Origin: an uncultured Clostridia bacterium
GTDB lineage: Bacteria; Bacillota; Clostridia; TANB77; CAG-508
NCBI GenBank assembly: GCA_947626605.1
Contig: CANQSV010000005.1
Span: forward strand, 647-64,646
DNA length: 64,000 nt
Direction of reading: 5' to 3'
Shown: positions 1 to 64,000 of the stretch, in pieces
Numbering within the stretch: position 1 is the stretch's first letter
How the letters are laid out: each line of letters opens with the position of its first letter
The notes under the pieces: model-generated
The model's database searches: none
Seen by the model: the letters and a program-made list of their open reading frames with translations, nothing else
Told to the model about the DNA's origin: nothing
Translations under genes and position numbers: made by a program

Positions 1-56
1 AGAATTGCTACTAAAAGAATTAAAACAAATATTGATTTTATTGACATCTTTTGCAT
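1..56 (-). CDS. BspA-type LRR surface protein paralog; only the N-terminal signal-peptide end is present (gene runs off the left edge)
   Basis: Minus-strand reading gives MQKMSIKSIFVLILLVAI... This is near-identical to the N-terminus of the 600-2456 gene. An SD (AAGGGGAG) lies upstream of the ATG at 56. Confidence 0.55.
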   Translation of the reverse strand, partial: MQKMSIKSIFVLILLVAI

Positions 57-95
57 TTTTTCTCCCCTTTTCATCCGTAATTTTTTTCTGAAAAT

Positions 96-123
96 ATTAT
101 AAAAAAAAAAAAATACCTGTCAA
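96..123 (-). promoter_or_regulatory. Sigma-A-type promoter TTGACA-N16-TATAAT whose spacer is GGTA plus a T13 homopolymer (copy 1)
   Basis: The minus strand reads TTGACAGGTATTTTTTTTTTTTTATAAT, about 40 nt upstream of the LRR paralog start. Confidence 0.5.
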
Positions 124-178
124 TATTTTTCAAAATTTGTCATATAAATGTAATATGGTGGGTTATGTTTTTGTTGTT

Positions 179-300
179 CGGGTCGCGTCGATGCTGAGGC
201 TGTTAAGGCTTTGCCTGTTGTAGAGACTGGCGTCCAGCAGGTATACTGAAGCTGTAACAGGCAAAGCCTTAACAGCTTCAGCACCAACAGCCCGTGCATC
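179..300. repeat. GC-rich composite palindrome (module E, copy 1)
   Basis: 27-bp inverted arms at 193-219 and 256-282 with 1 mismatch. There is an inner hairpin CTGAAGCTGT / ACAGCTTCAG (246-281) and a sub-hairpin CTGGcgtCCAG (227-237). A related copy lies at 7041-7110. Confidence 0.8.
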
Positions 301-379
301 ATTGAACATATAGAGGTGTTATTTTACATCTACCTATTGTTTTATTTCTATTATTATAATATTTTAATTTTATAGTATT

Positions 380-548
380 TTAACATCTCTACTGTTTTTG
401 GTTGTTCGGGTCGTCGAGGACGCCGACCCCTACACATGTGCAATGCATTTGCATTGCAATTAATAATTGATAATTAATAATGAATAATATATAATTTTTT
501 TACATTAATTATTCATTATTCATTTTTCATCATTCAATATTCATTAAA
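380..548. repeat. Modular intergenic repeat array A-B-C-D
   Basis: A is TTAACATCTCTAC (380-392). B is cGGGTCGtcgaggacgcCGACCCCTACA (407-434). C is the TGCAATGCAtttGCATTGCA hairpin (437-460). D is an AT-rich ATTCATT-rich block (461-548). The same modules recur at 5.5, 7.0, 9.4, 10.3, 13.8 and 44.1 kb. Confidence 0.8.
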
Positions 549-556
549 CATAAAAA

Positions 557-581
557 CGGGAGACCACTGGTCTCCCCTACG
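557..581 (-). terminator. Module-B hairpin that also has the form of an intrinsic terminator for the LRR gene
   Basis: The minus strand reads GTAGGGGAGACCagtGGTCTCCCGTTTTTAT, 19 nt after the stop at 600. It has an 8-bp GC-rich stem followed by a T-run. Confidence 0.6.
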
Positions 582-599
582 TTTCATTTAAAAATCTCT

Positions 600-2456
600 C
601 TATTTTATATCTTTTAAATAATTATATTTGCGATATGCGTATATTCCATATACTGTTGCAATTATAACTATTACCATTATTCCTCTTCCCAATCCTGTTT
701 GTGGTAATATTGTTTGTGATACTGTGTTGTCTTTCTTTCCTGTTGTTTTATTCTTTGATGAACTAGATGTGCTTGGTTTATTGTTACTTGTATTTGTTTT
801 CTTATCATTATCTATACTTGCACTTTGTACTGAGCCATTGGTATTTGAGTTGTTGTTATTGCCATTGTTATTATCACTATTATTGTCATTTACATTAGAA
901 CCTGCATTGTTGTTATTATCTGTTTCATTATCTTCATCATCTGATGTTGTTGGATTAGATGGTCTTGTTAAATATACTCTTTTAATAGAATATTCTTCAC
1001 CATATTTATCAGCAACAGAATCTTTGTAGCAGTAAATTGTTAGGTCATCACTGTGATCCCTCCCAAATGCATTCCCACCAATTTTTGTAACATTATCCAA
1101 AATTGTAATTTTCTTTAAACCTATACAATCAACAAAAGAACAATCTCCTATTTCCTTTACTGAATTTGGTATTATAGCTTCAGTTATTCCTTTGCAACCT
1201 TCTAGTAAATATCGTGGTATTCTTTGAATACCTTCTTCAAACGTTACACTTGTTATATTATCACATCCTGGGAATGGGGCCCCACCTCCATCTACAGATA
1301 GACTTTTAGGAATATATAATGAAGTTAAGCCCTTGCAATTTTCAAATGCACCTCCTCCTAACAGAGTAACTCCTGTTCCAAAATTTATTTTGGTTAAACT
1401 TGTACAACCATGGAAAGCATAAGGCCCTATTTCCTTTACTGAATTTGGTATTGTAACTTCAGTTATTCCCTTGCAATTGAATAGTAAATAGCTTGGTATC
1501 CTTGGAATACCTTCTTCAAACGTTACACTTGTTATATTATCACATCCTGAGAATGTAGATGAATGTTCATATCCATCTTCAGATAGACTTTTAGGAATAT
1601 ATAATGATGTTAAGCCTTTACAATCTTCAAATGCCCAACCTCCTAACTTCGTAATTCCTGTTCCAAAATTTACTTTCTTTAAACCTGTACAACCTTTGAA
1701 TGCCCAGAATCCTATTTCCTTTACTGAATTTGGTATTGTAAGCTCTTTTAATTCTGTACAACCACTGAAAGCCTTATACCCTATTTTCTTTACTGAATTT
1801 GATATTGTAAGCTCTTTTAAACCTGTACAAGCAAGGAAAGCAGAATCCCCTATTTCCTTTACTGAATTTGGTATTATAGCTTCAGTTATTCCTTTGCAAC
1901 CTTCTAGTAGATATTTTGGTATTCTTTGAATACCTTCTTCAAACGTTACACTTGTTATATTATCACATCCTGAGAATGGATCTGAACCTCCATCTTCAGA
2001 TAGACTTTTAGGAATATATAATGAGGTTAAGCCCTTACAATTTCGAAATGCCCAATCTTCTAGCTTCGTAACTCCTGTCCCCAAATTTATTTTTGTTAAA
2101 CCTGTACAACCATAGAAAGCACTAGCCCCTATTTCCTTTACTGAATTTGGTATTGTAAGCTCTTTTAATCCTGTACAACCATAGAAAGCAGCACTCCCTA
2201 TTTTAGTTACTTTCTTTCCCTCAATTTCATTTGGTATTGTAAGTTCTCCTTTTATTGCTTTTTGATTTGTACAAACCAAATTCACTACTTCATTAGAGTC
2301 ATTTAGTTTATATGTAAAATTAATATCTTCATTTCCTACCTTCATAGTATAAGTTTTCTTATCGTTATCTGCTGCATGTACAAATGTTGGAAATAATAGC
2401 AGAATTGCTACTAAAAGAATAAAAACAAATATTGATTTTATTGACATCTTTTGCAT
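600..2456 (-). CDS. Cell-wall-anchored BspA-type leucine-rich-repeat surface protein (LPXTG sortase substrate)
   Basis: Signal peptide MQKMSIKSIFVFILLVAILLLFPTFVHA. Many repeats of the form IPNSVKEIGxxAFxGCTxL. An N/S/T-rich linker, then LPQTG, a TM segment and a basic tail. The SD-supported ATG is at 2456; the ORF-track start at 2474 lacks an SD. Confidence 0.85.
   Translation of the reverse strand: MQKMSIKSIFVFILLVAILLLFPTFVHAADNDKKTYTMKVGNEDINFTYKLNDSNEVVNLVCTNQKAIKGELTIPNEIEGKKVTKIGSAAFYGCTGLKELTIPNSVKEIGASAFYGCTGLTKINLGTGVTKLEDWAFRNCKGLTSLYIPKSLSEDGGSDPFSGCDNITSVTFEEGIQRIPKYLLEGCKGITEAIIPNSVKEIGDSAFLACTGLKELTISNSVKKIGYKAFSGCTELKELTIPNSVKEIGFWAFKGCTGLKKVNFGTGITKLGGWAFEDCKGLTSLYIPKSLSEDGYEHSSTFSGCDNITSVTFEEGIPRIPSYLLFNCKGITEVTIPNSVKEIGPYAFHGCTSLTKINFGTGVTLLGGGAFENCKGLTSLYIPKSLSVDGGGAPFPGCDNITSVTFEEGIQRIPRYLLEGCKGITEAIIPNSVKEIGDCSFVDCIGLKKITILDNVTKIGGNAFGRDHSDDLTIYCYKDSVADKYGEEYSIKRVYLTRPSNPTTSDDEDNETDNNNNAGSNVNDNNSDNNNGNNNNSNTNGSVQSASIDNDKKTNTSNNKPSTSSSSKNKTTGKKDNTVSQTILPQTGLGRGIMVIVIIATVYGIYAYRKYNYLKDIK
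1040..2230. repeat. Intragenic LRR repeats, including a roughly 190-bp segment duplicated at a 702-bp offset
   Basis: Segment 1146-1335 matches 1848-2037 at an estimated 90 percent identity by eye. The protein shows a 234-aa super-repeat (GITEAIIPNSVKEIGD... occurs twice). Confidence 0.75.
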
Positions 2457-2495
2457 TTTTTCTCCCCTTTTCATCGGTAATTTTTTTCTGAAAAT

Positions 2496-2523
2496 ATTAT
2501 AAAAAAAAAAAAATACCTGTCAA
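2496..2523 (-). promoter_or_regulatory. Sigma-A-type promoter TTGACA-N16-TATAAT with a T13 tract in the spacer (copy 2)
   Basis: Identical to 96-123. -35 at 2518-2523, -10 at 2496-2501, homopolymer at 2501-2513. Confidence 0.5.
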
Positions 2524-2559
2524 TATTTTTCAAAATTTGTCATGTAAATGTAATATAAG

Positions 2560-2694
2560 ATTTTCTATGTTTTTTCGTAGCGAGCTTGTGTGGGGACCGA
2601 CGAGTTAGAAAATATTAAAGAAATGCATCGTCAGATGCATTTCTTTATATAGTTTCTACGAAGTTGGGACGAGCGAGAAAAAAGCATAGAAAAT
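2560..2694. repeat. 135-bp MITE-like palindromic element with GC-rich internal blocks
   Basis: Terminal inverted repeats ATTTTCTATG(C)TTTTTTC at 2560-2576 and 2677-2694. Central hairpin at 2617-2646. Internal GTGGGGACCGACGAG and GGGACGAGCGAG blocks stand out against the AT-rich background. Confidence 0.6.
2617..2646. terminator. Hairpin downstream of acpP (candidate terminator of the fab operon)
   Basis: AAAGAAATGCATCgtcaGATGCATTTCTTT, a 13-bp stem followed on the minus strand by AATATTTT. Confidence 0.5.
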
Positions 2695-2711
2695 TTGGGT
2701 AATTATATTCT

Positions 2712-2951
2712 CTATTTATGTTCTTTTATGTATTTTACTACGTCCCCAACTGTTACAATTTTTTCTGCATCTTCATCTGGTATTTCCATCTCAAATTCTT
2801 CCTCAATACTCATTACTAGTTCAACTATATCTAGAGAATCAGCTGATAAGTCATCAACAAAAGTTGCCTCCTCTTTAATTAAACTTTCTTCTACTCCTAA
2901 TTGATCTACTATAATTCCTTTTAATTTTTCAAAGATTTCTTCGTCTGTCAT
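2712..2951 (-). CDS. acpP: Acyl carrier protein
   Basis: Phosphopantetheine attachment motif [14 protein letters not shown]. Size is 79-83 aa and it sits in the fab operon. The start is either 2951 (MTDEE) or 2963; the SD GAAAGGA abuts the 2963 ATG. Confidence 0.9.
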
Positions 2952-2996
2952 TTTATAATCCATCCTTTCTTAATTATATATTATTTTTTTTCAATA

Positions 2997-3770
2997 TTAA
3001 ATTCCCATGATATTATATCCACTGTCTGCATATATAACTTGACCTGTTATACATTCAGACATACTGCTTAATAAGAATGTTGCAACATCTCCAACTTGAG
3101 TTGTTGTTACATTTCTATGTAAAGGTGCTCTTTCTTCTACAACTGTTAATATTGAATTAAAATCTTTAATTCCTTTTGCAGATAATGTTTTTATTGGACC
3201 TGCAGAAACAGCATTAACTCTTATTCCTTCTCTTCCTAAATTTTCTGCTAAATATCTAACACTTGATTCTAGTGCTGCTTTTGCAATTCCCATAACATTA
3301 TATCCTTCTAATACTTTTGTAGAACCATGATATGTTAATGTAACAATACTTGCATTTTCGTTTAGCATATCCAATTCTTTTGCCATTCTAGCTGTTAATA
3401 CTAAAGAATATGCACTTACGTCATTCGCATGACTAAATCCTTCTTTACTTGTAAATATAAAATCATTATGCAAATCCTCTGTATTAGCATGTGCTATTGC
3501 GTGAACTATTCCATCTACTTTTCCATTTTCTTCTTTTATTTTTGTAAATACTTCTTTAACAAGTTCATCTTCTGATGCACCATTTAATACATATAATTGT
3601 CTTCCTTCAAATTCTTTAGTTAGCTCTTCAATTTTGTCTTTGTTTTCTTCTCCCATATATGTAAAAATTAATTTAGCACCATTTTCATATGCTGATTTTG
3701 CTATACCATAGGCAATGCTCCATTTGTTTCTTATTCCCATTATTAAAATTTTCTTTCCTTCTAATAACAT
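2997..3770 (-). CDS. fabI: Enoyl-ACP reductase (FabI type)
   Basis: N-terminus GIRNKWSIAYGIAKSAYENGAKLIFTY plus an SDR fold with Y..MGIAKAALE, typical of FabI. SD AAGGAGG. Confidence 0.85.
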   Translation of the reverse strand: MLLEGKKILIMGIRNKWSIAYGIAKSAYENGAKLIFTYMGEENKDKIEELTKEFEGRQLYVLNGASEDELVKEVFTKIKEENGKVDGIVHAIAHANTEDLHNDFIFTSKEGFSHANDVSAYSLVLTARMAKELDMLNENASIVTLTYHGSTKVLEGYNVMGIAKAALESSVRYLAENLGREGIRVNAVSAGPIKTLSAKGIKDFNSILTVVEERAPLHRNVTTTQVGDVATFLLSSMSECITGQVIYADSGYNIMGI

Positions 3771-3789
3771 TTTATATCCTCCTTATTAA

Positions 3790-4605
3790 TTATAATATTT
3801 TATATTCACCCATATTTCTAAATTTTTGATATCTTTCTTCTACAATTTCTTGCGAATTTTTTTCATTCATTTCAGAAATGCATAAGGTAATTTCTTTCTT
3901 TATACTTTTAGAAACTTTTTTTATGAAATCTTCTTTCTCTTCAACTTTTGGTTCTTTAATAATTTTATCTATTACTTTGAATTCATATAAATCTTTAGCA
4001 GTTAATTTCATTTTTTCTGCAGCTTCTTTTGCTCTAGATGAATCTTTCCATAATATACTAGAAAAACCTTCTGGTGAAAGTATTGAGTATATCGCATTTT
4101 CTAACATAAATACTTTATTTCCTACACCCAATGCCAAAGCTCCACCACTTGATCCTTCTCCTATAACTACTACTATAATTGGAACTTTTAACTTTGCCAT
4201 TTCAAACATTGATTTTGCAATAGCTTCTCCTTGTCCTCTTTCCTCTGCACCTAGTCCCGGATATGCACCTTTTGTATCTACAAATGTAATTACAGGTCTT
4301 TTGAATTTTTCTGCTTGTTTCATAAATCTTATTGCTTTTCTGTAACTCTCAGGATTTGGCATTCCAAAATTTCTTTCTATATTCTCCTTAGTTGATCTAC
4401 CTTTTTGTTCTGCAATTATAGTAAAATTCTGTGTTCCTATTTTACCTAATCCACAGCAAATTGCTTTGTCATCTTTAAAAGCTCTGTCTCCATGTAACTC
4501 TATAAATTCATCAAAAATCTGCTCAATATAGTCTAATGCTGTTGGTCTTTTAGGATTTCTTGCAATTTCAACTTTTTCCCATGCTGTTATTTTTGTATTA
4601 GACAT
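3790..4605 (-). CDS. accA: Acetyl-CoA carboxylase carboxyltransferase alpha subunit
   Basis: [23 protein letters not shown] and [10 protein letters not shown] motifs. The ATG at 4605 lies 8 nt after GGAGG. It overlaps the accD stop by 8 nt. Confidence 0.9.
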
Positions 4606-5452
4606 TGCCACTTCCTCCTTTATGATATTGAATTAATTTATATAAAGTTTCTTTTAAATCTTTTCTTTCAACAATCTTATCTATAAAGCCATGTTCTAAC
4701 AAAAATTCAGCTGTTTGAAAACCTTCTGGCAAAGATTCTCCTATAGTCTGTTCTATAACTCTCTGACCTGCAAATCCAATCATAGCTCCTGGTTCTGCTA
4801 AAACAATATCTCCTAAACTTGCAAAAGAAGCTGTAACTCCTCCATAAGTTGGATCTGTTAAAACAGAAATATACAAACCTCCTGCTTCATCTAATTTTGT
4901 TAAAGCTGCTGTTGTTTTTGCCATCTGCATTAAAGATATTATTCCTTCTTGCATTCGAGCTCCACCTGATACACAAAAAATTATAAGTGGTAATTTTAAA
5001 GCTATTGCTTGTTCTATTGCATATGTAATCTTTTCGCCTACAACAACTCCCATACTTCCCATCATAAATCCACTATCCATAACACATATAACAACTTCTT
5101 CACCATTAATTTTACCAGTACCACATGCTACAGCTTCTTGTAAACCTGTTTTTTCTCTTAAAGCTTTTAATTTTTTAGGATATTCTTCTATTTCTAATGG
5201 ATTATTTGTATCTATATTTATATCAAATTTTTTATATGTATCTTCATCTAAAATCATTTTTAATCTTCTATTTATATGCATTCTGAAATAATGTCCGCAA
5301 TTTGGGCAAATACTCAAATTTTCTCTTACATCATCTTTATATACAATTTCTTTGCATTTATCACATTTTATCCATTTGCCTACTGGAATATCTATATTAG
5401 ATGTTTTATTTTTAGCAGATGGTTCACGTTTTTTTATTTTATCTACTATCAT
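4598..5452 (-). CDS. accD: Acetyl-CoA carboxylase carboxyltransferase beta subunit
   Basis: Zn ribbon CDKCKE..CPNCGHY plus the carboxyltransferase domain. The true ATG is at 5452, after GGTGAGGAAA. The 76-codon upstream extension in the ORF track reads through repeat elements. Confidence 0.9.
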
Positions 5453-5501
5453 TTTCCTCACCTTTAAGATTCTATTATTATATACCAATATTTTATATTG
5501 T

Positions 5502-5647
5502 GCGGGAGACCACTGGTCTCCCCTACGTGTGTTTATATTATTTTCTCTGTAGGGGCCGACCATTGGTCGCCCGTTTTGCCTAGTATTTTGTTGAAATAAC
5601 ATCTCTACCATTTTTGTGCTGTCGGGAGACCTCTGTTTTCCTCTACA
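5502..5647. repeat. Repeat cluster in the accC-accD spacer: B(+), B(-), A(+), decayed B(+)
   Basis: gcGGGAGACCactGGTCTCCCCTACg at 5502-5527. GTAGGGGCCGACCattGGTCGCCCg at 5549-5573. TAACATCTCTAC at 5597-5608. gtcGGGAGACCtctgttttCCTCTACA at 5621-5647. Confidence 0.8.
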
Positions 5648-6983
5648 AATTAAAATTCTTACTAATAAATGATGTATCAAAATCCCCTCTAATAAAATCT
5701 GGTGTCCTTATTATTTCAAATATAAAATCAGCATTTGTATCAACACCTTCTATTACCAATTCTTCTAGTGCTCTTTTCATTTTAGCAATAGCTTCATTTC
5801 TCGTGGTTCCATGTACAATTATTTTTGCAATCATAGAATCATATGTAAAAGGAATTGTGTAACCTTCATAAATTCCTGTATCAATTCTTATGCCATTTCC
5901 TCCTGGTAAATTAAGTCCTGTAATTTTTCCTGGGCAAGGCATAAAATTCTTTTTAGGATTTTCAGCATTTATTCTGCATTCTATTGAATGTCCCTTAAAT
6001 TCTATATCTTCTTGTTTAAATTTTAATTGTTCTCCTGCAGCAATTCTAATTTGTTCTTTTACAATATCTATTCCTGTTCTCATCTCTGTTATAGGATGCT
6101 CTACTTGAATTCTTGTATTCATTTCCATAAAGTAAAAGTTTTTATCACTATCTACTAAAAATTCAACTGTTCCACAACTTGTATAGCCAGCAATTTTCGC
6201 TGCTCTTATTGCAGCTTCTCCCATTTTATTTCTAAGATTTTCATCTACTATTGTTGATGGAGTTTCTTCTATTACCTTTTGATGTTTTCTTTGAATAGAA
6301 CAATCCCTTTCTCCAAGATGAACTATATTTCCGTGTTCATCTGCTAATATTTGAATTTCTACGTGTCTAGGATTTTTAACAAATTTTTCTATATATAATT
6401 CATCATCATTAAAAGAAATTTTTGCCTCTTGTTTTACTAAATTATAATTTTTTTCAAGTTCTTCTGGATTATTAACTATTCTTATTCCTTTTCCTCCACC
6501 ACCTGCAGCTGCTTTAATCATTAAAGGATATCCTATCTCATCTGCAATTTTTTTTGCTTCTTCTAATGTTTTTATATTTCCATCAGATCCCGGGATTACT
6601 GGTACTCCTGCTTTTTTCATCATCTTCTTTGCATTTGATTTGTTTCCCAATAATTCAATTACTTCTGATTTTGGTCCTATAAACTTGATATTTGATTCCT
6701 CACATATTTTAGCAAATTGCGTATTTTCAGATAAGAAACCAAATCCAGGATGTATACTATCACTTCCTGTTATATAAGCTGCTTCTATTATATTTTTTAT
6801 ATTCAGATAACTCTTATTTGAAGGTGCAGGACCTATGCAAATTGACTCATCTGCTAATCTGGTATGTAAAGCATCTTTATCTGCTTCTGAGTATACTGCT
6901 ACTGTTTTTATATTCATCTCTTTACATGCTCTGATAACACGAACTGCAATTTCACCACGATTTGCAATTAATATCTTATTCAT
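5643..6983 (-). CDS. accC: Biotin carboxylase subunit of acetyl-CoA carboxylase
   Basis: [15 protein letters not shown] start and ATP-grasp motifs ([18 protein letters not shown]). The ATG at 6983 follows AAAGGAA. The stop TAG at 5643-5645 lies inside the CTACA tail of a repeat. Confidence 0.9.
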
Positions 6984-7012
6984 GGCAACATTTCCTTTCT
7001 TTATTTCGTAAA

Positions 7013-7110
7013 TTAACATCTCTATATGTTTTATTGTGAACGGGTCGTCGATGCTGAGGCTGTTAAGGCTCTGCCTGCTACAGCCTCAGTATGCTGTGCT
7101 GGACGTTGTT
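7013..7110. repeat. Module A plus module E (copy 2) in the fabZ-accC spacer
   Basis: TTAACATCTCTAT at 7013-7025. CGGGTCGTCGATG then the hairpin CTGAGGCTGT-16 nt-ACAGCCTCAG (7054-7089). It shares CGGGTCG(CG)TCGATGCTGAGGCTGTTAAGGCT with 179-210. Confidence 0.8.
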
Positions 7111-7124
7111 AAAAAAACGCGCTC

Positions 7125-7547
7125 TTACACTAGTGCAAATGTTATTTCACCTTTGGCTGCTACTTTTCCATCTACAGTAGCAATAGCTTCTCCAACTCCT
7201 ATTGGACCTTTTCTTTTGATTATTTTTACTTCTAATTTTAATCTATCTCCAGGAACTACCATTTTTTTGAATTTCATTTTATCTATGCCACCAAATAAAG
7301 CATTCTTCCCCTTATTTTCTTCCATTGCAAGAATTGCTACAGCTCCTGTTTGTGCTAAACTTTCTACAATTAGAACTCCTGGCATTATAGGATTACCTGG
7401 AAAATGTCCTTGAAAATACCATTCATCTGCACTTACATTCTTATATGCTACAGCACTCTCTCCTAATACTATTTCTTCAACTTCGTCAATCATTAAAAAT
7501 GGCTCTCTCTGAGGAATAATTTCTTTTATCTGTTCTTTATTTAACAT
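7125..7547 (-). CDS. fabZ: 3-hydroxyacyl-ACP dehydratase
   Basis: [12 protein letters not shown] hot-dog active-site motif, 140 aa. Confidence 0.9.
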
Positions 7548-7634
7548 AATATTATTTTCACTCCTTTTATTAGTTAATTCGAAAAGATTAAACTTAATGA
7601 CTTCAAACTTCTACTTATTTGAATTTGTCTTTTT

Positions 7635-8099
7635 TTATTTTATTTTGAAAAGAGGTGCTCCATATTCGACAGGTTTACCATCTTCTACAAGAATTTCAAC
7701 AATTTCTCCATCAAATTCAGATTCAATCTCATTCATTAATTTCATTGCTTCAATGATACAAAGCACATCACCTTTTTTTACTTTTTTTCCTATTTCAACA
7801 TAAGCTTCTGCATCTGGTGATGACTTTCTATAAAAAGTTCCAACCATTGGAGATTTTACAACTTTGCCATCTTCAATTTCAGTATTGTGTTTTTCTTCTA
7901 CTTTTACAACACTATTTTGTATTGTTTCTTCTTTTACAGGACGTTCTTCAACAACTGCTTCTGTAATTATTGTCTTATTCTCTTTTTTCATTCTAATTTT
8001 TGTTCCATCTGGAAAATCAATGTCAAGTGCAGTTAATTTTGAGTTTCCCATATCGTCCATTAGTTTTTTTATCTTCTCGTATTCCATCTTCCTCATCAT
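7635..8099 (-). CDS. accB: Biotin carboxyl carrier protein
   Basis: C-terminal biotinyl domain with the EAMKLMNEI motif. Confidence 0.9.
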
Positions 8100-8131
8100 T
8101 CCTTTCTAAAATTTTTTAATAGATTAACATA

Positions 8132-9370
8132 TTATTTGTTAAATTTTTTTAAAATTATTGTTGCATTATGTCCGCCAAATCCTAATGAATTTGACATTAC
8201 AATATTTAAGTCAGCTTTTCTAACTTCATTTGGTACTATATCTAAATCACATTCTTCATCTTTTTCTTTATAATTTATTGTTGGAGGAACTATTTTATCT
8301 TCAATTGCTTTAACGCAAAATACTGCTTCTATAGCTCCTGCTGCTCCTAATAGATGTCCTATATTTCCTTTTGTAGAACTTACCATTACTTTTTTACTAG
8401 CATCTCCTAAAGCTTTCTTTATTGCTAATGTTTCTGTTAAATCATTTAAATGTGTTGATGTACCATGAGCATTTATATAGTCAATTTCTTCTGGCTTTAT
8501 ATTTGCATCTTGAATTGCTCTAATCATTGCTTTTGCTCCTCCATTTCCTTCTGGATCTGGAGATGTTATATGATATGCATCAGAAGTTGAACCAAATCCT
8601 ATTACCTCAGCATAAATCTTTGCTCCTCTTTTTTTCGCATGTTCTAACTCTTCTAGTACTAACATAGCTGCTCCTTCTCCCATTACAAAGCCATTTCTTT
8701 CTTTATCAAATGGAATACTTGCTCTATTTTTATCTGTTGAATTTGATAATGCTTTCATATTTTCAAAACCTGCAATACCTACTTCACAAATTGATGCTTC
8801 TGTTCCACCTGCAATAATAGCATCTTCTGAACCATACTTTATTGTTTTATATGCTTCTCCTATACTATGTGTTGAAGATGCACATGCAGTAACTATTGCT
8901 ATTGATTCTCCTTTTACTCCTAATTCAATTGCTATATTTCCAGATGGCATATTTGCGATTGACATTGGAATAAACATAGGTGAAACTCTATTATTTCCTT
9001 TTAAACAGTTTACTTCACATTGCTCTTGTAAAGTATTTAAACCACCTATTCCTGAACTTACAAAAACTCCTACTCTATCTAAATCTGTATTTTCTGATGT
9101 TATTCCACTATCTTTAAAAGCTTCTCTAGCAGCAATAATTGCTAATAAAGATGATCTGTCAGTTCTTTTTATTTGCTTTGTCTCAAAATGCTCTGAAAAA
9201 TCTATATTTTTAACTTCTGCAGCTAAACTAGTTTTAAATCCTTCTGTATCAAATAAGGTAATCTTATCAATTCCACATTTTTTATTTTTTATTCCTTCCC
9301 ATGTTTCTTCAACATTGTTACCTATTGGAGTTATAGCTCCCATTCCAGTTATAACAACTCTTCTTTCCAT
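8132..9370 (-). CDS. fabF: 3-oxoacyl-ACP synthase II
   Basis: Active-site Cys in VTACASSTHSIG, plus HGTST and GHLLGAAG motifs. 412 aa. Confidence 0.9.
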   Translation of the reverse strand: MERRVVITGMGAITPIGNNVEETWEGIKNKKCGIDKITLFDTEGFKTSLAAEVKNIDFSEHFETKQIKRTDRSSLLAIIAAREAFKDSGITSENTDLDRVGVFVSSGIGGLNTLQEQCEVNCLKGNNRVSPMFIPMSIANMPSGNIAIELGVKGESIAIVTACASSTHSIGEAYKTIKYGSEDAIIAGGTEASICEVGIAGFENMKALSNSTDKNRASIPFDKERNGFVMGEGAAMLVLEELEHAKKRGAKIYAEVIGFGSTSDAYHITSPDPEGNGGAKAMIRAIQDANIKPEEIDYINAHGTSTHLNDLTETLAIKKALGDASKKVMVSSTKGNIGHLLGAAGAIEAVFCVKAIEDKIVPPTINYKEKDEECDLDIVPNEVRKADLNIVMSNSLGFGGHNATIILKKFNK

Positions 9371-9398
9371 TTTTTATATCTTCCTTTCTAATGTTTTT

Positions 9399-9547
9399 AT
9401 AACATCTCTATTGTTGTGTGCAATGCATACGCATTGCAATGAATATTTAATAGTTAATAATGAATAATTTATAATTTAAGATAAAAAATTGCACAGCAAT
9501 TTTTTTACATTAATTATTCACTATTCATCATTCATTATTCATTAATT
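9399..9547. repeat. Modules A-C-D in the fabG-fabF spacer
   Basis: ATAACATCTCTAT at 9399-9411. Hairpin TGCAATGCAtacGCATTGCA at 9419-9438. 107-bp D block at 9441-9547, nearly identical to 10356-10462. Confidence 0.85.
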
Positions 9548-10282
9548 TTACATAAGCATTCCACCATCAACATTAACCACCTGTCCCGTTATATATGAAC
9601 TTTCATCTGAAGCTAAGAACTTAACAAGATTTGCTACATCTTCTACTTTTCCCATTCTTTTTAAAGGTATTGTTTTAGCTATATTTTCTTTTTGATCTTC
9701 TTTTAATACTTCTGTCATCTTAGTTTCTATAAAGCCTGGTGCTACTGCATTTACTAGTATATTTCTACTAGCTACTTCTTTTGCTAAGCTTTTTGTGAAT
9801 CCTATTATTCCTGCTTTGGATGCTGAATAATTAGTTTGTCCTGCATTTCCCGCTATTCCAACAACTGATGATATATTTATTATTCTTCCTTGCTTTGCTT
9901 TCATCATATAATTAATTACATTTTTAGTTACATTAAAAGTTCCAACTAAATTTGTGGTTATAACATCATTAAAATCTTCTGGCTTCATTCTCATAAGTAA
10001 TCCATCTCTTGTTATTCCTGCATTATTAACTAATACATCGATCTGTCCATATTCTTCGATTATTTCTTTTACAAATCTTTCTGCATCTTCATATTTTGAT
10101 ACGTCTCCTTGAACTGTTAGACATTTTACCCCTTTTTCTTCTATTTCTTTTTTCGCTTTTTGTAATTCTTCATTATTTCTTCTATAGTTGATTGCTATAT
10201 CAAAACCTGCTTCTGCAAGTGTTAATGCAATTTGTTTTCCGATTCCTCTAGTTGCTCCTGTTATTAATGCTGTTTTATTCAT
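9548..10282 (-). CDS. fabG: 3-oxoacyl-ACP reductase
   Basis: TGATRGIG, NNAG and YSASKAG SDR motifs. The start MNKTALITG at 10282 follows AAGAAAGGAA. The upstream ORF extension runs into a repeat hairpin. Confidence 0.9.
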   Translation of the reverse strand: MNKTALITGATRGIGKQIALTLAEAGFDIAINYRRNNEELQKAKKEIEEKGVKCLTVQGDVSKYEDAERFVKEIIEEYGQIDVLVNNAGITRDGLLMRMKPEDFNDVITTNLVGTFNVTKNVINYMMKAKQGRIINISSVVGIAGNAGQTNYSASKAGIIGFTKSLAKEVASRNILVNAVAPGFIETKMTEVLKEDQKENIAKTIPLKRMGKVEDVANLVKFLASDESSYITGQVVNVDGGMLM

Positions 10283-10303
10283 ATTTATAATCATTCCTTT
10301 CTT

Positions 10304-10462
10304 GCGGGCGACCATTGGTCGCCCCTACGTGTGTGCAATGCATTCGCATTGCAATGAATATTTAATAGTTAATAATGAATAATTTATAATTTAAGATAAA
10401 AAATTGCACAGCAATTTTTTTACATTAATTATTCACTATTCATTATTCATTATTCATTAATT
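10304..10462. repeat. Modules B-C-D in the fabD-fabG spacer, extending about 20 nt into the fabD 3' end
   Basis: gcGGGCGACCattGGTCGCCCCTACg at 10304-10329. Hairpin TGCAATGCAttcGCATTGCA at 10334-10353. D block at 10356-10462. Confidence 0.85.
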
Positions 10463-11381
10463 TAACTACTTCTTCTAATGATTTTACATCGCTAATATTT
10501 AAGTTTGTTATTTCTTTTTCTGTAGGTGTTCTTTTTACAAAGCCTGATAATGTTTTTCCTGGTCCTACTTCTATAAATGTATCTATACCATTTTCCAGCA
10601 TTGTATTTATTGTTTTTGCAAACCTCACTGGGCTTATTATGTGTTTTGCTAAAATATCTTTAACATCATCTTTTTCCGTATAAGGTTCTCCATCAATATT
10701 TTTTATAACCTTTGTATTAAATTTTCTTACATCTATTTTTTCTAATTCTTTTCTTAATGCATTTGAACTATCTGTTAACTTTTCTGTATGGAATGGTCCT
10801 GCTGTTTTTAGTACTCTAACTTTTTTTGCTCCCATTTCTTTTGCAATTATTTCAGCTTCTTCTACACCAGACTTTTCTCCTGAAATTGCAATTTGACCTA
10901 TGCAATTATAATTTGCTGGAACTACAAATCCATTTTTTACTCTTTTACAAACATCTTCTACTTGTTCTTCTGTCATTCCCATTACTGCTGCCATTAGCCA
11001 TTCTCCTGATGGTACTAACTCTTGCATATATTCTCCTCTTTTTTGTACAAGCTTTATTCCTTGTTCAAAATCAATAGCTTTACTATATATAAGAGCTGAA
11101 TATTCTCCTAAGCTTAAACCTGCTGATATTTCTGCCTCTATTTTATTTTCTTTCAAAACTTCTAATATTGCTAAACTCATTGTTAATATTGCTAATTGTG
11201 TATATTTAGTTTGATTTAACTCCTCTTCTGGTCCTTCAAAAGAAATTTTGGCTATATCTACTCCTGTTAATTCTTTTACTTTATCATACACTTTTCTAGC
11301 TGAGTCATATTCTTCATAAATATCCTTTCCCATTCCAACGCTTTGAGCTCCTTGTCCTGGAAATAAAAATCCTATTTTCAT
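10443..11381 (-). CDS. fabD: Malonyl-CoA:ACP transacylase
   Basis: FPGQGAQ and GLSLGEYSAL motifs. The ATG at 11381 lies one nt after the upstream stop codon (11383-11385). The ORF-track TTG at 11393 has no spacing from the SD. Confidence 0.9.
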   Translation of the reverse strand: MKIGFLFPGQGAQSVGMGKDIYEEYDSARKVYDKVKELTGVDIAKISFEGPEEELNQTKYTQLAILTMSLAILEVLKENKIEAEISAGLSLGEYSALIYSKAIDFEQGIKLVQKRGEYMQELVPSGEWLMAAVMGMTEEQVEDVCKRVKNGFVVPANYNCIGQIAISGEKSGVEEAEIIAKEMGAKKVRVLKTAGPFHTEKLTDSSNALRKELEKIDVRKFNTKVIKNIDGEPYTEKDDVKDILAKHIISPVRFAKTINTMLENGIDTFIEVGPGKTLSGFVKRTPTEKEITNLNISDVKSLEEVVKLMNNE

Positions 11382-11382
11382 A

Positions 11383-11958
11383 TTACTTACCAATCCTTTT
11401 TAAAAATTTTTCTTCGAAGCAATTACAAAACTCTGTAATTATCTCTCCGGCATCAATTTCTACATTAAATTCTTCTTTAATTGATGATGCTATATCTTTT
11501 ATTTCATTATTAAATTCTTTTTGGCATGTATTTATTCCTATACCTATTATTAAGAATCTTACTTCTTCTCCAATTATTTTACTTTCAGTTAATATTCCTC
11601 CAATTTTTTTATTATTAAACATTAAATCATTCGGAAATTTTATTTCCAGTTTAATATTGTATTTTTCTTTGATTATATCAACTAAAGTTTCTGCTATTTC
11701 TATTGTTATTCCTTCTATCTTCTTTATATTGCAATTAGCTTCTATATAGAAAGAAAAAGCTATATTGTTTTCCATGTCTGTATACCATTTCCTGCCATGC
11801 GTTCCTAATCCATTAGTTTGTATACCTGCCATTACTAAAGTTCCATTTGCAATATTTTTCTTAGTTAATCTCCATATCTCACTTTGAGTAGAATCGATTT
11901 TTTCATAATATAAATTATTTTTTCCTAAGAACTTAGTTTTTAGATTTTTCAATTTCAT
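11383..11958 (-). CDS. Biotin-protein ligase catalytic-domain protein (short BirA-like, no HTH)
   Basis: GLGTHGRKWYTD resembles the BirA GRGRxGRxW biotin-binding loop. It is 191 aa and embedded in the acc/fab operon. Confidence 0.6.
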   Translation of the reverse strand: MKLKNLKTKFLGKNNLYYEKIDSTQSEIWRLTKKNIANGTLVMAGIQTNGLGTHGRKWYTDMENNIAFSFYIEANCNIKKIEGITIEIAETLVDIIKEKYNIKLEIKFPNDLMFNNKKIGGILTESKIIGEEVRFLIIGIGINTCQKEFNNEIKDIASSIKEEFNVEIDAGEIITEFCNCFEEKFLKRIGK

Positions 11959-13651
11959 CTATATTATCCTGCCTTTTAATTTTATTTGTAGACGTTTTTA
12001 TTAATGGTTCTTCTGAAAAAATTAAACCTTTTATAGCTTTATACTGAGGCATTGTTCTGTTTATTTCTTTTACTTTCAAGCGTAAAGCATTCTGAATTTC
12101 TTCATCACTTTCTACCTTATATGCATCTTTAACTATCTCTCTATCGAAAATTATTTTTGCATTTAGTTTTATATTATCTTTATCATCTGATGTTACTTTT
12201 CCAAATACCAATGATTCTACTACACCTTCAATTTTATTTAACAAGTTTTCCATTTCTTCTGGGAATATGTTCTTTCCATTTTTTAGGACTATAACACTCT
12301 TTTTTCTTCCTCTGATAAATATGTAACCATCATCATCTATTTGTGCTAAATCTCCTGTATGAAACCATCCATCAATAACAGCTTCTTTCGTTGCTTGTCT
12401 ATTACCATAATACTCAATCATTACACTTGGTCCCTTAACAGCTAGTTCTCCTATTCCTTCACTATTTGCATCAACTATTTTAGCTTGAATGCTAGGAACT
12501 GCTTTTCCTATTGAACCCAATCTATAATTTTTCTTTGTTCCCATACCTACAACTGGGGACGTTTCTGTTAAGCCATATCCCTGAACCATATTAAATCCTA
12601 AAATTCTATATTTTTCTTCAATTTTGGGATCTAATGCAGCGGCACCACTTATTAGTAATTTTATATTTCCACCAAGCATATCATGTATTTCCTTAAAAGC
12701 TTCTTTTCTTTCTTCCATTGTAGCTGTTTTATATTTTTCTTCATAATCTAATACTTCTTGTAGCCTTCCTTGTTTTTCTATATCTTTTTTTATTATTTTG
12801 AATATTCTCTCATATATTGCTGGGACACATGCCATAACAGATACTTTGTATTCTCTTAAATTTTCTGTAATATGCCTTAATCCATCACAAAAGACTGTTT
12901 GTGCTCCATTATATAGAGCAAAAAGAAATCCTACTGTACATTCAAAAACATGATGTATTGGTAAAATTGATAGGAATATATCATTTGAATCTATATCTAA
13001 TATCTTTTTTAAATCCATTAAATTAGTACAAATATTTTTATGTGATAAAGCTACTACTTTAGAAGCTGACGTTGTTCCTGATGTAAATAGCATTATACTC
13101 ATCTTTTCTGGGTTTATCTTACTATTTATAAATTCTTTATTTCCTAAAGATACAAGTTTTTTCCCGTTTTCTATTAATTCTTTTTGAGAATATATTCCAT
13201 TTCTATGTATGTCAATATCCATAGAAATTAAATGTTTTAATTTTCCAATTCCTAAGTTTTTTATTTTTTCTAATGTTTGCTCATACTTACTAGAGAAAAA
13301 TATTGCCTCTACGCCTGAGCGTTCAATTACTGATTTCAATTCATTTTCTGGCAATGATTTATCAAATGGTACAACAATACCTGTTCCACATACTATTGAT
13401 AAATAGGCAATTTCCCATTCATATCTATTTTCGCCTATTACTGCAATTCTTTTACCTTTAAGTCCCATATTTATTAAAGCAGTTCCTAAACCATCTATCA
13501 TTTCTCGAACTTCTTTATGCGTAATTACTTTGTAATTTTCTTTTTCTATTCTTATCTTATAAGCCGGTCTATCATTATATAGTTCTTTTGTTTTATTTAA
13601 CATGTCTTTTAAATCTGTAATATTCATGTAGTCATTAAATTCTGCTGACAT
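11933..13651 (-). CDS. AMP-dependent long-chain fatty-acid ligase (acyl-CoA or acyl-ACP synthetase family)
   Basis: AMP-binding motif TSGTTSASKVVALSHKN plus GYGLTETS and HTGDL motifs. The ATG at 13651 lies 7 nt after AAAGGAG. Confidence 0.8.
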   Translation of the reverse strand: MSAEFNDYMNITDLKDMLNKTKELYNDRPAYKIRIEKENYKVITHKEVREMIDGLGTALINMGLKGKRIAVIGENRYEWEIAYLSIVCGTGIVVPFDKSLPENELKSVIERSGVEAIFFSSKYEQTLEKIKNLGIGKLKHLISMDIDIHRNGIYSQKELIENGKKLVSLGNKEFINSKINPEKMSIMLFTSGTTSASKVVALSHKNICTNLMDLKKILDIDSNDIFLSILPIHHVFECTVGFLFALYNGAQTVFCDGLRHITENLREYKVSVMACVPAIYERIFKIIKKDIEKQGRLQEVLDYEEKYKTATMEERKEAFKEIHDMLGGNIKLLISGAAALDPKIEEKYRILGFNMVQGYGLTETSPVVGMGTKKNYRLGSIGKAVPSIQAKIVDANSEGIGELAVKGPSVMIEYYGNRQATKEAVIDGWFHTGDLAQIDDDGYIFIRGRKKSVIVLKNGKNIFPEEMENLLNKIEGVVESLVFGKVTSDDKDNIKLNAKIIFDREIVKDAYKVESDEEIQNALRLKVKEINRTMPQYKAIKGLIFSEEPLIKTSTNKIKRQDNIDEIEKSKN

Positions 13652-13688
13652 AATTTTACTCCTTTGCATTAACCAAATTTTATTTATA

Positions 13689-13734
13689 TTTATATCATAT
13701 TTTTTTTCAAAAGTCTTTAGACTGACTGGTCAGT
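13689..13734 (-). promoter_or_regulatory. Candidate fab-operon promoter (extended -10 TGaTATAAA) with an upstream 14-bp perfect palindrome ACTGACTGGTCAGT
   Basis: -10 at 13689-13694 with TG at 13696-13697. Palindrome at 13721-13734 with partly complementary flanks (TTTAG / TTTAAAG). No good -35. Confidence 0.3.
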
Positions 13735-13751
13735 TTTAAAGTAAAAAAAGA

Positions 13752-13843
13752 AATGGTAGAGATGTTTCTTTTTTAATTGTATTTTTTATTAACATCTCTA
13801 CCATTATTATGTTATGCGGGTCGTCGGGACGCCGACCCCTACA
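13752..13843. repeat. Repeat modules A(-), A(+), B(+)
   Basis: AATGGTAGAGATGTT at 13752-13766 pairs with AACATCTCTACCATT at 13791-13805. gcGGGTCGtcgggacgcCGACCCCTACA at 13816-13843. Confidence 0.8.
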
Positions 13844-13878
13844 GGCTCTATATTTTATTTTTCATTAAATTAACATTT

Positions 13879-14439
13879 TTATTTGTTTTTTAACCATTTT
13901 TCATATTCATTTTTTATGATATCTTTTACTTGCTCTGGTGTAAGTTTCGTTGTATCTACTACTAAATCATAATTAGACATATCATCTTTTCTTACTCCAT
14001 ATAATTGAAAAAATCTTTCATTTTCTAATTTGAATCTTCTAATTATATCGGCTTTATGTTCTTCTTTTGTTTCAAAAGATTCTGTATCTTTTCTATTATT
14101 ATCTCCAAAAGCTCTTTGTACAGCTGTATCTATATCTACTTTCATGTAGACTTTAAATGAATCTGGTATTGCATACCATCCAAGTCTTGCATCTACAATT
14201 AGATTATCGTGGTTTTCAGCATACTTTGCTGCACTATTTTCAATTTCTCTATCTATTTCTGGATGATCTTTTAAATATTCATTATAACTAGTGATACTTA
14301 ATCCTTTTTCTTTAGCTAGTTTACGCACATAATCGCCATTTTTATAAATTTCGTATTGTAATTCTTCACTTAATAATGCTGATACTGTTCCCTTACCACT
14401 AGCTAAATCACCTGCTAATGTTATGATTTTTCTTTTCAT
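13879..14439 (-). CDS. P-loop nucleotide kinase, cytidylate-kinase-like family
   Basis: Walker A GDLASGKGT. The size and layout are those of (d)CMP-kinase-like proteins. It lacks guanylate-kinase signature motifs. Confidence 0.55.
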   Translation of the reverse strand: MKRKIITLAGDLASGKGTVSALLSEELQYEIYKNGDYVRKLAKEKGLSITSYNEYLKDHPEIDREIENSAAKYAENHDNLIVDARLGWYAIPDSFKVYMKVDIDTAVQRAFGDNNRKDTESFETKEEHKADIIRRFKLENERFFQLYGVRKDDMSNYDLVVDTTKLTPEQVKDIIKNEYEKWLKNK

Positions 14440-14465
14440 TGATAAAGTTCCTACCTTACTATAAT

Positions 14466-14693
14466 TTATTCTTCGTTCTCTTTATTTTCTTCTGTATCTT
14501 CGTTCTCTTCAATAAAAACTTTTCCTTCATCAATTTCCACAGCTGCTAATGTTACCATTGAATCTTCTTTTTTCTTTGTTAATGGCTCAGCTCCTTCTGC
14601 TAATTGTCTTGCTCTTTTAGATGTAGCTATAACTAATTCATATCTGCTTCCTATTTTTTTTAATAATTCTGTAACTGGTGGTTTTACCATCAT
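14466..14693 (-). CDS. rpoZ: DNA-directed RNA polymerase omega subunit
   Basis: SRYELVIATSKRARQL motif, 75 aa, conserved neighbourhood. Confidence 0.85.
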   Translation of the reverse strand: MMVKPPVTELLKKIGSRYELVIATSKRARQLAEGAEPLTKKKEDSMVTLAAVEIDEGKVFIEENEDTEENKENEE

Positions 14694-14732
14694 TTTTTAT
14701 TCCCCCATTCTCTAAAATGTATTAAATCTATA

Positions 14733-14993
14733 TTATTCTTCCTTTGTTAGTTCCATATCATCTTTATCTAACCTACTAGCAACAGTTTCTGGTTGGACTG
14801 CTGATAATACTACATGTCCAGAATCCATAATAATAACTGCTCTTGTTCTTCTTCCATACGTTGCATCTATTGCCACTCCTTTATCCTTGGCTTCTTGTAC
14901 CAATCTTTTTATTGGTGCTGATTCAGGACTTACTATTGAAATTATTCTGTTTGCAGAAACAATATTTCCAAATCCTATATTAATTAATTGCAT
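14733..14993 (-). CDS. remA: RemA/DUF370 family regulator
   Basis: [49 protein letters not shown] is typical of RemA (YlzA). Confidence 0.85.
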
Positions 14994-15005
14994 AAAACTA
15001 CTCCT

Positions 15006-15881
15006 TTATTCCAAATTTTGAACTTGCTCCCTGATGTCTTCTAATTCAGTTTTTACATCTATAACTAGATTAGTTATATTTAAACTTCCAGATTTCGAAC
15101 CTATTGTATTAATTTCTCTATTCATTTCTTGAATTATAAAATCTAATTTTTTTCCCACAACAGAACTATTTGTTAATATATCATTAAATTGTGATATATG
15201 ACTTCTTAATCTTGTTAGTTCCTCTTGTATTGAAGTTTTATCTGCAAATATTACAACTTCTTGTGCCAATCTTGTCTCATCTACAACATCAACCTTTAGC
15301 ATTTCTTTTATACGTGCCTCTAATTTTACTACATATTCATCAATAAGTCCAGTAGAATATTCTGAAATTTTCTCAACTTTTATTTGTATATTGTTTATTC
15401 TTTCCTTTAAATCTTGAGATATTCTTTTTCCTTCTGTTTCTTTCATTGAAGTAAAATTTTCTATAGCTTCATTTAAGGGAATTTCTATTTCAGACATAAT
15501 TAATTCTTCATCATCTTCATTTTGTATAGTTAATACATCTGGCATTTTTGAAATATCTATAGTTCTAAAATTAGATTCTATTCCTGTTTCTTCTGCCAGT
15601 TTTTTTAATTCATCAATATATATTTTTGCTATCTCATTATTTATTTTGATATTTTTACCTTTTGAGCTATTATTAACAAAAGAAATGAAAACATCTACTT
15701 TTCCTCTTGAGATATTTTTTGAAACTTCACTTTTTATTTTTTCTTCTAAATAACTGATGTTTCGTGGTAATTTAACTGATACATCAGAATATTTATAATT
15801 TACTGATTTTAGTTCAATCTGATATTCTCTTCCTTCTTTTTCATATTTTGCTCGACCAAATCCTGTCATACTTCTTGGCAT
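15006..15881 (-). CDS. yicC: YicC-family stress-induced protein (endoribonuclease YicC/YloC)
   Basis: MTGFGRA start and C-terminal DFIIQEMNREINTIGSK motif. 291 aa. Confidence 0.85.
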   Translation of the reverse strand: MPRSMTGFGRAKYEKEGREYQIELKSVNYKYSDVSVKLPRNISYLEEKIKSEVSKNISRGKVDVFISFVNNSSKGKNIKINNEIAKIYIDELKKLAEETGIESNFRTIDISKMPDVLTIQNEDDEELIMSEIEIPLNEAIENFTSMKETEGKRISQDLKERINNIQIKVEKISEYSTGLIDEYVVKLEARIKEMLKVDVVDETRLAQEVVIFADKTSIQEELTRLRSHISQFNDILTNSSVVGKKLDFIIQEMNREINTIGSKSGSLNITNLVIDVKTELEDIREQVQNLE

Positions 15882-16525
15882 TTAAAATCCTCCTTATTAT
15901 ACTCTTCACTTAATATCTCTGTTACATCGCTCATTCTTTTTAAAAACTTTTCTCGCGTATAAATGAAAATTATTATAGATTTAACAATGTAATATACTCC
16001 AAAAGATATTGATATTAATCCCACTATTAAAGTAAATCTTGAATGAAAAACTGTATAAAAATATGGGAAAAATAGGTTGGTTATGGACAATACCAAACAT
16101 TCAATACTATGAGTCATCAATCTTGTATTTTTCTTTCTATATGACATTTCCATCAATATGATTGTTAACAAAAATAAGCAACCGCTAAATACCTTTAAGT
16201 CTATTTCAAAAATAACCTTCTCAATATTAAAGAATCCTATTATGATAAAAAATAAGTAAGCCATAATAATTACTGATACTGTTAGATTTCCAAAAATACT
16301 AGAATATACTTTCTTCATTATTTCTTTTGGAATCTTTTTGTTATTACTTATTGTTTGTAGCATTTTTTCTATATTTTCTTTTTTATTTTCTTCTTCCTTA
16401 TTTGTATTTTCTATTTTTATATCTTCTCTTATTTTTTTTATTTCTTTAATTTCCATATCTTCTTCATCATCTTTAAAAAATTCTTCTATTTCTTTTTGCA
16501 CATCATTTTCTTTTTTCTTTGGCAT
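15866..16525 (-). CDS. Hypothetical membrane protein (charged N-terminus, about 4 TM segments)
   Basis: ORF with SD AGGAGGA upstream. Hydrophobic segments follow a K/E-rich N-terminus. Confidence 0.6.
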   Translation of the reverse strand: MPKKKENDVQKEIEEFFKDDEEDMEIKEIKKIREDIKIENTNKEEENKKENIEKMLQTISNNKKIPKEIMKKVYSSIFGNLTVSVIIMAYLFFIIIGFFNIEKVIFEIDLKVFSGCLFLLTIILMEMSYRKKNTRLMTHSIECLVLSITNLFFPYFYTVFHSRFTLIVGLISISFGVYYIVKSIIIFIYTREKFLKRMSDVTEILSEEYNKEDFKCQEV

Positions 16526-16534
16526 ATTTTCCTC

Positions 16535-17297
16535 CTAAAATTGATTATCAAACTCATACATTATAACACTTGCTACAGATAAAGCAACGGTTTCTGTTCT
16601 TAAAATTCTATTTCCTAATGTAATAACACGAGCTCCGCTTGTTTTGCAATAATTCGATTTCTTGTTTTTCTATTCCACCTTCTGGACCAATAATTACAGC
16701 TATTTTTAAATCTTTCTTAGCATTTTCTTTCAATTTATATAGTTCTTGTTTTAACGAATTATTCTTTTCATTTTCATATGCAACTAGTACTATATCATAA
16801 TTCTTTAATAAATCATATATTTTTTCTAAAACAATTACATTATTTACTTTAGGAATAATATCTCTTCCACTTTGTTTGGCTGCTATCTCAGATATTTTTT
16901 GCCATCTTTCTACTTTTTTTACCTTTGTTTTATCATCTAATTTTACTATGCATCTATTCATAGCAACTGGAGTTATTTCTTTAACACCTAATTCCACACA
17001 TTTTTCTATAATTAATTCCATTTTATCTGCTTTAGGTAATCCTTGTAATATATGTACATGAATCTTTGATTCTGCAACACTTTCGAGCCTCTTTTTTATT
17101 TTACATACAATATTATCCTTTTCTATTTCCAGTATTTCAGATAAATAGTTATTAGAATTAAATAAGTTACAAACTATTATATGGTCTCCTAATTTTAATC
17201 TTAATACATTTTTTATATGATTAACATCATCACCTAATATTATAACTTTATTTTCATCTTCACTTATCTGTTCATTTTTAACAAAAAACTTTGGCAT
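16535..17297 (-). CDS. rsmE: 16S rRNA m3U1498 methyltransferase RsmE, interrupted by an apparent 1-nt frameshift near 16627-16640
   Basis: The N-terminal PUA-like region and IIGPEGGI motif lie in the 16608-17297 ORF. The conserved C-terminus TSGARVITLGNRILRTETVALSVASVIMYEFDNQF* is in another frame and ends at 16535. Confidence 0.75.
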
Positions 17298-17393
17298 AGT
17301 TCCTCCTATATTTTTTTGTTCTTTGAGTATTATATATTATTATATGTATGTTATCAAGTAAAAAATTTAGCTTTCTTTTAATAATATGTAACA

Positions 17394-17420
17394 AAAGAAG
17401 AACTATAAAAGTTCTTCTCT
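17394..17420 (-). terminator. Intrinsic terminator after xerD
   Basis: AGAAGAAC-loop-GTTCTTCT stem followed on the minus strand by TTTTGTT. Confidence 0.6.
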
Positions 17421-17425
17421 TTACC

Positions 17426-18307
17426 TTATGCTCTTGGATGAGCTTTTTTATATACATTTTTTAAACTCTCATCTTGGAATTGCATATAAATCTGTGTTGA
17501 AGAAATGTCTGAATGTCCAAGCATAGTTTGTATTGCTTTTAAGTCTGCTCCATTTTGTAATAAATGGGTTGCAAATGAATGTCTTAAAACATGTGGTGTT
17601 ATATCTTTTGTTATATGTGCTTGCTCTTTATAATATTTAACTATTTTCCAGAATCCTTGTCTTGTTAACCTTTTTCCATTTGTATTAACAAATAGTGCTT
17701 TAACAGAATCATCTTTAATTATGATTGGTCTTGCATTAAGAATATAATCCTCTAATGCTTTTAATGATAATGAACCTAATGGAATATTTCTTTGTTTTGT
17801 TTCTGATTTACATGTTACATATCCTTCTTCTAGGTTAACATCTTCTACATCTAACGAAATTATTTCTGTTACTCTCATTCCTGTAGCATATGCAAACTCT
17901 AGCATTGCTTTATCTCTGATTCCTTTTAATTCAACACTTTTAGGTTGATCTAATAATAATTCAATTTCTTGTGCTGATAATATGCTTGGTGCTCTTTTTT
18001 CTATTTTTGGAGCTTGAACTTTTTCTGTAGGATCTTTCTTAATTTTTCTTACTTTTAATAAATATTGATAGAAAGCTCTAATTGTAGCTAGATTTCTAGA
18101 TATTGTTGATGGTTTTTTTCCAATTTCTTCTAGATGTTTAAAATATTTTTTAATGGTTTCTTCTGTTGCTTTTGTATATACTATTTTATTTTCTGATGTA
18201 TATCTATAAAATTGCATTATATCTCTTTCATATGATTGTAAAGTGTTTTTAGATGCTTTTTTATCATTTTTCAAAAAATCTAAAAAATTTCTTATTTGTT
18301 TTTCCAT
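17426..18307 (-). CDS. xerD: Tyrosine site-specific recombinase XerD/XerC family
   Basis: C-terminal HVLRHSFATHLL..GHSDISSTQIY catalytic motifs. Housekeeping context next to spoIIM. The ATG at 18307 follows GGGAGAG. Confidence 0.8.
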   Translation of the reverse strand: MEKQIRNFLDFLKNDKKASKNTLQSYERDIMQFYRYTSENKIVYTKATEETIKKYFKHLEEIGKKPSTISRNLATIRAFYQYLLKVRKIKKDPTEKVQAPKIEKRAPSILSAQEIELLLDQPKSVELKGIRDKAMLEFAYATGMRVTEIISLDVEDVNLEEGYVTCKSETKQRNIPLGSLSLKALEDYILNARPIIIKDDSVKALFVNTNGKRLTRQGFWKIVKYYKEQAHITKDITPHVLRHSFATHLLQNGADLKAIQTMLGHSDISSTQIYMQFQDESLKNVYKKAHPRA

Positions 18308-18466
18308 GTTCAACTCTCCCATACAAATATTAATTATTCAATTTTTTATTTACATAAACTATATAAGTTATATCAAATACTGTCAAAATTGTAAATACTT
18401 TTTGTTTTTTTTTATAAATATTTTTCTTTTTTTCACATATATATGTTTACTCTAAACTGTTGTATC

Positions 18467-19159
18467 TTATAAAAATTTTGCTATATTTTCAATAATAAGT
18501 GTAGAAAAATACCCCGATATAAATGCTTCTATAATTAGTATATTGAAAAATATTATACTAGTAGTTGTATGCCTACATAATTCCAATTTGATATTTTCTC
18601 TACGCTTATCTTTTATAATGACCTTATAAATTTTTATTCCGCTAACAGCAATAGCTAGAATACATGGAATACACAAAATATTTTGTAAAAACATTGTGGA
18701 AAAAACAAATAAACTTCCTTTTCCTATTCCTAAAATTGCCGTTATTGCAGCTATAGTATATCCAAGAGTAAAACCTTTAAATAATATAGTTATATATACA
18801 ATTGGTATTCCTATTATTGTTAAACCGGCAAACCACAATGTTATTGTAAATACTAAATTATTTCTTATCGTTTCTAGGAAAACGGCTTTTTTATTTATGC
18901 ATTTTCCATCTTTTAAATTCAAAATATAATCTTGAATATATGTTGTTGTTTCTGCTTTTTGAGTTTCATTTAAATTGTTTATGAGCACTGTACCTATAAT
19001 TATTCCTATTAATAGTAATGATAGCACAGAAAAAATCTCTCTTATATTATTTTGTATGTAGTTTATAACTATTGATTTAATATCAAATTTGAATTTATAT
19101 TTAGTATTGTAATTAAATCTTTTTTCACTTATTATATTTGTTCTACCATTGGTAATCAT
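18467..19159 (-). CDS. spoIIM: Stage II sporulation protein M
   Basis: Polytopic membrane protein of about 210-230 aa with the SpoIIM-like layout (N-terminal TM, then a four-TM block). Synteny with xerD as in Bacilli and Clostridia. Confidence 0.65.
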   Translation of the reverse strand: MITNGRTNIISEKRFNYNTKYKFKFDIKSIVINYIQNNIREIFSVLSLLLIGIIIGTVLINNLNETQKAETTTYIQDYILNLKDGKCINKKAVFLETIRNNLVFTITLWFAGLTIIGIPIVYITILFKGFTLGYTIAAITAILGIGKGSLFVFSTMFLQNILCIPCILAIAVSGIKIYKVIIKDKRRENIKLELCRHTTTSIIFFNILIIEAFISGYFSTLIIENIAKFL

Positions 19160-19210
19160 AACAAACCTCCACTCTTAGATAATTTTTATGTTATGAAACC
19201 ATTTTTAGAA

Positions 19211-20401
19211 CTATATTTTTATTTTTCCGTATACACCACCTCCTCCTGATTCTATAGAAAGTTTGCCCTCTCTAGCTTGTATAATATTATTTGCTATTTT
19301 TTCACCTATTACTGATTCTATGTCATCTTTTGAAATTTTATGTAAAATGTTCATTTCTGTTTCAAATTTATCTAATAATTTGTCTATTGTTTTCCCTCCA
19401 ACTCCAGGTATAAAAGTTAATGGAATTTGATAAATATATGGCGGTCTGTTTTTTGGACTTTTGGTTTCTTTTTTATCTTTGATAACCTCGATTCGGTCAA
19501 AAACTCCCATTGTAATATTTTTACTTTCACAATTATTGCACTTTACCACTGGTGCTTCTCCTTCTATTGTTTTTTCGCACACTTCGCAAAAAGTTCTATG
19601 ATATTTTCCAAGTTTTGGGTCTAAACCATAATTACATAGAACCTTTCTTCCATCTTCATTTTTTAAAGCTTTTACTAATTCTTTAAAACTTATATTCTCT
19701 ACTAGTATCTTGTTATATTCTCTAGCAATTTTAGGTAAAGAATGTGCATCAGAATTTGTTAAAAAGGTTTTTTCTTCAAGTTCTGATATTTGATCTGCTA
19801 AAAAAGTATCTGAACTCAATCCCAATTCAACAGCTAAAATTTTACTATATTTTTCTTTAAATATTTTTTCCAATCTATCTGTGCAGTTACCATAAAAACT
19901 CTTGTGAGGGGTAAAAACATGTGCTGGAATTAGTATACCATTATATTTTTCTACTATATCTATAAGTTCATAAGCCGATATATCTGCTCTTTGAGAACTT
20001 AAAGTAATATTTCCAATGTGCTTACTCATTTCTTTTGAAAATCCCTTTATATCTGAAAGTTTTGGAAAAAAGCATATATTATGTGCACTACCTGTTTTTC
20101 CTTTTTCGTTTATCTCTGCTGTTTCTATTTCACTTCCTAGAATTATGCAAACTTTATCTTTATAAATAATTCCTCCATCTTCTATTTCATATGCATCACC
20201 ATTTTTTAGAAAATTTTCTATATCTTCTATAACATATGGAGAAGCACAATCAATAATACCTACTACATTTATACCTTTTCTATTAACGCATTCTTTAGCA
20301 ATATTAGCAAAATTAAGGCTTCTTGCAGCTGTTATTTTTATTGGCTTATTATTTTCACTTCTACCTATATGTACATGCAAATCTGCAAAAATCTCATACA
20401 T
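19211..20401 (-). CDS. Endonuclease Q-like PHP-domain protein (TIGR00375 family)
   Basis: N-terminal PHP motif ADLHVHIGRS. Zn-ribbon CEVCEK...CNNCES. C-terminal helix-hairpin-helix IPGVGGKTIDKL. Confidence 0.6.
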   Translation of the reverse strand: MYEIFADLHVHIGRSENNKPIKITAARSLNFANIAKECVNRKGINVVGIIDCASPYVIEDIENFLKNGDAYEIEDGGIIYKDKVCIILGSEIETAEINEKGKTGSAHNICFFPKLSDIKGFSKEMSKHIGNITLSSQRADISAYELIDIVEKYNGILIPAHVFTPHKSFYGNCTDRLEKIFKEKYSKILAVELGLSSDTFLADQISELEEKTFLTNSDAHSLPKIAREYNKILVENISFKELVKALKNEDGRKVLCNYGLDPKLGKYHRTFCEVCEKTIEGEAPVVKCNNCESKNITMGVFDRIEVIKDKKETKSPKNRPPYIYQIPLTFIPGVGGKTIDKLLDKFETEMNILHKISKDDIESVIGEKIANNIIQAREGKLSIESGGGGVYGKIKI

Positions 20402-20490
20402 TTTAAATACTTCCTTTCAATATAATAAAGACAGCCCATTTTCTCATATAATATATAATAAATAGTCTGTCTTTTGTATTTCATAAAAAT

Positions 20491-20802
20491 TTATTCTCTT
20501 TCGTTTTTCTCTTTTGAATTTAAATATTCACTAATTGTTTGTGCCGTTTCAGTTTCAACTCTAGCCTTTATTTCATTAACAAATGTTTTATTATTTTCTA
20601 GAATTTTGTCCCAATTATCTGTTTCATTTTTTGAATTTGTTTTCTTACTCTGCAAAGGATGTTTGCTATCCCACTCCTCACAATACTCAACATTTTCTGT
20701 AACTCTTTTTATGGCTACTAATGGAGTTATTAAAGGATCATTCATTTGTACAACTAGTTTTGATATCAAATGTCTTCTTCCATCTTCTATTGTTTTGCTC
20801 AT
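20491..20802 (-). CDS. Hypothetical protein
   Basis: 103-aa ORF whose start overlaps the stop of the upstream gene by 4 nt (ATGA-type coupling). No recognisable motif. Confidence 0.5.
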   Translation of the reverse strand: MSKTIEDGRRHLISKLVVQMNDPLITPLVAIKRVTENVEYCEEWDSKHPLQSKKTNSKNETDNWDKILENNKTFVNEIKARVETETAQTISEYLNSKEKNERE

Positions 20803-21338
20803 ATAGCAACCCCCTCTTCCAAATTTACAAATTTTAAAAATTTATCTAGGTATTGGTTGCTCTCACCTTTAAAATCTTTATGTTTTAGTAAAATTATAGC
20901 ATCATCTATAGAAAAAGCTTTTGAATTATCTTTTTCAAGTAGCATTTCTCCAAAATTATCTACTAATTCTAAAATATCTCCTTCTTTTGTTCTTTTAGCA
21001 GGACTTGTATTTCTGTTTACTTGCTTACAAACATTACAAAAATAATCATTAAATCCCAGACATTCTAGATATTCAACTCCATCATATACATATTCTTCTA
21101 TATTAACTAAATCTGATAAATTAGTTGTTTTTTTGCAGGCATACAAAAGACATGCAGTAAGTACTAAATTTCTATCAATATCTATTTTCATTGTGTCAAT
21201 AAATAATCTTGCAAGTTCTGTCTTAAATGCTACTGATTTATCAAAAAATAACCTTTCTTTTTTACTAAGATAATATGCTATTTCTATTTTTCGTGTATAA
21301 TCTTCTTCTGACAAAATATAATCTGCAAAAGTCTCCAC
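20799..21338 (-). CDS. Hypothetical protein
   Basis: 179-aa ORF with normal coding composition. No motif recognised. Confidence 0.55.
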   Translation of the reverse strand: METFADYILSEEDYTRKIEIAYYLSKKERLFFDKSVAFKTELARLFIDTMKIDIDRNLVLTACLLYACKKTTNLSDLVNIEEYVYDGVEYLECLGFNDYFCNVCKQVNRNTSPAKRTKEGDILELVDNFGEMLLEKDNSKAFSIDDAIILLKHKDFKGESNQYLDKFLKFVNLEEGVAI

Positions 21339-21464
21339 GTTTTCCTCCTAAAATAATCTTTTGTATCTTTGTAATTCTATATTACATATAGTTGTATTAT
21401 ATTCTAAAAAAAAAGTTTTTTCAACAAAATAATGCAAATGTAATATTCTTGTCATAAAGCTTAA

Positions 21465-21496
21465 GAAGGGTATTATTGTTTAAAATAATACCCTTC
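21465..21496 (-). terminator. Hairpin after coaE
   Basis: GAAGGGTATTATT-loop-AATAATACCCTTC, a 13-bp stem. Confidence 0.55.
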
Positions 21497-21515
21497 CTAA
21501 ATTATAATATTTAAT

Positions 21516-22103
21516 TTATTTTATTTTTTCTTTTATTTCTTCTATACATTCTTTAAGATAATCAATATCTTTTACATTTTCGATTATAAAATCTGAATTT
21601 TCTCTTATAAAATCGTTATCTTTTTGAATATTTAATCTCTTTATAGCTAAATCTTCTGCTATATTATCACGTTTCATTATTCTTTCCACTTTTACTTCGT
21701 TTGGAGCAATTACTCCTATTACAAAATCACAAATTTGATTTAAATTACTTTCAAACAAAAGAGGTGCATCTATAACAATAAATTCTTTTGCACTTGATAA
21801 AGATATAAGTCTTTTAATTTCATCTACAACATATATAAAAGTTAGTTGATTAAGTTCTTCCCTTTTCTTTTCATCCTCAAAAATAATTTCTGCTAGTTCT
21901 TTTCTTTTTAATTCACCCTTTTCATCTATAATATGGGTTCCAAAACATTCTACAATTGAATTGAAATATAAAGTTCCTTTTTTTGAAAGTTTTTTAGCTA
22001 TTTTATCAGCATCAATTATTGTTGCTTTTTCTCCTTTTTTTAAAATATCGCATATTGTAGTTTTGCCTGAACCAGATGTTCCAACTAGTCCTATTATCTT
22101 CAT
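21516..22103 (-). CDS. coaE: Dephospho-CoA kinase
   Basis: MKIIGLVGTSGSGKTT P-loop start. The ATG at 22103 lies 8 nt after AAAGGAG. Confidence 0.85.
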   Translation of the reverse strand: MKIIGLVGTSGSGKTTICDILKKGEKATIIDADKIAKKLSKKGTLYFNSIVECFGTHIIDEKGELKRKELAEIIFEDEKKREELNQLTFIYVVDEIKRLISLSSAKEFIVIDAPLLFESNLNQICDFVIGVIAPNEVKVERIMKRDNIAEDLAIKRLNIQKDNDFIRENSDFIIENVKDIDYLKECIEEIKEKIK

Positions 22104-22116
22104 ATAAAACACTCCT

Positions 22117-22551
22117 TTAGATTCTGTTAATCTCACTTCTTGCTAATTCATCACATCTATTATTATATTCATTATCACTATGACCTTTTACTTTAATAAA
22201 TGTAACTTCATGCTCTTTTGTTAAACTGTATAGTTGTTGCCATAATTCCTTATTTTTTACTGGTGTTTTGCCAGATGTTTTCCAACCATTTTTCATCCAA
22301 CCATAAATCCACTTTTGCTCGAATGCATTAACAACATATGCACTATCGCTATATAAATTTACTTTGCATGGAAATTTTAGCATTTTTAAACCTTCAATTA
22401 CTGCTGTTAATTCCATTATATTATTTGTAGTTTCAGGGCTTCCTCCTGATATTTCTTTTTTTACATCTTTATACATAAGAATTGCTCCCCAACCACCTGG
22501 TCCTGGATTTCCTGAGCAAGCTCCATCTGTATATATTGTGACATTTTCCAT
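22117..22551 (-). CDS. rnhA: Ribonuclease HI
   Basis: [24 protein letters not shown] and [16 protein letters not shown] motifs. Confidence 0.9.
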
Positions 22552-22665
22552 ATACTCTTCCTTAAATAAAATAATTTTTTACATATTTGTATTTTTTCCC
22601 CATATATGATATTATATCAATAAATTGACTCTAATACAAGTTTTTTTGAAAGGAAAGTGTTATTT

Positions 22666-23910
22666 ATGAACAATGTTTTAGGAATAGTTGCTGAGTATAA
22701 TCCATTTCACAATGGTCATTTACATCATATATTAGAATCCAAAAAGCTATCTAAAACAGATTATGTTGTTGTTATAATGTCTGGCAACTTTGTTCAACGT
22801 GGTAATACTTCTCTTATAGATAAATGGACAAAAACAGAAATGGCTCTACGAAATGGTGCTGATTTAATAATAGAGTTGCCTACTATATATAGCATCTCTA
22901 GTGCTGAAAACTTTGCTGAAGGTGCTATAAAACTCTTAGATTCTTTAGGAATTATAGATGTTCTTTCTTTTGGTTCTGAACATTGCGATATTTCTGTTTT
23001 AGATGATATAGCTAATATTTTATATAATGAGCCTAAAGAGTATTCTTCTCTTCTTAATCGTGAACTTCAAAAAGGTGTTTCTTTTCCCACCGCTAGGGAA
23101 AGAGCTCTTATGCTTTATTTAAACGATATAAGAAGATATGCCAATGTTCTTTCCAGTCCAAATAATATTTTAGGAATTGAATATTTAAAAGCTATTAAAA
23201 GATTAAAAAGCACTATACAATGTATTTCTATTAATAGAATGGGCTCTTCTTATACTAGTACCTCTATTGACAATGAATTTGCAAGTGCTACTGCTATTAG
23301 AGAACTTTTCAAAAAACATGATTTTATAGAAATATCAAAAGTGATGCCAAAATCTTCCTTCCAGCTTTTGCAAGATAATGTTTCCAAAGGTCACTATGTT
23401 TCTGATATTTCTTGTTTACAAAAAGAAATATTGTATAAATTTAGAACTATGTCTACAGATGAAATAAATGATTTACCTGATGTAAATGAAGGATTAGATG
23501 TTGTATTGAAAAAAGCTGCCGATTCTTGCAATTCTTTAAAAGAATTTTTTAATATTGCAAAAACTAAACGTTTTACGCAAACCAGACTTCAACGTATTTG
23601 TTTATATGCATTAATTGGAATTACTAAAAAAGATATGCAAACTGCTAAAAAGACTATACCTTTTATAAGAGTTTTAGGTTTTAACAACAATGGAAAAGAA
23701 TTAATATCAGAAGTGCATAAGTTAAATCCTAAACTTCCTATTATAACTTCTGTAAAGCGTTTTATGGATTCTAATCCTAATAAGGTTTTAAAATCAATGC
23801 TTGAAACTGATATAAAAGCAACAAACATATATACTTTAGGATATGAATATGACTCTTGGTCAAATTTAGATTATACGCATAAATTAGTAACTGTTAATAA
23901 TGAAAAATAG
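22666..23910 (+). CDS. tmcAL: tRNA(Met) cytidine acetate ligase (TmcAL/YlbM, DUF795 nucleotidyltransferase)
   Basis: GIVAEYNPFHNGHLHHI HIGH-type motif at the N-terminus, about 415 aa. ATG at 22666; the ORF track begins at the GTG at 22657. Confidence 0.75.
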   Translation: MNNVLGIVAEYNPFHNGHLHHILESKKLSKTDYVVVIMSGNFVQRGNTSLIDKWTKTEMALRNGADLIIELPTIYSISSAENFAEGAIKLLDSLGIIDVLSFGSEHCDISVLDDIANILYNEPKEYSSLLNRELQKGVSFPTARERALMLYLNDIRRYANVLSSPNNILGIEYLKAIKRLKSTIQCISINRMGSSYTSTSIDNEFASATAIRELFKKHDFIEISKVMPKSSFQLLQDNVSKGHYVSDISCLQKEILYKFRTMSTDEINDLPDVNEGLDVVLKKAADSCNSLKEFFNIAKTKRFTQTRLQRICLYALIGITKKDMQTAKKTIPFIRVLGFNNNGKELISEVHKLNPKLPIITSVKRFMDSNPNKVLKSMLETDIKATNIYTLGYEYDSWSNLDYTHKLVTVNNEK

Positions 23911-23941
23911 AAGGGATAAGTTATTTTATCCCCTCTTTTTT
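23911..23941. terminator. Bidirectional terminator between convergent genes
   Basis: GGGATAA-loop-TTATCCC followed by CTCTTTTTT. Confidence 0.55.
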
Positions 23942-24752
23942 ATTCTTCGCTCTTTCTTTGTTTTATTATATTTTCAGCATATTTTATTTTTGATTTAAAT
24001 TTATTTTTTAGTTCTTCTGTTTTCATTTTCATTTCATTTCTTTTTCTAATTGATAATCTTTTTCTTGCTTTAATTTTTGTATTTAATCTGTTCTTCCATT
24101 CTTCTATTTTTACCTTTGTATCAATAGCTGGGAACGCATAAACAAGTCTCTTGTGTAGTCTTGATTTCTTTGATAGTATTTTTCTAACCTTAGTTGACAA
24201 TTCTTCTGTATTGTCTTTCAATGCTCTAGATACATCTTTTAAGTTCATTATTATTTTGAATGAAGTTATATTATCTGCTATATATCCTATCACTAGTGCA
24301 GCAACTAATATATGAACAAAAGGTGGTTTAAAGATTGAAAGTATGTTAATAAAGAATGGATTTACAAAATATATTATTAAACACGCTAATACTCCAAATA
24401 ATAGTAAACAATCTAAACATACTCTTCCATTAATGTTAAATTTTTTGTATGTATAATCCCACCATCTTGCATTAAAAAGCTTCTCCATTATTAGGCTTGT
24501 GTAATACTCCAATATTCCTGCAATTAGAATAGACATTATAAATGTTATTACTATATCATCATTATATTTTTTTAGTAATATAGTTATTAATATCACACCA
24601 TATCCATATATTGGACAATATGGACCTATAAGAAATCCTCTGTTTATAAATTTCTTCTTTCTAACTAGATTTATTGCCACTTCCCATACCCAGCCTAAAA
24701 ATGAGTAAATAAAAAACAATAAAATATATGTTTCAATTACTTTAATTTCCAT
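23940..24752 (-). CDS. Polytopic membrane protein (putative ABC-transporter type IV / CmpB-like family) with a K/R-rich C-terminal tail
   Basis: FIYSFLGWVWEV...GPYCPIYGYG motifs. Start probably MEIKVIE at 24752 (ORF-track start 24797). Confidence 0.6.
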   Translation of the reverse strand: MEIKVIETYILLFFIYSFLGWVWEVAINLVRKKKFINRGFLIGPYCPIYGYGVILITILLKKYNDDIVITFIMSILIAGILEYYTSLIMEKLFNARWWDYTYKKFNINGRVCLDCLLLFGVLACLIIYFVNPFFINILSIFKPPFVHILVAALVIGYIADNITSFKIIMNLKDVSRALKDNTEELSTKVRKILSKKSRLHKRLVYAFPAIDTKVKIEEWKNRLNTKIKARKRLSIRKRNEMKMKTEELKNKFKSKIKYAENIIKQRKSEE

Positions 24753-24825
24753 TAACTCCACTTCCTTTTTTAGAGTTTTTCTTAAAATTATAATCAAATT
24801 GTTTTTATATTATCACACTATAAAC

Positions 24826-25392
24826 TTACTTATATAACTCTTTGTATATTTTATAGTTTCTAAGTGTTTTTCTTACATAATTATTAGTTTCATTAAATGG
24901 TATATTTTCAAGATCTGATCCATCATCTTTTATAACCTCATTTTCAATCCAATCATCTACATTTCCTATTCCCGCATTATATGCTGCCAAAGCTATACTA
25001 GAATCATTATTATATGCTTTTATTAATCTAGTATAATAATTAACTCCTATCATTATGTTTAATTCTGGATCATATAAGGTTTCTCCCTTTACATATTTTA
25101 TGTCTAAATCTTCTGCTATTTCTTCTGCCGTAGATTCCATAATTTGCATCAATCCAACTGCTCCACTACTAGAAACTACTTTTTCGTTAAAGTTACTTTC
25201 AGCTTTTATAATTGAAAATATCAATAATGGATCTACTCCATACATTTTAGAGTATTTATATACATATGCTTCATATTTAATAGGATAAAAATATTTATAA
25301 ACAACATCTTGTATTTTTATCACTTTAAATAGCGTAAAGAATACTACTATTAGTATAATACATATTATACCTATCATCTTCTTTTTTTTCAA
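24826..25392 (-). CDS. Lytic transglycosylase (SLT domain), membrane anchored
   Basis: AESNFN...GAVGLMQI catalytic motif and AYNAG motif. N-terminal TM segment. Confidence 0.8.
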   Translation of the reverse strand: MKKKKMIGIICIILIVVFFTLFKVIKIQDVVYKYFYPIKYEAYVYKYSKMYGVDPLLIFSIIKAESNFNEKVVSSSGAVGLMQIMESTAEEIAEDLDIKYVKGETLYDPELNIMIGVNYYTRLIKAYNNDSSIALAAYNAGIGNVDDWIENEVIKDDGSDLENIPFNETNNYVRKTLRNYKIYKELYK

Positions 25393-25443
25393 ATCTATCT
25401 CTCCTCAATTATCCATCATCTTCTTTTGTAAATTAATATATAA

Positions 25444-28182
25444 TTATTTAGCTTCATACCAATTTTTAGCTTCACACATGTCAACTTTTAATGGAACCTT
25501 TAATTCACAGGCATTTTCCATTGATTCTTTTAAAAGCTTTTTTACTTCCTCTTTTTCATCTTCAGCTACTTCTAATAACAGTTCATCATGTATTTGTAAA
25601 ACAATTCTTGATTTTAATTTTCGATTTTCTAACTCTGTATCTACATTTATCATAGCTATTTTCATGATATCTGCAGCAGTTCCCTGTATTGGAGTATTCA
25701 TTGCTACCCTATTTCCAAATTGTCTTACCATATAATTATTTGATTTAAGTTCTGGTATATAGCGTCTTCTTTTAAATAAAGTTTCAACATACCCATCTTC
25801 TTTTGCTTTTTCTGTTATACTCTCCATAAAGTTTTTTATTCCGACATATTTTTCTAAGTATTGCTCTATATATTGTTTTGCTTTTTTTCTTGATATTCCT
25901 AGTTGCTCTGCTAGTCCAAAATCACTAATTCCATATACAATTCCAAAATTAACTGCTTTTGCTTCACTTCTTTTTTCTTTTGATACTTCGTTTAATGGTA
26001 TATCAAAAACTTTTGAAGCTGCCTGTGCATGAATATCCTCATCATTTAAAAAAGCATGTATCATATGTTCATCTTCTGATATATGTGCTAAAACTCTTAA
26101 TTCTATTTGTGAATAATCTGCATCAACAAATACATATCCTTCTTTTACTTTGAATACCTTTCTAAGTCTTTTTCCTAATTCAATTCTAGTTGGTATATTC
26201 TGAAGATTTGGCTCTGTACTACTTATTCTACCTGTTGCAGTTACTGTTTGATGAAATGCAGAATGAATTCTGTTTGTTGTTTTATTTATATATGGTAGCA
26301 TTCCTTCTACATATGTAGAATTTAATTTCATTAATTGCCTGTATTCTAATATTTTTTCAATTACAGGATGTTCAAATCTTAATTTTTCTAGTACATCAAC
26401 ATCTGTAGAATATCCATTTTTTGTTTTTTTCTTAACTGGTAATTTTAATTTTTCAAATAAAATTTCTCCCAGTTGTTTAGTTGAATTTATGTTGAACTCT
26501 TCACCACACAAATTATGAATTTCATTAGTTAAATTTGCTATTCCTTCTTTTAATTCATTACCATATTCTAATAATTCATCTTTGTCAACATACATACCAG
26601 CATATTGCATTTTTGCCAATACTTTTAGAGTTGGCATCTCAATATTTGTAAATAATTCGAATTGATGTGTTTCTTCTAATTTACTTTTCAAGACATTATA
26701 AAGTTTTTCAATACAAATTGTTTTTACCATAATTTCTTTTTTGTTGTCTTCATTTTCTAGATTTTTTGTATCTAAACTATCGAATAAATTAATCTGTGAA
26801 TTCTCATTTTTGCTTTCTAAATACTCACCTATATCTATTTCTAAGTATTCCTTAAACATTTCTTCTAATATATATTTACTATTTGTAGGATTTAATATAT
26901 ATGCTGCGATTTTTGTATCAAAATCTACACCTCTGAAATCTATTCCTAATTGTTTAAATAATATATATTCTTCTTTTTGATTATATCCTATTTTCTTTAT
27001 TTTGTCATTCTCTAGAACATCTTTTAAGCAATGTATTATATCATTTCTATTTGATATTTTGATAACTATATTTTCAAATTTAAAAGCTATATTTTCTATT
27101 TCTTTAGGAATAATTATCGGATTCTTACCGTCTTCTTGTTCCTTCAAACTCAAATCTCTTGTATTAATTACATAAAACATCTTGTTTTGATTTTTAATTT
27201 TATCTATAATCTCCAAAACCTTTTCTTTTTCATTGCTATAATCCATTAATGTAATATCTTCTAGTATATCATTACTTTCTTTTGATTCCTCTTTCAAAGA
27301 AAATCTTTCAATATATCTATTAAATCTTAATTTTTTGAATATTTCCAACACTTCTGCATTATTCCAAGGTTTAACTTCTATATTATTTAAATCTATATCT
27401 AAAGGAACATTTATATCTATAGTTCCTAATACCTTTGAAAGTAATGCTAATTCTTTATTATCTACTAACTTTTCTCTTAGCTTTCCCTTAACTGTATCAG
27501 TTCCATTTTCTAACTTTTCATATAATTCTTCTATATTATTATATTCTTTTATTAAATTAATTGCTGTTTTTTCACCAACACCTGGAACTCCAGGAATATT
27601 ATCAGATGTATCTCCCATCAATCCTTTTACTTCAATTAATTTCTTAGGTTCTAATCCATACTCTTCAAGTATTTTTTGTACAGTATAATCTTCTGTTTCT
27701 GTTTTTCCCATTTTTGTTCTGGGAATTCTAACTCTAATTTTTTCATCAATTAACTGAAAGCTATCTCTATCTCCTGTAAGGATTGTAACATCCAAACCCT
27801 CTTTTTGCCCATACTTTGATAAAGTTCCTATAACATCATCTGCTTCATAACCTTCTTTTTCTATAATGCAAATATTCATAGCCCTTAATACTTCTTTTAT
27901 TAAAGGCATTTGCATAGCTAATTCATCTGGCATTCCTTTTCTGTTTGCTTTATATTGATCATATAATTTGTGTCTATGAGTTGGAGCTTTTAAGTCAAAA
28001 GTAACTACTAAATATTTAGGATTTATATCTTCTAATATTTTAAACATAATTGCCAAAAAGCCATAAACAGCATTTGTATATGTTCCATCTGCTGTCATAA
28101 GCATTTTACTGCCCATTATTCCATAAAAAGCTCTATTTAAAATACTATTTCCATCTATTAAAACCAATTTATTATCTTCCAA
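25444..28182 (-). CDS. polA: DNA polymerase I
   Basis: 5'-3' exonuclease domain (LIDGNS, GDTSDNIPGVPGVGEKTA) and polymerase motifs (DYSQIELR, QIHDEL). Probable TTG start at 28182, 7 nt after GGGAGGA (ORF-track TTG at 28227). Confidence 0.9.
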   Translation of the reverse strand: MEDNKLVLIDGNSILNRAFYGIMGSKMLMTADGTYTNAVYGFLAIMFKILEDINPKYLVVTFDLKAPTHRHKLYDQYKANRKGMPDELAMQMPLIKEVLRAMNICIIEKEGYEADDVIGTLSKYGQKEGLDVTILTGDRDSFQLIDEKIRVRIPRTKMGKTETEDYTVQKILEEYGLEPKKLIEVKGLMGDTSDNIPGVPGVGEKTAINLIKEYNNIEELYEKLENGTDTVKGKLREKLVDNKELALLSKVLGTIDINVPLDIDLNNIEVKPWNNAEVLEIFKKLRFNRYIERFSLKEESKESNDILEDITLMDYSNEKEKVLEIIDKIKNQNKMFYVINTRDLSLKEQEDGKNPIIIPKEIENIAFKFENIVIKISNRNDIIHCLKDVLENDKIKKIGYNQKEEYILFKQLGIDFRGVDFDTKIAAYILNPTNSKYILEEMFKEYLEIDIGEYLESKNENSQINLFDSLDTKNLENEDNKKEIMVKTICIEKLYNVLKSKLEETHQFELFTNIEMPTLKVLAKMQYAGMYVDKDELLEYGNELKEGIANLTNEIHNLCGEEFNINSTKQLGEILFEKLKLPVKKKTKNGYSTDVDVLEKLRFEHPVIEKILEYRQLMKLNSTYVEGMLPYINKTTNRIHSAFHQTVTATGRISSTEPNLQNIPTRIELGKRLRKVFKVKEGYVFVDADYSQIELRVLAHISEDEHMIHAFLNDEDIHAQAASKVFDIPLNEVSKEKRSEAKAVNFGIVYGISDFGLAEQLGISRKKAKQYIEQYLEKYVGIKNFMESITEKAKEDGYVETLFKRRRYIPELKSNNYMVRQFGNRVAMNTPIQGTAADIMKIAMINVDTELENRKLKSRIVLQIHDELLLEVAEDEKEEVKKLLKESMENACELKVPLKVDMCEAKNWYEAK

Positions 28183-28313
28183 AAAATTATCCTCCCGATT
28201 AATTGATTTATTTTTTATTTTATCCAAATTTTACAATTATAGTATATATCTTTTTCTATTTTCTGATTCTATCACATTAATTGCAATAAAGGAAGAGAAA
28301 ATTTCCTACAATA

Positions 28314-28353
28314 TAAAAAAAAGCAAATTAAGTATTCTTGTACTCAATTTGCT
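28314..28353 (-). terminator. Intrinsic terminator after the 330-aa gene
   Basis: AGCAAATT-loop-AATTTGCT followed on the minus strand by T8. Confidence 0.6.
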
Positions 28354-28363
28354 ATTAAGATTA

Positions 28364-29356
28364 TTATCTGTTTGTTCCTACTTTTTTTTCAAAAGTATCA
28401 TTGTCTTCGTTTTCTCTAGAAAGCACATCCAATCTAGATTCTAATATTCTCATTTCTTCCGCATCTAAACTTTTATCATTTCTTATTAATATCTGAATTG
28501 CTCGAGATTCACTTGTTCTATATGAAGATATTATTTCTCGTAATTTATCTTGTAAATTCAAAAATCTCATACCATATTCAAAATTACTAAATTTCTTTAT
28601 TTCTTTATGTCCTGTATTGGCAATATGCACAAGAATATCTGTTGCTAAAAATTTAAAATTGTCTGTATAATCTCTTGCTTCACAAAAGAATGGTTCATGT
28701 TCTCTAAGTAATTGTTCTTGTTTTTCTAGTTCTTCTTCTTGTTTTTTTAATTCTTCTTGTTCTAAAATTTTTCTTTCTTCTATTTTCTTTTCATATTCAC
28801 TTAATTTTTTTTCAGCATATTGGTCTAAAGCTTTTTGCATTCTTGCTAGATAATAGTCTGATATAAACCCTTCAAATTCTGAACTTACTAAGCTTTCTAC
28901 TGCTCTCTCTAATTGTTTAACTATAGTTTCATATGATATACCTTTTTCTTTTTCAGCCTTTTGTATTATTTGATCAACTTTAGAAATTACTTCTTCATTT
29001 AATAAATTAGAAACCTCTATTTTTACATTTTTTCTTACTTTTGGTGGATTAAAAGAGTTAGCATATGCATCTCTTGTAGCCAACTTTACTAATACTTCTC
29101 CTCTAGATGTATCTTCAGGGCTTGCCTGAAGAATTTTTTCTATATCCATCTCAATCTTCTGTCTTATACTTTTCTTTAAATGTGCCAACAGTGGTTCTTG
29201 TGAAAGACCTCTCTTGTTTTCTTTTCCAGAAACAAATATTATCTTAGAACCATCTGAGCCTCTTACACTTTCTTCTGTCTTCTTTTTTTCATCATTATTA
29301 TCGTTATTATTATCATTATCTCTATTTTTAGGAATTCTTACTTTCATATACATCAT
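28364..29356 (-). CDS. Hypothetical protein (D/N-rich N-terminus, E/K-rich coiled-coil centre)
   Basis: 330-aa ORF. No family recognised. Confidence 0.55.
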   Translation of the reverse strand: MMYMKVRIPKNRDNDNNNDNNDEKKKTEESVRGSDGSKIIFVSGKENKRGLSQEPLLAHLKKSIRQKIEMDIEKILQASPEDTSRGEVLVKLATRDAYANSFNPPKVRKNVKIEVSNLLNEEVISKVDQIIQKAEKEKGISYETIVKQLERAVESLVSSEFEGFISDYYLARMQKALDQYAEKKLSEYEKKIEERKILEQEELKKQEEELEKQEQLLREHEPFFCEARDYTDNFKFLATDILVHIANTGHKEIKKFSNFEYGMRFLNLQDKLREIISSYRTSESRAIQILIRNDKSLDAEEMRILESRLDVLSRENEDNDTFEKKVGTNR

Positions 29357-29433
29357 CCTTTATTTATTTTTATTTTAACGGAATACATTATATCACACTT
29401 TCCATTTTATGTAAAGTGTGATATTGTTTTTAT

Positions 29434-30870
29434 TTATACCTGAGTCCATATTGATACGGATTTTTCTTTTACCTTGAAATTCCCAAAACCTTCTTCATCT
29501 ATTATTACCTCATCTTCTATGTTTGACATCGCATCTATAAATCTTTGATTGGCAAATTTTTCTCCAATATACATTCTTTTCTCTGCATAACCTCCATTGG
29601 AAATAAGAATAGCTAAACCTGATTTTATATGTTCGTCATCTCCCTCTCTTGTCCATCCTATGCAATTTCGATTATCTATATAATCATGTTGCACTCCATA
29701 TGCTCTTTCTTGTCTTAATTTTAATATTGTTTTCAATTCTTCCATTGGCTCAATATTATATTGTGGAATACCATATAAATCTCCAAAAAAGATGCATGGA
29801 TATCCTTCATTTCTTAGAAGAATTATACTATATGCTATTGCTTTGAACCATCTTTCCACAAAACTTTCCAAAGCTTGTCCTGGTTGCGTATCGTGATTAT
29901 CTACAAAAGTAACTGCTTTACTTGAATTTTCTTTTACTAATGTACTATTTAGTATTGTTGTTAAATCGTAATTTTCATCTCTAGATGCAGAAAAAAAGTT
30001 ATAATGTAATGGCACATCAAAAAGAGAAATTTCTCCTTCTGTTGCAGTAATGTACCTATGTAATTTGTTAACATCACTAGCCCAATACTCTCCAACCGTA
30101 AATAATTCTTTTCCAGTTAAATCTCTTAAATATTTTATCCATTCTTTGTAAAATGTAGCTGAAATATGTTTTACCGCATCTAATCTAAATCCATTTACTT
30201 TTGTAAGCTCCCAATACCATTTTCCCCATCTTTTACATTCTTCTCTTACTTCTTCATTACTAAAATCTAAATCTGCTCCCATCAAGTAATCATAATTACC
30301 AAATTCTTCATCTACTACATTTTCCCAACTCTTATCTTTAAACTTAAATAGAGCTTTTTCTCCTGTTGCCATATTATAATCAATTCCATCAAAATGAGTC
30401 CAATTCCATTTAAAATCTGAATATTTATTATTTCTTCCTGGAAAAGTATATTTTGTCGCAACTTTTATTGTTTCTTCATTTGTTATTTCTTGTTGATGAT
30501 TGCCCCAATCTACTTTTTTGGCTGGTATTGTTTGAATCTGATCTGCTCCCATTTTATGATTTAATACAATATCTGCGTATACCTCTATTCCTGATTGTTG
30601 TAATGTTTGTATACAGTTTAAGTATTCATCTTTTGAACCATATTTAGTTTTTATAGTACCTTTCTGATCAAACTCTCCTAAATCATAAAGGTCATACACT
30701 CCATATCCTACTTCATCTTTTCCACCAATTCCTTTATAAGCAGGAGGTAGCCATATAGCTGTTATTCCCATCTTAGCTAACTCATCTGCTTTCTCAGCTA
30801 CCTCATTCCATAAATTCTGATTACAATTCATATACCATTCAAAATACTGTATTATTACTCCATTTATCAT
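29434..30870 (-). CDS. Cytoplasmic alpha-amylase (GH13)
   Basis: GH13 regions GFRLDAVKH, EYW and FVDNHD. No signal peptide. Confidence 0.85.
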   Translation of the reverse strand: MINGVIIQYFEWYMNCNQNLWNEVAEKADELAKMGITAIWLPPAYKGIGGKDEVGYGVYDLYDLGEFDQKGTIKTKYGSKDEYLNCIQTLQQSGIEVYADIVLNHKMGADQIQTIPAKKVDWGNHQQEITNEETIKVATKYTFPGRNNKYSDFKWNWTHFDGIDYNMATGEKALFKFKDKSWENVVDEEFGNYDYLMGADLDFSNEEVREECKRWGKWYWELTKVNGFRLDAVKHISATFYKEWIKYLRDLTGKELFTVGEYWASDVNKLHRYITATEGEISLFDVPLHYNFFSASRDENYDLTTILNSTLVKENSSKAVTFVDNHDTQPGQALESFVERWFKAIAYSIILLRNEGYPCIFFGDLYGIPQYNIEPMEELKTILKLRQERAYGVQHDYIDNRNCIGWTREGDDEHIKSGLAILISNGGYAEKRMYIGEKFANQRFIDAMSNIEDEVIIDEEGFGNFKVKEKSVSIWTQV

Positions 30871-30918
30871 ATTATTTTACCGCCTTAATTTTTCTTTAGT
30901 TCTAAATTAATATAAATC

Positions 30919-32496
30919 TTAAATTATTTTATCTTTTTTTAAAAACTCAATAAGTCTATCAGTATTTTTATTATCATGAAACTCTACTATTCTTTTATAA
31001 TTTTCTATAAATCTTTCTTCTTGTTTACCATTATAAACTTTCTCTATAATTTCTTTTAATTCTTTATTTGAATAACATATATTTCCAAAAGCATTGTCAT
31101 CATTTAGCATTAATTTTCCTTTATACATATCCATACAATAATCCTTTTCTTCCCAGTAAAAGATTATATTTCCCCCTCTGTAAAAAGAATCGTATGCGAT
31201 TGAAGAATAGTCAGTAATTAAAAGTTTAGTATTTTCTAGAACTTCGTTGTAAGTAAAATTATCTAAAATATACTTTGAAAGTTTAGACTTTTTAAAATCT
31301 TCTAATATTAATGGGTGTGGCATTAATACAATCTTATCTTTTAGCTTATTTGGTATAGCATCTATTATCTTTTTTAATAGTTTAAAATATCTAGACTTAT
31401 TAATATTATTTCTAACTATATTATATTCCCAAGGTCTCCATGTTAGCATTACTGTAATTTTTTCTGCTTTCTTTGATAATTTATTTCTATCATATTTTGG
31501 AAGACCACATATGTATAAATCCTCTTTATTATATCCAGCTAATTCTATAAAATGATTTGCCTCTTCCTCTGATGAAACTACTATTTTAGAATTAGCTGGC
31601 ATTCCTCCATTTTTTCTAAAGAAGTCTCTACTAGCTGAGTCTAAAGATACCATATACATTACACCATGCTGTAAAAAAACATACTGAAATTTATTACTAT
31701 ATATTCGTCTAACTGCATGTTTATTTGCTACTCTTAATTCTATTGCATGTCCAGGAGATTCTGTTCCTATAAGTGTTTTTGCTGAAAAGAAAGCAATATA
31801 ATGTTTCATTGAATACTTGTATATTATATTTTTCATATATTTTTCTTGAATGTTTTCTATATGCTTACTATTTTTATCAATAATATAATAAACATTATCA
31901 TAATTTGCATCAATAAGTTTTTCATACACAACTGATGCACTTTCTTCATATTTTTTTGATTCTTTCTCGTACATTAAAATCTTATATTTACGTACAAATT
32001 TTGATATAAAAAAAGCTAAATTGATTTTTAATTGTTCTTTAAAATCATCTGTTTTATTTATTTTTCTTACAGTAATTGATAATCTATTATTTGCTGTTTG
32101 TCTAACATATATTGATGTTCCAATGTTTTTTAAAATTTTTACTTTGCCATTTTTATATTTTCCTATTTTTCCATTTATTGAATACCTTATAGATGTTTTT
32201 GATTCACTTTTTTCATTAAAAAGATATGGTTTATTATGTATTCCAGCATTTAGCAAATCTTGTATTGGGATTTTTGCTATAAATAAACTTACTATAAATC
32301 CTCTTATGAATTTGATATCATATTTTTTTTCATTTAATAGCAATACTGTATTCTTGAAATCAATTTTTGTATCATTTGTTGTTGAATTTTCTTCATCATC
32401 TTCAACACCTTTTTTGGCTTTATTCTTAACCAGTCCAATTAAAATAACTTCTTTTTCTGTAATTATTGTTTTTAATTTTATATTTCCAAATCTCAT
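30919..32496 (-). CDS. CDP-glycerol/CDP-ribitol poly(alditol phosphate) transferase (TagB/TagF/TarL family)
   Basis: C-terminal Glyphos_transf-type motifs VMLTWRPWE, PHPL and LITDYSSIAYD. Confidence 0.75.
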   Translation of the reverse strand: MRFGNIKLKTIITEKEVILIGLVKNKAKKGVEDDEENSTTNDTKIDFKNTVLLLNEKKYDIKFIRGFIVSLFIAKIPIQDLLNAGIHNKPYLFNEKSESKTSIRYSINGKIGKYKNGKVKILKNIGTSIYVRQTANNRLSITVRKINKTDDFKEQLKINLAFFISKFVRKYKILMYEKESKKYEESASVVYEKLIDANYDNVYYIIDKNSKHIENIQEKYMKNIIYKYSMKHYIAFFSAKTLIGTESPGHAIELRVANKHAVRRIYSNKFQYVFLQHGVMYMVSLDSASRDFFRKNGGMPANSKIVVSSEEEANHFIELAGYNKEDLYICGLPKYDRNKLSKKAEKITVMLTWRPWEYNIVRNNINKSRYFKLLKKIIDAIPNKLKDKIVLMPHPLILEDFKKSKLSKYILDNFTYNEVLENTKLLITDYSSIAYDSFYRGGNIIFYWEEKDYCMDMYKGKLMLNDDNAFGNICYSNKELKEIIEKVYNGKQEERFIENYKRIVEFHDNKNTDRLIEFLKKDKII

Positions 32497-32517
32497 CTTA
32501 CATTACACCTTTATCTA

Positions 32518-34422
32518 TTATATAAAATCAGTTCCAACTACATCAACATTTTTCAAAATATCTTTTGCTTCATTCTCATCATTTTCTGTAAATACATAAA
32601 CAATAAGCCCTTGTTTCTTGAAATATTCTATTGTATCTTTTTCTTTTTTATATGTTTTTAACGAAGTAGATAAACTTGAAATCTCGTTTTCCTTGCAGTA
32701 TTTTACAAATTCTTCTTTTGTATCGATTTTCTTATCTTTTCTGTCATCTTTACTTGCCCAATATAAATTTATTATCTTAAAATCAAAAATATCCTTTTCT
32801 GCTTTAATCATATCTGTTGTATGTCCACCTACAATTAATCTGTTAAGAATTTTTGGATCATTGTTAGCATCTTGAACTATTTTTTCATACATATTCTTTG
32901 TTTTTTTCTTCTTTTGATTACCTATATCTATCATCACATACATATCATCATGCACTTTCATAAATTCAATTAAATCTTTGAAAGACATTGTTGTATATTT
33001 GCCTTTTATTTTTGTATTCATGAATTGTTCATAACTCATAACAGCATTTTCTTTATTATATTTAATTCCTAATGTTTCATTATAAACATCTTTAGACCAT
33101 CCACTAATACAAACTAACTTTTCGTCACTAGTTAAACTAACATCAACTTCATAAAGTTTTACCCCTTTACTATACGAATTTTTTAAAGCTTCCTTACTGT
33201 TAGTATACTGATTATTTTCAATACTTCCTAGTGCATGTGCAATATAATCTTGCTTTTTTATATCAATTTTATATTTATATAAATCTATTCTTTCAAATAT
33301 ATGTACTCCTGTAAATCCTAATAAAATAATAATTAATAAGGTATATATGACCTTCTTACCATTTTTACTATATCTTTTTAAATCTCCAACTAAGAATGGC
33401 ATAAATTTTTCTATTAACCAAGTAATTGGTAACAATCCAATAAACATTATAATTCCAATTATTGTAGATTCATTTGATATTTCTTTAAAAGCTGGATGAA
33501 AATACCTTATTATATCAATTATTGGTTTGTGTATTGCTAAAATTATTAAAGAATTTCTTCCTATAAAAGATAGCAATTTACACTGATTTATTCTCATCAA
33601 CATTAAAATCAAACCTGAAATTGTACAAACTAAAGAAGAATAGGTCAAAATTATTGATTTATAATTGTTGCCTCCAAAAGAAACTTTACCATTAACACTA
33701 ATAGCTATATATGCTCCTACTATTAGCAAAACAATAGGATATACCATTTTTGTCTTCTTAATTCTCTTCTCATTTTGCTGTATATATGAAAAAGCAATAT
33801 ATCCAATTATTATACATGCACATGCAACAGGTACGGTATTAATATGCCATGGCATTAATATTTTTCTACTTGTAATTCCTTCTACATATCCTATTATAAT
33901 TAATATAATAGATGCCGTAAAGAGATGTCTTTTGTCGCCATTGTAAAAATTGTATAAAATATAAAATAATACTTCTGCTAAAAATAATGTAAGTATAAAC
34001 CATGATGGACCTGATATTAATGTAAGTATATCATTATTTCCAATTACTATTCCTTTTATTATATTGAATATATTAAAATCTGTATTAGCCATATAAGTAC
34101 TGTAAATATAATAAAATGGCAATGTGAATAAGTTTATAAATAAATATGGGATTATAAGTTTCTTGAATTTATCTACAATAAAAGCTTTTGTATTATCATA
34201 TTTTGTAGGTTTTAAAGTCATTCCACTAACCATAAAAAACAATGGCATGTGAAAAGAATATATATATTTTCTTAAATCGGATATACAATTTGAATGTCCT
34301 AATGAAACAAAAAATATTCCTACAGCCTTTAACCAATCAATCCACTCTATTCTGCGTTGCTTACCTGTTTTACTTTTTCCTTTTTCAATCTGAAGTTTCT
34401 CTTTTTCGAGAACGCTTTCCAT
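32518..34422 (-). CDS. Fusion protein: acyltransferase-3 (10-TM O-acyltransferase) plus a C-terminal glycerophosphodiester-phosphodiesterase-like domain
   Basis: N-terminus IDWLKAVGIFFVSLGH is typical of the Acyl_transf_3 family. After the last TM the sequence is GDPD-like: YIAHALGSI...LYEVDVSLTSDEKLV. Confidence 0.65.
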   Translation of the reverse strand: MESVLEKEKLQIEKGKSKTGKQRRIEWIDWLKAVGIFFVSLGHSNCISDLRKYIYSFHMPLFFMVSGMTLKPTKYDNTKAFIVDKFKKLIIPYLFINLFTLPFYYIYSTYMANTDFNIFNIIKGIVIGNNDILTLISGPSWFILTLFLAEVLFYILYNFYNGDKRHLFTASIILIIIGYVEGITSRKILMPWHINTVPVACACIIIGYIAFSYIQQNEKRIKKTKMVYPIVLLIVGAYIAISVNGKVSFGGNNYKSIILTYSSLVCTISGLILMLMRINQCKLLSFIGRNSLIILAIHKPIIDIIRYFHPAFKEISNESTIIGIIMFIGLLPITWLIEKFMPFLVGDLKRYSKNGKKVIYTLLIIILLGFTGVHIFERIDLYKYKIDIKKQDYIAHALGSIENNQYTNSKEALKNSYSKGVKLYEVDVSLTSDEKLVCISGWSKDVYNETLGIKYNKENAVMSYEQFMNTKIKGKYTTMSFKDLIEFMKVHDDMYVMIDIGNQKKKKTKNMYEKIVQDANNDPKILNRLIVGGHTTDMIKAEKDIFDFKIINLYWASKDDRKDKKIDTKEEFVKYCKENEISSLSTSLKTYKKEKDTIEYFKKQGLIVYVFTENDENEAKDILKNVDVVGTDFI

Positions 34423-37073
34423 GTCTTTTCCCCATTTCTAAATTTCATTATCTCTTCGTATATTCTCTTACAATTGTTGTGATCATGATATTTAAAAAAT
34501 TTATCAATTCGTTTTTCATATTCAGGCTTTATTTTACAGTTATTTCTCATATATTCGCATAATGTATCTACAAGTTCATCTGATTTTTTTACAATTTCAC
34601 CTAATGACATAGTCTCATATTTATATTCTCCTTCATCATAAGATGGTGGTAATTCCTCTGGATGAAAATAAACAATAGGTTTATACATGTATGCAAAATC
34701 AAATTGAACACCAGAATAATCCGTAACCATTAAACTTGATTCAGTAAGTATTTTTTCATAATTCAAATCTTCAGTTGCTGCAATTAATTCGACATCATCA
34801 TTTTTATCAAAATCATCTATTTGTGAGCTTGTACAAGGATGCAATAAATAAATGATTTTATAGCCAGTTTCTTTTGCAACTCTAATTAATTTCTCATTAT
34901 TTATTAAATTGTTATATAATTTAAAGTATTCAGACTTCTTAAAATTATTATTATGCTTTCTTTTATCTACAACATTTAATGCCGGCATTGCTAAATAATT
35001 TCTCCATGTTGGAGTAATCAAAATCTGTCTTTTATCATTATTTATTAATCCATCATATCTTGGTGAACCAGTTATTTTTAAAATATCTGTATGATTCTCG
35101 TATGCATATTCTTTATTTTCTAGATTTATTTTTTCAATATTTGATGCTAGGAAGAAAAGTTTCATATTATCATTTATTCGATTTACTAAGTGTGGTATAT
35201 ATTGCACTGATAAACCATGTTGAATACATACATTGTTACTATTAAATAAATCCCTAAAGAACTTTTCATTCTTATCATCAAAAGCATGATGTTTTGTAGC
35301 ACTATTGTGTGTTTCAAAAACTATACTACTATTTAAAAATAATAATTTATGCTTTATAGTTCCATAATTTACAAATTTCTTTTTTTCTTTTTTAAATCTT
35401 TTCGCATCTAAAGATTTTTTATCTAAAATATAATATTTTTTTATATCATCTTTTTGTTTAGATGCATAAGTATAGAGATATTCTCCATTATCTCCTCCCT
35501 TAAAGATTTTATCTTCAAATAGCCAAATTTCCTTTTTATAAAAAGGCTTTGTAATATCATATAGTAATCGTAAATATCCTGCTTTCCTTACTCTCTTTTT
35601 CTTATTAGAAATCAGGCTTCGTACATATTTAAATTCTCTTTTTATATGTCGTAATTTTGAATTATTCATAACCATTATAGATTTTTTTCTATAATTTAGA
35701 GTAAAATTTCCACATTCCCAATATGCATATTTTGATTTTGTAAGTCTTGATAATGGTTTCTTGAAATTAACATCTAATTTAAAATTGCTTTCCCCGCTTT
35801 GTATAAAAAATTCTATATATTTTTTTTCACTATTAGCTTTTAATGGTATTTTCAAATCAAAAACATATTCTTCATGTATAGGATCTCCAAATATTTTATA
35901 CTGCGAATATAAATAATTTTTGCTAACTTCAAAAATCTCATCATTATATTTTGCATAAATTCTTAATTTTTCCTCTATGAATGGTAATGCATATTTTGCT
36001 GTAATATTTAAAACACCATCTATATAATCCATTAATAATATTTTTATTTTTTCATCTTCTGCATTAAAAATCATTGTATTATGATTCATAACACATATTT
36101 GATCTTTGAAATTTCTGTATTGATATCCTTCATTTCCATACTTCAAATTGATAAGATAAAAATTGATTATTTTTTTGCCATATGTTTTCATTATAATTTC
36201 GTCATCAAGGTCTTTTAAAATTTCTGCAAGGTTTTTATAAAAGTTCTGTTTTGATTCTTCTTTTAACATATGTTTATTTTTAGTATTTACATTTTCATTT
36301 ATAACATTTTTTATCATATATAGATAATCATATTGCAAAAATTTTATTACACTGCCAAAGTTCTTTTTAGAATATTCTGTTAGATTCTTCATATTACTAA
36401 TTAGATTATTATACCATAGTATATCATAACTTTCTAGTTTACTTTCCTTAGCATCTTCTAGTTTTTTAGATGATTTCAATTTTATATTTCTAATTATTTT
36501 GTATACACCTTTGCCTATGATTATTTTCATCAATATATTGTTACCTATGTAATATTCTAACTCTTCTTTTATGTCATCAATTACTTCTAATAAATCTTCC
36601 CTGCATAAAAAAGCAAATTTTATATTTATCCATATTTTTTCAGGATTTTTTTCAATTACTACTTTTTTCCCTTTTTCCAGATTTTTATTTAATCTATATT
36701 TATTTTTAGCTGGCATAATATATACTGATTTAATTTGATCTTTATTTATTCTTTTTAATAGCTTTCCTCTAAAGTTTTTAGAATATTTGTCTCCTTCCTC
36801 GATAAAAGAAATATAATCAGAGGTAATTTGCTTTGGTAATTCGCAATAAACATCTTTTATGTTTTCATATTCATAATATTGTATTGAATTTTCTGTACAA
36901 TATTGCAAAGTTTCTTCCATTTCATTTTTTTTCACTGCAATAATATATTCTTCATTAGTACAACCATTATTAGTAAGATTATTTATAGTTTTTTGTATTT
37001 TTTCTATAATGTTCTCCCTAACAATTACAATTATACAAATCTTCTTTTCTTCCATATTCATCTCCTGCCACAT
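34347..37073 (-). CDS. Large teichoic-acid synthase: N-terminal glycosyltransferase-like region plus a C-terminal TagF-type glycerophosphotransferase
   Basis: C-terminal ILITPTWRNY, LLHPC and MVTDYSGVQFDF motifs. 908 aa. The 3' end overlaps the next gene by 76 nt. Confidence 0.7.
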   Translation of the reverse strand: MWQEMNMEEKKICIIVIVRENIIEKIQKTINNLTNNGCTNEEYIIAVKKNEMEETLQYCTENSIQYYEYENIKDVYCELPKQITSDYISFIEEGDKYSKNFRGKLLKRINKDQIKSVYIMPAKNKYRLNKNLEKGKKVVIEKNPEKIWINIKFAFLCREDLLEVIDDIKEELEYYIGNNILMKIIIGKGVYKIIRNIKLKSSKKLEDAKESKLESYDILWYNNLISNMKNLTEYSKKNFGSVIKFLQYDYLYMIKNVINENVNTKNKHMLKEESKQNFYKNLAEILKDLDDEIIMKTYGKKIINFYLINLKYGNEGYQYRNFKDQICVMNHNTMIFNAEDEKIKILLMDYIDGVLNITAKYALPFIEEKLRIYAKYNDEIFEVSKNYLYSQYKIFGDPIHEEYVFDLKIPLKANSEKKYIEFFIQSGESNFKLDVNFKKPLSRLTKSKYAYWECGNFTLNYRKKSIMVMNNSKLRHIKREFKYVRSLISNKKKRVRKAGYLRLLYDITKPFYKKEIWLFEDKIFKGGDNGEYLYTYASKQKDDIKKYYILDKKSLDAKRFKKEKKKFVNYGTIKHKLLFLNSSIVFETHNSATKHHAFDDKNEKFFRDLFNSNNVCIQHGLSVQYIPHLVNRINDNMKLFFLASNIEKINLENKEYAYENHTDILKITGSPRYDGLINNDKRQILITPTWRNYLAMPALNVVDKRKHNNNFKKSEYFKLYNNLINNEKLIRVAKETGYKIIYLLHPCTSSQIDDFDKNDDVELIAATEDLNYEKILTESSLMVTDYSGVQFDFAYMYKPIVYFHPEELPPSYDEGEYKYETMSLGEIVKKSDELVDTLCEYMRNNCKIKPEYEKRIDKFFKYHDHNNCKRIYEEIMKFRNGEKTWKAFSKKRNFRLKKEKVKQVSNAE

Positions 37074-37079
37074 ACCAAA

Positions 37080-38144
37080 CTACTTTTTCATACTTTCTAT
37101 TAATCTGTTATAGGTTTCTTCTAAATCTATTTCTGGTTTCCACCCTAATTTTTGCATTTTATCTGAATTTAACTTCATTTTCACATCTGGTGCATATCCA
37201 TATTTTAAATTATCTTCTGGTATATCAAATATTACTTTTATTTCTCCATTTCCGAATTTCGAAGCTACCATTTCTGCCATGTCTTTTATCATTATATTGG
37301 ACTTTGGATTTGAAATATTATATGCCTGCCCAGCTTCTCCTTTAGTTAGTAACATTAATATTGCCATTACTGCATCCCTCGAATAGCAGTAATTTCCATA
37401 TGACAATCCCTTCGTATGTAAAATTATATCTTTCTTTTCTATCACACTTTTCGCAAATTGAGCAAAAACCCTGTTTTCATTTTTAGAAATTCCTGCTCCA
37501 AAAACTTGTGCTAAACGTGCAATTTTTACATTTAATTTATATTCTTGTGCATAGCAAGAACACATACATTCTACTATTCTTTTTCCTTCTGAATAGCAAC
37601 TTCTAACATTGTGTATATCTATATATCCCAGATCTTCTTCTTTTACAGATTCTAGCTTTGGATCAGTTATTCCAAAAGCTTCCATTGATGATAAATATAC
37701 CATGCCCTTTACATTTTTAGCTTTTGCTAGACTTAATATGTTTTTTGTTCCAAAAATTGATGTATCTATCACTTCTACTGGATGAGTAACAAACTCTTTT
37801 GAAGCCGTACAACTTGCACAATGAATTATATAGTCTATATTATAGTCTATATTAATTTCATCACATATATCGCAATATATAACTTTTAAATTATTATTGT
37901 CTTTACAATTATAATATAGCTCTTCAAATTTTTCTTTGCTTCTTGCCATTGCGATAATATTTATATTAGTATTGTTTTTCCTATTACTACAAATTAATGA
38001 TTTTACTATAATTGAACCTATTAACCCTGTAGTTCCAGTAACTAATATTGTAGAATTTTTTAATTCACTCCAGTCTATTTTTTTAGCGATACAATCTAAA
38101 TCCTCTTGGAAAATATTATCGTTAGGGCTTTCTAAATTTTCCAT
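37080..38144 (-). CDS. NAD(P)-dependent SDR (epimerase/dehydratase fold), likely ribulose-5-P reductase partner of TarI
   Basis: VTGTTGLIGS Rossmann motif and YSEGKR (YxxxK). Immediately downstream of the cytidylyltransferase. Confidence 0.6.
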   Translation of the reverse strand: MENLESPNDNIFQEDLDCIAKKIDWSELKNSTILVTGTTGLIGSIIVKSLICSNRKNNTNINIIAMARSKEKFEELYYNCKDNNNLKVIYCDICDEINIDYNIDYIIHCASCTASKEFVTHPVEVIDTSIFGTKNILSLAKAKNVKGMVYLSSMEAFGITDPKLESVKEEDLGYIDIHNVRSCYSEGKRIVECMCSCYAQEYKLNVKIARLAQVFGAGISKNENRVFAQFAKSVIEKKDIILHTKGLSYGNYCYSRDAVMAILMLLTKGEAGQAYNISNPKSNIMIKDMAEMVASKFGNGEIKVIFDIPEDNLKYGYAPDVKMKLNSDKMQKLGWKPEIDLEETYNRLIESMKK

Positions 38145-38155
38145 TTGTTTTCCTC

Positions 38156-38878
38156 CTAAGCAAATAGGTCTGAATTTTCTTTTGATTCTAATAAGGCCTT
38201 GAAAATATAATAATCATCTGGTGTAGTTATCTTTATATTTTCACTACTTCCCATAACAATATTCAACTTTTTATTATAATGTTTCATTAAAGAACATGAA
38301 TCTATTGCTTCTGTATACCCATCTTCTTTTGCTTTATTATGTATTTCAAAAATTTCGTTTAATTTAAAACTTTGTGGAGCTCTAGCAATTCTACTATTAG
38401 CTCGAACGTTTGTCCCTTCAATAGCATTATCATTGTCAACAGTTACTACTGTTTCTTTACATTCTACACATGTTATTGCATTTCCATATTTTTTAACAGT
38501 TGCAATATTATCATCTATTAATTTGTTACCTATAAGTGGTCTTACTCCATCATGTATTAATACTATATCATCATTGCTATCAGATATTTCCTTTGCAGCC
38601 TTCAATCCATTATATATTGACTCTTGTCCATTTTTTCCACCTTTTACAATTGCTTTAACTTTTGTAATATCATATTTTTTTACTAATTTCCACAAATAGT
38701 CGATATATCCGTCTACGCATGCAATAGTTATTGCATCAATATTTTCATTTTCTTGGAATTTTTCTAGTGTATGTATAATAATAGGCTTCCCGTGCACGTT
38801 TAAAAATTGCTTTGGTGTTCCTCCTGTAGTTTTCATTCTGCTACCAACACCACCTGCAAAAATAACTGCAATATTCAT
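38156..38878 (-). CDS. tarI: IspD/TarI-family cytidylyltransferase (probable D-ribitol-5-phosphate cytidylyltransferase)
   Basis: IFAGGVGSRM and HDGVRP motifs, in a teichoic-acid gene context. Confidence 0.7.
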   Translation of the reverse strand: MNIAVIFAGGVGSRMKTTGGTPKQFLNVHGKPIIIHTLEKFQENENIDAITIACVDGYIDYLWKLVKKYDITKVKAIVKGGKNGQESIYNGLKAAKEISDSNDDIVLIHDGVRPLIGNKLIDDNIATVKKYGNAITCVECKETVVTVDNDNAIEGTNVRANSRIARAPQSFKLNEIFEIHNKAKEDGYTEAIDSCSLMKHYNKKLNIVMGSSENIKITTPDDYYIFKALLESKENSDLFA

Positions 38879-39395
38879 ATTTATACCTCCTGTTTTTATT
38901 TATTCTCATTTTTCTTTTGTTTCAAATGTTTGTAAATAAATTGCTCAAATAGTTACTATATAAATTTTATTGCTGTAATTTATGCCAAGCTCAAATGTTT
39001 TTATTTTTAAGCTAATGTTAAGTCTATATCTGATTCTTAACTTTTTTCATTCTATATAATGATATGTTTTTTACACCTGGTGTATATTATTTCATGTTTT
39101 CAGAGATTTTTCAACCCTTTTTTACATTTTTTGACTTTCTTTGCGTATATTTTTAATAATATTATGGATTTAACGACTTTTTTTATCTAAATAATGCACT
39201 TTTCCCTCACATTTTTTTATTCGCTTTTGATATCTACTTCCTCTTGGATTGCACATTATGACCACAATTTTATTTTATTTTTTATCATCTGAAGCAGTTG
39301 TCAAGTTTTCCTTGACGACTGAATCTCCTCTCAATTCATTTTCTTCAACTATATTTGTAATTTCTTTTAGTTTGCTCTCTAATAATTTTTATCTA

Positions 39396-39767
39396 TCAAT
39401 TATAAAATTCTTTTTCTTCTATTGTTTTCGTCATACTCAAAATCATTAAATTATTAGTCCAACTAATTTGTGTCACCAGTGGTGACACAATTGGATAATC
39501 TTTATAGGTTTCGTAAAATTGTTTCATTCTATAAATTCCACGTTTATTAAATCCCTTCATTGTTGGATATTCTCTTTTCATAAAGTCTACTAACTTATCT
39601 ACAATCTTTTCTCCCCAATTAGCATCATTTACTTTTTCACTTATATATTTTCCAAAATCCCAATATAAAGAAATTAGTTCTTCATTTACCTTTTTATAAG
39701 CATTATTTCTTCTAGTTTCTATCATATTCACAATTTCGTTAAAACTTAAATCCAAATTATTTTCCAA
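39396..39767 (-). pseudogene. N-terminal fragment of a DUF1016/YhcG-family (PD-(D/E)XK nuclease) gene
   Basis: The translation matches only the DUF1016 N-terminal domain pattern (LISLYWDFGKYISEK...QISWTNNLMIL...EEKEFY). It then hits stops, a further piece continues in another frame, and the nuclease domain is absent. Confidence 0.6.
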
Positions 39768-39806
39768 TCGCACTCCTCCTCATTGTCAATTTTTATTTTT
39801 TATCAT

Positions 39807-39959
39807 TACATAATGTGTGTTATTTTCATCTGTTTCTTCAAACCCCATTTTTTTATATAACTTAATTGCTCTTTCATTTAATTTAAATGCTTGTAATTTT
39901 ATTTTCAAGAAGTTAGATTTCTTTTAACATTTCTTTTATAATATCATGCTTTTGATACC
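39807..39959. pseudogene. Remnant second copy of the queH-GNAT gene (GNAT 3' end plus a 43-nt internal queH piece)
   Basis: 39807-39903 matches 40641-40736 with about 5 mismatches. 39917-39959 matches 41297-41339. Confidence 0.75.
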
Positions 39960-39992
39960 TTTTTTCCTCTGCTGTAGACGATTAAGACCACT

Positions 39993-40607
39993 TTAATTGT
40001 TTTTTAAATCTTCTGTTTTATACAAATTATATCCTTCATATCTATAACTTGCATCAATGCCTTTCATGTAAACCTCTCTATCATTTGTTTTTTCAGTTAA
40101 TGCCTCTTTTATCAAAAACTTGATCTCCGTATTTTTAATTGGACTTCTTTCCATAGCTAATAAATAGTCTTCTTTATCTATTTTGCTCCAATCAACAACT
40201 TTACCAAGTTTCTTTTTTAAAATCATATCTAGCCAAATTCTTGTACTTCTCCCGTTTCCTTCTCTAAAAGGATGAGCAATATTCATTTCAACATATTTTT
40301 CTATAATTTCATCAAAATTTGATTGTGGCATATTATCTATTTTTCTTAATGCCTCTTTCAAATACATTGCTGATGCAAACCTAAAGTTGTTTTTGGAAAT
40401 ATTTTCTGTCCTTATTTTCCCTGCAAATTCATATATATCTTCAAATAAATATTTATGAATTTGAGATAAACCTTGAAAAGTTCCAATTTCAAATTCATTT
40501 AATTTTCCAGTTTCAAATAATTCTATTGCTTTTAATTTTGTTATTCTTTCTTCCTCTTTAGCAAGTTCTACTTCATTATCTAAGCCTAACTTATTTTTTA
40601 ATATCAT
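39993..40607 (-). CDS. fic: Fic-domain protein (AMPylase family), class III with a C-terminal inhibitory helix
   Basis: Fic motif [13 protein letters not shown]-terminal SYRYEG fits the [ST]xxxE[GN] auto-inhibition motif. SD GGAGGAG. Confidence 0.85.
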
Positions 40608-40619
40608 TAATTCTCCTCC

Positions 40620-40872
40620 TTACCTTAAATATTTTATATATATGTAATGTGTGTTGTTTTCATCTGTTTTTTCAAACCCCATTTTTTCATATAACTTAAT
40701 TGCTCTTTCATTTAATTTAAATGCTTGTAATTTTATATTTTTACCTTTGTTCTCAAATATAATTTCTTTTAATATTACTGTTCCAATTCCTTTGTTTTGA
40801 TACTCTGGTTTTATACAAATATTGCCTATTTCAAAAGTATTATTACCTATTTCTTTTCCATTGTAAAATCCG
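40620..40872 (-). CDS. C-terminal two-thirds of a GNAT acetyltransferase domain, out of frame with the upstream queH ORF
   Basis: Translation GFYNGKEIGNNTFEIGNICIKPEYQNKGIGTVILKEII...LQAFKLNERAIKLYEKMGFEKTDENNTHYIYIKYLR* contains the Q/RxxGxG/A acetyl-CoA motif. Confidence 0.7.
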
Positions 40873-41682
40873 AACTAATTCGTCTTTTATATATATAAGC
40901 TCTATATTTTTTGAATTTTCCTTCATAAATTTATCAAATAACTTTTTTTGTATCTCTTCATTCCATTCTCCATAAATTTCTTCTACATATTTTTGATAAA
41001 CTTCCTTTTTTAAATCATAGATAAACTCAATTTGTTCTTTATTACCATTTTTGTATGGTCTTAATTCTAAATTTGGTACTTCCCAATTCAATCTAATTTT
41101 TTGCTCTGTTATTTTATTTTCATGAATTTGGGATTTCTTATCAGAAATAATGTGGTCATAATTTGAATTTTCCTCTGAAAATACACATCCACAATACTTT
41201 TGCATATACAAGCCTAATTCTCTTGCTTTATTTTGCCCTTGTCTAAAACCTTCTCTAAAATCTCTATAAACAAATTCTAATTCATATTTTTCTGCAATTT
41301 CTTTTAACATTTCTTTTATAACATCATGTTTTTGGTATGGACTTACAAATAATGTTGTTGTTATTGCATCATATCCATTTTCTTTTGCATATTTTGCTGT
41401 TTGCTCTAATCGTACTCTATAACAATAATTGCTACATCTATTTTCTAAATCATTTATAACGTTTTTACAAAATTCTTTTAAGCCATATTCTTCTTCAAAT
41501 ATCGCTTTTATATTTATCATTTCTGAATATTGTTTTAAAGTATCTCTTCTAGCTTTGTATTCCATATATGGATGAATATTAGGATTATACCAATATAATG
41601 TTGGCTCTATTCCTTCTTCTCTTAATTTATCTATACAATACACACTACAAGGTGCACAGCAAGTATGCATTAAAAGTTTCAT
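40843..41682 (-). CDS. queH: Epoxyqueuosine reductase QueH fused to the N-terminal part of a GNAT domain
   Basis: HTCCAPCS and YCGCVFSE cluster-binding motifs of QueH (DUF208). The tail ELRPYKNGNKEQIEF...IELIYIKDELV is a GNAT beginning. ATG at 41682. Confidence 0.8.
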   Translation of the reverse strand: MKLLMHTCCAPCSVYCIDKLREEGIEPTLYWYNPNIHPYMEYKARRDTLKQYSEMINIKAIFEEEYGLKEFCKNVINDLENRCSNYCYRVRLEQTAKYAKENGYDAITTTLFVSPYQKHDVIKEMLKEIAEKYELEFVYRDFREGFRQGQNKARELGLYMQKYCGCVFSEENSNYDHIISDKKSQIHENKITEQKIRLNWEVPNLELRPYKNGNKEQIEFIYDLKKEVYQKYVEEIYGEWNEEIQKKLFDKFMKENSKNIELIYIKDELVRILQWKRNR

Positions 41683-41826
41683 TTTTATCAACCTCTCTAT
41701 AAGCATTAATAATACTGTAATTTTAACATATTATATAAACTTTTAAAACCTTTTATTTTTGTTTTTTGTATATTTTTTTTAATATTTCAAAAAATATTTA
41801 TATGTTTGAAAGGAGATCTAATACGC

Positions 41827-42459
41827 ATGAATTTATCTAAATTTAAAATAAATATTATAGTTAGAAGATTGTTTTTTATACTATTACTGGTATTTTTCAC
41901 ATTTTCTCTATATGGTTGTTCTAATAATAATTCTAAACCAAATTCAGATTACAATGTTTCTCATCTTTCAAATAATGAAACTATAGAGCCATCATACGAA
42001 GAAATTTTAGTATCTAAATTTTCAACAAAATTATTAGGAACTGACAAAAATAGAAATACTAATATTAAACTTGCTTGTGATGAAATTAATGCTACTATTA
42101 TTGAACCTGGTAAAACTTTTTCTTTTTGGAACATAGTAAAAGATACCTCAAAGGAAAAAGGTTATAAAGAAGCTGAAGCTTTAGATGGTGATGGAGAAAA
42201 AATTCAAGCTTTAGGTGGTGGAATTTGTCAGATTTCTAGCACTATTTATAATGCTGTTTTAAAAGATGAAGATAAATTTGAAGTAGTAGAACGTCATCCT
42301 CATAGTGATGATGTAGCATATGTTCCTAAAGGTAAAGATGCTTCTGTAAATAAAGGAACTGCTGATTTTAAATTTAAAAATAATTCCGAATTTCCCATAA
42401 AGATTTACACTAAGGTAGAAAGTAAAAAAGTAAAAGTAGAAATTTATGAGTTAAAGTAA
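41827..42459 (+). CDS. VanW-family protein (lipoprotein-like N-terminus)
   Basis: GKTFSFWNIV...GGGICQISSTIYNA...ERHPHS motifs. The ATG at 41827 follows AAAGGAGA. Confidence 0.8.
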   Translation: MNLSKFKINIIVRRLFFILLLVFFTFSLYGCSNNNSKPNSDYNVSHLSNNETIEPSYEEILVSKFSTKLLGTDKNRNTNIKLACDEINATIIEPGKTFSFWNIVKDTSKEKGYKEAEALDGDGEKIQALGGGICQISSTIYNAVLKDEDKFEVVERHPHSDDVAYVPKGKDASVNKGTADFKFKNNSEFPIKIYTKVESKKVKVEIYELK

Positions 42460-42473
42460 CCTACTTATCAAAA

Positions 42474-42512
42474 ATAAAAAGAGATGATATCTAAAGTTTC
42501 ATCTCCTTTTTA
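42474..42512. terminator. Bidirectional terminator between the vanW-like gene and the kinase gene
   Basis: AAAAAGAGATGA-loop-TCATCTCCTTTTT. Confidence 0.6.
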
Positions 42513-43994
42513 TTATATTTTTTCTATAATTATATTACTGTTTTTATTTTGTTCTCTGATTTCATCTGCTCTGTGTGAACGAATTTTATATTCGCAGTTA
42601 TTGTCAAATTTTATTATTATTGCTTTTGAATAATTTTCTGAATTATCTTCTTCTATAATCAAACTACCCTTGCTTTCTTTTAAAGTTTCAAATGTAGTCA
42701 TAAAACCTATTCCAGTACCACCACTGTCTTTATGTGTTGTTATTTGTTCTTTTCCGAGTTTTAGTAATGTTTCTATTTCAAATTCTATACCAGTATCATA
42801 AATTTTTATTTCGTATATATCATCTATTTTATCAAACACTACTAGTATTTTACGCAATTCATTTTTACTATAATTTATTGCTATTATTGCATCATTAATG
42901 TGGTCAGCCAATAAAGTAGCTAGTTTACTTTGGTTTACAATATTCGTTATTAAATCTTTTATATTACATTTGACATCTACTTGAAATTCTATGTTATCAT
43001 TGTTTGCTTTATTTGCCATATATTCTAATATATTGTCTATACTGAATACATTGGTTTTTGGCAATTTTGATTCTGCTTCAAAAGTTTCGCTTTTATAATC
43101 TTTTGCTAATTCTTTTACTAGATTGATGATTTCATTGTTTTCTTCTGCAAATTCTTCATTAAATTTTGCTTTTACTATTGCTCTTTCCATTGCTGAAATT
43201 CTATGATTGTATTTGTGATTAATTTTTAAAGTTTTATCTAAATCTATTTTTAGATTTTCTATAATTTTATCTTTTTCTTTTATTTGTTCATTTAAATATT
43301 CAACAGTTCTATCTTTCATTTTGGATTTGTAGTGGTTGGTGATGGAACGTTGGATGAGGAAGATAATTAATATTATTCCAAATATGATTAACAATATTGT
43401 AGTTCCAAATATAATACGCTTTTTAGTTATAGTAAATATGATATCAAGAATTATTGTAACAATTAATATAAGAGTCATTATATTTATTTCCATTGACAAA
43501 GTTTCTTCCTTGATAAAAGGAAAACCATCTTTAAATCTCTTTAACTTAAAGAAATAATATATTATTATAATTTGAATAACTCCTGCTATAAAGAATTCCA
43601 TTAAACTATTTATAATTTTATTAAAAATTTTTGCTTTTATTATATAGAAAAGTATAGCTGATGCTACAAAATAATCCATGAAAGAAAAACACATTGCCAT
43701 TAACATTATTACTAAGAAATTTTTATCAAATTCTTTCAGCATAATTGCAAATATTAATAAATATATACTATAACATATAAGGTTCATGAGCACTGGGGGT
43801 AAAAAACTATTTATATTTTCACGTATTATTGAATATAATATACTGGTCATAATATTAGTTAAAATTATTGATATAATATATTTTTTATTAACTTTGCTTC
43901 CTCTATTATATCCTTTAATCTTTATAAATGAATAAGATATACACCAATTCATAAAAAATGTTTTAACAAATATAATCATAAAATTTTCAATCAT
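42513..43994 (-). CDS. Polytopic sensor histidine kinase, AgrC-like (HPK10 / GHKL HATPase_c_5 type)
   Basis: 6-7 N-terminal TM helices. H-box-like INHKYNHRISAM, N-box LADHINDAI, G-boxes DTGIEF and GGTGIGF. Confidence 0.75.
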   Translation of the reverse strand: MIENFMIIFVKTFFMNWCISYSFIKIKGYNRGSKVNKKYIISIILTNIMTSILYSIIRENINSFLPPVLMNLICYSIYLLIFAIMLKEFDKNFLVIMLMAMCFSFMDYFVASAILFYIIKAKIFNKIINSLMEFFIAGVIQIIIIYYFFKLKRFKDGFPFIKEETLSMEINIMTLILIVTIILDIIFTITKKRIIFGTTILLIIFGIILIIFLIQRSITNHYKSKMKDRTVEYLNEQIKEKDKIIENLKIDLDKTLKINHKYNHRISAMERAIVKAKFNEEFAEENNEIINLVKELAKDYKSETFEAESKLPKTNVFSIDNILEYMANKANNDNIEFQVDVKCNIKDLITNIVNQSKLATLLADHINDAIIAINYSKNELRKILVVFDKIDDIYEIKIYDTGIEFEIETLLKLGKEQITTHKDSGGTGIGFMTTFETLKESKGSLIIEEDNSENYSKAIIIKFDNNCEYKIRSHRADEIREQNKNSNIIIEKI

Positions 43995-44060
43995 ATTTCT
44001 AACCTCTTTTTTATTATATTTAATATATTAGAAATAATCAAGGAAAAAATCAATACCAAT

Positions 44061-44199
44061 GTAGGGGTCGGCGTCCTCGACGACCCGCAAAGAATAAAAC
44101 TTATAGAGATGTTAATCTATAATAATTATAAAATAGTACAAAATTAACATCTCTACAAGTTCCACAAATCACGGGTCGTCGAGGACGCCGACCCCTACA
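44061..44199. repeat. 139-bp REPIN/MITE-like palindromic doublet: B(-) A(-) ... A(+) B(+)
   Basis: GTAGGGGTCGGCGTCCTCGACGACCCGc at 44061-44088. TATAGAGATGTTAAT at 44102-44116. AATTAACATCTCTACA at 44142-44157. cGGGTCGTCGAGGACGCCGACCCCTACA at 44172-44199. Confidence 0.85.
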
Positions 44200-44259
44200 A
44201 TAAACATTATATCAAATGTCCTATTATAATATGTTTTATTTCTAATTAATACCTAAAAA

Positions 44260-44307
44260 TTATCTTCCAAACATTTTTCTTATGTATTCTAAAAGCTCCC
44301 ACCACAT
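44260..44307 (-). CDS. Candidate 15-aa small ORF MWWELLEYIRKMFGR
   Basis: ATG lies 7 nt after GAGAGGTG. It sits between the terminator of the Spo0A-like gene and the kinase gene. Too short for any compositional support. Confidence 0.15.
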   Translation of the reverse strand: MWWELLEYIRKMFGR

Positions 44308-44355
44308 CCTAAATCACCTCTCTTCATTGAAGAATTTTATGTAAAACTTTACTAC

Positions 44356-44393
44356 ATAAAAAAATACTACTTAAACTGTTTTGTTTAAGTAGT
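44356..44393 (-). terminator. Intrinsic terminator after the Spo0A-like regulator gene
   Basis: The minus strand reads ACTACTTAAAC-loop-GTTTAAGTAGT followed by T7. Confidence 0.75.
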
Positions 44394-44432
44394 TTCGTGA
44401 TTTAAAATGTTTGAGCAATTATAATTAATTGG

Positions 44433-45221
44433 CTATATTGCCTTTTTTATTTTATCTACATAATAATATATAAATTCTGTTGGCTTTGGAACTCCTGTAT
44501 TATAATTTACTACTGCTGTATAGTATTTTTGTAAATCTTCTATTGATGATTTTCTCCATGCATGTTCTATTGCAGTTTGTATTGAACGTCCTATTGTGCT
44601 GTTTCCTTTTTTGTATTTCTTTGCTAAATATATAAATGCATTTTCTTTCTCTTCTTTTTCATCTAGCAAGTACATTATTACATCATGTATATATTTTCTT
44701 CCAACAAGATGAGAACTTATTCCTATTAAATCTAATTCTCTATTTATCCTTTCAGATATTCTTTCTCTATATTCTCCCTCACTTTGTTTTTCTATATCAT
44801 TTTCTAACTTTTCATTTGTTTTTATTTTACTAAGTAATACTATGTTCCTTATTACTAAATCTGGAGAATAATCTTCTTTCAATTTGTGAAATATCATATC
44901 AACACCGTTTTCATGTGCATATGTATATACTGTTTTTGATGATATATTTGTTGTTATTACAATTATTGGTTTAAAATCCAATTTCAAACTTTTCAGTTTC
45001 TCTAATATTTCTAAACCTGAACCCTCTCCATTATTTAATTCTATATCTAAAATTATTGCATCTGGAATGTATGTTTTTATTGATTCTATTGCCTTTTCTG
45101 GAGAGTTTACTATATTTATTAGTTTTACATCATCTCTTGTATTTATATAATTTTTCATGTTTATACAATCTGTTTTATCATCTTCAATTAACAAAACTGT
45201 GATTGGTCTCTTGTTACTCAT
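44433..45221 (-). CDS. Response regulator with a Spo0A-type C-terminal DNA-binding domain (Spo0A paralog)
   Basis: REC domain (LLIEDD, ILDIEL). The C-terminus IGISSHLVGRKYIHDVIMYLL...NSTIGRSIQTAIEHAW parallels Spo0A_C (GVPAHIKGYxYLR...SRVERAIRHAIEVAW). Confidence 0.7.
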   Translation of the reverse strand: MSNKRPITVLLIEDDKTDCINMKNYINTRDDVKLINIVNSPEKAIESIKTYIPDAIILDIELNNGEGSGLEILEKLKSLKLDFKPIIVITTNISSKTVYTYAHENGVDMIFHKLKEDYSPDLVIRNIVLLSKIKTNEKLENDIEKQSEGEYRERISERINRELDLIGISSHLVGRKYIHDVIMYLLDEKEEKENAFIYLAKKYKKGNSTIGRSIQTAIEHAWRKSSIEDLQKYYTAVVNYNTGVPKPTEFIYYYVDKIKKAI

Positions 45222-45257
45222 AAGTAATTGTCTCCTTTACTTTTTAAACATATACAT

Positions 45258-45278
45258 TAAGAATATACCATATTCTTA
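45258..45278. promoter_or_regulatory. Perfect 9-3-9 palindrome TAAGAATATaccATATTCTTA in the divergent regulator/XRE promoter region
   Basis: Read directly from the sequence. It lies 37 nt upstream of the regulator start codon and 118 nt upstream of the XRE gene. Confidence 0.35.
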
Positions 45279-45395
45279 CACAAAATTCTACATAAAACTA
45301 CATTTTACTCATGTTTTTCTATTATTTTTAATTATCTATACTATTTCTTTCTATATTAAAATCAAAATACTAATTTTTTTTATCTGGAGGATTTT

Positions 45396-45710
45396 ATGAG
45401 AGAAGATATTTGTAAGAGAATAAAAACTATAAGAAATAATTTAGGTATGAATAAAAATGAATTTGCTAATTTTTTAGGAATAACTCCTCAATATCTAGGT
45501 TCAATCGAAAATGGTGATAATTGCCTTTCTGTTGAAAAAATAATTTTACTTTCTCAAAAGACAAGTATATCAACAGATTATATATTGCTAGGTAAGGAAA
45601 ATATTGTTGACGAACGTATGATAAAACATATTATGAATATTAATGATGATGACTTGAACACTTATTTTTCCACTGTTAGAGGTATAATTAATATTATTCA
45701 AAATTCTTAG
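45396..45710 (+). CDS. XRE-family helix-turn-helix transcriptional regulator
   Basis: IKTIRNNLGMNKNEFANFLGITPQYLGSIENG is a classic HTH_3 pattern. SD GGAGGA. Confidence 0.85.
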   Translation: MREDICKRIKTIRNNLGMNKNEFANFLGITPQYLGSIENGDNCLSVEKIILLSQKTSISTDYILLGKENIVDERMIKHIMNINDDDLNTYFSTVRGIINIIQNS

Positions 45711-45715
45711 CAAGT

Positions 45716-45746
45716 AAAAAAAAACACTCAACAAGAGTGTTTTTTA
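45716..45746. terminator. Bidirectional terminator
   Basis: A-run, then ACACTC-loop-GAGTGT, then T-run, between convergent genes. Confidence 0.65.
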
Positions 45747-45768
45747 ATTCTAAAAATATTCTTTTAAT

Positions 45769-46407
45769 TTATCTTATAAAATTTGTAAAATTAATTTTAT
45801 CTTCTTGCTTTGGTAATTCGATACCTTTTTCTTTTCCTGCTTGAATGCATTTCAAATAATATGCCATATTTCTACCTAATATTCTCATTATTTGCATTCC
45901 TTCTTCATCTTTCCTTACCTCATCTGGTGTTCCTCCATGTACCATATTCCAATATCTTGATGAAATGATTGGCATTTGCGTAATACCAAAATATTTATTT
46001 AATTGATCATATGTTGCTGTTGTTCCTGCTCTTCTTGCTGAAATAACAGTTGCTGCAGGTTTAAATAAAAATCTATCTATTTTTCCTGCTTGAGAAGCTG
46101 AATAAAATACTCTATCCATAAATGATGTAATTGCACCAGTTGCTCCAGCATAATGTACTGGACTTCCAAATATAAATGCATCTGCTGTTTCTGCCTTTTC
46201 AACGAACTCATTAACAGTATCATTAAATACACATTTTCCTGTCTTCCTACAATTAAAACACGCAATGCAACCTGATAAAGGTTTGTTTCCTACCCAAAAG
46301 ATTTCTGTTTCTATTCCCTCTTCATTTAAAGTTTTACAAACCTCTGTTAAAGCTGTATATGTACAACCTTCTTTATGAGGTCCTCCATTTACTAATAATA
46401 CTTTCAT
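45769..46407 (-). CDS. Flavodoxin-like FMN reductase / iron-sulfur flavoprotein family
   Basis: MKVLLVNGGPHKEG start, Cys cluster CIACFNCRKTGKC, and FGSPVHYAGATG. ATG at 46407, 8 nt after AAAGGAA. Confidence 0.75.
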   Translation of the reverse strand: MKVLLVNGGPHKEGCTYTALTEVCKTLNEEGIETEIFWVGNKPLSGCIACFNCRKTGKCVFNDTVNEFVEKAETADAFIFGSPVHYAGATGAITSFMDRVFYSASQAGKIDRFLFKPAATVISARRAGTTATYDQLNKYFGITQMPIISSRYWNMVHGGTPDEVRKDEEGMQIMRILGRNMAYYLKCIQAGKEKGIELPKQEDKINFTNFIR

Positions 46408-46489
46408 TTTATCATTCCTTTCCATTTTTGACTTGTTTTTGCATATTCAAAAAACATGTCAATTTATATTTACATTTTTATTCATTTCA

Positions 46490-46537
46490 AAATCAAAAAT
46501 GACTTGATTATGAACGAACAAAAACAAGTCATTTTCA
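46490..46537 (-). terminator. Hairpin terminator after the 530-aa gene
   Basis: AAAATGACTTG-19 nt-CAAGTCATTTT, followed on the minus strand by TGATTTTG. Confidence 0.5.
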
Positions 46538-46545
46538 TTTTATAA

Positions 46546-48138
46546 TTATCTACTTGCCTCTAAAGTTTGATTGTTCTCTTCTGAGCTTAAATTTTGCACT
46601 GTATTAACGGCTTTATTTTGTTGCATATCTTTTATACTAATTTGAGCCCATCCTGTATCATGATAACCTGGTACAAGTGATAGAAGAACACTTACATCTA
46701 TTTCATTTGCATTTACTCCATATTCAGTAGCATAATTATTTAATGTTTTTTCAATATCACCATCTCCAGAATTCATTATTCCTAAAACTTTACCTTCATA
46801 GCAAAAAGCTACTCTATCTATAGAATATTCTGTTGCTGGTCTCCAACTTACTGCACCTATCTTATTGCTTTTTCCACCACCCAAACAAGTAGCAGTATAT
46901 TTTAAACCATCAGCTACATTTATTTTATCTCCAATATTTACAACTATTGGTTCTTGTGGTTTAACACTTTCTTCTGGCTTTTCTTCTTTAATATCCTCTT
47001 CTTTAACATCTGCTGTTTTCTCCTCATCTGGAATTACTGCTGTTGCATCATCCTGTTTTTCTGTAGTTATTGGAACATCTATACTATGTGTGTCAAAAAA
47101 AGTTGTAGTAGATGCACTTGAATTTCCAGTTATTTTAGTTGCTTCATTAGTTTCACTTGGATCTACAGATGCTAGATACTCATGATTTCGACTATTAGTT
47201 TTTTCAGTATTTTTCATACTTGCTTTATTATGCATTACCGTTGACATAGCTCCTGATATTGTAGAAATAGCTAATGCACCAATAACAGGGATTGCAGTAT
47301 ACCATACCAATTTTCTTTTTTTCTCTTTACTATATTTCAAAACTCTTTTTTTCTTTTCTATTGGCTTCTCTTCTTGCTCTGAACTCTTTTCAGAATCTAC
47401 TTGCTGTTTTTCTTTTTCTTCCATTATTTTAGCTATTTTGGCTGTAATTTCTTTAGCAACTCTAGCATCCTCTTCTTGCATTTCTAATCTTCTCTTTTTA
47501 GCTAATTGAGTTCTTACTATTGCTTGCTCGATTCTTTTTTGTCTTTCTTCAGCCTCTTTCGCTTCTTGTTGCTTTGCTAATCTTCTTTTTTCTATCGCTT
47601 CTGCTATTCTTTTTTCCCTTTCTTGATGTTCTCTTATTTCAGCTAGAGTAAAAGTTTGAACAGGAGCCTTACATTCTATTCCATTTATCTCTCTGTCCCT
47701 TTTTACCTTTTCATGAACCCTTGAAATTTTATCTTTTAGCTCTGTACTTGCTTCCTCTTTTTCAAAACTTTCTTTTGACTCAACTCGTTCATCATATCTT
47801 TTATCATGTGTTTGTTGACTCTCTTCTCTTGCATTGTATTTTAATATTAATTTGTGAAAATTTGCATTTATTATAATCATTCTTTGCATTATAAGGCTTT
47901 TTCTACCTCTAAAAGATTTAAGAAGATCTTTTAAATCTCTTTTTATTTTTAATTTGTTAATAAAATTTGTTTCCTTTTCAAGTTCTTCTAATTTTTTCCT
48001 TAAAGTAAAATAAGAACCTCTTATTTCAGCTACTTTATTACTTGTATCGTTTTTATCCTTTGCCTGATTTTTTTTGTATGTATCGATTAACTTTAATGTT
48101 TCTTTATCCAATTTTATTAACATTTCGCTAATACTCAT
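46546..48138 (-). CDS. Bitopic membrane protein: E/K/R-rich coiled-coil cytoplasmic half, one TM segment, extracellular S/T/E-rich linker and a C-terminal globular domain
   Basis: 530-aa ORF. TM segment WYTAIPVIGALAISTISGAM. Located downstream of the sigma/anti-sigma pair on the same strand. Confidence 0.6.
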   Translation of the reverse strand: MSISEMLIKLDKETLKLIDTYKKNQAKDKNDTSNKVAEIRGSYFTLRKKLEELEKETNFINKLKIKRDLKDLLKSFRGRKSLIMQRMIIINANFHKLILKYNAREESQQTHDKRYDERVESKESFEKEEASTELKDKISRVHEKVKRDREINGIECKAPVQTFTLAEIREHQEREKRIAEAIEKRRLAKQQEAKEAEERQKRIEQAIVRTQLAKKRRLEMQEEDARVAKEITAKIAKIMEEKEKQQVDSEKSSEQEEKPIEKKKRVLKYSKEKKRKLVWYTAIPVIGALAISTISGAMSTVMHNKASMKNTEKTNSRNHEYLASVDPSETNEATKITGNSSASTTTFFDTHSIDVPITTEKQDDATAVIPDEEKTADVKEEDIKEEKPEESVKPQEPIVVNIGDKINVADGLKYTATCLGGGKSNKIGAVSWRPATEYSIDRVAFCYEGKVLGIMNSGDGDIEKTLNNYATEYGVNANEIDVSVLLSLVPGYHDTGWAQISIKDMQQNKAVNTVQNLSSEENNQTLEASR

Positions 48139-48284
48139 TTTATTTACTACCCCTTATATTCTCACACCTTTTATTTCTTCATCTTTTGTACAAACACATG
48201 ACAATATTTTATCACTTTTCCCAAGTAAAATCAAGCAATTTATTGTTTTTTTGCTATTTTGTAAATGTTGATTCTAATCCTCAA

Positions 48285-48319
48285 TAAAAAAGCAAGTAAT
48301 TATAAAAATAATCACTTGC
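48285..48319 (-). terminator. Intrinsic terminator after the anti-sigma gene
   Basis: GCAAGTGATTA-loop-TAATTACTTGC followed on the minus strand by TTTTTTATT. Confidence 0.65.
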
Positions 48320-48346
48320 CGACATTAAATCACTTATATATAAACT

Positions 48347-49159
48347 TTATGATTGAAAATCATTAATTAGATTTTCTATCTTTTCATCAGTTACATCTCC
48401 AAAAGTATATTTGTAGTCTATAACAAAATTATTATGAAAGTTTACATCTTTAATTGTTAATCCTGTTTCTTTATCTATAAAATTCAAATAATCATCTCCT
48501 ACCAATAAATAACAATCTTTATGTCCTAATTCCACACTCTTAATAGAATCTATTGATGCTACTCCTATATTTCCCCAAAAACTTTTATTTAAAAATTGAT
48601 ATCTCACGTCTTCTCTAATGCTATTTTTATCTTTATTAACATCTTTGTTTTCTACTTTATTCTTAAAGCTTCTTCTATCTTTTATTCCATTAAGTTGATA
48701 TTCTATCATTTCTTCTACCCCTTCTTCGTCTATCCTAGTAGTAATAGCTACAAAATTGTCGTTATGCTGATAATATTCCTTCTTGATAGTACAATTTTCT
48801 GTTGTTTCAACCCTAATTTTTGAATAGTTTTTATAGTCTGCTTTAATAGCCATATTCTCCACTTTGTATAATATAGCTACTTTTCTAATAAAAATAACTA
48901 TAAATAGAAAAATAATTACAAAGATAATTGTTTTTAAGAGTTTTATTTTATTATTTACTTTTTTAAAAATATTAATTTTTTTATTCTCATTATTTTTATA
49001 ATCTACTTTTATTTCTTCTGACATATTTTTAAAAGATTCTCTACATTCATCACAATTTTTTAAATGTTCTTCTATAAAAACATTGGTTTCGTTACTAGTT
49101 ACTTTATCAATATAATTTGGTAATAAATCTTTAACTAAATTACACTCTTTATTTTTCAT
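48347..49159 (-). CDS. Anti-sigma factor (zf-HC2 N-terminus, single TM, extracytoplasmic domain)
   Basis: HLKNCDECRESF zinc-finger motif. TM segment IIFVIIFLFIVIFI. Overlaps the sigma gene by 11 nt. Confidence 0.7.
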   Translation of the reverse strand: MKNKECNLVKDLLPNYIDKVTSNETNVFIEEHLKNCDECRESFKNMSEEIKVDYKNNENKKINIFKKVNNKIKLLKTIIFVIIFLFIVIFIRKVAILYKVENMAIKADYKNYSKIRVETTENCTIKKEYYQHNDNFVAITTRIDEEGVEEMIEYQLNGIKDRRSFKNKVENKDVNKDKNSIREDVRYQFLNKSFWGNIGVASIDSIKSVELGHKDCYLLVGDDYLNFIDKETGLTIKDVNFHNNFVIDYKYTFGDVTDEKIENLINDFQS

Positions 49160-49634
49160 AATTAAACCACTCCTTCATTTTTTCTTTGCCTCTATAAAAG
49201 GTTACTCTAACCCAAGTTTCAGTTGTATTCATTATTTCTGCGATTTCTTTATAACTCAAATCTCCTTTAATTTTTAAATATATTACATCTCTTGTTAATA
49301 CGTCTAATTTTTGAATTGCTTTGAATAATTGCATTCTTTCTTCTTTTTCTAAAAATACATCTTCTGTTACTATAACATCTTTATCATTTATTTCTGCAAT
49401 TTTATTTTTTCTTTTTATTTCATCTATCCATAAATTTCTTGCTATTTTGCATAACCATGTGGATAATTTTGAATTATTCTTAAACTTGGATATATTAATA
49501 ATAGCTTTATAAAAAGTTTCTTCAGTAAGTTCTTCTGATATATATTTGTTATTAGTAAGAAACAATAAATACTTATATACCAATTGATAATTTTCTATAT
49601 ATATCTCATTAAAGTCTTCCATAGAGATTTTCAT
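49149..49634 (-). CDS. ECF-type sigma-70 family RNA polymerase sigma factor
   Basis: Region 2 (EELTEETFYKA) and region 4 HTH (LSYKEIAEIMNTTETWVRVTFYRGKEKM). Confidence 0.85.
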   Translation of the reverse strand: MKISMEDFNEIYIENYQLVYKYLLFLTNNKYISEELTEETFYKAIINISKFKNNSKLSTWLCKIARNLWIDEIKRKNKIAEINDKDVIVTEDVFLEKEERMQLFKAIQKLDVLTRDVIYLKIKGDLSYKEIAEIMNTTETWVRVTFYRGKEKMKEWFNYEK

Positions 49635-49791
49635 TTCATCACTCTCCTTTCTTTTTTTCTTTTGTATGTAATATTAATATTGTATCATGAAAATTTACTT
49701 TCTATATATTAGACTTTTACATATTGTTTTTGTTACAATTTTTTAATTTTTTTGATTCCTATAATCTTTTCGCTAATCTTATCTTATTTTC

Positions 49792-49831
49792 AAAAAAAAA
49801 TTGTAAAAAAATCTTAAGATTCTTTTACAAT
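49792..49831 (-). terminator. Intrinsic terminator after folC
   Basis: TTGTAAAA-loop-TTTTACAA with a palindromic AATCTTAAGATT centre, followed on the minus strand by T9. Confidence 0.7.
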
Positions 49832-49924
49832 TTAATATATTTTTTTAATTCTCAATTTTGATTTCTACTGTATCATCTATTTTTATTTTAGCATATCCTC
49901 CTATAACATTTTTCCGCTTCATAA

Positions 49925-51214
49925 CTATCTTTCATTAATTGGATTTTTTAGCATATCTATTACAGTTCCATACACATAGAAACTTCCTACAAAAAATACA
50001 ACATAATCAGAATATCTTTCCTTTACAAGTTTAATTGTATTTTCTAAATCTTGTATATATAAATTTTCATTTTCTGCATATTGTTTAGCAGTTTTTAAAA
50101 GTTCTTCTTTTGACCTGTATCTTTCTTTATCATTTCCATCAGTAAATATCAACACCGCTTCTTCATCTTTTAAAAGTTGCTTTAATACCATTTCATAATC
50201 TTTTGTTTTTAATATTGAAATAACATAAACTTTCTTTTGCTCCTTATAATACATATTGCAACTTCTTATAAAATTTTCTATAGCCGGTTTATTATGTGCT
50301 CCATCAAAAATAATTAATGGATTGTTATTTATTACTTCAAATCTTCCTCTATGTACTACTGTTTTTAATCCTATTCTTAAAGCCTCTTCACTAATATCGT
50401 ATTCTTGTTCTCTTAATATTTCTATACACTCTATTGCAATACAACTATTTAATAATTGTTTTTCTCCTTTTAAATTAATTAATATTTCCTTATGTTTTTT
50501 ATAATCAAATTTTTGGAACTCACTATCATATGAATAGTTTTCTATATCACTTTTTTCAATTCCATGAAGTTTATTTTTCTTTTCTAAACATATGTTTTCT
50601 ATTTTTTTATTTACTTCTTCATCATCTGATAATGCAAATATTGTTTGTGAATTTTCTTTTATTATTCCTGCCTTTTGTTCTGCTATTTCCACCAATGTGT
50701 TTCCTAGAATATCCATATGATCATAGCCGATACTAGTTATAATTGAAATTAACGGATTTACTATATTAGTACAGTCGTATAGTCCCCCAAGTCCAGTTTC
50801 CAATACCACAAAGTCACAATTACTTTCATAAAAATATAAAATGGCCATTGTAGTTTCTAACTCAAATAAAGTTACTTTTTCTTTATTTAAACTATTATAT
50901 TTATCAATTTTAGGCTTTATTTTGGTTATTATTTCTTCCATTTTCTCATCAGTTATATCTTTATTTTGCACACTTATTCTTTCATTGTATTTCATTAAAT
51001 GAGGACTAATAAATTTTCCAACTTTATATCCAGCATTTATTAAAATATTTGTTATCATCTCTGTACAACTACCTTTTCCATTAGTTCCTGCTATATGTAT
51101 TACTTTTAAAAATTTTTCAGGATGTCCAAATTCATCCATAAAAAATTTCATTGCATTTAATGTTGGATTTTTAGTTCCTTTAAAAAATTTCGATAAATAC
51201 TCTTCTACATTCAT
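49925..51214 (-). CDS. folC: Folylpolyglutamate synthase / dihydrofolate synthase
   Basis: IHIAGTNGKGS P-loop of the Mur-ligase family, 429 aa. Confidence 0.85.
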   Translation of the reverse strand: MNVEEYLSKFFKGTKNPTLNAMKFFMDEFGHPEKFLKVIHIAGTNGKGSCTEMITNILINAGYKVGKFISPHLMKYNERISVQNKDITDEKMEEIITKIKPKIDKYNSLNKEKVTLFELETTMAILYFYESNCDFVVLETGLGGLYDCTNIVNPLISIITSIGYDHMDILGNTLVEIAEQKAGIIKENSQTIFALSDDEEVNKKIENICLEKKNKLHGIEKSDIENYSYDSEFQKFDYKKHKEILINLKGEKQLLNSCIAIECIEILREQEYDISEEALRIGLKTVVHRGRFEVINNNPLIIFDGAHNKPAIENFIRSCNMYYKEQKKVYVISILKTKDYEMVLKQLLKDEEAVLIFTDGNDKERYRSKEELLKTAKQYAENENLYIQDLENTIKLVKERYSDYVVFFVGSFYVYGTVIDMLKNPINER

Positions 51215-51283
51215 TATTTTAGTTCTCCTATTTTTCTTTAAAACTAGTTTTAATTCATAATATGTGTTTTATTATAAAGATTA

Positions 51284-54200
51284 TTATTCTGTTTGTTCAC
51301 CATGTCCTTTTTTCCCCTTTTCTTGAACTATCTCTTCTAATTCGTTTCTTACTTCTTCATTGCTCTCTACTCTATTTCCAACCGCTTCTTTCATTCTCCT
51401 CTTAATTTTCTCATCTTTACTCTTACCTAATTGTCCTAAATCTCTTAAAGTTCTTATCTTTTCTCTCCATTCTTCTGGAACTTCTTCTATTGGTACTCCT
51501 ACATATCTATCTAACATTTCATGTTCTTCTGTTCTTCGCCATCTTGCGTATAGATTTTTTTCCGTAAGTTCTTCTTCTGTCATCTCTTCTTTTTTTAATA
51601 TCTTTCCTTTTTGTCTTATCTCACTTCTTGGCATTCTTCCTTCATGATTTTCTAGCCATTCTATTACTTCTTCATATGTTGTCTTTTCTTTCATTCCTAG
51701 CCCATAACTTCTTAAAACTTCAATCTTTTTCTTCATTTCTTCTGATTCTGTGATTTCTTCTATCTTTACTCCTACATATTTTTCTAACTTTTTACGTTCT
51801 TTTGACTTTGACCATCTTGCATATAGATTTTTTTCCGCAAGTTCTTTTTCTGTCATATTTTCTTTTGTTAGTTGCTTTCCGTTTTGTACTATAGTACCTC
51901 TTGGCATTCTTCCTTCATGACTTTCTAACCACTCTATTATATCTTCATATGTTGTCTTTTCTTTCATTCCTAATCCATAACTTCTTAAAGTTTTAATTTT
52001 TTCTTTTATTTTTTCTGACTCTGGTATTGCTTCTATTGGTACTCCTATATACTTTTTCAAAATTTTATCTTCTTCAGAACGCCCCCATCTTCTATATAAT
52101 TTTATTTCATAATTCTCTTCTTCTGTCATTTCATCTTTTTCTAATTTCTTTCCTTTTTTTCTTATCTCACTTCTTGGCATTCTTCCTTCATGACTTTCTA
52201 ACCATTCTATTATTCCTTCATATAATGTTTTTTTATTTTTTATTAAGTTTCTTAAAGTACTTATTCTACCTTTCCAATCTTCCGACTCTGGTATTTCTTC
52301 TATCTTTACTCCTACATACTTTGCTAACATTTTCGATTCTTTTGACTTTTTCCATCTTGCATATAAATTTTTTTCATAAAGCTCTTCTTCTGTCATTTCT
52401 TCTCTTTTTAATGTCTTTTCTTCTTTCTTTATAGTACCTCTTGGCATTCTTCCTTCATGATTTTCTAGCCATTCTATCATTTCTTCATATGTTGTTCTTG
52501 CTTTCATTCCTAGTCCATAACTTCTTAAAGTTTTAATCTTTTCCTTCATTTCTTCTGATTCTGGTATTTCTTCTATTCTCACTCCTACATATTCTTCTAA
52601 CAATTTATGTTCCTTTGACGTTATCCATCTTGCATATAATTTTATTTCATAAAGCTCCTCTTCTGTCATCTTTTCTCTTTTTAATGTCTTTTCTTCTTTC
52701 TTTATAGTACATCTTGGCATTTTTCCTTCATGATTTTCTAGCCATTCTATTATTTCTTCATATGGTGTTCTTGCTTTCATTCCTAGTCCATAATTTCTTA
52801 AAGCTTTAATCTTTTCCTTCATTTCTTCTGATTCTGGTATTTCTTCTATTTTTATTCCTAAATATCTATTTAACAATCTATGCTCTTCTGCAATTTTCCA
52901 TCTTCCATATAAATTCACTTCATAACGTTCTGCTTCTGTAAGTTCTTCTTTTTTTAACATCTTGCCTTTTCGACTTATAGCACCTCTTGGCATTTTTCCT
53001 TCATGATTTTCTAGCCATTCTATTATTTCTTCATATGGTGTTTTTTCTTTCATTCCTAGTCCATAACTTCTTAAAGTTTTAATTTTCGCCTTCATTTCTT
53101 CCGATTCTGATATTTCTTCTATGCTTACTCCTACATATGTTTCTAATATTCTACAATCTGCTGAAAATCTCCATCTTCCATATAAATTTTTTTCATACTG
53201 CTCTTCTTCTGTCATCTCTTCTCTTTTTAGTGTCTTTCCTTTTTTCTTTATAGTACCTCTTGGCATTCTTCCTTCATGTTCTTCTAGCCATTCTATTATT
53301 TCTTCATAAATATCTTTTCTTGTTTGAATATTGTATTTTAATTCTTCATTTATTTCTCTCATTATTTCTAATAAGTCTGTTTCATCAAATGATAGATTTG
53401 TAAAACTAAATTCTCCTTTTTTATATTCTCCTCCTCTATTGATTGCTCCTGCAATTTCTCTATATGTTTCTATTTGTCTCATCCAATTATTTACTACATC
53501 TATTATAACTGTTTCTCTATCTGTAGTCATTACTCTTCCTAGTCTTTGTTTATATCTAATTGCTGATGATGTTTCTGCAAACATGATTTCTCCATCTATA
53601 TTCTCTACATGTGTTCCTTCATCCAACATTTCTACACAAAATAATAATTGTAACTGTTCTCCTTCTGGTGTCTCTTCAAAATGTCTTATTACTCTATCAT
53701 TATCTTTTTGGGATTTTCCAAATTTGTCTTTACTATCATTTTTACTTAATATATATTTCACACTAATATTGGAATTTACTTTTCCAAATATCTCGCTTGC
53801 CTTTTCCATTTTTTCTCTTAGGTCTTCTCTATCTTTACAAAATACTATGTATTTACCATTTTTCTTTTTTATTCCTTGTTCCATCATATCTGGTATTTCT
53901 GGTACTCTACTTACAATGTTGTGTAATTTTTTATATTTTTCTAGTAACATATTCCTTTTTTCTTCATCTTCAACTTTGTTTATTTTTTCTAAATACTCTT
54001 CTAATTCTATCTTTAATTCTGAAATTACTCTTACATATCTTGGGGCTTGTAAAACTACTTCTCCTTCTTTTTCTCCACTAAGTGCTTCTGTTAAACTCAT
54101 TACATATACTATTGCATCTTCAAATTTCTCCGTTGCCATATTTCTTCTATCTGTTCTTTCTGGAGTTGCTGTCATACCTATTATTTCCGTTTCTGGCAAA

Positions 54201-54607
54201 GCATCTTCTAAAGACTTTACTGCTGGTCCCCATGTTTCTGCTCCAATCCTATGAATCTCATCAAATATAACTATATCAGCTTTTATTTGCCTATCTGACA
54301 TCTTTTTAGCAATTTGTTGCATTCTTTCTAACCTTTGATATGTTATTATTTTTATCTTTCCTGTTTTTAAACGTTCTTCTCCATTTTCTACATACTCTTT
54401 TATATTTTTTTCATGATGATGTATTATTGCTCTGTTTGGAACTACTATTAATACTGTCTTATCTGGATTTTCTTCAATATATTTTAATCCTGGAAATGTC
54501 TTTCCTGTTCCTGTTGGAGTTATCCATGCTGCTCTTTTCTTTTCCTTTAAAGACTGTTTCATTCCTTCATATATTTTTTCTTGATGTTTAAATTTTAATT
54601 CTACCAC
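51284..54607 (-). CDS. Superfamily-2 DEXH helicase (ResIII-like N-terminus plus helicase C) with seven tandem C-terminal repeats of about 91 aa, resembling helicase-associated (HA) domains
   Basis: Walker A TPTGTGKT, DEIH box, MTATPER, and QRLGRVMT (motif VI). The repeats follow the pattern YEEIIEWLExHEGxMPR...LYxRW...YVGVxIEEIPESEEMKEKIKTLRSYGLGMK. GTG start 8 nt after GAGGAG. Confidence 0.8.
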   Translation of the reverse strand: MVELKFKHQEKIYEGMKQSLKEKKRAAWITPTGTGKTFPGLKYIEENPDKTVLIVVPNRAIIHHHEKNIKEYVENGEERLKTGKIKIITYQRLERMQQIAKKMSDRQIKADIVIFDEIHRIGAETWGPAVKSLEDALPETEIIGMTATPERTDRRNMATEKFEDAIVYVMSLTEALSGEKEGEVVLQAPRYVRVISELKIELEEYLEKINKVEDEEKRNMLLEKYKKLHNIVSRVPEIPDMMEQGIKKKNGKYIVFCKDREDLREKMEKASEIFGKVNSNISVKYILSKNDSKDKFGKSQKDNDRVIRHFEETPEGEQLQLLFCVEMLDEGTHVENIDGEIMFAETSSAIRYKQRLGRVMTTDRETVIIDVVNNWMRQIETYREIAGAINRGGEYKKGEFSFTNLSFDETDLLEIMREINEELKYNIQTRKDIYEEIIEWLEEHEGRMPRGTIKKKGKTLKREEMTEEEQYEKNLYGRWRFSADCRILETYVGVSIEEISESEEMKAKIKTLRSYGLGMKEKTPYEEIIEWLENHEGKMPRGAISRKGKMLKKEELTEAERYEVNLYGRWKIAEEHRLLNRYLGIKIEEIPESEEMKEKIKALRNYGLGMKARTPYEEIIEWLENHEGKMPRCTIKKEEKTLKREKMTEEELYEIKLYARWITSKEHKLLEEYVGVRIEEIPESEEMKEKIKTLRSYGLGMKARTTYEEMIEWLENHEGRMPRGTIKKEEKTLKREEMTEEELYEKNLYARWKKSKESKMLAKYVGVKIEEIPESEDWKGRISTLRNLIKNKKTLYEGIIEWLESHEGRMPRSEIRKKGKKLEKDEMTEEENYEIKLYRRWGRSEEDKILKKYIGVPIEAIPESEKIKEKIKTLRSYGLGMKEKTTYEDIIEWLESHEGRMPRGTIVQNGKQLTKENMTEKELAEKNLYARWSKSKERKKLEKYVGVKIEEITESEEMKKKIEVLRSYGLGMKEKTTYEEVIEWLENHEGRMPRSEIRQKGKILKKEEMTEEELTEKNLYARWRRTEEHEMLDRYVGVPIEEVPEEWREKIRTLRDLGQLGKSKDEKIKRRMKEAVGNRVESNEEVRNELEEIVQEKGKKGHGEQTE
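51410..53317. repeat. Seven tandem intragenic repeats of about 273 bp
   Basis: Boundaries derived from protein repeat boundaries (aa 431-1066). Neighbouring units share long identical stretches, for example TPYEEIIEWLENHEGKMPR appearing twice. Confidence 0.85.
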
Positions 54608-54660
54608 TATATTTCTCCTCTACTTTCTAAAATCAATTATTTTTACCCATGAATCTATAG

Positions 54661-54828
54661 TTATATTAAAAAACTAGCATATAATGGAATTGACTTTATT
54701 CCATTTGATTCCCCAAAATTTTTAGTTGACAATCTTATTGCATATTCTGGTTTAAACCTTTTTATATAATAGTTTAAACTTTTTGAACTAGTGTTATCCG
54801 AAGCCTTAACTTCTATTGGTATTATAAT
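54661..54828 (-). pseudogene. C-terminal remnant of a DUF4143-type AAA ATPase gene
   Basis: The minus-strand translation IIIPIEVKASDNTSSKSLNYYIKRFKPEYAIRLSTKNFGESNGIKSIPLYASFLI* matches the typical C-terminus of that family. Stops lie immediately upstream. Confidence 0.55.
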
Positions 54829-54945
54829 TCATTATAATTTATTATTATATTTATTCATAAAAAAGATTCTCTCTAATACATATTATAATACTTTTACTGG
54901 CTTTTTCAAGTTTTTCGTGATTTTATCACGTTTTTAGTAATTATA

Positions 54946-54975
54946 AAAAGAGCTCCTTCGGAAAGGAACTCTTTT
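54946..54975 (-). terminator. Intrinsic terminator after the 54981-55418 gene
   Basis: AAAGAGTTCCTTTccgAAGGAGCTCTTT followed by TTAT on the minus strand. Confidence 0.6.
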
Positions 54976-54980
54976 AGCAG

Positions 54981-55418
54981 CTATACTAAGTCATCGCCTT
55001 CATATAACGTTGTTTCGACCTCTACCACTTCTGTATAATCAATCATGTCTCCTCCTATAAGAAATATAATGTCAATTAGTACAAATGCCATCTCAGTATA
55101 GAAAAGATCTCCGCCTAATATAAAGGCACATAAAGCCGCAATTAACAACAGTGGTATAGATGTCTTTGCTGCATTTTTGATATGAAGCTTTTTGGGCATT
55201 GGTTTGACATTTGATTTTGTTACTACAAAAACAGCATTTGCTATTTCAGTTACAAATATTGAACCTACAGATACACACATTACCAAGGTATCCCAAGATT
55301 TCCATTCATTATAGAAATCTTTAGAATGGTAATACATTGCAAAGTACAGCATTCCCAGCAAAGCTGCTAAAATACTGAGAATACTGAAAAAGTATCTAAA
55401 AAAATTTGATACTTTCAT
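54981..55418 (-). CDS. Small 4-TM membrane protein, unknown function
   Basis: ATG at 55418, 8 nt after AAGGAGG. The ORF-track start at 55478 lies in the 5' UTR. Confidence 0.65.
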   Translation of the reverse strand: MKVSNFFRYFFSILSILAALLGMLYFAMYYHSKDFYNEWKSWDTLVMCVSVGSIFVTEIANAVFVVTKSNVKPMPKKLHIKNAAKTSIPLLLIAALCAFILGGDLFYTEMAFVLIDIIFLIGGDMIDYTEVVEVETTLYEGDDLV

Positions 55419-55491
55419 AATGACTGCCTCCTTGTCATATTCAACAGATGTTCCCATTTGGGAGTCGGCTCGGTGCACGACTTACAACTAT

Positions 55492-55520
55492 ATTATATCA
55501 CAATTTACATAAAATTTCAA
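55492..55520 (-). promoter_or_regulatory. Near-consensus sigma-A promoter TTGAAA-N17-TATAAT with extended TG
   Basis: The minus strand reads TTGAAAttttatgtaaattgTGaTATAAT. It gives a 5' UTR of about 70 nt containing GC-rich hairpins. Confidence 0.6.
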
Positions 55521-55615
55521 TTTTTGGTATATTGGAATTTGAGATGCCTCATATATTTATATTAACATCTTATACTCTTTCTTAATATAATAGATTTTAA
55601 GGAGGATATTTTTAT

Positions 55616-56149
55616 ATGAATACAAATAAAATTAGAAATTATACATTACTAAGCATAATTTTCACATTTATATTAGGAACATTATTACATTTTACATATG
55701 AATGGTCAGGAGAAAATATCATAGTTGCAGCTTTTTCTGCTGTAAACGAAAGTATATGGGAGCATCTGAAGTTATTGTATTTTCCTATGTTACTAACTTT
55801 AATAATTGGTTACTTTTATATAGGTAAGTCAACTCCTAATTTCATTTGTTCAAAAGTAATTGGCATACTCTCTTCTATATTGTTCACTATTGCTTTTTTC
55901 TATATATATAGTGGAATATTAGGTAAATATATTGCTATCGTTGATATAATTTTATTTTTTGTTGCAACTATTTTGGGAGAATTTCTTTCTTATATACTTA
56001 TCAAAAATAATTTTAAATGTAATAATAAAATATATCTAACATTATTAATACTTCTTGGAATATGTTTTGTATTTTTTACCTATTCTGCACCTAACATAGG
56101 TATTTTTAGAGATCCTATTACAGGGCAAACTGGAATTAAGTATATATAA
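55616..56149 (+). CDS. Polytopic membrane protein (DUF6512-like)
   Basis: 177-aa ORF with 5-6 TM segments and an SD AAGGAGGA upstream. Confidence 0.65.
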   Translation: MNTNKIRNYTLLSIIFTFILGTLLHFTYEWSGENIIVAAFSAVNESIWEHLKLLYFPMLLTLIIGYFYIGKSTPNFICSKVIGILSSILFTIAFFYIYSGILGKYIAIVDIILFFVATILGEFLSYILIKNNFKCNNKIYLTLLILLGICFVFFTYSAPNIGIFRDPITGQTGIKYI

Positions 56150-56255
56150 AATTGAGTTATACATATCAATATAGTTAAATTTTATATTATAACATGTTTT
56201 TTTCACTTTACAACGATTAACTATTTATTTTCAAAAAAAGATGCAAATTGTTGCA

Positions 56256-57008
56256 TCAGTTTTCAGCTATTAGTTTTGAATGGTCTAGTATTCTTTGTAA
56301 TTCAAATTTACTAGCCTTTTTTATTTTTTTAAATGATATATCTGTATAATACACTTTTATTTTCTTTTTACAATCATTTTTATCAATAGTTATTTTTGAC
56401 TTAAAATGAGGCTGTTGATTATCTATTAATTGAGCCATAGAATCCCAACTTTCAAAATGGCTACTAATTTTGTTTTGCAATAACATTGTTCCTTTTATAA
56501 ATATTAATGTTTCTTCTTCTACGTCAACTTTTTGAGTTTCTAAACAAACTAAGCTTAAACCACTAAATGTACATATTATATCATCATCTCTAATTTCACA
56601 TTTTATCAATCTATCATCATACTCAATATTCAATTCAAAATTCTTATATATAATCTTACCAATTAATAAGACTAACAAACAAATTGAAATAACTATTACG
56701 ATTATTACCATACAGTTTTTAATTTTTTTATTTTTATCTGATTCTTTTGCAATACTTATAATGTTTTCTGTTGCTTTTTCTTTGTATTTGTCTTCATTTA
56801 AATATTCTCCACTTAATAATTCATTTACACTAATATCAAGATAATTACATAATTCCAACATAACTGAAGAATCTGGCATACCCTTTCCTGTTTCCCATTT
56901 AGAAATTGACTTATTAGACATATTCAATTTTTCTGCTAATTGTGCCTGCGTAAGATTTTTATTTTTTCTACATTCAGCTATAAATTTTCCTATTTTTTCT
57001 TGATTCAT
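56256..57008 (-). CDS. Membrane-anchored XRE-family HTH regulator
   Basis: IGKFIAECRKNKNLTQAQLAEKLNMSNKSISKWETG HTH, followed by the TM segment MVIIVIVISICLLVLLIG. Confidence 0.8.
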   Translation of the reverse strand: MNQEKIGKFIAECRKNKNLTQAQLAEKLNMSNKSISKWETGKGMPDSSVMLELCNYLDISVNELLSGEYLNEDKYKEKATENIISIAKESDKNKKIKNCMVIIVIVISICLLVLLIGKIIYKNFELNIEYDDRLIKCEIRDDDIICTFSGLSLVCLETQKVDVEEETLIFIKGTMLLQNKISSHFESWDSMAQLIDNQQPHFKSKITIDKNDCKKKIKVYYTDISFKKIKKASKFELQRILDHSKLIAEN

Positions 57009-57172
57009 ATTTTTTCCTCCTTTAATTATAATCTGTACTTAATATAACTAAAAGGAGTAACAAAATAAAGTTATTATAGGTAGATTCTCCTTTTTTTATA
57101 TCTACTAATAGTAGAATCTCAATAAATTATTTCATCATTTAATTTCTTGTCCCCTTTGAAATCATTTCTCCT

Positions 57173-57613
57173 TTACTTTTTACTATGACTTCTTAACCAA
57201 TTAAATAATTTGGTATACCATTTTTTATCTTCTTTTTTCACTAGAGCTTTTTCCTCTTTATTATTTTTCTCATTTGTTGCAAATAGTATTTCTTTCACTT
57301 CAACTTTTGGAATATCTGCTTTTCTTTTTTCTTCCAATACTCTTTCTTTGTTTTTTATAATCGCTTTTTCTTCTTCTGTAGCTATGTAATCCGTATACAA
57401 TACTGATAAAACCTTTTCCGTATCTTCTAAAAGTACTAAATCTTCTATATCATTATTTTCTATATTAAATTGATAATTTTTATCCATTTTTTCTTTTATA
57501 GCATTAATTATATTTAATGGAATTTTTTGTCTTAACTCCTCTGACATTTCACTTATTAAATAATATACTTCTGAATATGCTTGTTTAGATATCATAATTA
57601 TTTTTCCTTTCAT
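57173..57613 (-). CDS. Hypothetical protein
   Basis: 146-aa ORF, K/E rich. No motif recognised. Confidence 0.5.
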   Translation of the reverse strand: MKGKIIMISKQAYSEVYYLISEMSEELRQKIPLNIINAIKEKMDKNYQFNIENNDIEDLVLLEDTEKVLSVLYTDYIATEEEKAIIKNKERVLEEKRKADIPKVEVKEILFATNEKNNKEEKALVKKEDKKWYTKLFNWLRSHSKK

Positions 57614-57648
57614 TTGTTAATATAAAGTTTATATTAACACCTTAAACT

Positions 57649-58038
57649 CTATCTTAATATTTCACTTTCAAAAAATCTTTCTTGAAATTCAGTTAATGCC
57701 TTTATCTGCTCATTAGTATATGATACATTATCCGGAACAACAATCAATTTATCATCATTTTCATTTAATCTATGTATAATAGCAATACATTTGCCTTCAA
57801 AAGTATCTATTGGTTCAAATATTCCTAATACATAACAATCCAACTCTTCTCCATCTCCACTTATTGTATTAGGAACGAAGCCATAATTTACTGGATATAT
57901 TAAATCATATTTGGGATGTTTTGTTCCTAGTTTTCTATCGATTTGAACTCTAACTTTTTTACCTATATACATTTTTAATAAGTCTTTTATTTGTTCGTCA
58001 TACTTTTGCTTATATTCTATTATCTCCACATATATCAT
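57649..58038 (-). CDS. Inorganic pyrophosphatase-like protein (family I PPase fold, short)
   Basis: YPVNYGFVPNTISGDGEELDCYVLG resembles the PPase YPxNYGxxPxTxxxDGDPxDxxVL segment. The start codon is uncertain. Confidence 0.5.
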   Translation of the reverse strand: MIYVEIIEYKQKYDEQIKDLLKMYIGKKVRVQIDRKLGTKHPKYDLIYPVNYGFVPNTISGDGEELDCYVLGIFEPIDTFEGKCIAIIHRLNENDDKLIVVPDNVSYTNEQIKALTEFQERFFESEILR

Positions 58039-58144
58039 TCCTTTATTTTTTGATTATAATATAATGTTGCTATCTCGGTTAAATTTAAATTTTCTTTTTC
58101 TTTTAATATATTAGCAATTATATCTGGTATTTCCTTGCTTAGTA

Positions 58145-58714
58145 TTAAACATTTTTATTTTTTATATAACTACCTTCAAATTCTCTAGCTAAAATGTCCA
58201 TTTGAATATCATCATAGTATTTCCCATTTAAGAAATAACTTTCTCTTCTTCTTCCCATTTCTTTAAAGCCAACTTTTTTATAACATGCTATAGCTCTTTC
58301 ATTAAATGATTTTACATTTAGCATTATATTATTCATATTTAAATAATTAAATCCAAAATCTAATAGTAATCTTAATACTTCTGCTCCATATCCTTTGTTG
58401 CGATTTTCTTCTTTTCCTATAAAAATTCCAACTGTTGCAATTCTATTTTTATAGCTAATATTTTCTATTCCGCAATTTCCAATTAATTCATCGTTTTCTG
58501 AATTTACAATTGCAAAGCAAAAATTCCCACTTTTTAGCGTGTTTTCAATCCATTCTCTCTCTGTTTCTATTGTCATCAAATTTCCACTACTTCCTACTCC
58601 ATCTGTCATTTTAAAATCACAAAACCACTCTACATATTTTTCTGCATCCTCTGCATTTACTGGTGATAAATAAACTCTTTCTCCTATTAGTTTTTTAAAA
58701 TATTTCATATACAC
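58145..58714 (-). CDS. GNAT-family N-acetyltransferase (RimJ/RimL-like)
   Basis: RNKGYGAEVLRLLLDFGF acetyl-CoA-binding motif and NERAIACYKKVGFKE. Confidence 0.8.
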   Translation of the reverse strand: MYMKYFKKLIGERVYLSPVNAEDAEKYVEWFCDFKMTDGVGSSGNLMTIETEREWIENTLKSGNFCFAIVNSENDELIGNCGIENISYKNRIATVGIFIGKEENRNKGYGAEVLRLLLDFGFNYLNMNNIMLNVKSFNERAIACYKKVGFKEMGRRRESYFLNGKYYDDIQMDILAREFEGSYIKNKNV

Positions 58715-58883
58715 TCCTCCTTTTTTTGTGTCTCATCTCAATCCCCAAATTACTATTCTACTTTTCTTATGAAAAATTATAACATACATTTTTTTATTTG
58801 CAATCTCAGGAAATTTTAATTGACTTAATATAATTCAATTACAAAAAGGAACACTGCATTGTGTTCCCCCTCTAATATACCCT

Positions 58884-59207
58884 TTATCTATATTTTACAT
58901 TTTTTTGCCAATTGCTTCCAGAATAATATACTGCAATAATTTGCACTTCTTTTATTTCTTCGATTATCTTAAAAAAAATCATAAAATTTTTTACATTTAT
59001 TTTTCTTATATCACTTTTTCCTGTTATTTCATTATCAATTATATTATATATATCAGCTGTCTCTTTTAATTTTGAGATTTGTTCTTTGAAAGCCTTACGA
59101 TGTTGATTTGCAATTTCTGGTTCTTTTAATTTTTTCTTTATATATGTTATAATTTTTTTAATATCCTCTTTTGCTTCATTTAGGATTTTTACGTCGTATT
59201 TATTCAT
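58884..59207 (-). CDS. Type II toxin, RelE/ParE family
   Basis: 107-aa basic protein with the ParE-like layout (YDVKILNEAKEDI...IIAVYYSGSNW), immediately downstream of a small acidic partner. Confidence 0.65.
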   Translation of the reverse strand: MNKYDVKILNEAKEDIKKIITYIKKKLKEPEIANQHRKAFKEQISKLKETADIYNIIDNEITGKSDIRKINVKNFMIFFKIIEEIKEVQIIAVYYSGSNWQKNVKYR

Positions 59208-59223
59208 TTTTATGTCACCTCAA

Positions 59224-59472
59224 TTATAACTTATCAATTTCTTCAAAAGCTTCTTCAATCGTAAGCATTTTTGCTTTTCCACTTTCAATTTTTTTAATTC
59301 TTTCATTCAATTTTTTCTTTAAATCTTGATTATCTTTTATAATCAATTCTTCAGGCATAGTCTTTTCAATATATTTTGAAGTTAAGTATTCAGCGTAGTT
59401 TAATAATTCTTTAGCAACTGAATCTGGAATCAAATCAATTGTGTCATACAATTCTTTTTTGGTCACAGTCAC
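59224..59472 (-). CDS. Type II antitoxin (partner of the ParE/RelE toxin)
   Basis: 82-aa acidic ORF 16 nt upstream of the toxin. GTG start 7 nt after AAGGAGGTG. Confidence 0.6.
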   Translation of the reverse strand: MTVTKKELYDTIDLIPDSVAKELLNYAEYLTSKYIEKTMPEELIIKDNQDLKKKLNERIKKIESGKAKMLTIEEAFEEIDKL

Positions 59473-59661
59473 TTCTATGCACCTCCTTATTTTGCAGATA
59501 CTATATAATTATTTTACTATATTTTTCATATATTATCAACAATTTTACTACAGTTAACTATTTTATTTCCAAATCTCACCATTTATATGTTTTGTTAGAG
59601 CCATAATAAAGACATTTTTTGTTCCCATTAATATCTTCATATAAATTTCACCTCTTAAAAT

Positions 59662-59700
59662 AATAAAATATTATAATTTTGAAAATTATAATATTTTATT
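59662..59700 (-). terminator. 17-bp all-A/T hairpin after the 491-aa gene
   Basis: AATAAAATATTATAATT-ttgaa-AATTATAATATTTTATT. Confidence 0.4.
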
Positions 59701-59711
59701 ATTTTGCTTTT

Positions 59712-61187
59712 TTATTCATAAGATTTCTTTTCAAATTTCTTTGTTGAAGCATTATATTCCAAAGTATAATCCTCTTGATTCAACTTCTTAACCTTTTTCT
59801 GCATTTCTTTTGGAAGCTCTATATATCCCATTGCAATCATTTCTACTCCTGGTTTTTGCATACTATCCAATATTTTTTCAATAAAATCAGAATTAAAATA
59901 TTCTTTATCTGCTTCAAATTCTTGAGTTAAAATACTTATATTACAATCTTCTTCAGAATTAGAATAATTACTTATGCTTGCCATTATATATCTTACTTTA
60001 CCATCTTTTAAATTCTTATACTTTTCAATTTTTTCTTCAAATTCTTTTTGTATTTCATCTAGCTTTTTATTGATATTCTTATTTTCCTCTTCACTTTTGT
60101 AGATTCGAATACTTACAAATAAATTATCTGATGCTCTTCCTACTTTATAGTATCTACAATGCTCAACATCATAAGTATCAGTTAATACCAAATTATTTTT
60201 TTCCATTTTATACTTTCCATCAAATAAATTTTCATTGCTTTTATATCTATTATATATTGCTATATACTTATAATAATCAAACATCCTAATAGGTATATGA
60301 TATCCATTTATGTAAGCAGTAATATAATCTGAAGAAAAAGTAAAATTTATATTTTCTGATGAATTATATGTATACATAATTTTTAAGACTTCATCTTCTA
60401 TTGCAGAATAATCCACTTTACTCATATCAAGATCTTCAAACATTTCTCCATTTTCTCTAGGAAAACTTTGCACTAATTCTTCATATGCAACTTGATTTAA
60501 TATATTTTTTATTGGAGCATCTTTAGTAAATAATTCTTCAAAAGCTATATCCTTACCATCTATTAAATTTATATTTAAACCTTGATATTCATAATCCCAA
60601 TCTTTTGATTCATCTTTATATCCTATTTGTTTTTCTATATCCATTGATAATACATTTTCGAAATTTGCTTCTACTCTAACACTAACGCCTATTTCTCTTA
60701 TTTTATCATCCTTAACTTCCTTTTGTGTATACATCTCCATTGCTGTATCTTTTATTCTTTTATTAATTTGTTTTTGTAAGTCCTTATCTTTTAAGCCATC
60801 AATTTCGATATAATTTACTTCTAGTCTATATTGCACAGTTCCGTCATTAAATTTATCTACTACATTTCCCTCATGGAACTTTTTATCTGTAATCTTTATA
60901 TCATTTATATTGTACATTTCTTCTCTAGATTTTATTCCATCGCAATATTCCACTTCTTTTTTTATATTATTTTTCTTTTTTTCCTTTTTTACTGTATCTA
61001 TATTGCTTGTTGCTTCTTCTTTAGGCTCCCCCTCTAGATTGTTCGTATATATAAGGTATCCTGTTGTCCCAACACATATTACCGTGAAAAAAATTAAAAA
61101 TATTATTGTATTTCTAACTGGATGTTTCTTTTTCTTAATCTCCTCAACTACTTTAAAATCTTCATCATTATTATTTAACTCTGACAT
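59712..61187 (-). CDS. Membrane-anchored extracytoplasmic protein, possibly a DUF4163/DUF3298 (RsiV/PdaC-like) fold
   Basis: N-terminal TM segment TIIFLIFFTVICVGTTGYLIY. The segment LEVNYIEIDGLKDKDLQKQINKRIKD resembles DUF4163 starts. Confidence 0.5.
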   Translation of the reverse strand: MSELNNNDEDFKVVEEIKKKKHPVRNTIIFLIFFTVICVGTTGYLIYTNNLEGEPKEEATSNIDTVKKEKKKNNIKKEVEYCDGIKSREEMYNINDIKITDKKFHEGNVVDKFNDGTVQYRLEVNYIEIDGLKDKDLQKQINKRIKDTAMEMYTQKEVKDDKIREIGVSVRVEANFENVLSMDIEKQIGYKDESKDWDYEYQGLNINLIDGKDIAFEELFTKDAPIKNILNQVAYEELVQSFPRENGEMFEDLDMSKVDYSAIEDEVLKIMYTYNSSENINFTFSSDYITAYINGYHIPIRMFDYYKYIAIYNRYKSNENLFDGKYKMEKNNLVLTDTYDVEHCRYYKVGRASDNLFVSIRIYKSEEENKNINKKLDEIQKEFEEKIEKYKNLKDGKVRYIMASISNYSNSEEDCNISILTQEFEADKEYFNSDFIEKILDSMQKPGVEMIAMGYIELPKEMQKKVKKLNQEDYTLEYNASTKKFEKKSYE

Positions 61188-62124
61188 AACCAGCCTCCTC
61201 AGCTACTTGTTGTCCTCTTTCTGATAGCATAGCTTCTACTAATTTTCTAGTATTACTGTTTTCTGGCTCATCTTTCCTAATAACTATGTAGTATGCAGTT
61301 TGTATTGGATAGCTTCCATCTTGGATTGTTTCATTTGTTGGTTTAACACCATTTACACCAAGTAATTTTATTCCTTGTGCAACTTCACTATCTATCTCAT
61401 TATACATTGTAGTTGCATAATAATAATATGAATATCCTATAGAATTCTTTCCATTATCATAATCAGAAACGACATTGATAATTTCAAGCATTGTCTCAAT
61501 CATATCTTCCTTAGGAGCTTCCATTAATTTTAATCCCTTCATTACAAGAGAAAGCATACCTGTTTGGCTTCCTGAATTTTCTGGTCTTTGATAAGCTCTA
61601 ATTTTCTCATCATCGCCACCAACTTCTTTCCAATTTTTAATCTCTCCTGTATATATCTTTTGGATTTGTTCTAAAGTTAAATTGTCTACTTTATTATTTC
61701 CATTAACATAGAAAACGAAACCTTCTTTTACAACAGGAATAACTTCTAACTCTACACCCTTTTCTTCAGCTAATTTTAATTCATCTTCTGATGGTTCTGT
61801 AACAACTATTAAATCTACATCATCATTAATTAATCTTACATAACCTGGATGAGTATTAGTGTAATCTAAATCCTTCTCATCAACTTCTTCACCTGTAAAA
61901 TTTTTTATAAAAGCATTTGTTAAAGGTTGTGTAGCAAGAGAAGCATCAACTTTTGGATAATCTTCTAAAGAAAATAAAGGTTCTGTTGAAACTTCTTCTT
62001 TTTTAGCTTCTTCTTGTCCATTTGTTCCCTCTTTTTTAGTAAGCTTAAAATACGCAAATACGCATCCCGCAACAATTAGTGCCATTATTAAAATGACTGC
62101 TAAAACTTTTAATACTTTTTTCAT
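61171..62124 (-). CDS. PstS-family (PBP-like) substrate-binding lipoprotein, orphan
   Basis: Lipobox IVAGC. The PBP-like fold pattern DASLATQPLTNAF...GSQTG...IGYSYYYY resembles phosphate-binding proteins. ATG at 62124 after GGGGGGA. Confidence 0.55.
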   Translation of the reverse strand: MKKVLKVLAVILIMALIVAGCVFAYFKLTKKEGTNGQEEAKKEEVSTEPLFSLEDYPKVDASLATQPLTNAFIKNFTGEEVDEKDLDYTNTHPGYVRLINDDVDLIVVTEPSEDELKLAEEKGVELEVIPVVKEGFVFYVNGNNKVDNLTLEQIQKIYTGEIKNWKEVGGDDEKIRAYQRPENSGSQTGMLSLVMKGLKLMEAPKEDMIETMLEIINVVSDYDNGKNSIGYSYYYYATTMYNEIDSEVAQGIKLLGVNGVKPTNETIQDGSYPIQTAYYIVIRKDEPENSNTRKLVEAMLSERGQQVAEEAGYVRVK

Positions 62125-62317
62125 TAAAAAATCCCCCCTATATTTCATTCAAAAAATATTTTAACATTATGGGAAAAATTTTTCAACAAAAATCGCTTAC
62201 TATAAAACTTATATATACTTTATTAGCAACCTATGGTGTAATTATATTGGGAAATGATTTTTGTAAATCTTCATCTGTTGGAATATAGTCTGTCATAGTT
62301 TTATCTCTAACTAAAAT

Positions 62318-62438
62318 TTTATACGTTAAATTTTTAAATTTTTTTGACTCTAAATAATTTATAGGTCAAATTTCTTGATTTTTTTGACTCTAAATAATTT
62401 ATAGGTCAAATTTTTTAATTTTTTTGACCTATAAATTT
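62318..62438. repeat. Tandem 40-bp repeats (about 3 units) ending in a perfect 15-bp inverted repeat
   Basis: Units start at 62341, 62381 and 62421 (TTTTTGACTCTAAATAATTTATAGGTCAAATTTCTTGATT). AATTTATAGGTCAAA at 62396-62410 pairs with TTTGACCTATAAATT at 62423-62437. Confidence 0.8.
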
Positions 62439-62529
62439 TATTTTAAAAATAAATCTGTATATTCTTGTTTTATTCTTTTAAATTCTTCATATATTTTCTC
62501 CTACTTTAATACCCATCACCGCACAACAC

Positions 62530-63867
62530 TCAATGCTCCCGCGTAAAAGGAAACATATCTACTGGTTGTATCTCTTTTATATCATATTTGTCTTCCAAAA
62601 GGTGCAAGTCTCTTACTAGAGTTGCAGGATTGCAACTTATATATATTACTTTCTTAGGAGCTACTCTAATTATATTATTTATTGATTTACCATCTAATCC
62701 TTTTCTTGGTGGATCTACTATTATTACATCTGGTATTATCTTTTTATTATCAATTAGATCAAATAATAATTCTTCTACATCTCCTGCAAAGAAACTAATA
62801 TTATCTATATTATTTATTTTGGCATTTTGCTTTGCATCTTTTACTGCCTCTTCTACTATTTCTATTCCATAAACTTGTTTTGCGTGTTTTGCTGCAAATA
62901 TCCCAATCGTCCCTATTCCACAATATAAATCAAAAACAATTTCATTAGGATTTAATTCTGCTTTTTCTATTGCTATTTTATAAAGCTTTTCTGTTTGTAC
63001 TGGATTTATTTGATAGAATGACATTGGAGATATTTTAAATTTAAACTCATCTAATTTATCAAATATATATCCATCTCCATATAAAACTACATTCTTACTT
63101 CCTAGGATAACATTAGTGTTTTTCTTGTTTATATTTTTTACTATAGTTTTTATATTAGTAAATTTAGTTTTTAATTTATTTACCAAATCATTTTCTTCTT
63201 TAAATCCATCTGCATTTAAAACTAAAATACACATGATTTCATTTGTAGCAACACCTACTTTTATAACAATATGCCTAAAAATACCTTTTTGAGTTTTTTC
63301 ATTATAAACACTGATTTTTTTCTCTTTTATATAATTACATATAAATCTAGCTATTTTTTCTGATATTGGCTTTTGGATTTTACATTCTTCGAAAGGTATA
63401 ATTTCATGTGTTCTATTTGCAAAAACACCTACTATTGGTTCATTATTTTTATTTATTCCGATTGGATATTGAGCTTTATTTCTATAATTATAAGGATTCT
63501 CCATACCTATTGTTTCTCTAACAGTTACTTTTTTATCTAATGTTTTATTTATTAAACTTTGAACCATATTCTGCTTCATTTCTAAAGTTGTTTTATAATT
63601 TACATGTCTTAGATTACAACCGCCACACCTTTTATATGTATAACAATCTTCTTTTACTCTTTCTTCCGATTTTTTTAATATTTCTATTATTTTTCCAAAT
63701 GCATGTGAAGATAAAACCTTAACTATTAAGATTTTTATTTTTTCGCCTTTTATTGCTCCTGGTATAAATATTGTAAAATTATCGATTTTTGCAATACCTT
63801 CTCCTTCATAACCATTATCTATTATATCAACTATATACTCTTTATTTTTCTCTACAGGTTTATCCAT
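62530..63867 (-). CDS. rlmD: 23S rRNA (uracil-C5)-methyltransferase, RlmD/RumA family
   Basis: N-terminal TRAM domain. Fe-S Cys cluster C..YKRCGGCNLRH. SAM-MTase motifs DLYCGIGTIG and DPPRKG, and the catalytic ISCNP. Confidence 0.85.
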   Translation of the reverse strand: MDKPVEKNKEYIVDIIDNGYEGEGIAKIDNFTIFIPGAIKGEKIKILIVKVLSSHAFGKIIEILKKSEERVKEDCYTYKRCGGCNLRHVNYKTTLEMKQNMVQSLINKTLDKKVTVRETIGMENPYNYRNKAQYPIGINKNNEPIVGVFANRTHEIIPFEECKIQKPISEKIARFICNYIKEKKISVYNEKTQKGIFRHIVIKVGVATNEIMCILVLNADGFKEENDLVNKLKTKFTNIKTIVKNINKKNTNVILGSKNVVLYGDGYIFDKLDEFKFKISPMSFYQINPVQTEKLYKIAIEKAELNPNEIVFDLYCGIGTIGIFAAKHAKQVYGIEIVEEAVKDAKQNAKINNIDNISFFAGDVEELLFDLIDNKKIIPDVIIVDPPRKGLDGKSINNIIRVAPKKVIYISCNPATLVRDLHLLEDKYDIKEIQPVDMFPFTREH

Positions 63868-63876
63868 TAATTACTC

Positions 63877-64000
63877 CTAATCTTTATACAAACTTCTTAA
63901 TAAATCAATTTCTCCTTTGTATCCCATTATATCTTCATGAGGTGTTTCTAAGAAAAATGGTAAATTTCTAGTAATTGGATGATTTATTATTTTTTCAAAT
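63877..64000 (-). CDS. nfo: Endonuclease IV, C-terminal end (gene runs off the right edge)
   Basis: The minus-strand translation [40 protein letters not shown] matches the LETP...Y..EI..L end of Nfo. Confidence 0.6.

Follow-up and report, generated by a model that had tools for sequence, protein, structure and literature searches.

The window analyzed here comprises 64,000 nt of an uncultured Clostridia bacterium (GCA_947626605.1, contig CANQSV010000005.1, positions 647 to 64,646 of the forward strand) and carries a family of short GC-rich hairpins, several of them within a fab/acc operon (Table 1). In the REP unit, an unpaired GTAG precedes a GC-rich hairpin that is opened by GGG and closed by CCC. 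The pattern GTAGGGG-N10-24-CCCG had eight exact matches in the 64-kb window compared to 0.01 expected from shuffles. All REP copies of the window were intergenic and occupied seven spacers, with six of the eight exact REPs clustered within the first 14 kb. They were present as solo REPs, in inverted pairs, or fused to the modules A, C, and D.

Table 1. REP elements and associated modules in the window
Position	Strand	Feature	Remarks
176-335		Head-to-head composite of two truncated long-loop REPs	176-235 minus, 243-300 plus
311-321		Degenerate module A	Within the 176-335 composite
380-392	-	Module A (GTAGAGATGTTAA)	14 nt 3' of REP 407-433; inner part of the REPtron inverted repeat
407-433	-	REP, long-stem type 3 (GTAG GGGTCG G CG tcct CG A CGACCC G)
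439-458	.	Module C hairpin, TGCAATGCA-ttt-TGCATTGCA	CACAYG joins the REP; also in loci L006, L022, L029, L037
463-556	.	Module D, AT-rich imperfect palindrome	Separate dispersed repeat, co-occurring with REP
557-580	-	REP, short type 1 (GTAG GGGAGACC agt GGTCTCCC G)	dG -9, z -3.9
5503-5526	-	REP type 1	accC-accD spacer; half of an inverted pair
5549-5573	+	REP type 2 variant (GGGGCCGACC...GGTCGCCC)	Inverted partner of 5503-5526
5596-5608	-	Module A
5621-5647	-	Decayed REP (GTAGAGGAAAACAGAGGTCTCCCG)	Does not fold
7008-7105	-	Module A (7013-7025) plus 5'-truncated long-loop REP	fabZ-accC spacer
9399-9551	-	A-C-D block without REP	fabG-fabF spacer
10305-10328	-	REP type 2 (GGGCGACC/GGTCGCCC)	fabG start codon 22 nt downstream
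10334-10466	.	Module C (10334-10353) plus module D (10355-10466)
13756-13768		A-like inverted copy
13789-13842	-	Module A (13789-13801) and a type 3 REP (13817-13842) whose loop is shorter by 1 nt
44060-44199		Inverted doublet	REP 44061-44087(+), A 44103-44115, A 44144-44156, REP 44172-44198(-)

All nine hairpin copies listed in the first-pass annotation, which had been made from the sequence alone, were recovered at their coordinates, but three truncated long-loop copies, in the 176-335 composite and at 7008-7105, had been overlooked. The copy at 5621-5647, regarded there as decayed, has indeed lost its fold, while its orthologue in a sister strain (locus L037) is intact. Every intact copy folded as single-stranded DNA with the GTAG unpaired (z = -2.2 to -3.9), in agreement with the layout of a GTAG located 5' of an imperfect palindrome that had been proposed. 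The three stem versions and the compensatory change from A-T to C-G between two of them were also present. In a larger alignment of 15 distinct short-type hairpins from the window and related loci, 99.2% of the cells were paired compared to 36-51% in a control with the 3' partner columns slid by 1-3 positions. Four of the five pattern-free stem pairs covaried, and 16 double-sided changes were counted at four stem pairs. The stem is maintained through compensatory substitutions. An unpaired 5' GT[AG]G, present in all eight intact window copies and in the 84 copies from the loci, and an imperfect palindrome of 20-40 nt with a structurally conserved stem are two defining properties of REPs that the copies share. 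The inverted pairs and mosaics of BIMEs and REPINs were found as well, as the pairs 5503/5549 and 44061/44172, as the tandem mosaic unit (about 120 nt) of L037, and as D-C-REP-A composites. An unbiased scan of the window for GTAG or GTGG followed by any GC-rich hairpin yielded no further REP class. No Rfam family reached the gathering threshold in the window, and no tRNA or tmRNA was identified there by ARAGORN.

The core of module A, TAGAGATGTTA, had seven exact copies, and 14 copies were counted at one mismatch or less compared to 3.0 expected. Together with the REP hairpin (module B), it forms a single unit, GTAG-hairpin-N14-20-(G/A)TAGAGATGTTAA, with four copies in place of zero expected, which had escaped the earlier reading. 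Module A had been introduced there as a repeat with a GTAG of its own; it is a repeat but not an independent GTAG element, being the inner part of the inverted repeat of the REPtron. A role of module A as an outward promoter (TGnTAxxxT) was not supported: no A copy was flagged in a sigma-70 consensus scan. Promoter-like sites overall were not more common than in shuffles. The earlier description was correct for module D, for module C with its three loops (ttt, tac, ttc), and for the order A-B-C-D-B at 380-581. The A-C-D block at 9399-9551 had not been noticed. Module D (families D5/D12/D16) also had copies in the loci L006, L009, L014, L022, and L029. The copy at 10355-10465/10466 folds (z -4.4) and supplies the last six codons and the stop codon of fabD. 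Two larger structures were evident. The 176-335 composite, with matches at 7008-7105 and in L022 and L037, folds as one long hairpin (dG -39, z -6.9). The doublet at 44060-44199, with 26-28 nt between its A copies, also forms one hairpin (dG -53.8, z -17) and is thus REPIN-like.

The B+A unit was present at 35 further loci in six related Clostridia MAGs, which is in line with the assumed dispersal; these loci come from 8-kb pieces of the MAGs, so that the numbers are not genome-wide copy numbers. About 20 chance matches to the B+A search were expected collection-wide, and only two matches were outside the clade. Counted over these loci and the window, the hairpins numbered 84 and comprised more than 45 sequence variants. 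The hosts, at least six genomes, are very AT-rich uncultured Clostridia (25-30% GC) represented by MAGs from rabbit and ruminant gut.

Presence/absence differences at orthologous spacers, suggested as a check, were found as differences of whole modules between two strains with 96-99% identity. All four of the fab/acc operon spacers that were compared differed between the window and the L037 strain. At the site of 5621-5647, the REP of the L037 strain is intact and accompanied by one additional tandem unit (about 120 nt). Its long-loop REP at the site of 7008-7105 is complete, GTAGGGGTCGGCGTCC[49-nt inner hairpin]CGACGAACCG, and folds (z -5.0). A REP (GTAGGGGCGATTAGCAATCGCCCG) sits between C and A at the site of 9399-9551, and another REP replaces module D at that of 10334-10466. 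Recombination, deletion, or gene conversion among the repeats could have produced these differences. All data originate from MAGs, in which repeats break assemblies.

The window does not encode a transposase, as had been noted before and was confirmed by tblastn. A Y1 transposase gene between inverted copies, which had been proposed as a search target, was found in the related loci L040, L041, L048, and L049, while the genes in L045 and L052 have one REP upstream and one inside the gene. The encoded RAYT is an HUH-Y1 protein of 160-170 aa, and the flanking REPs are accompanied on their inner side by module A at four of six loci. REPtrons with a cognate RAYT thus exist in the related genomes, whereas the window contains only an empty doublet. 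The REP at 407-433 is identical to the REPs upstream of and inside the L045 RAYT gene. Six-frame translations searched with a regular expression for RAYT motifs gave no match because the pattern was too strict; RAYT-type genes in L031 and L026 were recognized by eye.

The only NCBIfam match of the five intact homologues was REP_Tyr_transpos, the REP-associated tyrosine transposase (E = 4e-17 to 2e-18; E = 1.1e-17 for the reconstructed L026 gene), and the only PDB match was 4ER8, the E. coli TnpA-REP (E = 8e-10 with the profile and 4e-6 with a single sequence). The curated cut-offs were missed, with 62-67 instead of 80 bits for the equivalog model NF047646 and 22.9 instead of 23 for PF01797. 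Since the proteins stay below these cut-offs and nevertheless have this sole family match, they look like a divergent subclass. All 29 homologues share H86, H88, Y150, and N154, which align with 4ER8 and provide the HUH motif, the catalytic tyrosine, and the metal-ligand Asn at +4. The GTAG is contacted in E. coli TnpA-REP by W94, Q95, E100, H101, and R104 (PMC6006769). The sequence IWQRNYYEHIIRN aligns with equal spacing to IWQPRFWEHAIRN, so that the WQ..EH..R motif is largely conserved. Among the homologues, the Q and the equivalent of R104 are invariant, H is nearly so, and a few proteins have F in the place of W. An in-frame REP at 4273-4299 of L045 encodes NGSSRTPTPTN between HUH and Y, a motif shared by many homologues, and VGVGVLDDP-type peptides were observed in the N-terminal part of RAYT homologues. 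An in-frame REP, three G-C pairs at the bottom of the stem, and the absence of a C-terminal extension are hallmark features of subclass 2.4, into which these RAYTs would fit, judged by shared features. This subclass of Quentin 2018, group 4 of Bertels 2017, is likewise associated with long canonical REPs and is patchy across phyla. In contrast to the hosts described here, it was described as abundant in Cyanobacteria and Bacteroidetes, with Chlorobia and Caldilineae also named, and Clostridia are not mentioned for it in the text consulted.

The RAYT gene is located at the spo0A side in L045 and L052 but at other sites in L041 and L049. In the two MAGs of L045 and L052, it lies between spo0A and a gene for a membrane protein of 490-498 aa. 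The doublet at 44060-44199 holds the syntenic position in the window, between spo0A and the gene for a 493-aa membrane protein. This indicates that the doublet is a REPtron, a RAYT gene with flanking REPs, minus its gene. The two other assemblies of the species that span the site between spo0A and the membrane-protein gene had the same gene spacing, and no RAYT gene was called there. Judged from this synteny, the species of the window has lost the RAYT gene by deletion from the ancestral locus. With the gene lost there, the REPs would be either decaying fossils or serviced by a RAYT encoded elsewhere in the genome.

These data very probably describe GTAG-tagged REPs in BIME-like mosaics, belonging to a REP-RAYT system common to a clade of AT-rich gut Clostridia. 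The REP/RAYT reading of the first-pass annotation is supported by dispersal, covariation, the REP-flanked Y1 gene, and the strain differences. Its assumption that the family was undescribed agrees with the surveys as far as Clostridia are concerned but not for the system itself, which is of a known kind; new is the host group, that is, REP/BIME-RAYT in Clostridia. In Di Nocera 2013, GTAG REPs are listed only for Proteobacteria, Cyanobacteria, Chloroflexi, and PVC, and Bertels 2017 named Clostridia only for group 1 RAYTs. The latter correspond to subclass 2.1 of Quentin 2018, for which REP-like sequences were not found.

From the established biochemistry of RAYTs and of IS200/IS605, the basis of the mechanism proposed here, we infer mobility of these elements. 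Binding of the RAYT to the REP hairpin would take place on single-stranded DNA, the most likely strand being the lagging-strand template, which equals the coding-strand sequence here. The 5' GTAG may be used by the RAYT as recognition or guide tetranucleotide. Cleavage and rejoining beside the hairpin may then result in excision, copying, and shuffling of REP units or doublets among the spacers. REPs transcribed within the fab/acc operon probably also function as 3'-end barriers on the mRNA. Between co-directional genes, 35 REPs were in sense and 7 in antisense orientation, with the GTAG mostly on the coding strand, and this bias cannot tell replication from transcription because nearly all genes are on one strand.

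The REP/BIME system of E. coli with TnpA-REP shares with the elements described here the unpaired 5' GTAG in front of an imperfect GC-rich palindrome, the extragenic and often intra-operon location, the coexistence of several REP subtypes in one genome, the arrangement in inverted pairs or in mosaic clusters containing linker motifs, and a REP-flanked HUH-Y1 enzyme with alignable H-x-H, Tyr, Asn(+4), and WQ..EH..R. It differs by the GC content of the hosts, which is 25-30% in the Clostridia, so that their REPs stand out as GC islands. Moreover, the Clostridia REPs have a GGG/CCC foot, their linker modules (A, C, and D) bear no relation to those of the BIMEs, and the protein is only distantly similar to TnpA-REP and without the C-terminal extension. 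REP doublets that fold as one hairpin and a RAYT at a conserved extragenic position are also known from the REPIN-RAYT systems of Pseudomonas, but the Clostridia copies are mainly singlets and mosaics, and the doublet of the window is a former RAYT locus. Lineages of E. coli without a RAYT similarly retain decaying REPINs after the loss. The REP is fused to unrelated sequences in P. putida and P. fluorescens, forming long inverted repeats around the RAYT, and N. meningitidis possesses multiple, frameshifted RAYT copies that were probably moved in trans. Both resemble the unit in the sister species Lapin-013__bin23, which differs from them by target duplications of 8 bp and copied deletion derivatives. 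A likely mechanistic relationship connects the Clostridia system with IS200/IS605 (IS608, ISDra2), with a Y1 enzyme, a hairpin on single-stranded DNA, a 5' guide tetranucleotide, and a bias to the lagging-strand template. The REPs have, however, no autonomous IS structure and no tnpB, and the RAYT signature is of the monomer type.

Evaluation of this assignment needs to consider the possibility that the hairpins function first of all in host transcription or at the RNA level, for instance, as terminators, attenuators, or mRNA-stabilizing 3' hairpins, and are alike due to functional selection rather than through a transposase. The majority is indeed in sense orientation between co-directional genes, and E. 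coli REPs stabilize upstream mRNA (PMC6006769). The copy at 557-580 is located 20 nt past the stop codon of the gene for an LRR protein at 600-2474(-) and is followed by a T-run. Only this one of the eight copies has a T-run, however, and several others directly precede ribosome-binding sites within the fab/acc operon. An invariant unpaired GTAG and a GGG/CCC foot are not terminator traits, the same sequence flanks and sits within the RAYT gene in other genomes, and no Rfam family applies, so that a primary role as host elements is very unlikely. Intrinsic terminators were rejected as an explanation: 557-580 alone is terminator-like, and the other copies are without a T-run and inside the operon. 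An RNA role is compatible with the REP assignment as a secondary, exapted function. That the copies are remnant ends of IS200/IS605 elements, IStrons, or group II introns has hardly any probability. The ends of IS200/IS605 elements, a family common in Clostridia, are subterminal hairpins recognized by Y1 enzymes (PMC6006769), but the protein matches the RAYT model and TnpA-REP instead of an IS200 transposase. Neither a tnpB gene nor an intron RNA was present, the GTAG with the GGG foot is the REP signature, and IS ends with their cargo are much longer than these copies.

Alternatively, the elements may be MITEs that originated from a classical DDE IS with TIRs and TSDs and are mobilized by it, with the RAYT as a passenger. 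The RAYT unit of Lapin-013__bin23 has TIRs of about 95 nt starting with GTTACCAGTCAGAC, and an 8-bp direct repeat occurred at four of eight two-ended copies in this genome (null rate 0.0056). One internal-deletion derivative was present at four sites, and a precedent exists in N. meningitidis, where IS1106 is presumed to move multi-copy RAYTs in trans (bioRxiv 10.1101/2021.07.10.451892). TIRs with TSDs were limited to this larger unit, whereas the window copies had neither an outer TIR nor flanking direct repeats, and in L048 and L049, as in the window, GTAG marks the exact end of the inverted repeat. The sampled loci yielded no DDE transposase, and solo REPs, at 24-27 nt, are not long enough to serve as DDE substrates. 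This origin is consequently highly improbable for the family. A metagenome scan for the outer TIR, aimed at a helper of the Lapin-013__bin23 unit, gave only two chance matches, and the only multi-copy open reading frames in the Lapin-013 loci were paralogues with an FGE-sulfatase domain, which are not transposases and were rejected as helper.

Returning to the REP-RAYT assignment, the RAYT of Lapin-013__bin23 is multi-copy and decayed. It is a doubtful but conceivable proposal that the REP-RAYT of this clade has been caught in an IS-like state there, with a REPtron composed of outer TIR, REP, A, and RAYT that is multi-copy and has target duplications and copied deletion derivatives. Transposition with TIRs and TSDs driven by the RAYT itself would be less likely than mobilization in trans by an unseen DDE element. 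If an IS-like state existed, this would contradict the general view that REPtrons do not move as units, and a series from an autonomous element to REPIN-like doublets and solo REPs would be visible. The clade contains a RAYT in place, only the flanking doublet in the species of the window, and a RAYT unit multiplied and decayed. These three states within one clade provide a natural series for the origin, persistence, and death of a REP population.

The GTAG-REP/RAYT association is thereby extended to endospore-forming Clostridia; Firmicutes are absent from the REP surveys consulted. Since the host genomes have 25-30% GC, REP elements are unusually easy to delimit in them. Of practical importance, the repeats break metagenome assemblies, change gene ends such as the C terminus of FabD, and occupy a core operon. 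The RAYTs of the clade are annotated just as "transposase" or have no annotation.

With high confidence, the GC-rich hairpins preceded by GTAG (REPs) are those of a system with an HUH-Y1 REP-associated tyrosine transposase (RAYT). The positions that the first-pass annotation had assigned to nine copies were confirmed: eight matches to GTAGGGG-N10-24-CCCG were found in the 64-kb window compared to 0.01 in dinucleotide-preserving shuffles, and the ninth copy was decayed. When folded as single-stranded DNA, all intact copies adopted the expected hairpin and left the GTAG at its 5' foot unpaired. The short form possesses an 8-bp stem and a 3-nt loop, GGGAGACC or GGGCGACC, and the longer form, type 3, reads GGGTCG-G-CG-tcct-CG-A-CGACCC. 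Rfam and tRNA scans of the window yielded no match.

The host belongs to the Clostridia and is uncultured; the presence of Spo0A indicates a spore former. The GC content of the window is 23-32%, and the minus strand carries nearly all genes. The first 14 kb contain six of the eight REPs: four in spacers of the fatty-acid synthesis operon or beside this operon (fabD, fabG, fabF accB fabZ, accC, accD accA fabI acpP, with spacers at the commas) and two just downstream of the adjacent gene for a leucine-rich-repeat (LRR) protein. The remaining two are paired in inverted orientation, as a doublet that separates spo0A from the gene for a 493-aa membrane protein.

Positions of repeats and neighboring features in the window
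Feature	Position	Observation
Duplicated segment	1-156, 2401-2556	98% identical; spans the 5' end and the perfect TTGACA-16-TATAAT promoter of tandem BspA-type LRR surface protein genes
REP-rich spacer	157-599	Separates two BspA-type LRR paralogues
Long-loop type-3 REP	176-335, 7008-7105	Truncated; intact in the sister strain
REP followed by a T-run	557-580	Sole such copy in the window; terminator-like
146-nt palindrome	2555-2700	Downstream of acpP; bidirectional terminator-like core at 2616-2647
Decayed REP	5621-5647	Fold lost
A-C-D block	9399-9551	
Module D part of fabD	10443-10466	Last six codons and stop codon
Inverted A-like motif GGTAGAGATGTTT	13756-13768	Within 13715-13770, with AGACTGACTGGTCAG in front
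REP beside this motif	13817-13842	
REP-A ... A-REP doublet	44060-44199	
Seven tandem 273-nt repeats	51474-53405	91 aa each, within a 1107-aa ORF
Three tandem 40-nt repeats	62313-62432	AT-rich, AAAATTTTATACGTTAAATTTTTAAATTTTTTTGACTCTA

Modules A, C and D, which travel with the REPs, agreed with their earlier description. Three features had not been part of it: A and the hairpin form a single unit, GTAG-hairpin-N14-20-(G/A)TAGAGATGTTAA, present four times in the window and not in shuffles; the type-3 REP has a long-loop form with a 49-nt inner hairpin; and there is an A-C-D block. Module A makes up the inner portion of the inverted repeat of the REPtron, the RAYT gene with its flanking REPs, and might be contacted or cleaved as a second site or have another role. 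A consensus scan gave no support for module A as a promoter. The long-loop form, the 146-nt palindrome and modules C and D each constitute a dispersed repeat of their own in this species, and they accumulate in shared spacers into a BIME-like mosaic. The palindrome, with an RNA fold of -38.5 kcal/mol (z -8.2), also occurs in the fetched loci L022 and L029 (two copies each), L027, L035 and L038. The sequence AGACTGACTGGTCAG is weakly similar to the outer terminal inverted repeat of the multi-copy unit from Lapin-013__bin23 discussed below, and it may have been left by a larger element beside the REP at 13817-13842.

Comparison with the strain Lapin-001__bin36 (L037), which is 96-99% identical to window positions 3799-11550, revealed whole-module differences in all four fab/acc spacers compared, and shows rapid turnover. 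In L037, another REP replaces module D of the fabD-fabG spacer, a REP is situated between C and A of the fabG-fabF spacer where the window has none, the long-loop REP of the fabZ-accC spacer, 5'-truncated in the window, is intact, and the accC-accD spacer contains an intact instead of a decayed REP and has one more mosaic unit, about 120 nt long. Since module D provides the end of fabD in the window, repeat turnover has rewritten the C terminus of a core protein (...EEVVKLMNNE* in the window versus ...EEVVNFIKD* in L037). Turnover alone is no proof of transposition, because recombination among the repeats could yield the same result.

The enzyme was found in relatives. In the sister-species MAG Lapin-013__bin23, inverted REP-plus-A pairs enclose 350-580 nt coding for pieces of a small protein. 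The only NCBIfam match of the reconstructed protein and of the five intact homologues tested was NF047646, "REP-associated tyrosine transposase" (E about 1e-17; the scores of 62-67 bits fall short of 80, the equivalog cut-off); for Pfam Y1_Tnp the score was 22.9 with a cut-off of 23. E. coli TnpA-REP (4ER8) was the only PDB match, with E = 4e-6 for the single sequence and 8e-10 for a profile. Among 29 homologues, H-x-H, the tyrosine and an asparagine at +4 from it were invariant, and the WQ..EH..R stretch, which touches GTAG in the E. coli enzyme (PMC6006769), was largely conserved with unchanged spacing. The protein database contains 5538 relatives at E <= 1e-5, several annotated merely as "MAG: transposase [Clostridia bacterium]".

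A REP adjoins every RAYT gene copy fetched from the clade, so that the hairpins are physically associated with a RAYT that keeps its catalytic residues and most GTAG-contact residues, which supports the REP/RAYT interpretation proposed from the hairpin layout. The order is REP and A, gene, A and REP in L040, L041 and L048; REP, gene, REP in L049; and one REP upstream plus one within the gene in L045 and L052. The in-frame REP of L045 (4273-4299) encodes NGSSRTPTPTN, a motif that many homologues share, and peptides of the VGVGVLDDP type in some homologues are the same REP read in the opposite orientation. The system has in common with RAYT subclass 2.4, or group 4, the in-frame REPs, the GGG/CCC foot of the stem and the missing C-terminal extension (PMC6006769), and by these features it would fall into this subclass.

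At the spo0A locus, two MAGs (L045, GCA_017397545.1; L052, GCA_036312185.1) carry a RAYT gene between spo0A and the gene for a 490-498 aa membrane protein. Spo0A of L045 is 71% identical to that of the window, the L045 membrane protein is 45% identical to the 493-aa protein, and the L045 REP agrees base for base with the type-3 REP of the window. At the same position, the window contains only the doublet, for which folding gave one hairpin of -54 kcal/mol. No RAYT gene was called here in two other assemblies with identical Spo0A that span the spacer, and the distance from spo0A to the 493-aa gene is unchanged in both; shorter contigs end inside or before the spacer. Because of the synteny with both MAGs and the absence of a called RAYT gene in the spanning assemblies, the doublet is an emptied REPtron, and this species has lost the RAYT gene from the ancestral site. 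In E. coli, RAYT loss was followed by REPIN decay (bioRxiv 10.1101/2021.07.10.451892).

The RAYT unit is present at at least nine loci in Lapin-013__bin23 (fetched loci L017, L019, L020, L023, L026, L030, L031 and L039). No intact copy was seen, and the one in L026 contains two frameshifts. The unit ends in inverted repeats (TIRs) of about 95 nt beginning GTTACCAGTCAGAC, four of the eight two-ended copies are surrounded by 8-bp direct repeats (null rate 0.0056), and four separate sites share one identical internal deletion whose junction falls in an ATATAT microhomology. Y1 enzymes are not known to duplicate their target, and the combination of TIRs, 8-bp repeats and a copied deletion is unexpected of Y1 transposition. 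REPtrons are also said not to move as units (PMC6006769). Mobilisation in trans by a DDE element would be the likeliest explanation, as proposed for the multi-copy frameshifted RAYTs of Neisseria, moved in trans by IS (bioRxiv 10.1101/2021.07.10.451892); a search of the sampled loci for a DDE element or helper transposase of this unit found none.

A scan for the hairpin-plus-A unit in one genome per species (596 Gb) gave 37 loci. Six MAGs with the label Clostridia or Clostridiales, which come from rabbit gut, from roe-deer omasum and in one case (UBA11489) from an unspecified source, account for 35 of them. The other two, in Aquimarina and Chloroflexi, are consistent with the approximately 20 chance matches expected from the information content of the pattern. 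Window and loci together provided 84 hairpins with more than 45 sequence variants. In an alignment of 15 distinct short-type hairpins, of which only the three outer pairs were fixed by the search pattern, 99.2% of the cells were standard pairs and four of the five unconstrained pairs showed two-sided changes; as a control, pairing fell to 36-51% when the 3' partner columns were shifted by 1-3 positions. Since just 1 of 120 cells was a G-U pair, the constraint may, as a weak inference, concern DNA as much as RNA. Metagenomic short-read contigs of this species (L001, L002, L060-L063) stop at or beside repeats, 118 nt upstream of fabG or just after spo0A, which indicates that the REP family fragments assemblies and that copy numbers in MAGs are underestimates.

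The system behaves like the REP/BIME system of E. coli with TnpA-REP and the REPIN-RAYT system of Pseudomonas. In the literature consulted, the phyla with GTAG REPs are Proteobacteria, Cyanobacteria, Chloroflexi and PVC (PMC3733652), and Clostridia were mentioned only for group 1 RAYTs (PMC5581495), which correspond to subclass 2.1, where REP-like sequences were not found (Quentin 2018). This is therefore a known type of system in a new host group. Judging from TnpA-REP and IS608 biochemistry, with moderate confidence, the RAYT would recognise the REP hairpin and GTAG on single-stranded DNA, cut beside the hairpin and rejoin, and REPs and doublets may be copied or excised in this way. The substrate would be the lagging-strand template, which has coding-strand sequence in the window. 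Between co-directional genes, GTAG was on the coding strand in 35 REPs and on the opposite strand in 7, a bias that fits use of this template and equally selection on transcribed hairpins; both readings are inseparable because all genes of the region point one way.

In L041 (GCA_017619435.1), two REPs at 3011-3037 and 3068-3094 are in frame in the C-terminal part of dnaE (Pol III alpha) and encode VGVGALGDP and VGADSHIDP, in line with a preference of intragenic REPs for genes of replication and repair that has been published. Of the tandem repeats in the window, AAAATTTTATACGTTAAATTTTTAAATTTTTTTGACTCTA had zero copies among the fetched loci and is flanked by genes for a TRAM/U5 RNA methyltransferase and a periplasmic binding protein. 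The 1107-aa ORF begins with a ResIII/DEAD-type helicase, and its repeat region gave weak helix-turn-helix-like Pfam matches.

Follow-up and report, generated by a model that had tools for sequence, protein, structure and literature searches.

A consensus promoter with a T13 spacer in front of sortase-anchored LRR surface-protein genes of a rabbit-gut Clostridia bacterium: constant tract length at the surface-protein copies, variable length at a rhomboid-operon copy

The promoter at 2523-2496 on the minus strand of the window (by which we mean the whole 64,000-nt stretch of DNA analysed) is best explained as part of a strong sigma-A promoter module with a hypermutable T tract in its spacer, the length of which is held at T13 in front of the LRR surface-protein genes and the changes of which would have graded effects; we give this explanation a probability of about 55%. 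The sequence-only reading had taken the T13 spacer for a candidate phase-variation switch of a surface adhesin. This interpretation is partly supported by our data: the T tract does fill the spacer of a real consensus promoter of LPXTG-anchored BspA-type LRR proteins, but the tracts of the LRR genes are T13 throughout, and on/off switching of the adhesins is not supported at the consensus level. The T-tract promoter is of value mainly for the contrast within its family, where one copy of a hypermutable promoter varies and four stay frozen. As a natural experiment, with tract length free at one copy and fixed at the other four, it would make the selection on spacer length and the rate of T12-T14 slippage in a mismatch-repair-proficient gut anaerobe measurable from deep reads. 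The case is also a caution that a homopolymer in a promoter spacer need not mean a phase switch, as the adhesin copies fail the strain-variation test here.

The anatomy of the promoter is as the sequence-only reading had described it. The minus strand from 2523 to 2496 reads TTGACA GGTA TTTTTTTTTTTTT ATAAT, i.e., a perfect -35 and a perfect -10 box with a 16-nt spacer, and the same 28 nt are found again on the minus strand at 123-96; both sites match the sigma-A consensus at 12 of 12 hexamer positions, at a spacer of 16, in the consensus promoter scan. The spacer is made of GGTA followed by T12 (2517-2502), while the T run itself is 13 nt long, its final T doubling as the first base of the -10 box. 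A simple repeat capable of slipping thus lies between the two boxes, where it covers 12 of the 16 spacer positions and belongs to the longest homopolymer class. A 20-nt core has two matches in the window, where chance would give 0.02. The -10 region reads TATAATAT, which gives a second -10 register, TAATAT. With the first T of the -35 box taken as base 1, GGGGAG starts at 57 and the ATG (2456-2454) at 68 (a 0-based offset of 67), and the gene callers in other assemblies choose the same ATG for LRR1. A role of the T run as the tail of a terminator was ruled out, as no hairpin precedes it on either strand. The positions of the features are collected in Table 1.

Table 1. Positions of the promoter module, its parts and its neighbours in the window, with the tract lengths recorded at the rhomboid-operon copy of the promoter.
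Feature	Position	Strand	Details
156-nt portable 5' module, copy adjoining acpP	2401..2556	-	98% identical to 1-156
Second module copy	1..156	-	-35 at 118-123, T13 at 101-113, -10 at 96-101, ATG at 54-56; drives LRR2
-35 hexamer TTGACA	2518..2523	-	Sequence and consensus scan; unchanged in all related lineages despite spacer differences
T13 homopolymer	2501..2513	-	GGTA at 2514-2517 completes the 16-nt spacer
-10 hexamer TATAAT	2496..2501	-	12/12 at spacer 16 (consensus scan)
Overlapping alternative -10, TAATAT	2494-2499	-	2 nt further downstream; 10/12 at spacer 18
A7 run	2481..2487	-	At or just after the predicted transcription start (~2488-2489); A6 in other copies/strains
RBS GGGGAG	2462..2467	-	5 nt (AAAAA) before the ATG at 2454-2456
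LRR1, 618 aa, predicted secreted sortase-anchored BspA-type LRR protein	600..2456	-	Pfam LRR_5, E=4.9e-99
Intrinsic terminator of LRR1	558..576	-	Sequence scan
Terminator hairpin after acpP, 14 bp	2616..2647	-	Separates the LRR1 promoter from the fab operon
Rhomboid-operon copy, T11			Spacer 15; ERZ27249118 (same contig in 3 samples)
Rhomboid-operon copy, T12			Spacer 16; this MAG; ERZ27249684, -395, -386, -446, -635
Rhomboid-operon copy, T13			Spacer 17; ERZ27249530
Rhomboid-operon copy, T14			Spacer 18; sister-species MAG

The two boxes behave in related lineages as the essential parts of a promoter are expected to. In the orthologous LRR genes of the sister species both hexamers are exact and are separated by AGAATTTCCTCTTTTAT, 17 nt long; both are likewise exact in four assemblies with the spacer GTAATTTTCTCTTTTTGT (18 nt) and in one assembly with GGGTATATATATTTTTT (17 nt). 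TTGACA and TATAAT are therefore constant, at the 16-18 nt distance of sigma-70/sigma-A promoters, with four different spacer sequences between them and in surroundings that have diverged. Conservation extends also to a block of 34 nt upstream of the -35 box. Conserved hexamers combined with a freely changing spacer sequence are what a working promoter would show, and, considering also the terminator upstream and the RBS and ATG downstream, we believe that the sequence probably represents a working promoter. One lineage, ERZ27249603 (L107 10472-10500), carries (TA)4-T7 in the same spacer, which is 17 nt long there.

The genome is a MAG of 62 contigs (1.67 Mb, 28.6% GC) from the rabbit gut, and the only other species in its genus is 'uncultured Clostridia bacterium Lapin-001__bin36', referred to here as the sister species. 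The numbers of homopolymers in this genome fall steeply beyond 8 nt: there are 244 runs of T8 but 19 of T9, three of T10 and two of T11, and the corresponding counts of A8, A9 and A10 are 191, 20 and 4. Eight runs in the genome are 11 nt or longer, five of which are copies of the T-tract promoter, and the same promoter accounts for five of the six homopolymers of at least 12 nt, the sixth being a terminator tail. This run-length distribution rules out that the T run is a chance product of an AT-rich genome. The sister species has only four runs of at least 11 nt, the longest of them being its copy of the T-tract promoter. No other notable simple repeats or microsatellites were found in the genome. 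Among 151 genomes of the family, the pattern TTGACA-N-T9+-ATAAT is confined to this genus, bar one chance match with a 12-nt spacer; a BLAST search of the module against 401 family genomes returned only short AT-rich noise outside the genus, and in exact-pattern scans of genome and metagenome contig collections the sister-species MAG was the only true relative, the rest being chance matches. The perfect-consensus promoters of the genome have spacers of 17 nt in 33 cases, of 16 nt in 10 (five of them from the T-tract family) and of 18 nt in nine, and the 16-nt spacer that T13 gives is one nucleotide short of the preferred 17 nt.

Two other promoters of the genome contain shorter T runs. In the window, the minus strand of 21397-21424 bears a near-consensus promoter, TTGAAA-AAACTTTTTTTTTAGAA-TATAAT, with T9 in a 17-nt spacer, and at C17:184 a promoter with an extended -10 and T10 in a spacer of the same 17 nt precedes a histidine-phosphatase-like gene. 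T-rich spacers may be a generally favoured promoter architecture in this genome.

The promoter is the central part of a module that comprises, in each full copy, a conserved upstream block, the promoter itself, a 5' UTR, the RBS and signal-peptide codons. Four full copies are present in the genome (two on contig C5 and one each on C4 and C28), together with one truncated copy. All four full modules are fused to genes of sortase-anchored surface proteins that also have a 3' anchor module in common, and the passenger domains are LRR in three of these four genes; that of the C28 gene gave no match in the Pfam search. LRR1 combines a Sec signal peptide (MQKMS...VHA/AD), LRR_5 repeats, a low-complexity stalk and a C-terminal LPQTG, after which follows a hydrophobic tail and then the basic RKYNYLKDIK. 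With nine sortase genes in the genome, the protein has the LRR_5 domain, signal peptide, LPXTG motif and sortase that characterise BspA-type, sortase-anchored LRR surface proteins; an adhesin function of the LRR proteins we infer from the family only. The genes upstream of LRR1, in the same orientation, are the last ones of a fatty-acid synthesis operon (accC, accD, accA, fabI, acpP). Owing to the terminator after acpP, its own terminator at 576-558 and the sortase signal, LRR1 appears to be a monocistronic gene of a wall-anchored surface protein with its own promoter. LRR2 extends beyond the window onto contig C20. Exact-protein look-ups of LRR1 (as 618 and 624 aa), of the C4 LRR protein and of the C28 protein found none of them on record, and the contigs of the C28 locus in other assemblies break inside the module.

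The paralogue at C28:461-1960 has the same promoter and signal-peptide module and the same LPQTG anchor module around an unrelated passenger of about 400 aa, which suggests that passenger domains may be swapped like cassettes while the 5' and 3' ends stay fixed. GC-rich hairpin repeats (179-581 and 2553-2700 in the window) flank every copy of the module, and a 48-nt GC-rich repeat unit is present in at least 10 copies in the genome.

The length of the tract was compared on consensus sequences and contigs from many samples, and minor variants are dropped in contigs. Nearly all of these samples come from one or two rabbit-gut studies, and the observations are partly non-independent. All 13 assembled copies of the LRR type have T13, four of them being in this MAG and nine in independent assemblies. 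For the acpP-proximal copy these assemblies are ERZ27249389 and -684 (with GGTA) and ERZ27249541, -022, -530, -283 and -519 (with GGGA), and for the C4-locus copy, which has its own unique flanks, ERZ27249389 and -395; the Logan contigs of samples S1, S2 and S4 also have T13. The GGGA lineage differs from the genome under study by a SNP touching the tract, by A6 in place of A7 in the UTR and by a single LRR gene at the locus (48-kb contig); its flank has accumulated 134 substitutions in 745 aligned nt (~18%), and the tract is still T13. Differences in tract length among related strains, expected by the sequence-only reading at 2501-2513 and 101-113, did not appear, both tracts being invariant at the consensus level. 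The mechanism proposed there, a change of tract length by slippage, is physically plausible; at these two sites, which are T13 in every consensus, it fails the strain-variation test, but for the promoter family it finds support in the near-identical strains with T11 to T14 upstream of the rhomboid operon.

This fifth, truncated copy (C20:25385-25412, just past the left edge of the window) consists of the promoter part only, up to about the predicted start site, and reads GGTAA-T12, which makes its spacer also 16 nt long. It precedes a 264-nt leader, for which an Rfam search gave no match, a 74-aa protein without a Pfam match, a rhomboid protease and two small membrane proteins; DUF3267 is also found downstream of it. 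The leader contains a TTGACA-N16-TATTGT of its own, which may make this copy of the promoter redundant. The assemblies containing this copy were retrieved through exact-protein look-ups of neighbouring genes. In addition to the lengths listed in Table 1, Logan contigs have T12 in samples S1, S4 and S22 and T14 in S21. The strains among which the tract varies from T11 to T14 are about 99.9% identical, with 0-1 substitutions per 1.2 kb of flank: one substitution in 1177 aligned nt around the copy separates the T11 from the T12 strains, and one in 1171 nt separates a T12 strain (ERZ27249635) from the T14 strains. As the length differences are found at about 1 substitution per 1.2 kb, the tract changes far faster than point mutations accumulate, and this variation bears the signature of slipped-strand hypermutability. 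Repeat number differing among strains or paralogues was found at this copy only and not at the LRR promoters, and the rhomboid-operon copy is a better candidate for phase variation than are the adhesin promoters.

The only non-promoter T13 in the genome, a terminator tail at C4:72409-72421, is a control for the stability of a neutral-like homopolymer; in samples S2, S4 and S22 it is 3-4 nt shorter and contains substitutions. Change at these two other tracts, i.e., at the rhomboid copy and at the control terminator, indicates that the sampled strains are divergent enough to reveal a change of tract length. A second control, C17:1-420, which includes a T10 terminator and a T10 promoter spacer, is covered by one divergent lineage only and adds little. 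The depth of Logan contigs was considered as a sign of length heterogeneity and dropped: in one sample the T13 path lies below the flanking shared k-mers, but the k-mers with a partial tract are equally lowered and the copy number there is uncertain. One contig of run X8 (sample S4) that spans 2456-2560 of the window has many substitutions and small indels breaking the T tract, at single-copy depth and beside T13 copies. By eye we read it as an interrupted spacer similar to that of the sister species, and it may belong to a further LRR paralogue that the MAG lacks or come from a co-resident relative.

The classical alternative would be a contingency locus, in which slippage at each LRR promoter independently switches or strongly modulates an adhesin, and subpopulations with other tract lengths, selected in particular niches such as the mucosa or a new host, are hidden from the bulk consensus. 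The anatomy resembles that of porA/opc and vlp-type promoters, the genes form a multigene family with a conserved promoter and signal-peptide module and variable passengers, and the pure tract persists in a genome that otherwise avoids long runs. It may be added that the sister tract differs in length between near-identical strains and that the 16-nt state is one slip away from the optimal 17 nt. However, with T13 in all 13 LRR-type copies and in the contigs of three samples, neither the paralogues nor the samples differ, unlike those of vlp, porA and sabA; the perfect hexamers and the overlapping second -10 box speak against an OFF state, mismatch repair is present, and the genome contains no further candidate loci based on repeats. 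Taken together, this makes independent switching at the LRR promoters rather unlikely.

The uniformity of T13 might, on the other hand, be an artefact of concerted evolution or of assembly, due to gene conversion among at least four modules or to the collapse of the 67-nt core, and would then be functionally uninformative. Around the tract the copies are indeed identical over about 67 nt, which exceeds the largest k of default metaSPAdes, and SPAdes-type assemblies or Logan contigs (k=31) may collapse this stretch shared by the paralogues and mask copy-specific lengths behind the majority path. The Logan contigs break at the module edges, and contig depths around the tract are uninterpretable. 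Nevertheless, T13 is also present in the GGGA lineage, with its only LRR gene at this locus on one contig of 48 kb, and in the C4-locus copy, which has unique flanks in two other assemblies; at the sister copy, these assemblers did separate T11, T12, T13 and T14. From the single-LRR lineage and the C4 copies with their unique flanks we conclude that T13 is probably real at each copy, and we consider the artefact to be very improbable.

Strict conservation of length at the LRR genes could also mean that the T tract acts as a sequence-specific or structural element, such as a rigid spacer with a narrow groove or a site for a regulator, slippage being a deleterious side effect. In agreement with this, two unrelated near-consensus promoters have 17-nt spacers with T9 or T10 on the non-template strand, and a regulator could bind within the 34 conserved nt upstream of the -35 box. 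Orthologous LRR genes of related lineages, however, use interrupted or TA-repeat spacers of 17-18 nt, from which it follows that a pure T tract is dispensable, and in a relative a substitution breaks the T10 in the spacer of the housekeeping promoter without changing the spacer length. A structural role of the T tract as such thus appears improbable, if less so than the artefact.

Under the explanation favoured here, that of a length-constrained module with a hypermutable tract, a strong housekeeping-type (sigma-A) promoter would have been packaged with a short UTR, an RBS and a Sec signal peptide as a portable module. Duplication and recombination would have put it ahead of at least four sortase-anchored genes, and a truncated copy ahead of the operon of the 74-aa protein and the rhomboid protease. 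The T-tract spacer would be the most slippage-prone sequence of the genome. The rhomboid copy, presumably only weakly constrained, would drift between T11 and T14 among near-identical strains, while at the surface-protein copies the consensus length would be held at T13 (spacer 16). As the tract appears intrinsically unstable at the rhomboid copy, we infer that slip variants with T12 or T14 (spacer 15 or 17) must arise continually at the LRR promoters too. They would retune transcription gradually and would not produce an OFF state, owing to the perfect hexamers and the second -10 register in TATAATAT, and they do not seem to take over populations. That no variant is the majority in any sample or paralogue suggests purifying selection on the 16-nt spacer or homogenisation by gene conversion. 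Most likely the invariance results from selection on the expression level, possibly aided by gene conversion among the paralogous modules, although gene conversion instead of selection could be its source.

A dimmer with graded output is a more plausible reading than an ON/OFF switch, given that the hexamers match at all 12 positions, that a second -10 box overlaps the first and that mismatch repair is present. One can go further and suppose that the spacer of the portable module serves as a mutational expression dial in a mismatch-repair-proficient genus of gut Clostridia, with the rhomboid copy varying (spacers of 15-18), the LRR copies held at a sub-optimal 16 nt and rare slips to 17 nt giving high-expressing cells. 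We put this forward tentatively, as a possible extension; if true, it would represent contingency regulation by repeat slippage in Clostridia.

Repeats in promoter spacers are a classic means by which pathogens randomise the expression of surface proteins. In Neisseria meningitidis, porA (poly-G) and opc (poly-C) have tracts in the promoter spacer, the length of which sets a graded level of expression. The likeness to our case is in the homopolymer between the -35 and -10 boxes of a surface-protein gene, but the neisserial tracts are of G or C in a repeat-rich genome with many contingency loci, and isolates differ, whereas here a T tract of invariant length at the adhesin genes stands in a repeat-poor genome. 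In Helicobacter pylori, later work placed the poly-T tract of sabA outside the core spacer, near the -35 box or upstream of it, and found it to be a graded modulator rather than a strict switch. H. pylori is not known to have canonical mismatch repair, nor are mycoplasmas known to have MutS and MutL, whereas the present genome has both; with MutS (including its mismatch-binding domain) and MutL, the organism is no constitutive mutator like the mycoplasmas.

In anatomy, the vlp family of Mycoplasma hyorhinis comes closest, with a poly-A tract in the promoter spacer (Citti and Wise 1995, as related in PMC10502178). According to that source (PMC10502178), the family shares with our genes an A/T homopolymer between the -35 and -10 boxes and the organisation of a surface-protein multigene family, in which each paralogue has a 5' region with a conserved promoter and signal peptide followed by divergent surface domains. 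In contrast, vlp tract lengths vary among paralogues and clones and give ON and OFF states, while the LRR copies here are all T13, and the proteins here are sortase-anchored LRR proteins and not lipoproteins. The closest system in expected behaviour is probably sabA of H. pylori, where a poly-T tract of 13-19 nt is located in the presumed promoter region of an adhesin gene and is polymorphic in length within and between strains, with 13-16 T in one strain (PMC2715451). Heterogeneity within a strain was shown there, whereas our adhesin copies are invariant at the consensus level. The combination of a length-constrained promoter with low-level mutational heterogeneity fits our data, and the fit to a switch of the vlp or porA kind is poor, as alternative states are commonly seen between isolates there. 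If the dimmer reading holds, the T-tract promoter is another case of the known regulation by promoter-spacer repeats.

Two further systems are of interest for comparison. Vmm of Mycoplasma mycoides has TA repeats in its promoter spacer (Persson 2002, as cited in PMC10502178), and the dinucleotide repeat of ERZ27249603 is similar to it, here as a single observation outside any length series. Clostridioides difficile, of the class Clostridia as well, shows phase variation through invertible DNA switches (PMC9286219). Heterogeneity there likewise concerns surface and signalling phenotypes, but it is produced by site-specific inversion, and no recombinase or inverted repeats were found flanking the promoter here. 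In a literature search judged at the title and abstract level, inversion was the only mechanism found in Clostridia, and no promoter switch by repeat slippage was among the results.

Contig C20 evidently joins with its end to the start of contig C5, inside LRR2, and the local order is then acpP, the terminator with GC-rich repeats, P(T13), LRR1, P(T13), LRR2, an MNT/HEPN pair, P(A+T12), the leader, the 74-aa gene and the rhomboid gene. In the sister species P(A+T14) comes immediately after acpP and is itself followed by the leader and the 74-aa gene, from which it can be seen that the LRR genes sit between direct repeats of the promoter. Compared with the sister species, about 6 kb is extra between the direct module repeats, comprising the two LRR genes and the MNT/HEPN toxin-antitoxin-like pair, and the arrangement suggests that this segment may be an insertion or a tandem duplication via recombination within the module. 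Some strains of the sister lineage (loci L142-L144) are without the promoter upstream of the 74-aa gene and have there an unrelated ORF running off the contig end, which is transposase-like by eye and has no Pfam match on record.

Two observations concern A runs. The A7 at 2481-2487 and at 81-87 is A6 in other copies and strains and even shorter in the sister species; in the LRR1 UTR a 1-nt deletion in this run was seen in contigs of runs X4 and X8 as well as in the GGGA lineage. An A run that is initially transcribed could permit reiterative transcription. At C1:37781-37791, TTGACA and TATAAT stand 22 nt apart with A11 included, which may be a consensus promoter shifted by a homopolymer or a chance occurrence.

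Follow-up and report, generated by a model that had tools for sequence, protein, structure and literature searches.

The window, that is, the whole 64-kb stretch of DNA analyzed here, originates from a rabbit gut metagenome, has a GC content of about 27% and carries most of its genes on the minus strand. The element under study is a pair of inverted hairpins tagged with GTAG (hereafter, the doublet), located between two co-directional minus-strand genes. Along the gene strand, the order is the stop of the regulator gene, a terminator, a small ORF, 60 nt, the doublet, about 20 nt, a promoter-like site, the RBS and the kinase ATG (43994). In this direction, the features of the locus are:

44433-45221, minus strand: upstream gene, response regulator with the Spo0A_C DNA-binding domain
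44366-44393, minus strand: intrinsic terminator of the response-regulator gene (terminator scan)
44260-44307, minus strand: conserved small ORF MWWELLEYIRKMFGR, preceded by a strong RBS, GAGAGGTGA, at about 44322
44172-44198, minus strand: right GTAG hairpin, the 27-mer of the left hairpin inverted, both GTAG tags thus facing outward (head-to-head dimer)
44143-44159, minus strand: right copy of module A, CTTGTAGAGATGTTAAT, whose own start is GTAG
44117-44142, no strand: AT-rich centre of 26 nt, the loop of the long hairpin, single-copy in the source metagenome
44100-44116, plus strand: left copy of module A, CTTATAGAGATGTTAAT, 13-16 nt inside the hairpin
44061-44087, plus strand: left GTAG hairpin (REP), GTAG + GGGTCG-G-CG-TCCT-CG-A-CGACCC + G, with an internal G.A mismatch
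44013-44041, minus strand: promoter-like site of the sigma-A type, TTGATT-N17-TATAAT, of the kinase gene, about 20 nt downstream of the doublet
42513-43994, minus strand: downstream gene, histidine-kinase-like protein of 493 aa, whose sole family match is weak and PhoR-like

All nine orthologous loci with sequence for this region have the small ORF, at a length of 14-18 codons, and in the window its stop codon is followed after 60 nt by the start of the doublet. The promoter-like site is conserved in L204, L206, L208, L210, L211 and L098 (orthologous and related contigs described below) and is similarly placed in L213. The whole window yields no Rfam match at gathering thresholds and no tRNA or tmRNA genes, hence the doublet represents neither a known RNA family nor an integration site.

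Read directly, the sequence at 44061-44198 is a near-perfect palindrome of 138 bp, in which the left hairpin, the 27-mer GTAGGGGTCGGCGTCCTCGACGACCCG (44061-44087, plus strand), recurs without changes at 44172-44198 on the minus strand. The repeat finder delimits inverted arms at 44060-44116 and 44143-44199, each of 57 nt and 84% complementary, around the 26-nt centre. Both agree with the preliminary description of this DNA as paired inverted GTAG hairpins with an inner pair of module A and an AT-rich centre. Its coordinates hold to within 1-3 nt, though not its length of 139 bp with an end at 44199: the terminal CTAC ends at 44198, while A44199 pairs with T44060. In each hairpin GTAG abuts a stem of 6+2 bp with a 4-nt loop, in line with the definition of GTAG REPs (5' GTAG at 0-2 nt from a GC-rich stem-loop of 20-40 nt), and the spacer between the two hairpins is 84 nt.

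The palindrome is real and far beyond chance. The exact 26-mer of the hairpin occurs three times in the window and never in 100 shuffles, and module A has seven matches in the window (with at most three mismatches) against 0.84 expected. The folding energy of the doublet is -99.7 kcal/mol for the sense RNA (z = -16) and -52.8 kcal/mol for the DNA (z = -19), the sense-RNA value ranging from -97 to -100 kcal/mol across two computations; the two inverted REPs are thereby able to form one long hairpin, as in REPINs. None of 200 shuffles folds as well, the identical sequence is found in four independent ENA assemblies, and the doublet has orthologues in other species. Taken together, the assemblies, the orthologues and the fold test already refute a chance palindrome or an assembly artefact, whose probability is negligible and in whose favour there is nothing except that Logan contigs break at the hairpin.

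Overall, the window contains eight GTAG hairpins of the form GTAGGGG...CCCG, belonging to three stem classes. According to a comparison with the ORF list, all eight lie between ORFs or coincide with doubtful starts of ORFs, and thus this genome carries dispersed, mostly intergenic copies in the manner of GTAG REPs. Some of the hairpins form a composite unit of about 55 nt, comprised of the hairpin, 13-16 nt, and then module A as (G/A)TAGAGATGTTAA, and the doublet consists of two such units, inverted relative to each other. Elsewhere in the window, the following copies are found:

380-433, minus strand: half-unit, the exact 26-mer hairpin at 408-433 with module A at 380-392
557-580, minus strand: single hairpin of the class GGGAGACC/GGTCTCCC, followed by a T-run and lying 20 nt past the stop of the gene at 600-2474 (minus strand), terminator-like
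5503-5646, no strand: cluster with other hairpin classes, namely hairpins at 5503-5526 (minus) and 5549-5573 (plus), module A at 5598-5609, and a degenerate hairpin at 5623-5646
10305-10328, minus strand: single hairpin of the class GGGCGACC/GGTCGCCC
13755-13842, minus strand: three-quarter unit, an inverted pair of module A (13755-13766 and 13788-13804) with a variant hairpin at 13817-13842, without the left hairpin

A second full doublet of the same design (hairpin, N14, GTAGAGATGTTAAT ... AACATCTCTAC, N14, hairpin) was found at positions 4474-4624 of L123, a contig of the rabbit MAG Lapin-001__bin36, which is the nearest available species. Its locus is not orthologous to the one in the window and lies between convergent genes. 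Among 185,579 species representatives, the exact composite patterns (a hairpin with module A, or a module-A pair) occur only in Lapin-001__bin36 (L123 and L215). From these matches, the composite unit is dispersed, but only within a narrow clade. Since module A accompanies hairpins at unrelated loci as well, it belongs to the repeat and is not an operator specific to this locus.

The hairpin itself is distributed far more widely. In the collection of species-representative genomes, more than 116 loci from many genera of Clostridia contain the exact 26-mer; among the matches listed, almost all hosts are gut Clostridia, including Oscillospiraceae, Acutalibacteraceae, 'Lachnospiraceae' MAGs, Candidatus Fimenecus, Vescimonas, Faecousia and the cultured Gemmiger formicilis. 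The same exact 26-mer is common to genera with a GC content from 26% to about 60%, and its flanks are not conserved between genomes. The plasmid and phage collections yielded only three trivial matches of hairpin length (a Vescimonas replicon of 861 kb and two unannotated faecal 'phage' contigs). In 128 exact copies, 51 hairpins are single, 37 are arranged head-to-head, 29 in tandem and 11 tail-to-tail, so that the head-to-head arrangement, with GTAG outside, is the commonest paired form; its modal spacer is 28 nt, and the 84-nt spacer in the window belongs to the long end of the range.

The analysis of 76 distinct variants, all within six mismatches of the 26-mer, shows how the hairpin changes. 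GTAG GG is invariant, while the lower stem covaries (GGGTCG/CGACCC, GGGACG/CGTCCC, GGACAG/CTGTCC, GGGCTG/CAGCCC and others). The inner part, G-CG-YCCY-CG-A, is nearly fixed, with columns 11 and 20 retaining a purine-purine mismatch (G.A, sometimes A.G). Pairing is preserved in 97.9% of cells, and both sides have changed in 90 cells, compared to 20.4 in shuffles, none of 500 shuffles reaching 90. Five of the eight pairs are compensatory, and thus the stem shows the compensatory change characteristic of GTAG REPs. Judging by this pattern, the hairpin is a structure-constrained unit, bearing the signature of a protein that reads both sequence and shape.

A candidate for such a protein is a Y1 transposase of the RAYT type. 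The motif scan identified three Y1 HUH proteins at hairpin loci (L015, L100 and L111). All three match PF01797, two of them above its cut-off. The best NCBIfam model is the REP-associated tyrosine transposase NF047646 with 59-69 bits (under its cut-off of 80 bits), while the IS200 model scores 22-30 bits or gives no match. The best PDB match of the Clostridial proteins is TnpAREP from E. coli (4ER8, E = 0.007), with the HUH and Y motifs aligned. The RAYT gene in L100 is flanked by hairpins of the same class with GTAG toward the gene.

The profile scan shows at least 574 loci with RAYT relatives in gut Clostridia. In the best 80 of these, the hairpin density is 1.47 per kb within the gene and 0.07 per kb in the flanks, an approximately 20-fold difference. 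The hairpins in these 80 loci occupy two fixed intragenic sites and belong to the same class as in the window, two of them being the exact 26-mer and 35 falling within three mismatches of it; internal hairpins are present in L015, L111 and at least 42 of the 80 RAYT genes. The hairpin and a RAYT are found together in at least five MAGs (CAZLIB, SVQU, JAZPZZ, JAGBHV and JAGAKX). As far as profiles and motifs can tell, a RAYT-type Y1 family linked to this hairpin class exists in related gut Clostridia, and the cognate Y1 transposase that the preliminary description proposed to look for has thus been found at the level of the family. In the 64-kb window, the motif search and tblastn revealed no RAYT, only hairpin-encoded peptides being matched. 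The best 80 of the at least 574 loci all come from genomes with at least 34% GC, and in the relatives with 26-30% GC the only trace of a RAYT that was seen is a deleted relic in L010. Neither IS200/IS605 nor tnpB was found beside the hairpins in 116 loci.

A looser hairpin pattern, applied to 79 RAYT genes, revealed the organization of the two intragenic sites. The hairpin at the N-terminal site is present in 62 of the 79 genes in plus orientation and encodes VGxG..DxP. At the C-terminal site (56 of 79, minus orientation) it encodes GxSRTPxPT, and this site is situated just past the HUH strand, in an insertion of seven residues relative to 4ER8. Both hairpins are present in 51 of the 79 genes, head-to-head at a median distance of 145 nt and bracketing the HUH motif. 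The ORF is intact in 66 of the 68 hairpin-bearing genes. Moreover, codons 3 and 8 are exact reverse complements of each other in 60 of the 62 N-terminal-site hairpins, with 15 different residue pairs at these codons (G-A, D-V, T-C, T-G, T-R and others), and hence the amino acids follow the DNA stem. In L010, from a MAG with 26% GC, a head-to-head doublet represents a RAYT gene that has lost its middle part. In the literature searched, REPs within RAYT genes were not found to be mentioned.

These observations suggest that the segment inside the transposase gene is the ancestor of the REPIN-like doublets seen here. A stronger version, in which the autonomous unit is the RAYT gene with its in-frame REP pair, and intergenic doublets such as 44061-44198 are its derivatives by internal deletion or decay, is possible but tentative. 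For the doublet in the window the hints are weak, namely a shared TTGTAGAGA and ACAAAT(C/T)AC beside the hairpins. A direct derivation of the doublet interior from RAYT coding sequence is unsupported, the tblastn match being not significant (E = 0.84), and stays speculation.

To trace the history of the copy in the window, homologues of the kinase were mapped to their contigs, the position of the doublet was compared, and a kinase tree was built. The exact kinase protein is found on seven contigs of the same study, all with the 438-bp spacer, and the Logan contigs break at the hairpin. The doublet occupies the orthologous site in the window, L204, L206, L208, L210, L211 and L215, seven rabbit-gut lineages that constitute one clade of the kinase tree. 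The amino acid identity of the kinase is 70-75% in L204, L206 and L208, 62% in L211 and 59% in L210; L215, which belongs to Lapin-001__bin36, is about 85% identical at the nucleotide level. Neither the sister L212 (kinase identity 52%) nor L213 and L214 (46-47%) has a GTAG hairpin; the interval from the small ORF to the promoter contains a terminator-like hairpin instead. In the outgroup L098 (33%), the analogous spot carries a different doublet, with the same left hairpin, a right hairpin of another class and the shared TACAAAATTAACAT inside; either this insertion is very old, or a site of the same kind was hit a second time. Where the doublet is present, its hairpins drift, having four and three changes in L206, while in L215 GTAG has become GTGG.

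In the source metagenome, the centre of the doublet has a depth of 1.7-10.8x, the flanks being covered at about 6x and the hairpin bins at 95-115x (other species may contribute to the latter). No second full-length copy is present in the 64-kb window or in the source metagenome, and in four rabbit-gut runs no excision, empty-site or skipping joints were seen (in contigs only, where rare variants would be missed). The single-copy centre, the orthologous occupancy and the decay in L206 and L215 show that the copy is an old, vertically inherited insertion and not a recently amplified master copy. The drift of the hairpins in the latter two lineages also implies that selection on this copy is weak at best.

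As for a present function, the proposal in the preliminary description that the AT-rich centre may supply the promoter of the kinase gene was rejected, since on the gene strand the doublet contains no promoter-like site, whereas the conserved TTGATT-N17-TATAAT is located outside it (44041-44013, minus strand) and is retained in orthologues without the doublet. Nor does the doublet look like a canonical intrinsic terminator: the scan calls only 44393-44366, and the T-run of the doublet is about 12 nt away from the stem. G.U pairs number 7-10 on the sense strand and 0-3 on the antisense strand, and the sense strand is more stable by 13-20 kcal/mol (the window, L204, L206 and L208). This bias hints that the RNA is under constraint, which has been noted for GTAG REPs in general (PMC3733652). 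A comparison of the doublet with fourfold-degenerate sites, which are 82-90% identical among close relatives, has no power as a test of conservation. It is plausible, given the position of the doublet, that it serves as a 3' RNA hairpin, stabiliser or insulator for the upstream small ORF.

The reading that best fits these data, with a probability of about 0.7, is that the doublet is a head-to-head dimer of GTAG REP hairpins with REPIN architecture, an old copy from a REP family spread through gut Clostridia. The REPIN architecture suggested in the preliminary description is thus retained, the arms of 57 nt being 84% complementary, while its view of the doublet as the intact, mobile form of the family is not, in the light of the single-copy centre, the orthologous position in seven lineages and the decay in L206 and L215. 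Two features could still speak for a currently active REPIN, acting in this genome as the replicative master copy of its family: the doublet is the most symmetrical and best preserved in the window, both its hairpins being the exact canonical 26-mer, and a doublet of the same family occupies a different locus in the nearest species (L123). Such activity is nevertheless improbable, as the elevated depth is confined to the hairpin bins and does not extend to the centre, its other copies in the window amount to half or three-quarters of a unit and differ in their linkers, seven lineages have the doublet at the orthologous site, and the exact module-A pair pattern is found in only one other genome of the 185,579 species representatives. 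No population of near-identical doublets was observed within this genome (in the window and by metagenome depth), the only relatives, at the level of architecture, being the doublet in L123 and the units at 380-433 and 13755-13842. The vertical persistence at orthologous sites is, at the same time, typical of REPINs. Somewhat more weight, though still on the unlikely side, can be given to the doublet being primarily a regulatory element of the host, its REP ancestry being incidental, either as an RNA hairpin (terminator, stabiliser or insulator) or as a module-A operator for the neighbouring Spo0A_C regulator or the HTH_3 protein. This would agree with the position of the doublet, which in seven lineages is always between the small ORF and the promoter of the kinase gene, with the terminator-like hairpin that fills the same slot in L212, L213 and L214, with the bias of G.U pairs to the sense strand, and with the different REP doublet at the analogous spot of the outgroup L098. 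It agrees less well with the attachment of module A to hairpins at unrelated loci, the conservation of the doublet not clearly above that of fourfold-degenerate sites, the decay of the hairpins in L206 and L215, and the lack of a canonical terminator tail.

The preliminary description had also considered a palindromic MITE derived from IS200/IS605. In this case the doublet would be a PATE mobilised by a classical TnpA(IS200) or a TnpB-type element. Terminal hairpins do in principle resemble the ends of IS200/IS605, the Y1 HUH fold is common to RAYTs and TnpA(IS200), and the doublet in L010 is an internally deleted transposase gene, internal deletion of a transposase gene being the classical route to MITEs. 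However, the expected ends are distinct left and right subterminal hairpins from a resident IS200/IS605 copy, and here they are identical inverted 27-mers with the REP-specific 5' GTAG. The proteins, too, are closer to RAYTs than to IS200 transposases (59-69 bits versus 22-30 bits or no match), the best solved relative is TnpAREP, and no tnpB-like gene adjoins. Because of the identical GTAG-tagged ends and the affinity of the proteins, an IS200/IS605 MITE fits worse than the RAYT/REP model and is quite improbable.

The REP-dimer reading can be compared with the systems described so far. As in GTAG REPs (Di Nocera et al. 2013, PMC3733652), a 5' GTAG abuts a GC-rich stem-loop of about 23 nt, and there are many intergenic copies, mostly between co-directional genes. 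Dimers of GTAG REPs are head-to-head and 20-100 bp apart (PMC3733652); the doublet in the window, with GTAG outside, 84 nt between the hairpins and the possibility of a larger hairpin, falls within this range. Unlike the described GTAG REPs, the hairpins here are isolated GC islands in host genomes with 26-30% GC, and inside the dimer there is a second inverted repeat, the AT-rich module A, which moves together with the hairpin. The similarity to the REPIN-RAYT systems of Pseudomonas and Escherichia (PMC3116915; PMC5581495) consists in two inverted REPs forming one long hairpin, an associated RAYT gene family and long vertical persistence at orthologous sites. The differences are that no population of near-identical doublets is seen for this sequence, and that Clostridial RAYT genes hold the REP pair inside the ORF, instead of or besides flanking copies. 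The invariant GTAG and the conserved stem mismatch are shared with the REP/BIME-TnpAREP system of E. coli (Ton-Hoang 2012; Messing 2012, PDB 4ER8; PMC8266576), where GTAG and the stem bulge are required for cleavage by TnpAREP, which occurs at CT (Corneloup 2021, PMC8266576), the need for the bulge having been found for group 2 REPs. In contrast to E. coli TnpAREP, the protein similarity is low (E = 0.007), and there is a single G.A mismatch rather than AA-GC. With PATEs the doublet shares its being a short non-autonomous element with hairpin ends, dependent on a Y1 HUH enzyme, but its symmetric GTAG-tagged ends, the absence of distinct left and right ends and the absence of tnpB set it apart.

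TnpAREP of E. coli, Stenotrophomonas and Marinomonas suggests by analogy that GTAG and the mismatch would be the features through which a RAYT binds the hairpin, folded from single-stranded DNA, and that the enzyme would then cut at a nearby dinucleotide, leading to dispersal of the units. Today, the doublet would be transcribed from the side of the small ORF, and the RNA would fold into a hairpin of about -97 kcal/mol. The folded hairpin would end or protect the small-ORF transcript and shield the kinase promoter from read-through.

To our knowledge, REP and REPIN-RAYT systems have been characterised almost entirely in Proteobacteria. Neither Clostridia nor Firmicutes are mentioned in the survey of Di Nocera 2013 (PMC3733652), RepRanger 2025 does not mention Clostridia and has three Bacillota genomes in one table only, and the sole such remark in Bertels 2017 (PMC5581495) is that Group 1 RAYTs occur in Clostridia. 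The present analysis shows a GTAG-REP family of the same logic, with an invariant GTAG, a stem mismatch, a covarying stem and head-to-head dimers, that is widespread in uncultured gut Clostridia. The locus described here is a natural series for the effect of a REP doublet on its neighbours, the site being filled in seven lineages, decaying in two of these, and empty in three, with the conserved small ORF and the promoter of the kinase alongside in every case. The side finding of hairpins inside RAYT genes may matter more than the locus itself. If the RAYT gene with its in-frame REP pair is indeed the autonomous unit, the DNA substrate of the enzyme would itself encode two of the enzyme's loops, whose residues covary because the DNA stem must pair. 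In-frame substrate hairpins would tie the protein sequence of RAYTs to a constraint of DNA structure and would offer a possible route for the origin of REPINs from a transposase gene.

In gut Clostridia, cognate GTAG hairpins lie in frame within the ORFs of RAYTs (REP-associated tyrosine transposases) at two fixed sites, as seen among the 80 best RAYT loci from other Clostridia (L124-L203) and in the following genes from stretches of relatives:

L015 2495-2992, minus strand: RAYT ORF carrying cognate GTAG hairpins in frame.
L111 about 4833-5330, minus strand: RAYT ORF carrying cognate GTAG hairpins in frame.

The hairpin at the N-terminal site encodes the peptide VGxG..DxP and the one at the C-terminal site encodes GxSRTPxPT, the two being arranged head-to-head about 145 nt apart and flanking the HUH motif on both sides. 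Almost all of the hairpin-bearing ORFs (66/68) are intact. In 60 of the 62 genes, codons 3 and 8 of the N-terminal-site hairpin are exact reverse complements of each other, and thus the encoded residues covary with the DNA stem.

The doublet of the window (44061-44198), which consists of two inverted hairpins of the same GTAG type, is located between the kinase promoter and a small ORF:

Window 44260-44307, minus strand: small ORF of 15 codons, MWWELLEYIRKMFGR, with the RBS at about 44322, between the response-regulator terminator and the doublet.

All nine orthologous regulator-kinase loci with sequence spanning this region have an ORF of 14-18 codons with the common core [DE]Y[IL][RK][RK], which is kept even in the loci that lack the doublet. 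It might encode a peptide with a signalling or regulatory role in the adjoining two-component pair.

At the analogous position of a distant relative (L098, the outgroup kinase locus, JAISHG010000093.1, 4382-4492; kinase identity 33%) there is a different REP doublet, with the left 26-mer being the same as in the window and the right hairpin being GTAGGGGCGCATGATTGCGCCC; the kinase -35 element begins 10 nt downstream of the doublet end. Either this doublet was inserted very long ago, or the same kind of site has been targeted repeatedly.

A long, GC-richer hairpin at 165-310 of the window (fold -73.9 kcal/mol, z = -11) starts with GTTGTTCGGGTCG, which is repeated directly at 400-413, where it spans the flank and the initial stem bases of a hairpin. 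It also contains the motifs GGACGCCAG and GTCTCTAC, resembling the GTAG hairpin and module A (the inner repeat of the doublet), and could be a member of the GTAG hairpin family that has been expanded or rearranged. A further palindromic module, (GTG)TGCAATGCATT(T/C)GCATTGCAA, is found at 434-460 and 10329-10352 of the window, and at 4683-4706 of L123 (rabbit MAG Lapin-001__bin36). It immediately adjoins the CTAC end of hairpins from two different classes and is followed by AT-rich TAATAAT-type repeats, being a second composite partner of GTAG hairpins. One REP hairpin looks like a working intrinsic terminator:

Window 557-580, minus strand: hairpin GTAGGGGAGACCAGTGGTCTCCCG followed by TTTTTAT; the 600-2474 gene (minus strand) has its stop codon 20 nt before the hairpin.

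A 111-bp repeat of the window (39795-39905 and 40629-40739, 91% identity, about 830 bp apart), known solely from secondary BLAST hits, lies close to Fic and DUF1016 genes.

In L010, a stretch of a relative (CAYVYP010000032.1; MAG, 26% GC), the head-to-head hairpin doublet at 6422-6635 is a RAYT gene with an internal deletion, retaining IVGVGVLDDP, YGYIVEKY and GSSRTPTPT..LPFIISILKRF (tblastn E = 7e-5), while the HUH region is missing. This relic points to a possible route by which a transposase gene could yield a REPIN-like doublet.
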